Of a DNA stretch of 12,189 nt, positions 1 to 12,189 are shown piece after piece. Both the position numbers and the translations under genes were made by a program. How positions within the stretch are numbered: the stretch's first letter is position 1; every line of letters begins with the position of its first letter. Location: the NCBI GenBank assembly GCA_048938005.1, contig JBHLMQ010000074.1, positions 1-12,189 of the forward strand, written 5' to 3'. The stretch is from Promethearchaeota archaeon. GTDB taxonomy: Archaea > Asgardarchaeota > Lokiarchaeia > Sigyniarchaeales > SOKP01. The notes beneath the pieces are model-generated. The model saw nothing but the letters and a program-made list of their open reading frames with translations, did not search any database and had not been told where the DNA came from.

Positions 1-1
1 G

Positions 2-298
2 AATAAAATCAAATTTAGAGAAAGAACCAGAGTAGTATAAATAGTTATAATTCAAATTATTGCCAAGACCACTGTTTGGTATACATAAGATAGAGGGCTA
101 AAAAATTATACGATTAATGAGATGATTGGACAACCTAATCAATCTGCATGGGATCTCCATACTGATGGAAATATCTGTCTTAGATTTTATGTTCGAAATA
201 GCTTTGGTAATAATTCTTTTACAGAAGTTCGGATCGAAAAGGATACGTCTGCACCTGTTATTACAATTCAGTCACCGCACTTCCTCGGGCTTTGCTAA
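2..298 (+). pseudogene. Decayed remnant of an Ig-like-repeat surface protein
   Basis: Frame 2 reads WYT*DRGLKNYTINEMIGQPNQSAWDLHTDGNICLRFYVRNSFGNNSFTEVRIEKDTSAPVITIQSP. This resembles the WYTLDGG..NYT....INQ.AW....DG.I.I.FY.NDS.GN.......KDT.AP.I.I.SP repeat I recall from lokiarchaeal surface proteins. In-frame stops at 38-40 and 86-88 (TAA where Leu is expected); ends at TAA 296-298. Confidence 0.65.
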
Positions 299-337
299 GA
301 CCTCGTCATCAATGACTATAACTGTTTTCACTACCAT
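272..337 (-). pseudogene. Possible truncated N-terminus of an RHH/VapB-type antitoxin (MVVKTVIVIDDEVLAKPEEVR*)
   Basis: ATG at 337, TGA at 272-274. The KT-x-I-x-IDDE-x-L pattern resembles the start of ribbon-helix-helix antitoxins. Only 21 aa. Confidence 0.25.
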
Positions 338-618
338 AGGAATTATTTTCTAATCTAATCTAAAGCCTTTTTTTCACTAATTTTTTCAAAGGAATTTTCA
401 TGGAAATCAGACTCTGAATTTACCTTTCCAATAAAAAGAAAAATTTAAAATCTTGCTCATGAAGCAAAACATGCATCAAATACTACCGGGCTACACCAAG
501 TCCTCATAGAGAAGTTAATTTATTAAGGAATATATGAAATTTATATTTTTTTCTAAATATGAAATGTGAGTTTAATAAATTGGTAAAAATAATAAAGATT
601 TAAAAATTTGAAATTTCA

Positions 619-1203
619 ATGGTTAAATCTAATTTAAAATTGAATGAGCTTAGTCTAATAACTATAACTTTAATTCAATTAGCTATAGCTACTGCTATTT
701 CCTTAATATTTCAATTTTTAATCCCCTTTTCATGGCACCCGTTAGACAGATTTCTTTATGGTATTAAGCATCATGGAGATCCTGGTACAAATTTAGTAAT
801 TTTTACGATTAGTCAATGGTATTTTTCATTAACATTGGCATGGTTTATTTATCGTGATAATCCCTATATTAATAATTTTCTGATTTATTCGATTGTACCT
901 CTCGGAATCCTTGTTTTTTATGAATTCGTATTTTTATTTCTTTTTTATGATTATATTCATATAGCTCCTTTTATTTTAGATATTTATTTGATTTGGAAGA
1001 AAAGGGAAACACTTTCACAAAAATACACTTTATATATTATTCTAATAAATATTTCTTGGTTATTTTCAGTTTATTTTCTAAAATTGGCATATTATAGTAC
1101 AGATTTACTAATTTACATTAGAAATAATCTCATTTATGTTGCTTTATGGATTATCTTATCATTTTTTTTTAATTCTAAGAGGGGAGATGGATCGAATAAT
1201 TAG
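619..1203 (+). CDS. Hypothetical polytopic membrane protein (about 6 TM helices)
   Basis: 194-aa ORF with ATG start and several long hydrophobic segments; no family recognised. Confidence 0.75.
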   Translation: MVKSNLKLNELSLITITLIQLAIATAISLIFQFLIPFSWHPLDRFLYGIKHHGDPGTNLVIFTISQWYFSLTLAWFIYRDNPYINNFLIYSIVPLGILVFYEFVFLFLFYDYIHIAPFILDIYLIWKKRETLSQKYTLYIILINISWLFSVYFLKLAYYSTDLLIYIRNNLIYVALWIILSFFFNSKRGDGSNN

Positions 1204-1210
1204 ATACTAA

Positions 1211-1705
1211 TTATATTTTTTCACCACACGCTTCACAATATTTAATAGCTGCTGCGTTTTTTAATTCTTTACCGCAATTTGGACAAAAATTAGGTATTTT
1301 TGGTGAAGGAGAACCTTTTTTTAGGGTTTCATATTTAAAAACTTCTCTTTCTTCAATAGAATGTTCAAGTTCAATATTGCAATTATCGCAAAATTTAGTA
1401 TCAACGCGCATGTATTTTCCACATGAAAGACACTTGAACCATAGCTTGAGACCACAATTTCTACAAAATTCACCATATTTACTTACAGGAGCATTACAAC
1501 GAGGGCAAGTTTTCTTTTCTAACCAGAAATAACGAGACATCAATTGAAATATAATAATTAAGAATAATGATATAGGGAATAAGATCCACCAAATTGGATT
1601 GATTAATAGAGACAAAATGATACATAGGGATGTAATTAAAGTAAAAATTAAAAGCCCTATAGCTAAATAACTTTTTTTTTTAGTGCTTCCACTACTAAGC
1701 TTCAC
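1211..1705 (-). CDS. Membrane-anchored double zinc ribbon (DZR-like) protein
   Basis: Two N-terminal hydrophobic helices followed by six CxxC motifs (CPRC/CRNC, CLSC/CDNC, CPNC/CEAC); GTG start. Confidence 0.8.
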   Translation of the reverse strand: MKLSSGSTKKKSYLAIGLLIFTLITSLCIILSLLINPIWWILFPISLFLIIIFQLMSRYFWLEKKTCPRCNAPVSKYGEFCRNCGLKLWFKCLSCGKYMRVDTKFCDNCNIELEHSIEEREVFKYETLKKGSPSPKIPNFCPNCGKELKNAAAIKYCEACGEKI

Positions 1706-1780
1706 AGAAATGCCTTTTTTTATAGTTTAATTTATATGCATTATAATTTTTTTTAAGTTTAAGATATTTGGATAAAAAAA

Positions 1781-1939
1781 TTAATTAATTCTCGTATTGC
1801 AATACGGGCAAACATCTGTATTTTTGTCAATTTCTTCTCCACATGCAAAACAGACTATCTTATTAACTCCATATAGGATCTTATCTTCATCTTTCTTAAG
1901 ATTTTTAACTTCTGATTCATAGTTTTTTTTATCGGACAT
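1781..1939 (-). CDS. Small zinc-ribbon protein, 52 aa (not in the ORF track)
   Basis: Translated by hand: MSDKKNYESEVKNLKKDEDKILYGVNKIVCFACGEEIDKNTDVCPYCNTRIN*. ATG at 1939, TAA at 1781-1783, CxxC-x10-CxxC motif. Confidence 0.8.
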   Translation of the reverse strand: MSDKKNYESEVKNLKKDEDKILYGVNKIVCFACGEEIDKNTDVCPYCNTRIN

Positions 1940-2058
1940 GATTCTAACTTGAAATAGAATTAAACTTAAATAAAGAAATAATGATAAAATTTAATAAAAA
2001 ATTGGAGTCCGATATTTAAGTTCAGTTAAAGATAACAAAATTTAAGAATTTGAATTTA

Positions 2059-2066
2059 TTTATATA
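2059..2066 (+). promoter_or_regulatory. Candidate TATA box for rps30e
   Basis: TTTATATA about 40 nt upstream of ATG 2105. The AT-rich background weakens the call. Confidence 0.35.
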
Positions 2067-2104
2067 TTCATACAATAATTAAAAAATGAGGATAATAGAA
2101 GAAA

Positions 2105-2311
2105 ATGCCTGGTTCACATGGTTCATTAACCAAAGCAGGAAAGGTTAAGATGCAGACTCCGAAAATTGAACGAACAGGAGTAAATTCAAATAAGAAAAAA
2201 CCTCCAAGAGTGCGATTCCGAGAGTTATATGTAGAAAGATTTATCAATGGTCGATTTGGAGGACAACAAGACAGTCTTGGAGCTAAGAGGTCTCAATTTT
2301 CAAGGAAATAA
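2105..2311 (+). CDS. rps30e: 30S ribosomal protein S30e (eS30)
   Basis: Signature HGSLTKAGKVKMQTPK and a basic C-terminal half with PR....LY..RF; 68 aa. Confidence 0.95.
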   Translation: MPGSHGSLTKAGKVKMQTPKIERTGVNSNKKKPPRVRFRELYVERFINGRFGGQQDSLGAKRSQFSRK

Positions 2312-2325
2312 AAATCCTTCTTATT

Positions 2326-4215
2326 TTAAAAGCTTACTCCTATTGTTTGAAGTTGATTTTTTAATTTCTGACCCTGTTTTAAATAAAAAAGAGATTTCTG
2401 TTGATTTATTCCAGAATTTTTATAAAGGTCACTCATTAATAAATTCCATCGTATTCCCCGTTTCATATTACTAATCTTTCTTAATGTTATACGATTCTCT
2501 AGATTCTCCAATAAGTATAAAGCTTTTTTACTATCTCTCCGATAATGAATATAAAATTCAGATAATTCAAGAATTAAATCAATTTGAACTTTGAGAATTT
2601 GTTCATTTTCAAAATTAAGACCTACTGTATCTAAACCTGCTTTTAAAAATTTGTGAGTTAGGGTTAAATTCCCTTTTTTTTTATAAAAAATTCCACGGAG
2701 CAGAAAATAGTGTAATTTTACTTTTAAGTTATTATTACCTATAAGAAAGGCAGTCTTGAAATTAGCTTTGGATTCAACGATATTATTTTGTTCTAAATAA
2801 ATCAAACCAATGTAAATATATGCTAAACCCAGATATTCTTCCTTATTAAATGAAAAATCTTCCTTTTCGAGAAAATTAACTATAACATTAAAATGATTTA
2901 AAGCATTCTGGAAATCTTTTCTTTTGTAATAACCTATTCCTAGCTTATAGTGAATTTTGATAATAAAATTTATTGGAATTTCACCGGATTTAGCAACACC
3001 TAGAGCATTCTGCAAATAATTGAGCGCTGTGTCTTCTTGATTTAAGATCTTTGCTATTTTTCTTAATTTGAGTAAGATCGAAACAACGATTTTTCTTTGT
3101 TGGTTTTTATTAAAAATTTTTAAAGAATCATTAAGTTTTTTTGCTGCTTCTTCAAATCTATAGTTTTTTATTAATTCTTCGGCATCAGTATATTGATTAA
3201 TAGATTCAATTACTTCAAAATTATTTGGTGGTTTATTAAATAAATTATCACGTATAGTGAACAATTCTTTTGCAATTGAGCTTTCATAACTTAATGCTGA
3301 GAATGGGAAATTATTTTGATCTTCTATGAAATTCGGGCTATTATACATCAGTTCTTTTTCAGGGCGAAAATTAATAAATTCCGTTTGATTTAGTTTTGCA
3401 GCTTTAATAATATCTATAAGAGAATTTAAAATGAAACGAGTAAATTTTATCCACTTTTCAACATATACTTCTAATTTGAACTCTGGAATATCATTAAATA
3501 AGTCATTTAAAATATAAGGGGTATAACTTTCAAACAAGCTTCTAATATAAAATTTATTATATTCAATATCTTTAAAATATGTATAATATCCTTTCTCTAA
3601 AATAAAGAATTCATCAAAATTTTCGTCACTTGAAAATATTAAAGTTTCAGAGGTTCTAATTTTTGGAATTCCATATCGTAATTCCCAAGGTATTTTAAAA
3701 CTAGGATTTAAACCTGTATTTTTAAGAGATTCCACTATTCTACTAAATTTTTTATGAGAGAAATCTCCAAATTTATCTCTTTTATTCAACAGTGAGATTC
3801 TTATGCGATTTTGCCATGTATCCTCATTTTCATTTTTGATTAGTTCTGGTATTGCTAAATTTAATAATTTACTGAGTTGATGTGTTTTTCCATCTAAGGG
3901 GAATTCATGTTCACTTGTTAATGATAAAGCAAAATTCCTTAAAGCTTTCATAAAATAAAGAATAACTTTATAAATATTCTGATCCAAGTTCCAAAACTGA
4001 AAAGCTATTGAAAGTTGAAAACTTACTACTTCAAATGGAATAGTTATTCTTACAGGTAAAGTTATTGGGAATTTTATTGTAAAAAGCACTAATTTCTTTC
4101 TTTTTAGACTATATCGAAAATAGTTTTGAATATAGCCTTCTATCTTCCATCCATTCTTTTCAATGAATTCTCTTAAATTCTCGATTTCATTAGAGGAAAA
4201 TGGATTAATTGACAT
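2326..4215 (-). CDS. TPR-repeat protein with an uncharacterised N-terminal region
   Basis: The C-terminal half has TPR-like helical pairs (IHYKLGIGYYKRKDFQNALNHF; LAYIYIGLIYLEQNNIVESKANFKTA; ALNYLQNAL); 629 aa. Confidence 0.8.
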   Translation of the reverse strand: MSINPFSSNEIENLREFIEKNGWKIEGYIQNYFRYSLKRKKLVLFTIKFPITLPVRITIPFEVVSFQLSIAFQFWNLDQNIYKVILYFMKALRNFALSLTSEHEFPLDGKTHQLSKLLNLAIPELIKNENEDTWQNRIRISLLNKRDKFGDFSHKKFSRIVESLKNTGLNPSFKIPWELRYGIPKIRTSETLIFSSDENFDEFFILEKGYYTYFKDIEYNKFYIRSLFESYTPYILNDLFNDIPEFKLEVYVEKWIKFTRFILNSLIDIIKAAKLNQTEFINFRPEKELMYNSPNFIEDQNNFPFSALSYESSIAKELFTIRDNLFNKPPNNFEVIESINQYTDAEELIKNYRFEEAAKKLNDSLKIFNKNQQRKIVVSILLKLRKIAKILNQEDTALNYLQNALGVAKSGEIPINFIIKIHYKLGIGYYKRKDFQNALNHFNVIVNFLEKEDFSFNKEEYLGLAYIYIGLIYLEQNNIVESKANFKTAFLIGNNNLKVKLHYFLLRGIFYKKKGNLTLTHKFLKAGLDTVGLNFENEQILKVQIDLILELSEFYIHYRRDSKKALYLLENLENRITLRKISNMKRGIRWNLLMSDLYKNSGINQQKSLFYLKQGQKLKNQLQTIGVSF

Positions 4216-4381
4216 AAACCAATTGCTCTTAAGTTGTTAATGTTCTCAGAGACTTGTATGTTCTTATATAACTAATAGTGATTTTAAATATTAAATTTTG
4301 TATTACGATTCAAATAAAGATTTAATAGTTAGAATTTATTTGTTAAAGTTGTATCTTTAAGATGAAACAAGAGATTCCATT

Positions 4382-5038
4382 ATGGATATTACACGATTTA
4401 ATAAAGAGTTAGGAACAAAAATAGCAAGAGCAAAAAGATTTGAAAAAAATAATGATATCAAAGCTGCAATACAGTTATGGTTAGAAATATCTGAAATGAC
4501 GCTTAACTTTTCGAAATCTCGAAATATAGACTCATCATTTAGAAATATGCTTATCAATAGAACGAAAAGTATTTTTGAACATATAAAAAACTTAAAAACG
4601 GGCCAATTTGAAGAAGAAGTATATGTGGAAGATTTCATATCTCAAGAAGAAACTGCTCAAGTAGAATCTTCATCTGATATAGTTCAAGGTGAGAGCACAC
4701 CTTTACAAGAGCAAGAAGTAAGGGAAATAAAAGATTTAAATTCAACTACAAGTAGTAATCATAAAATTATAGAAGATTCTGAATTTAAGAACTTACCTAA
4801 AGGATTTAAAGAAATTGAACCCTCTAAAAACTTTAAAATAATTACCCCTCATGATAAAGATATAGGGATTTTTAAATCTAAAAAACAAAAAGATCCAGGA
4901 GAAAATCTTAAAACACAAAAGATGGTTGATTTTGACGAGCCTAAAAATGGTAAATATTTGATTTGTTTTGCATGTGGGTATGATAAAAATTCGGTTAAAG
5001 ATAAAATCTGTAAAAATTGTGGAACAAAGTTGAATTAA
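4382..5038 (+). CDS. MIT-domain-like protein with an acidic linker and C-terminal zinc ribbon
   Basis: The N-terminal ~72 aa follow an MIT-like three-helix pattern (IARAKRFEKNNDIKAAIQLW...RNMLINRTKSIFEHIKNLK). An E/S/Q-rich linker leads to C-terminal CFAC...CKNC. The CDS is secure; the MIT assignment is moderately supported. Confidence 0.7.
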   Translation: MDITRFNKELGTKIARAKRFEKNNDIKAAIQLWLEISEMTLNFSKSRNIDSSFRNMLINRTKSIFEHIKNLKTGQFEEEVYVEDFISQEETAQVESSSDIVQGESTPLQEQEVREIKDLNSTTSSNHKIIEDSEFKNLPKGFKEIEPSKNFKIITPHDKDIGIFKSKKQKDPGENLKTQKMVDFDEPKNGKYLICFACGYDKNSVKDKICKNCGTKLN

Positions 5039-5050
5039 AAGGTAAATTCC

Positions 5051-5746
5051 TTACTTTATTTTAATAGTAATATCAAAAAAAGATTCCTTTTTGTTATCCG
5101 AAATATAAATTTGGTCAATATTGCATAAAACATCTCTTTTTAACGCTCTATTGAGTATTCCTTCAGAAATACCACACATGATATAAATATGGTATATGAA
5201 ATCATCAGTATTTTCTAAAAATATTGAGTTTTTAAATCTATATGTTGCTATTTTACCTTCTTGATCTATTGTTAGAATAGTAATCTCAATATTTGGTTGA
5301 AATATATCATAGGCAGAGTAAAAGCTCTTAAAACTTTCTAAATAAATTCTAGATATTGGGGAATCTTTTATACTCTTCAATTGCTTTATAATACTCGGTC
5401 CAAATGGAAATTTTATATCTTTTGAAGCCTCCTTGCCAATTTTTTTTGCTATTTCATTATTATTTGGAAAATACTTTTTAAATTTCGACAAAAGAGCTTT
5501 ATAATACGAAATAGCCGTATCAAAAGGGATAAATTTTTCTTTTTTCGCAAAATATAATTTATATGCACCAACATTCTTACTAAATATTTGATTTGTGCGT
5601 TCAAGGCTAAGTACATATTTGGAAACTGTATTTCTTGAAAATTTTGTAAGTTTAGCTATGTCTGAGGTTGTAACTCCTCCAGGATTATCTCTAATACATT
5701 CTAAAATTACAAATTCATGATCAATTGTATTTTTTTTATTTGTCGT
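5051..5746 (-). CDS. Winged-HTH + V4R/TRAPP-like domain transcriptional regulator (231 aa if started at ACG 5746)
   Basis: The ORF-track frame (TTG 5491) stays open for 85 more codons and encodes ILECIRDNPGGVTTSDIAKLTKFSRNTVSKYVLSLERTNQIFSKNVGAYKLYF (wHTH). The C-terminal AKKIGKE...YRFKNSIF...IMCGISEGIL is V4R-like. An SD-like AGGAGTGA lies 7 nt before the ACG. Confidence 0.8.
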   Translation of the reverse strand, partial: TTNKKNTIDHEFVILECIRDNPGGVTTSDIAKLTKFSRNTVSKYVLSLERTNQIFSKNVGAYKLYFAKKEKFIPFDTAISYYKALLSKFKKYFPNNNEIAKKIGKEASKDIKFPFGPSIIKQLKSIKDSPISRIYLESFKSFYSAYDIFQPNIEITILTIDQEGKIATYRFKNSIFLENTDDFIYHIYIMCGISEGILNRALKRDVLCNIDQIYISDNKKESFFDITIKIK

Positions 5747-5753
5747 AAATATT

Positions 5754-5761
5754 TCACTCCT
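5754..5761 (-). promoter_or_regulatory. Shine-Dalgarno-like site (AGGAGTGA) of the regulator gene
   Basis: Lies 7 nt upstream of the in-frame ACG at 5746. Confidence 0.55.
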
Positions 5762-5796
5762 ATGAGAATTGTATTTATTAAAAAAAATAGTGTCTT

Positions 5797-8325
5797 TTAT
5801 TCATTATCATTTTGATGTTTTGAGTCATCATCACTAATCGGCTCTGATCCCCCATTATTAGGAGATTTTAGCTCATTTTCGCTTGAAGATTTTGGTGTTT
5901 CATCTTCCGATGGTTTTACTAGTTCTTCACTTTTTATTGCTCCTTCATGAGTCGGAGAAGGGGGAGCTTTATTTTCTTTAAGCTTAGGAGCCTTCGGACT
6001 CTGTTTTAATTTATCTTTTTTAATATATATTCGTTTTCGATTCTGAGTTGTTGTAAAAATTACTCCAGGAACAATAAGAGTAGCTCCTACACCAAGGATA
6101 ACTTGAAATAGATTTTCACTTAAATTCTGGGTGCCATATACTAATTCCTTGAAACTTTTAGCTAACTCTTCTGTTATTTGACCACCAAATTCAAGCCAAA
6201 GAATAGGTATTACTCCTTCCCAACAATTTTTATACCATATATCAGTTTTACTGATCATAAAGTTGATTTGGAATCTTTCAGCTGCTTTCATTACAGCCCC
6301 AGTGTTAGGTTCTACATCTAGAAAGGTATCATGAAGTCCCTTATTCGGATGTACTCCATATATAGAATTTATCAAATCACTATCTGCATCAAGGTAGTGC
6401 GGTTTACTTAAAAAAATAGGTATTCCTTGGTCTATAGTCATGTTGGCTAAGCCTTCTATTGATTGATAATAATTAAGATCAATTCCAAAAGTCTCATCTG
6501 ATAATTCGAACTGTAATAATTCAATATTTTGGAGATTAGTGGTTCCACTAAAGCTGAGTTCAACTGATCTTAACAAATCTGGTACAAAAACATGAAGTAC
6601 GTCTGTTTGTGAGACTTCTGGGGCGAATTGAGTACCATCTGTTCCCTGGACAATTTCTTGTTCTTTCCACACAGTAATAATTGCTTCACCATCATATTTA
6701 ATAATCTCATATACTTTATTTATATCATTTCTACCTGTATTTATTGTAAAACTTTTCATCCCTTCTACTTCTGCTTCAATTTCAGAAACGCAGTTATCAA
6801 ATATTCCTACTTTAGCTCTCGATGGATCTTGTTCATTTACCAAATTATCCACAGCAGTGAAGAGCCACTCATCTACAGTCCGAGTAGTAATGAGACCACT
6901 ATTCCAATCTTTAATGGTATATTCACAAATATTTTTGAGCCAGCCATTTATACTAGTATTTATCCAAACTAATATCAAATTTAATTGTGTTTCAGTTAGA
7001 TTAAATATATCCATTAAAAGTATCTTACTTTCTTCAATATCTGCAAGAGCTTCAAACCAAATGGGATTGGTAATTATATCCATTCCTACAAGTGAGTTAG
7101 GGTTATTTAAGTCCCAGAGAGCCTGGCATTGCCCCTGAGTTATTTCTGTTTCACCTTTTTTGCTATAATTAGTAATATTCAAATCCGCTTCTGGACCAGG
7201 ATAATTATATGGTTCTCGGCCATCAATATCAACGCCTATTCCTGTTTCACTACCTTCTTCATCAACCATTTCTGCCCCCAAATCTTGTATTAAATTCGAA
7301 AGAAGCCCTTTAATTGCTTCAGCGAATGGAGAGTCTGTAAATGCTGTTTCAATCATATTCTTTAATTCATCTTTAAGAGCATTTTTAATGGCATCAAAAA
7401 GGTGTAAAACATCCCAAAAGAAAATGAGATCAACAATAAAATCAACCAAATCATTAATAACATCTAAAAGGTTTCTGAATAATATTGATATATTCACTTG
7501 AACTTCAGGGAAATAATCAGTTGCCCATTCCCCAAAGAAAATTTCTTCTGCACTTGGCATAGCATCTTCCATAAATTCTACCAAATCTTCTAGAGGGATA
7601 ATGTAAGTAGTTAAAAAGTCAACGACCCACGTAGCAGTTAGATTAATAGCCTCTTCACCAAGAATCCCCGAAAATAATTCCCTAAACATATCGTTTAGGG
7701 CTCCAACTAGCATATCATAAACACCCTCATTAGTTAAAAGTTCTCTTAAAGTTATATTTAATTCTTGTCTAAATATTTCCTTCACTTCCAAAAGAACTGC
7801 TGGAAACATAGCTTTAATCAGGTTTTCTTCATTTCCAGCCAATTCTAAAACCCCTAAGTAAGCAGGATTTATATTTGTAATTTGATCCTCTGGACTACAC
7901 GAAGAATCAGACATTTCAGGTTCAAAAATATATGTTGGGTATTGTTTATAGGTAACTTCATCCCAATTTGGACTAAAACTCACATTATATTTAGTAGTAA
8001 ATTCTCGAAATATATATGGACCAACTTCTTCATATTCTGGTTTATCTCCCTTAAGAATTTCACTAGGATTAGTTAAATTCCATAAGTAGAATTTTCGATA
8101 CATTGGAATTGCTCCAGAATAATTATTTGAGATCCATTCACCATAATTAGAGGTAACAGGGAGTGGTACGCAAATTTCTTCTGCTATTCCTTTATTAATC
8201 TCAGATAGAATAAAATTCTTAAGTAAATAACTAGTGGGCATTAGGGAAAAGCCAAGAATTAAAGCTGTAAGGGCACCAGCAAGCTTTTTTTTTGATGGAG
8301 GAGATATTAAATTCTGTTTTTTAAT
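5797..8325 (-). CDS. CD36-family (class B scavenger receptor / LIMP-2-like) two-TM membrane glycoprotein with a large insertion; start uncertain (first in-frame ATG is 8241)
   Basis: Collinear CD36 motifs: YRKFYLWNLTNP.E, EVGPYIFRE, GLITTRTVDEWLF..VD, GTDGTQFAP, FVPDLLRS, PIFLSKPHYLDAD, GVHPN...HDTFLDVEPNTG....AERFQIN, IPILWLE. C-terminal TM LFQVILGVGATLIVPGVIF. The N-terminal TM KKKLAGALTALILGFSLMP is encoded in frame upstream of ATG 8241. Confidence 0.93.
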   Translation of the reverse strand: MKKQNLISPPSKKKLAGALTALILGFSLMPTSYLLKNFILSEINKGIAEEICVPLPVTSNYGEWISNNYSGAIPMYRKFYLWNLTNPSEILKGDKPEYEEVGPYIFREFTTKYNVSFSPNWDEVTYKQYPTYIFEPEMSDSSCSPEDQITNINPAYLGVLELAGNEENLIKAMFPAVLLEVKEIFRQELNITLRELLTNEGVYDMLVGALNDMFRELFSGILGEEAINLTATWVVDFLTTYIIPLEDLVEFMEDAMPSAEEIFFGEWATDYFPEVQVNISILFRNLLDVINDLVDFIVDLIFFWDVLHLFDAIKNALKDELKNMIETAFTDSPFAEAIKGLLSNLIQDLGAEMVDEEGSETGIGVDIDGREPYNYPGPEADLNITNYSKKGETEITQGQCQALWDLNNPNSLVGMDIITNPIWFEALADIEESKILLMDIFNLTETQLNLILVWINTSINGWLKNICEYTIKDWNSGLITTRTVDEWLFTAVDNLVNEQDPSRAKVGIFDNCVSEIEAEVEGMKSFTINTGRNDINKVYEIIKYDGEAIITVWKEQEIVQGTDGTQFAPEVSQTDVLHVFVPDLLRSVELSFSGTTNLQNIELLQFELSDETFGIDLNYYQSIEGLANMTIDQGIPIFLSKPHYLDADSDLINSIYGVHPNKGLHDTFLDVEPNTGAVMKAAERFQINFMISKTDIWYKNCWEGVIPILWLEFGGQITEELAKSFKELVYGTQNLSENLFQVILGVGATLIVPGVIFTTTQNRKRIYIKKDKLKQSPKAPKLKENKAPPSPTHEGAIKSEELVKPSEDETPKSSSENELKSPNNGGSEPISDDDSKHQNDNE

Positions 8326-8326
8326 T

Positions 8327-8340
8327 GGAGGTGCACCCCC
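8327..8340 (-). promoter_or_regulatory. SD-like GGGGGTG directly followed by anti-SD CACCTCC (imperfect 14-bp palindrome, possible hairpin)
   Basis: The minus strand reads GGGGGTGCACCTCC, which can form a GGGGG/CCUCC stem with a UGCA loop. It is a GC-rich patch in AT-rich DNA at the 5' end of the CD36 gene. Confidence 0.4.
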
Positions 8341-8356
8341 ATTTTTTATTGATATA

Positions 8357-8419
8357 ATTAATCATAATTGATTAATCAAGGGAAATATTTAAATATTGAT
8401 CAGTAATATTGTTGATCAA
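8357..8419. promoter_or_regulatory. Divergent promoter with a palindromic TATA box and candidate operator inverted repeats
   Basis: AATATTTAAATATT (8384-8397) is a perfect palindrome giving TTTAAATA on both strands. Also ATTAATCA-N4-TGATTAAT (8357-8376), TTGATTAATCAA (8368-8379) and TTGATCAA (8412-8419). Confidence 0.45.
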
Positions 8420-8429
8420 TAATTATCAA

Positions 8430-10112
8430 ATGAAAAAGATGTCCAAAAAAATAGTTATTATTTCTGCTGTGATACTTGCAGTTGGGTCAGGTTTGGTTCC
8501 TGGAGGAATCTTAATTGAGAATTATATTAATAATATGGTGGCAGACTCTGTTGACGAGGGTCTTTTAGGGATTGAAGAAGAAGCAATTCCTTTGATTGAA
8601 CCAATGATTAAAGAAAAGGGAATACCTAAAGCACTCAGGGGCATTAGAGATATGGGAATTCCTATTCTTGAAGACATGGTTGAAGTGACATTTGTTGCTG
8701 TATTAATTAATATTTTTGTTAATACTGGCGGTGTTGTTGGTACATTTCAACCCCCTATAGGTATGGAAAGATTCTTCAATAATGATACTAATGGAGTTTG
8801 GGTTATATTTAATGGTACCTCTTACCACTATCGTGAGCCTCTTAATTTTACTGAAGATGCTCAAAATAGGATATTATATGGAAATAGTACATCAGTTCCT
8901 GGTTATATTCCTGGTATTCAAGGCTTTCTTAATGATACCTCAACAGGTGAGGGTGTAGCTAATTTTTTAACTCAATATCATGCTGCTAATTCAAGTGGGA
9001 CTAGTCTACTGAATGAAACAATGCAAGAAAATTATAATTGTACTTGGTACCAACTATCTAAGCTTGAAGAATATATAACCGAATATTTGATCGGTTGGGC
9101 GATCCCCCTTGTAATCGGAGCTGGACTTCATGTAGATTACATGCCGGCATTAGCAGGACTCTTTTCAGTAAATGCTATTGCTAAAGCTTTATTCATGGAA
9201 CAATGGGCAAATGGTACAGTTTTGAATGAGACATTATACGAGGGAGGAATTGATTTTAGTGAAATGCTTGATGAAATAAATGAAACATTAATAGGATTTG
9301 AAGTTGGCCGTTTGACACCTTCGAATATAACACGTAAGAGTGCATATGCGCTCTTTGATGAGAACAATTTCCCTAATGCCCTAACAAATGATACAGGAAT
9401 TAATCAGTGGATTATTGCTTATACTAACGATACTGTTAAGGGTACATTAATGAATGAATTCAATCTAACTCAAACTCAGATGGACATGATACTTTTTTGG
9501 TTATTCGAAGAATCGTTTCAGGAAAATATTGTTCCGGAACTTATGAAGCTTCCTCCTCCAGATGGTGTAGGCATGAATATTTCACAATATGCGAGAGTTT
9601 TATTGTTGGAGCAATGGGCAAATGGCACCGCAGATGGTGAAGTTATATATCCATATGGATTTCCACTGCCATTAAAGGCAGGTACAGTATATGGATTTGA
9701 AGTTGGCTATCAAGGTAAAAACATGGCTGTTTTGCCAACTAACATGTCTCTTGAATCAGCAGAGGCTCTATGGAATGTTTCAAATGAATTTTCGCTTGTT
9801 AATAAAATGGGTCTAAGGAAGTGGTATTCTGCAATTGCAAATCCTACAACAGTATTAGCTAATGATCTCCAGATTATGAATTTTTTAGAAGATGAAGCAA
9901 TGAACATGATACTAAATTGGTTACCGAAATTTAGAGATAATGTTATGCCATATCTTGCTCAAGAAGAAATGAATTTGCCGATGGATTCAACTTCATATGC
10001 ATTAGCAATAAATCTAGGAATGAGTATACCGGGAGGAATTCTTATTGGCCTTGGGGCATTAGGCATAGCCCGAGATATTATCATTAAAAGAAAGCTTAAG
10101 ATTGAATCTTAA
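8430..10112 (+). CDS. Two-TM repeat membrane glycoprotein related to the CD36 insertion (probable start ATG 8430 or 8439 rather than TTG 8409)
   Basis: N-terminal KKIVIISAVILAVGSGLVPGGILI and C-terminal hydrophobic helix followed by a basic tail. About 19 N-x-S/T sequons lie between them, with internal repeats (EQWANGT x2, GFEVG x2). Confidence 0.85.
   Translation: MKKMSKKIVIISAVILAVGSGLVPGGILIENYINNMVADSVDEGLLGIEEEAIPLIEPMIKEKGIPKALRGIRDMGIPILEDMVEVTFVAVLINIFVNTGGVVGTFQPPIGMERFFNNDTNGVWVIFNGTSYHYREPLNFTEDAQNRILYGNSTSVPGYIPGIQGFLNDTSTGEGVANFLTQYHAANSSGTSLLNETMQENYNCTWYQLSKLEEYITEYLIGWAIPLVIGAGLHVDYMPALAGLFSVNAIAKALFMEQWANGTVLNETLYEGGIDFSEMLDEINETLIGFEVGRLTPSNITRKSAYALFDENNFPNALTNDTGINQWIIAYTNDTVKGTLMNEFNLTQTQMDMILFWLFEESFQENIVPELMKLPPPDGVGMNISQYARVLLLEQWANGTADGEVIYPYGFPLPLKAGTVYGFEVGYQGKNMAVLPTNMSLESAEALWNVSNEFSLVNKMGLRKWYSAIANPTTVLANDLQIMNFLEDEAMNMILNWLPKFRDNVMPYLAQEEMNLPMDSTSYALAINLGMSIPGGILIGLGALGIARDIIIKRKLKIES
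9198..9960 (+). repeat. Intragenic tandem duplication, period ~137 aa (411 nt)
   Basis: EQWANGT codons start at 9198 and 9609; identical 15-mer ggatttgaagttggc at 9294 and 9693; matching blocks SAYALFD/SAEALWN and MDMILFWL/MNMILNWL. Confidence 0.85.
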
Positions 10113-10139
10113 AGAAATTCAAGATTTAAAGCTAAAAAA

Positions 10140-10697
10140 TTAGAAATTTTTTTCTTTTTTTGATTTCTTAATTTTTTCATATTTTTTAATAGCTCGATCT
10201 CGCCAAACTGTATTCCACTTTTTAAATCCTGATTTTACATGCTTCTCTCTATTAAAAAAGTCATAACAAACCCAATTAAATAATATAAAGAATCTTTTTG
10301 CCCCACTTTTCTTAGTTAAGCTTTTTGATCTTACACCCAAATCATTTTGAAGGTGCTGTATCAATTTTCCTTCAACAGCATCTTGCAGTCTCCCTTCAAC
10401 TACTGTGTCTTCATAATTGATGCCTTCATCAAAGAAATAATCTCTTACTTTATCAAAGATATTACCCCTACAGAGATGAATAACATCAGTTTCTTTTTGG
10501 AATTTTAACTCAGCCAAGCCTTCTTTAACTAATTCTACAGTTTCTTTTAATGGTCTTTTGTTTTCCCAATTTTCTCCCTTAAATAAATCTACTGGTATTG
10601 TTCGAAATACTAATTCTCCTGTTTCTTTTCTTAGGAAACCAATGAAGGCATCTCCTACTAAATCTCCAGTTCCAGCATCATCTATTTCAATCATCAT
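10140..10697 (-). CDS. Archaeal hypothetical protein with an RNase HII-like N-terminal motif
   Basis: IEIDDAGTGDLVGDAFIG parallels the GIDEAGRG..IG motif of RNase HII; 185 aa with a basic C-terminus. Confidence 0.7.
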   Translation of the reverse strand: MMIEIDDAGTGDLVGDAFIGFLRKETGELVFRTIPVDLFKGENWENKRPLKETVELVKEGLAELKFQKETDVIHLCRGNIFDKVRDYFFDEGINYEDTVVEGRLQDAVEGKLIQHLQNDLGVRSKSLTKKSGAKRFFILFNWVCYDFFNREKHVKSGFKKWNTVWRDRAIKKYEKIKKSKKEKNF

Positions 10698-10843
10698 TTT
10701 TTTTCATTTAATCTTTTAATGGATATATAAAAGATTTAAAACATATCAAATTTTTTAAACTTAAATATCTATGAAAAATAATCGGAAATTACTTAATTCA
10801 TTCCTAATTAATTTAGAATTTTTTATAGTCTAATGGTGAACCT

Positions 10844-11638
10844 ATGGAAATTGAGCTGTTAATGATTGGAAACGAAATTCTTATCGGAAAAACTCAAGAT
10901 ACTAATTCTAATTGGATGGCAAAAAGAATTACTAGATTTGGACACAAGGTCAAGAGAATAACAACTATAGGAGATGATTTAGAAACAATATCTTATACAT
11001 TAAAAGACATATTAAAAAGAAATCCAGATATTATCATAACTTCAGGGGGAATAGGCCCAACGTTTGATGATATGACTTTAGCTGGAATTGCTAAGGGTTT
11101 GAACAGGGATTTAGAGTTAAACAAACATGCTTATAATTCAATTAAAAAGGCTTACAAACAAGCTCATAAAAAAGGATTATTAAAACTTGAAGGAATGACA
11201 AAAGAAAGAGAAAAAATGGCTTACCTCCCAAATGATTCAATTCCATTACCTAATACTATAGGTACTGCTCCTGGAGTTAAGATTAATGAAGGAAAGACTA
11301 CTATTTTTATTTTACCTGGGGTACCTGCCGAGATGAAAGCAATGTTTAGAAATGTCATTACCCCACTTTTAAAAGAACAGAAGGGTAAATTCATAGAAAA
11401 AGGATTTCTTTTCTCAGGAATTGGAGAGAGTCAGATAGCAGCTTATACAAACAGATTAGAAAAAAAATATCCTCAACTTTGGATTAAAACCCATCCTCGC
11501 ATTGGGTTATCTGTTGAGGTTGAGGTTTCTATAACTGCATTTAATATTGAAAATGGAGAGGAATTAATTGATAGAGCCTTAAATGAAATTAGAGAAATAG
11601 TCTTAAACCTTAAAGGTAAAATAATAGAAAGAGAATAA
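10844..11638 (+). CDS. cinA: CinA-like molybdopterin-binding (MoCF_biosynth) domain protein, lacking the C-terminal PncC domain
   Basis: IGNEILIGKTQDTNSNW, IGDD, ITSGGIGPTFDDMT, KMAYLP, LPNTIGTAPG, LPGVPAEMKAM, GIGESQIA; SD-like GGTGA upstream. Confidence 0.9.
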   Translation: MEIELLMIGNEILIGKTQDTNSNWMAKRITRFGHKVKRITTIGDDLETISYTLKDILKRNPDIIITSGGIGPTFDDMTLAGIAKGLNRDLELNKHAYNSIKKAYKQAHKKGLLKLEGMTKEREKMAYLPNDSIPLPNTIGTAPGVKINEGKTTIFILPGVPAEMKAMFRNVITPLLKEQKGKFIEKGFLFSGIGESQIAAYTNRLEKKYPQLWIKTHPRIGLSVEVEVSITAFNIENGEELIDRALNEIREIVLNLKGKIIERE

Positions 11639-11721
11639 TTCTAATTTTGAGTCCATCTCGCATGGTATGATAAATAAGTTATAGGCTTTTCGAAATTTAT
11701 ATATAGTAGATCTCATAAAAA

Positions 11722-12189
11722 TCACTTATGAATTAAACTATGCAGCTTTATACCTACTTCTCCTAAAGCTAATAAACAATAAACAAATGCTGCTGAAAAT
11801 AAATATTTTATAATATTGAAAAACACTTTTTTATTCTTTTTATTCTTCGTTTTATAAATCTTTTCAAATTTAACTACTATATTATCAATATCTGTGTAAT
11901 CCTTTATTCCATTTGAGATATTCTTAAAGTCATTCTTTTTTAATAATAAGTCAATTTGTGATGCATATTCTTTTGGATTACTATTTTTAACGATTAATCC
12001 ATTTATTCCATTCTTAACAAAATCAGTAGCACCTGATTTTTTATCAATTATTACAGGAATATTATGGCTTAATGCTTCTGCAACACAATTATTAAAAGTA
12101 TCATATATTGCTGGACTAACGAATAAATCTGCTTTATTATAATACTCAGTTAGTTCCTTTTTACTAACAATTCCTGTAAATTTAATTTT
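11722..12189 (-). CDS. Glycosyltransferase family 4 (GT-B), 3' part only; runs off the window edge
   Basis: Translated by hand: KIKFTGIVSKKELTEYYNKADLFVSPAIYDTFNNCVAEALSHNIPVIIDKKSGATDFVKNGINGLIV...; stop TGA at 11722-11724; hydrophobic C-terminal tail. Confidence 0.88.
   Translation of the reverse strand, partial: KIKFTGIVSKKELTEYYNKADLFVSPAIYDTFNNCVAEALSHNIPVIIDKKSGATDFVKNGINGLIVKNSNPKEYASQIDLLLKKNDFKNISNGIKDYTDIDNIVVKFEKIYKTKNKKNKKVFFNIIKYLFSAAFVYCLLALGEVGIKLHSLIHK

Follow-up and report, generated by a model that had tools for sequence, protein, structure and literature searches.

Ligands dock onto the eukaryotic proteins CD36, LIMP-2 and SR-B1 at the apex, which lies above the tunnel. 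These members of the CD36/SR-B family (PF01130) are two-TM hairpins with short cytoplasmic tails and a sequon-rich ectodomain. Boohar et al. (2023, Genome Biol Evol, PMC10715195) regard CD36-type scavenger receptors as a eukaryotic family that goes back to the last eukaryotic common ancestor; they describe the SR-B apex as a ligand-recognition region with lineage-specific expansion in eukaryotes and propose that these apex expansions tune ligand recognition. Their text has 0 occurrences of "archaea", "prokaryot" and "Asgard". In our full-text literature search, nothing linking CD36 to Asgard archaea was found, nor any description of a family of the type reported here. In the present study, a 12,189-nucleotide stretch of DNA from a Promethearchaeota archaeon (contig JBHLMQ010000074.1; hereafter the window, meaning this whole stretch) was analyzed, in which a CD36-family gene (B) lies next to a divergent open reading frame (A) that shares apex modules and a membrane-proximal block with CD36 proteins and has no barrel.

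The divergent gene pair and its features

The features of the two genes are as follows.

5797..8310, minus strand: B, the divergent neighbour, a CD36-family protein (PF01130, LIMP-2 phmmer, Foldseek)
6961..7149, minus strand: b-type sub-module of the B apex insert (aa 388-450), with homology to both A repeats
6976..7842, minus strand: helical apex insert of B, about 290 aa (aa 157-445), between two LIMP-2-aligned stretches
7513..7551, minus strand: a-like motif AEEIFFGEWAT of B (aa 254-266), by hhalign
8311..8429, no strand: short AT-rich intergenic region between the divergent genes B and A (sequence)
8430..10112, plus strand: ORF A, 560 aa; two TM helices, all-helical ectodomain
8430..8609, plus strand: N-terminal block of A (aa 1-60), homologous to that of the CD36 neighbour (hhalign, shuffle control)
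8451..8519, plus strand: TM helix 1 of A (aa ~8-30), by hydropathy; helix 6-38 in the AF2 model
8610..9134, plus strand: helical "mid" domain of A (aa 61-235), also in the apex of distant Asgard CD36
9135..9554, plus strand: repeat unit 1 of A (aa 236-375), by BLASTP, hhalign and AF2 model
9555..9965, plus strand: repeat unit 2 of A (aa 376-512), by BLASTP and hhalign
9999..10073, plus strand: TM helix 2 of A (aa ~524-548), by hydropathy and AF2 model, followed by KRKLKIES

B matches PF01130 with E 1.8e-90 (Pfam) and LIMP-2 with E 1.9e-46 (phmmer), the latter in two stretches on either side of the insert. Moreover, its AF2 model has the CD36 fold and was matched by Foldseek to LIMP-2 (E 1e-24, target TM 0.81-0.83) and to the CD36 structure 5lgd (TM 0.78). 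If B began at its first ATG (8241), half of TM helix 1 would be missing; translation therefore probably begins further upstream at a codon other than ATG, and ATA or ATT near 8350-8358 would preserve the helix. In the case of A, the ORF listing gives a TTG start and a span of 8409-10112 on the plus strand, with ATG codons at 8430 and 8439. Most of the homologues start at MSKK, which is equivalent to ATG 8439, and this codon is likely to be the true start.

Hydropathy peaks of A were found at aa 4-30 and 524-548, the termini are rich in K/R, MKKMSKK precedes TM helix 1 (positive-inside), and the terminal helices are long in the AF2 model, which is all-helical except for a few short strands. A is predicted to be a two-TM hairpin with both termini cytoplasmic and a large ectodomain outside, and on this predicted topology it has the two terminal TM helices, short tails and large loop of the CD36 family. 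An earlier sequence-only reading of this DNA had proposed that the two-TM layout is common to A and B, which is supported. The ectodomain of A carries 19 N-x-S/T sequons against 4.4 +/- 1.9 expected (none of 2000 shuffles reached 19), and 9 sequon columns are kept in at least half of 29 homologues; A is probably a glycosylated protein located at the cell surface.

Homology of A to the apex and flanks of CD36 proteins

The ectodomain of A contains a tandem repeat of ~137 aa, as had been claimed from the letters alone. Residues 235-375 and 375-515 are 33.8% identical over 139 aa (BLASTP, E 1.2e-16), and the family profiles of the two repeats align with 99.9% probability and E 1.1e-33 (hhalign). 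Each unit follows the signature EQWANG.. / G.D.. / GFEVG / ..LW...N..SL.N..G...W / ..ILxWL..F..N.VP.L; in unit 1, sub-module a contains EQWANGT and sub-module b consists of five helices with the end ILFWL. The Asgard apex-repeat family is defined here by the unit profile A3 (133 positions) and by the presence of at least one a+b unit, and A has two full units. A further, degenerate copy had been suggested in the mid domain (LNFTEDAQ...YNCTWYQL); it is in register with the repeats, with a non-significant hhalign score (E 0.005, 7% probability), and was rejected.

As whole proteins, A and B match with E 7e-6 (BLASTP), and repeats 1 and 2 of A match the insert of B with E 2.2e-7 and 1e-3, respectively. 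Using hhalign profiles of 29 sequences for the A family and 27 for the CD36 family, both repeats matched the CD36 insert at aa 388-450 of B (98.4%, E 6.7e-15 and 94.9%, E 4.5e-8). In the controls, the best of 40 column shuffles gave E 0.019 and 0.0015 and the reversed profiles 0.058 and 0.14, none of them below 1e-3. The HHalign comparison proposed with the sequence-only reading gives significant similarity between the repeats and the insert, as that reading had claimed. The helix pattern of the b module also agrees between the two predicted models, the helices being 302-308/324-330/334-344/348-361/363-372 in A and 392-398/417-422/426-436/440-454/457-468 in B.

Within the apex, B matches A only by the b sub-module and the short a-motif, and the mid domain of A has no match in the B insert (hhalign, E 0.63). 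The claimed parallel between LFMEQWAN and FFGEWAT is weak between A and B themselves (E 9e-6, 83% and 1.3e-4, 54%), and it is plain in the inserts of distant CD36 proteins, which read FYEQWANGS and FLEQWANGT. In CD36 proteins of three other Asgard genomes (L071, 919 aa; L072, 1037 aa; L073, 1368 aa), the mid domain of A and then the unit are placed between the barrel blocks core1 and core2. The mid domain was detected with E 6e-17, 6.5e-15 and 7e-11, respectively, positions 8-182 of its 186 being covered in L071; the unit is a+b in L071 and L073, and in L072 sub-module b alone was detected. Judged by these profile matches, the homology between A and CD36 is wider than the earlier note saw, as the whole cassette of mid domain and unit is found in distant Asgard CD36.

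Outside the barrel, the homology includes the flanks in addition to the apex. The N-terminal blocks of A and B, whose similarity had been noticed before, align with 97.2% probability and E 2.9e-11 over 38 columns (hhalign), better than both the best of 40 shuffles (E 6.5e-5) and the cross-comparison of the A N-terminus with the C-terminal TM of B (E 7e-4). The C-terminal TM block of A matches CD36 weakly (81.5%, E 1.2e-5), and residues 497-560 of A match the juxtamembrane end of B, 692-789, with 58.6% probability. It counts against this flank similarity that the segments are hydrophobic and of low complexity, and that a shuffle of the N-terminal one reached the value of 6.5e-5.

The absence of CD36 core motifs from A, as stated by the sequence-only reading, was confirmed by three comparisons: the Pfam search of A returned 0 families at E<=0.01, the core1 and core2 barrel HMMs gave no match to A at 1e-3, and no block of A reached more than 3.7% probability against either barrel block (hhalign). 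Thus, A has no ectodomain beta-barrel above the gathering score, and without the barrel a CD36-type lipid tunnel is impossible in A. The ectodomain also found no match among solved structures: the A-family profile had 0 matches to PDB sequences at E<=10, LIMP-2 and CD36 in the PDB were found by neither the unit nor the family profile, and the ESM Atlas gave no usable match. As no solved relative was found, the fold gives no functional hint. The new repeat-domain family that had been suggested as a possibility is supported by the lack of Pfam and solved-structure matches together with 259 cluster representatives.

Compared with the known receptors, A resembles the CD36/SR-B proteins in its hairpin, its short tails and its sequon-rich ectodomain, and it resembles Asgard CD36 in the homologous N-terminal TM/juxtamembrane block and in an ectodomain made of Asgard CD36 apex modules. 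Unlike CD36/SR-B, it has no beta-barrel core, no lipid tunnel and no PF01130 match, and the apex module is duplicated in tandem. The eukaryotic expansions, as described in PMC10715195, are likewise all-helical and occupy the same place in the CD36 fold, between strands flanking the three-helix bundle; however, they remain inside a complete CD36 barrel and were described for eukaryotes only, whereas the Asgard expansion is a defined repeat family which also occurs as a free-standing protein. A cell-wall-binding repeat was considered as a further relative. Sub-module a (..EQWANGT...L...G.D.....) aligns gap-free to the 48-aa CW_7 repeat motif (W.NG...L..aGyD), and the unit matches the Cpl-7/CW_7 structure 5i8l with E 0.008, a whole-chain value to which one and the same ~6-bit match contributes three times. 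The CW_7 models in Pfam match 0 of 28 units at E<=10 and so give no backing, which leaves this similarity as a lead and not a relationship.

Occurrence of the repeat unit in Asgard genomes

The A3 profile retrieved 259 cluster representatives at E<=1e-3 from 1.84 billion proteins, and all the named sources among the best 120 of 191 matches are Asgard. The unit occurs in standalone proteins with 1-7 copies, inside CD36 apexes including those of giants of 2000-2700 aa, and fused to LVIVD repeats; among 30 hand-picked matches, CD36 proteins account for 25 and LVIVD-repeat fusions for 3, and the other 2 are without a Pfam family. Judged from these architectures, the unit appears to be a portable, extracellular Asgard surface module. 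In the collected proteins, which are a set biased by the queries used, 261 standalone forms were found vs 83 CD36 proteins with the unit, a ratio equally compatible with the standalone family having been the donor of the insert.

Among the 201 sampled Asgard genomes, 32 were matched by the A profile, 3 of them inside a CD36 ORF and 29 with a standalone member, whereas CD36 above the Pfam cut-off was found in 13. No CD36 was detected in 21 of the 29 genomes with a standalone A, and 5 genomes have CD36 without a standalone A. The family is present in 27/40 sampled genomes of its own taxonomic family and was not found in the sampled genomes outside a few Asgard lineages. Close relatives of A are 74-91% identical, and paralogues exist, which are in tandem in several relatives. 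Further, half or more of the sampled words occur in 13 DNA runs labelled as sediment or mangrove metagenomes, and no RNA run was listed as containing them.

Origin and possible function of A

The shared repeats and N-terminal TM block, the absence of any barrel match and the whole cassette in distant CD36 together make A a probable "CD36 apex without the barrel". We rather favour, on these sequence comparisons, that A is a barrel-less CD36 derivative which shows apex modules for ligand capture or adhesion, and barrel loss is its most likely origin. A CD36 gene with an expanded apex would have lost both barrel halves while keeping the N- and C-terminal TM flanks, and the unit would have been duplicated in tandem afterwards. 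The sequence-only reading had left the choice between a lost barrel and a donor of the insert; its CD36 relationship stands and the shared TM flanks favour barrel loss, whereas the unit tree gives no polarity. In this FastTree tree (midpoint root), built on a sample of 121 of the 292 non-redundant units (633 in all), support is poor at the deep nodes and the units embedded in CD36 are spread over several parts of the tree. The opposite direction, in which an older standalone two-TM repeat family gave its ectodomain cassette to the apex loop of Asgard CD36, is possible though rather unlikely. The mobility of the unit (3/30 LVIVD fusions, 1 to 7 copies per protein), the wider spread of standalone forms (29 vs 13 of 201 genomes), the existence of CD36 without the unit (L075, and 3/86 collected Asgard CD36 proteins), the failure of the unit and family profiles to match LIMP-2 or CD36 in the PDB, and the independent rise of the eukaryotic expansions (PMC10715195) are all in its favour. 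However, insertion of an ectodomain leaves the N-terminal TM/juxtamembrane match and the weaker C-terminal one unexplained, and the match runs on to a helix which aligns with the LIMP-2 apex helices.

In the proposed mechanism, a helical stalk would carry the two apex modules of A at the cell surface; having no tunnel, A would capture or adhere to a ligand and not channel lipid into the membrane. The ligand may be a partner cell or a particle that is lipidic or bears glycans, and A would work independently of CD36. It is unlikely, though worth weighing, that A is instead a bulk glycocalyx or surface-coat part of an S-layer-less Asgard envelope with no specific ligand. The strong enrichment and conservation of sequons, the high identity among close relatives, the presence in most sampled genomes of its own taxonomic family, the paralogues and the fixed position in a conserved gene block (14-19/39 loci, by flanking gene) agree with such a role; conserved aromatic-rich motifs and the reuse of the module at the CD36 ligand-binding apex suggest binding, and the restriction of the sampled family to a few Asgard lineages means that it is not a universal envelope part. 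The co-receptor suggested by the sequence-only reading, with A binding the neighbouring CD36-like protein through the homologous apex modules and modulating ligand delivery to the tunnel, is weakened and now seems very unlikely. A and B do have homologous modules and are divergently transcribed, with about 120 bp between them, in the window and also in L014, a relative with 84% identity, but the adjacency is lineage-specific, being seen in 1/38 related loci (29/38 with an upstream flank of 2.3 kb or more); elsewhere A occupies the same conserved gene block and CD36 is absent. The 21 sampled genomes with the family and no detected CD36 make an obligate co-receptor role unlikely, as do the five with the reverse. 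A complex prediction of the A ectodomain (40-520) with the B apex (150-470), run without controls, scored 0.00 vs a mark of 0.32, a verdict of no answer that speaks neither for nor against binding. A decoy role, in which A would imitate the CD36 apex and soak up viruses or toxins aimed at that apex, is highly improbable: the shared apex modules, the missing functional barrel and the variable repeat number would suit it, but the family is found in many genomes without CD36 and its repeats are highly conserved, not fast-evolving.

Going further, and quite speculatively, Asgard archaea may have a modular "CD36-apex" recognition domain deployed on barrels, free-standing and on LVIVD propellers, with the free-standing form as a main cell-surface adhesin or receptor. 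In this broader picture, up to 7 or more copies of the domain would sit atop a lipid-tunnel barrel, and the free-standing form would bind partner cells or particles that bear lipids or glycans. If true, scavenger-receptor-type surface recognition would have a prokaryotic forerunner, and docking of ligands would have been separable from the channelling of lipids before eukaryotes arose.

Our study has revealed that bona fide CD36-fold proteins are present in Asgard archaea and that their ligand-sensing apex is built from a defined, repeatable domain that lacks both a Pfam model and a solved relative. This apex also stands alone, as a previously undescribed family of predicted membrane-anchored glycoproteins. 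The surface proteins of Asgard archaea are little characterised, and the family offers concrete candidates for them; the new domain helps to annotate several hundred "hypothetical" Asgard proteins. A itself, an apex without the tunnel, is a natural separation-of-function case for the CD36 family.

Repeats and predicted topology of protein A

The protein under study (A) and its divergently oriented CD36-family neighbour (B) occupy the following positions.

8430-10112, plus strand: A, 560 aa
5797-8310, minus strand: B, matching PF01130 in two stretches (E 1.8e-90)

No Pfam family was found in A at E ≤ 0.01. Its ectodomain consists of a helical domain (mid) followed by repeats of about 137 aa (units), each made of sub-modules a and b. 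Residues 235-375 and 375-515 share 33.8% identity over 139 aa in BLASTP (E 1.2e-16), and the family profiles of unit 1 and unit 2 were aligned by hhalign at 99.9% probability (E 1.1e-33), so the tandem repeat is genuine. A diverged earlier copy, also proposed in the sequence-only reading, lies in register, yet its similarity is not significant (E 0.005, 7%).

The AF2 model of A (29-sequence alignment) was confident (pLDDT 87.3, pTM 0.75) and nearly all helical, with long terminal helices at 6-38 and 520-559. Hydropathy analysis predicts membrane-spanning segments around residues 8-30 and 524-548, which together with K/R-rich termini gives a CD36-type hairpin with N-in/C-in topology. The ectodomain contains 19 N-x-S/T sequons, whereas shuffling its residues 2000 times gave 4.4 ± 1.9 and never as many as 19; nine sequon columns are kept in at least half of the A family, and sequon density is 3.4 per 100 aa in A versus 0-1.4 in four presumably cytoplasmic proteins of the window. 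An N-glycosylated extracellular domain would show such a pattern. Apart from generic helical hairpins, no solved structure was found to resemble the A model, and the A family profile had no match among PDB sequences.

A single helix of strong hydrophobicity (mean above 1.6 over 19 residues on the Kyte-Doolittle scale) occurs in each of the ectodomains of A and B; it could lie inside the helical domain, or it could reach into a membrane or a lipid ligand.

8652-8747: hydrophobic helix of A, residues ~75-106, VEVTFVAVLINIFVNTGGVV
7399-7470: hydrophobic helix of B, residues ~281-304, LVDFIVDLIFFWDVLHLF

Correspondence of A with the CD36 apex

The closest PDB sequences to B in phmmer were LIMP-2 (E 1.9e-46) and CD36 (E 4.1e-36), and its AF2 model (pLDDT 76.8) was matched to LIMP-2 by Foldseek at E 1e-24 with a target TM-score of 0.81-0.83. 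Between the LIMP-2-aligned parts (66-156 and 446-725) lies an all-helical insert of ~290 aa, at the exact site of the helices forming the LIMP-2 apex, the tip of the fold above the lipid tunnel. After LIMP-2 and CD36, the next Foldseek hits were to Mycobacterium smegmatis LmcA (7shw, 7n3v; E 5e-5, target TM 0.34-0.36), a hint that part of the barrel may have a remote relative in bacteria. The open frame of B (5797-8361, minus strand) has no ATG before TM1, the first one (8241) lying inside it (…ILGFSL-MPTSYLL), and P0111, a protein 90% identical to B, has the N-terminus MSIKNSGASP…, at which point the window shows a stop followed by …LIISIKNGGAPP…; B therefore probably either initiates at a non-ATG codon (ATA or ATT, ~8350-8358) or has a mutated start codon.

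Both A units matched residues 388-450 of B (window 6961-7149) in BLASTP (E 2.2e-7 and 1e-3), and profile-profile comparison with the insert (29 A-family versus 27 CD36-family sequences) gave 98.4%, E 6.7e-15 and 94.9%, E 4.5e-8. As no E below 0.0015 arose from 40 column shuffles per query profile and reversed profiles gave 0.06-0.14, the proposed match of the A repeats to the CD36 insert stands above its controls. The similarity claimed for the N-termini was also borne out, the first 60 residues of A (TM1 and the next helix) aligning with B at 97.2%, E 2.9e-11 (best shuffle E 6.5e-5; TM1 versus the C-terminal TM of the other protein E 7e-4). The C-terminal TM block was weakly similar (81.5%, E 1.2e-5), and the suggested LFMEQWAN/FFGEWAT parallel is present but weak (EQWAN/GEWAT, E 9e-6 and 1.3e-4). 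The CD36 core is absent from A as had been noted, its blocks reaching at most 3.7% hhalign probability against both barrel halves and no match with the block HMMs. A five-helix pattern of sub-module b is common to the two independent AF2 models, as compared by helix positions.

302-308, 324-330, 334-344, 348-361, 363-372: b sub-module helices, A (AF2 model)
392-398, 417-422, 426-436, 440-454, 457-468: b sub-module helices, B (AF2 model)

The relation observed between A and B is confirmed, with homology that proved both stronger and more extensive than the sequence-only reading could show.

When 201 genomes sampled across the phylum were searched with the A profile, 32 were matched, and in three of them (two other taxonomic families) the matches lay inside CD36 ORFs, namely L071 (919 aa), L072 (1037 aa) and L073 (1368 aa). 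Block HMMs gave the order N-terminal block, barrel half 1, A mid, one unit, barrel half 2 and C-terminal TM in all three. The mid was detected at E 6e-17, 6.5e-15 and 7e-11, respectively (positions 8-182 of 186 in L071); the unit comprises a and b in L071 and L073, and only b was detected in L072. These units (FYEQWANGS...GFEA...LFD...YSLTN...WY.A...QL..LL.WI..F..NLVP.LL) are plainly those of A. In the CD36 lineage of B the apex has diverged; blocks ins1 and ins2 have no match to the A mid, and only sub-module b and a short a-motif are recognisable. The ectodomain of A thus has, in full, the architecture of a CD36 apex, and A corresponds to such a CD36 protein minus both barrel halves and with the unit duplicated. 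Membership of A in the CD36 family was considered and rejected, the defining barrel being absent; these comparisons indicate an apex-only relative of CD36.

Genomic setting and spread of the unit

The window is AT-rich (GC 25-36%) and forms part of contig C27 of a 3.7 Mb genome in 101 contigs (95% completeness, 7% contamination). Named homologues of the studied genes are all Asgard (Promethearchaeota/Promethearchaeia, Hermod-, Hod-, Thor-, Odin- and Sigynarchaeota labels), and many Asgard contigs share the gene order around A, which indicates an Asgard contig rather than contamination. We surveyed 38 A-family loci from other genomes, 29 of them with 2.3 kb or more of sequence on the upstream side. 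The conserved block consists of a zinc-ribbon ORF, a 629-aa TPR protein, a 218-aa ORF, a 109-230-aa ORF, A (frequently accompanied by a tandem paralogue), a 185-aa ORF and a CinA-like protein, and is present in 14-19 of 39 loci, the figure varying with the flanking gene. A CD36 gene adjoins A in only one of the 38 loci (L014, an 84%-identical orthologue, divergent as in the window), and in these two places it is simply an insertion in the otherwise conserved block.

10140-10697, minus strand: 185-aa ORF without Pfam family, immediately 3′ of the A-family gene in 18/39 loci
10844-11638, plus strand: CinA-like MoCF_biosynth protein, after the 185-aa ORF in 19/39 loci

The stretch from the TPR protein through the 218-aa ORF, A and the 185-aa ORF to CinA is strongly syntenic. 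Five loci (L010, L013, L020, L021 and L045) carry tandem paralogues of ~558 and ~546 aa, roughly 50% identical mutually; the window has the 558-type copy only.

Among the 201 genomes, CD36 passed the Pfam cut-off in 13, among them 3 of 10 further genomes from the genus of the window, and standalone A was found in 29, two of these as weak fragments only. Both were present in eight; standalone A occurred without detected CD36 in 21 and CD36 without standalone A in five, where absence means 'not found' in MAGs of 81-100% estimated completeness. Even so, this distribution speaks for A being independent of CD36. Together with adjacency in a single surveyed locus, it does not favour the co-receptor role that had been suggested for A, or A as a CD36 partner.

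A search of 1.84 billion cluster representatives with a profile built from 28 units (alignment A3) yielded 259 proteins at E ≤ 1e-3; of these, 140 reached E ≤ 1e-10 and 62 reached E ≤ 1e-30. Thirty were hand-picked from the 150 matches listed (the longest and long single-unit ones), and comprised 25 CD36-family proteins, three LVIVD-repeat proteins with C-terminal units and two without Pfam family. Seven CD36 giants of 2000-2700 aa (P0205, P0209, P0218, P0226, P0227, P0232 and P0236) have PF01130 halves at the extreme ends and 6-10 unit-profile stretches between them, which would make an apex insert of ~1700-2300 aa. P0253, P0287 and P0289 (~800 aa) join LVIVD beta-propeller repeats (PF08309, E 1e-41 to 1e-54) to C-terminal units, which indicates reuse of the unit outside CD36-like contexts. 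The tally of all proteins gathered, a set biased by the queries, comprises 261 with units and no barrel (1-7 copies, commonest 2), 83 CD36 proteins with units (11 also with mid) and three unit-less CD36 proteins. Source names among the best 120 of 191 matches were Asgard wherever given. The genome of the window also encodes a second standalone paralogue, in which three segments resembling mid precede three modules of type b; the block HMMs detected no C-terminal TM block in it.

G000:C10:3872-6895 (L074:1373-4396), plus strand: second A-family paralogue, 1008-aa open frame

With no Pfam match, nothing in PDB and 259 representatives, the repeat does define a new domain family, as the sequence-only reading had anticipated.

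Origin and possible function

That reading left A as either a barrel-less paralog or the donor of the insert. The shared modules and missing barrel were confirmed; the FastTree of 121 sampled units was too poorly resolved to choose between the two. We consider it reasonably probable that A arose by barrel loss from an apex-expanded CD36, because the TM flanks are similar, which an inserted ectodomain would not carry, and because the hhalign alignment does not stop at the final helix of the unit but extends into the B segment aligned with the LIMP-2 apex helices. Donation, in which a standalone ectodomain entered the apex of CD36, would suit the fact that the unit is portable and that standalone forms are the more abundant, but it leaves these two observations unaccounted for and is rather unlikely.

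Sub-module a (e.g. window 9168-9272) gave an ungapped alignment to the 48-aa Cpl-7/CW_7 repeat of PDB 5i8l (summed E 0.008). This repeat binds peptidoglycan or cell wall. Since none of the 28 units matches CW_7 in Pfam, the likeness is only an idea, a weak lead toward glycan binding. According to the accessible text of PMC10715195, the SR-B apex in eukaryotes is the ligand-recognition surface beside the tunnel entrance and the part with lineage-specific expansion. In the freely accessible literature searched (mostly titles and abstract beginnings), no description of archaeal CD36 proteins or of the A family and no link between Asgard archaea and scavenger receptors was found, and the PF01130 papers listed concerned eukaryotes only.

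In comparison to CD36 and SR-B proteins, A retains and multiplies the apex, anchored at both ends, and has no tunnel. By this analogy, A is most economically read as a surface receptor or adhesin for the same ligand class as the Asgard CD36 apex, which would capture ligand via its multiplied apex modules and, having no tunnel, would not transfer lipid; the rivals to this reading are a non-specific glycocalyx component and a decoy. A is the founding example, in the window, of an unannotated Asgard surface-domain family.
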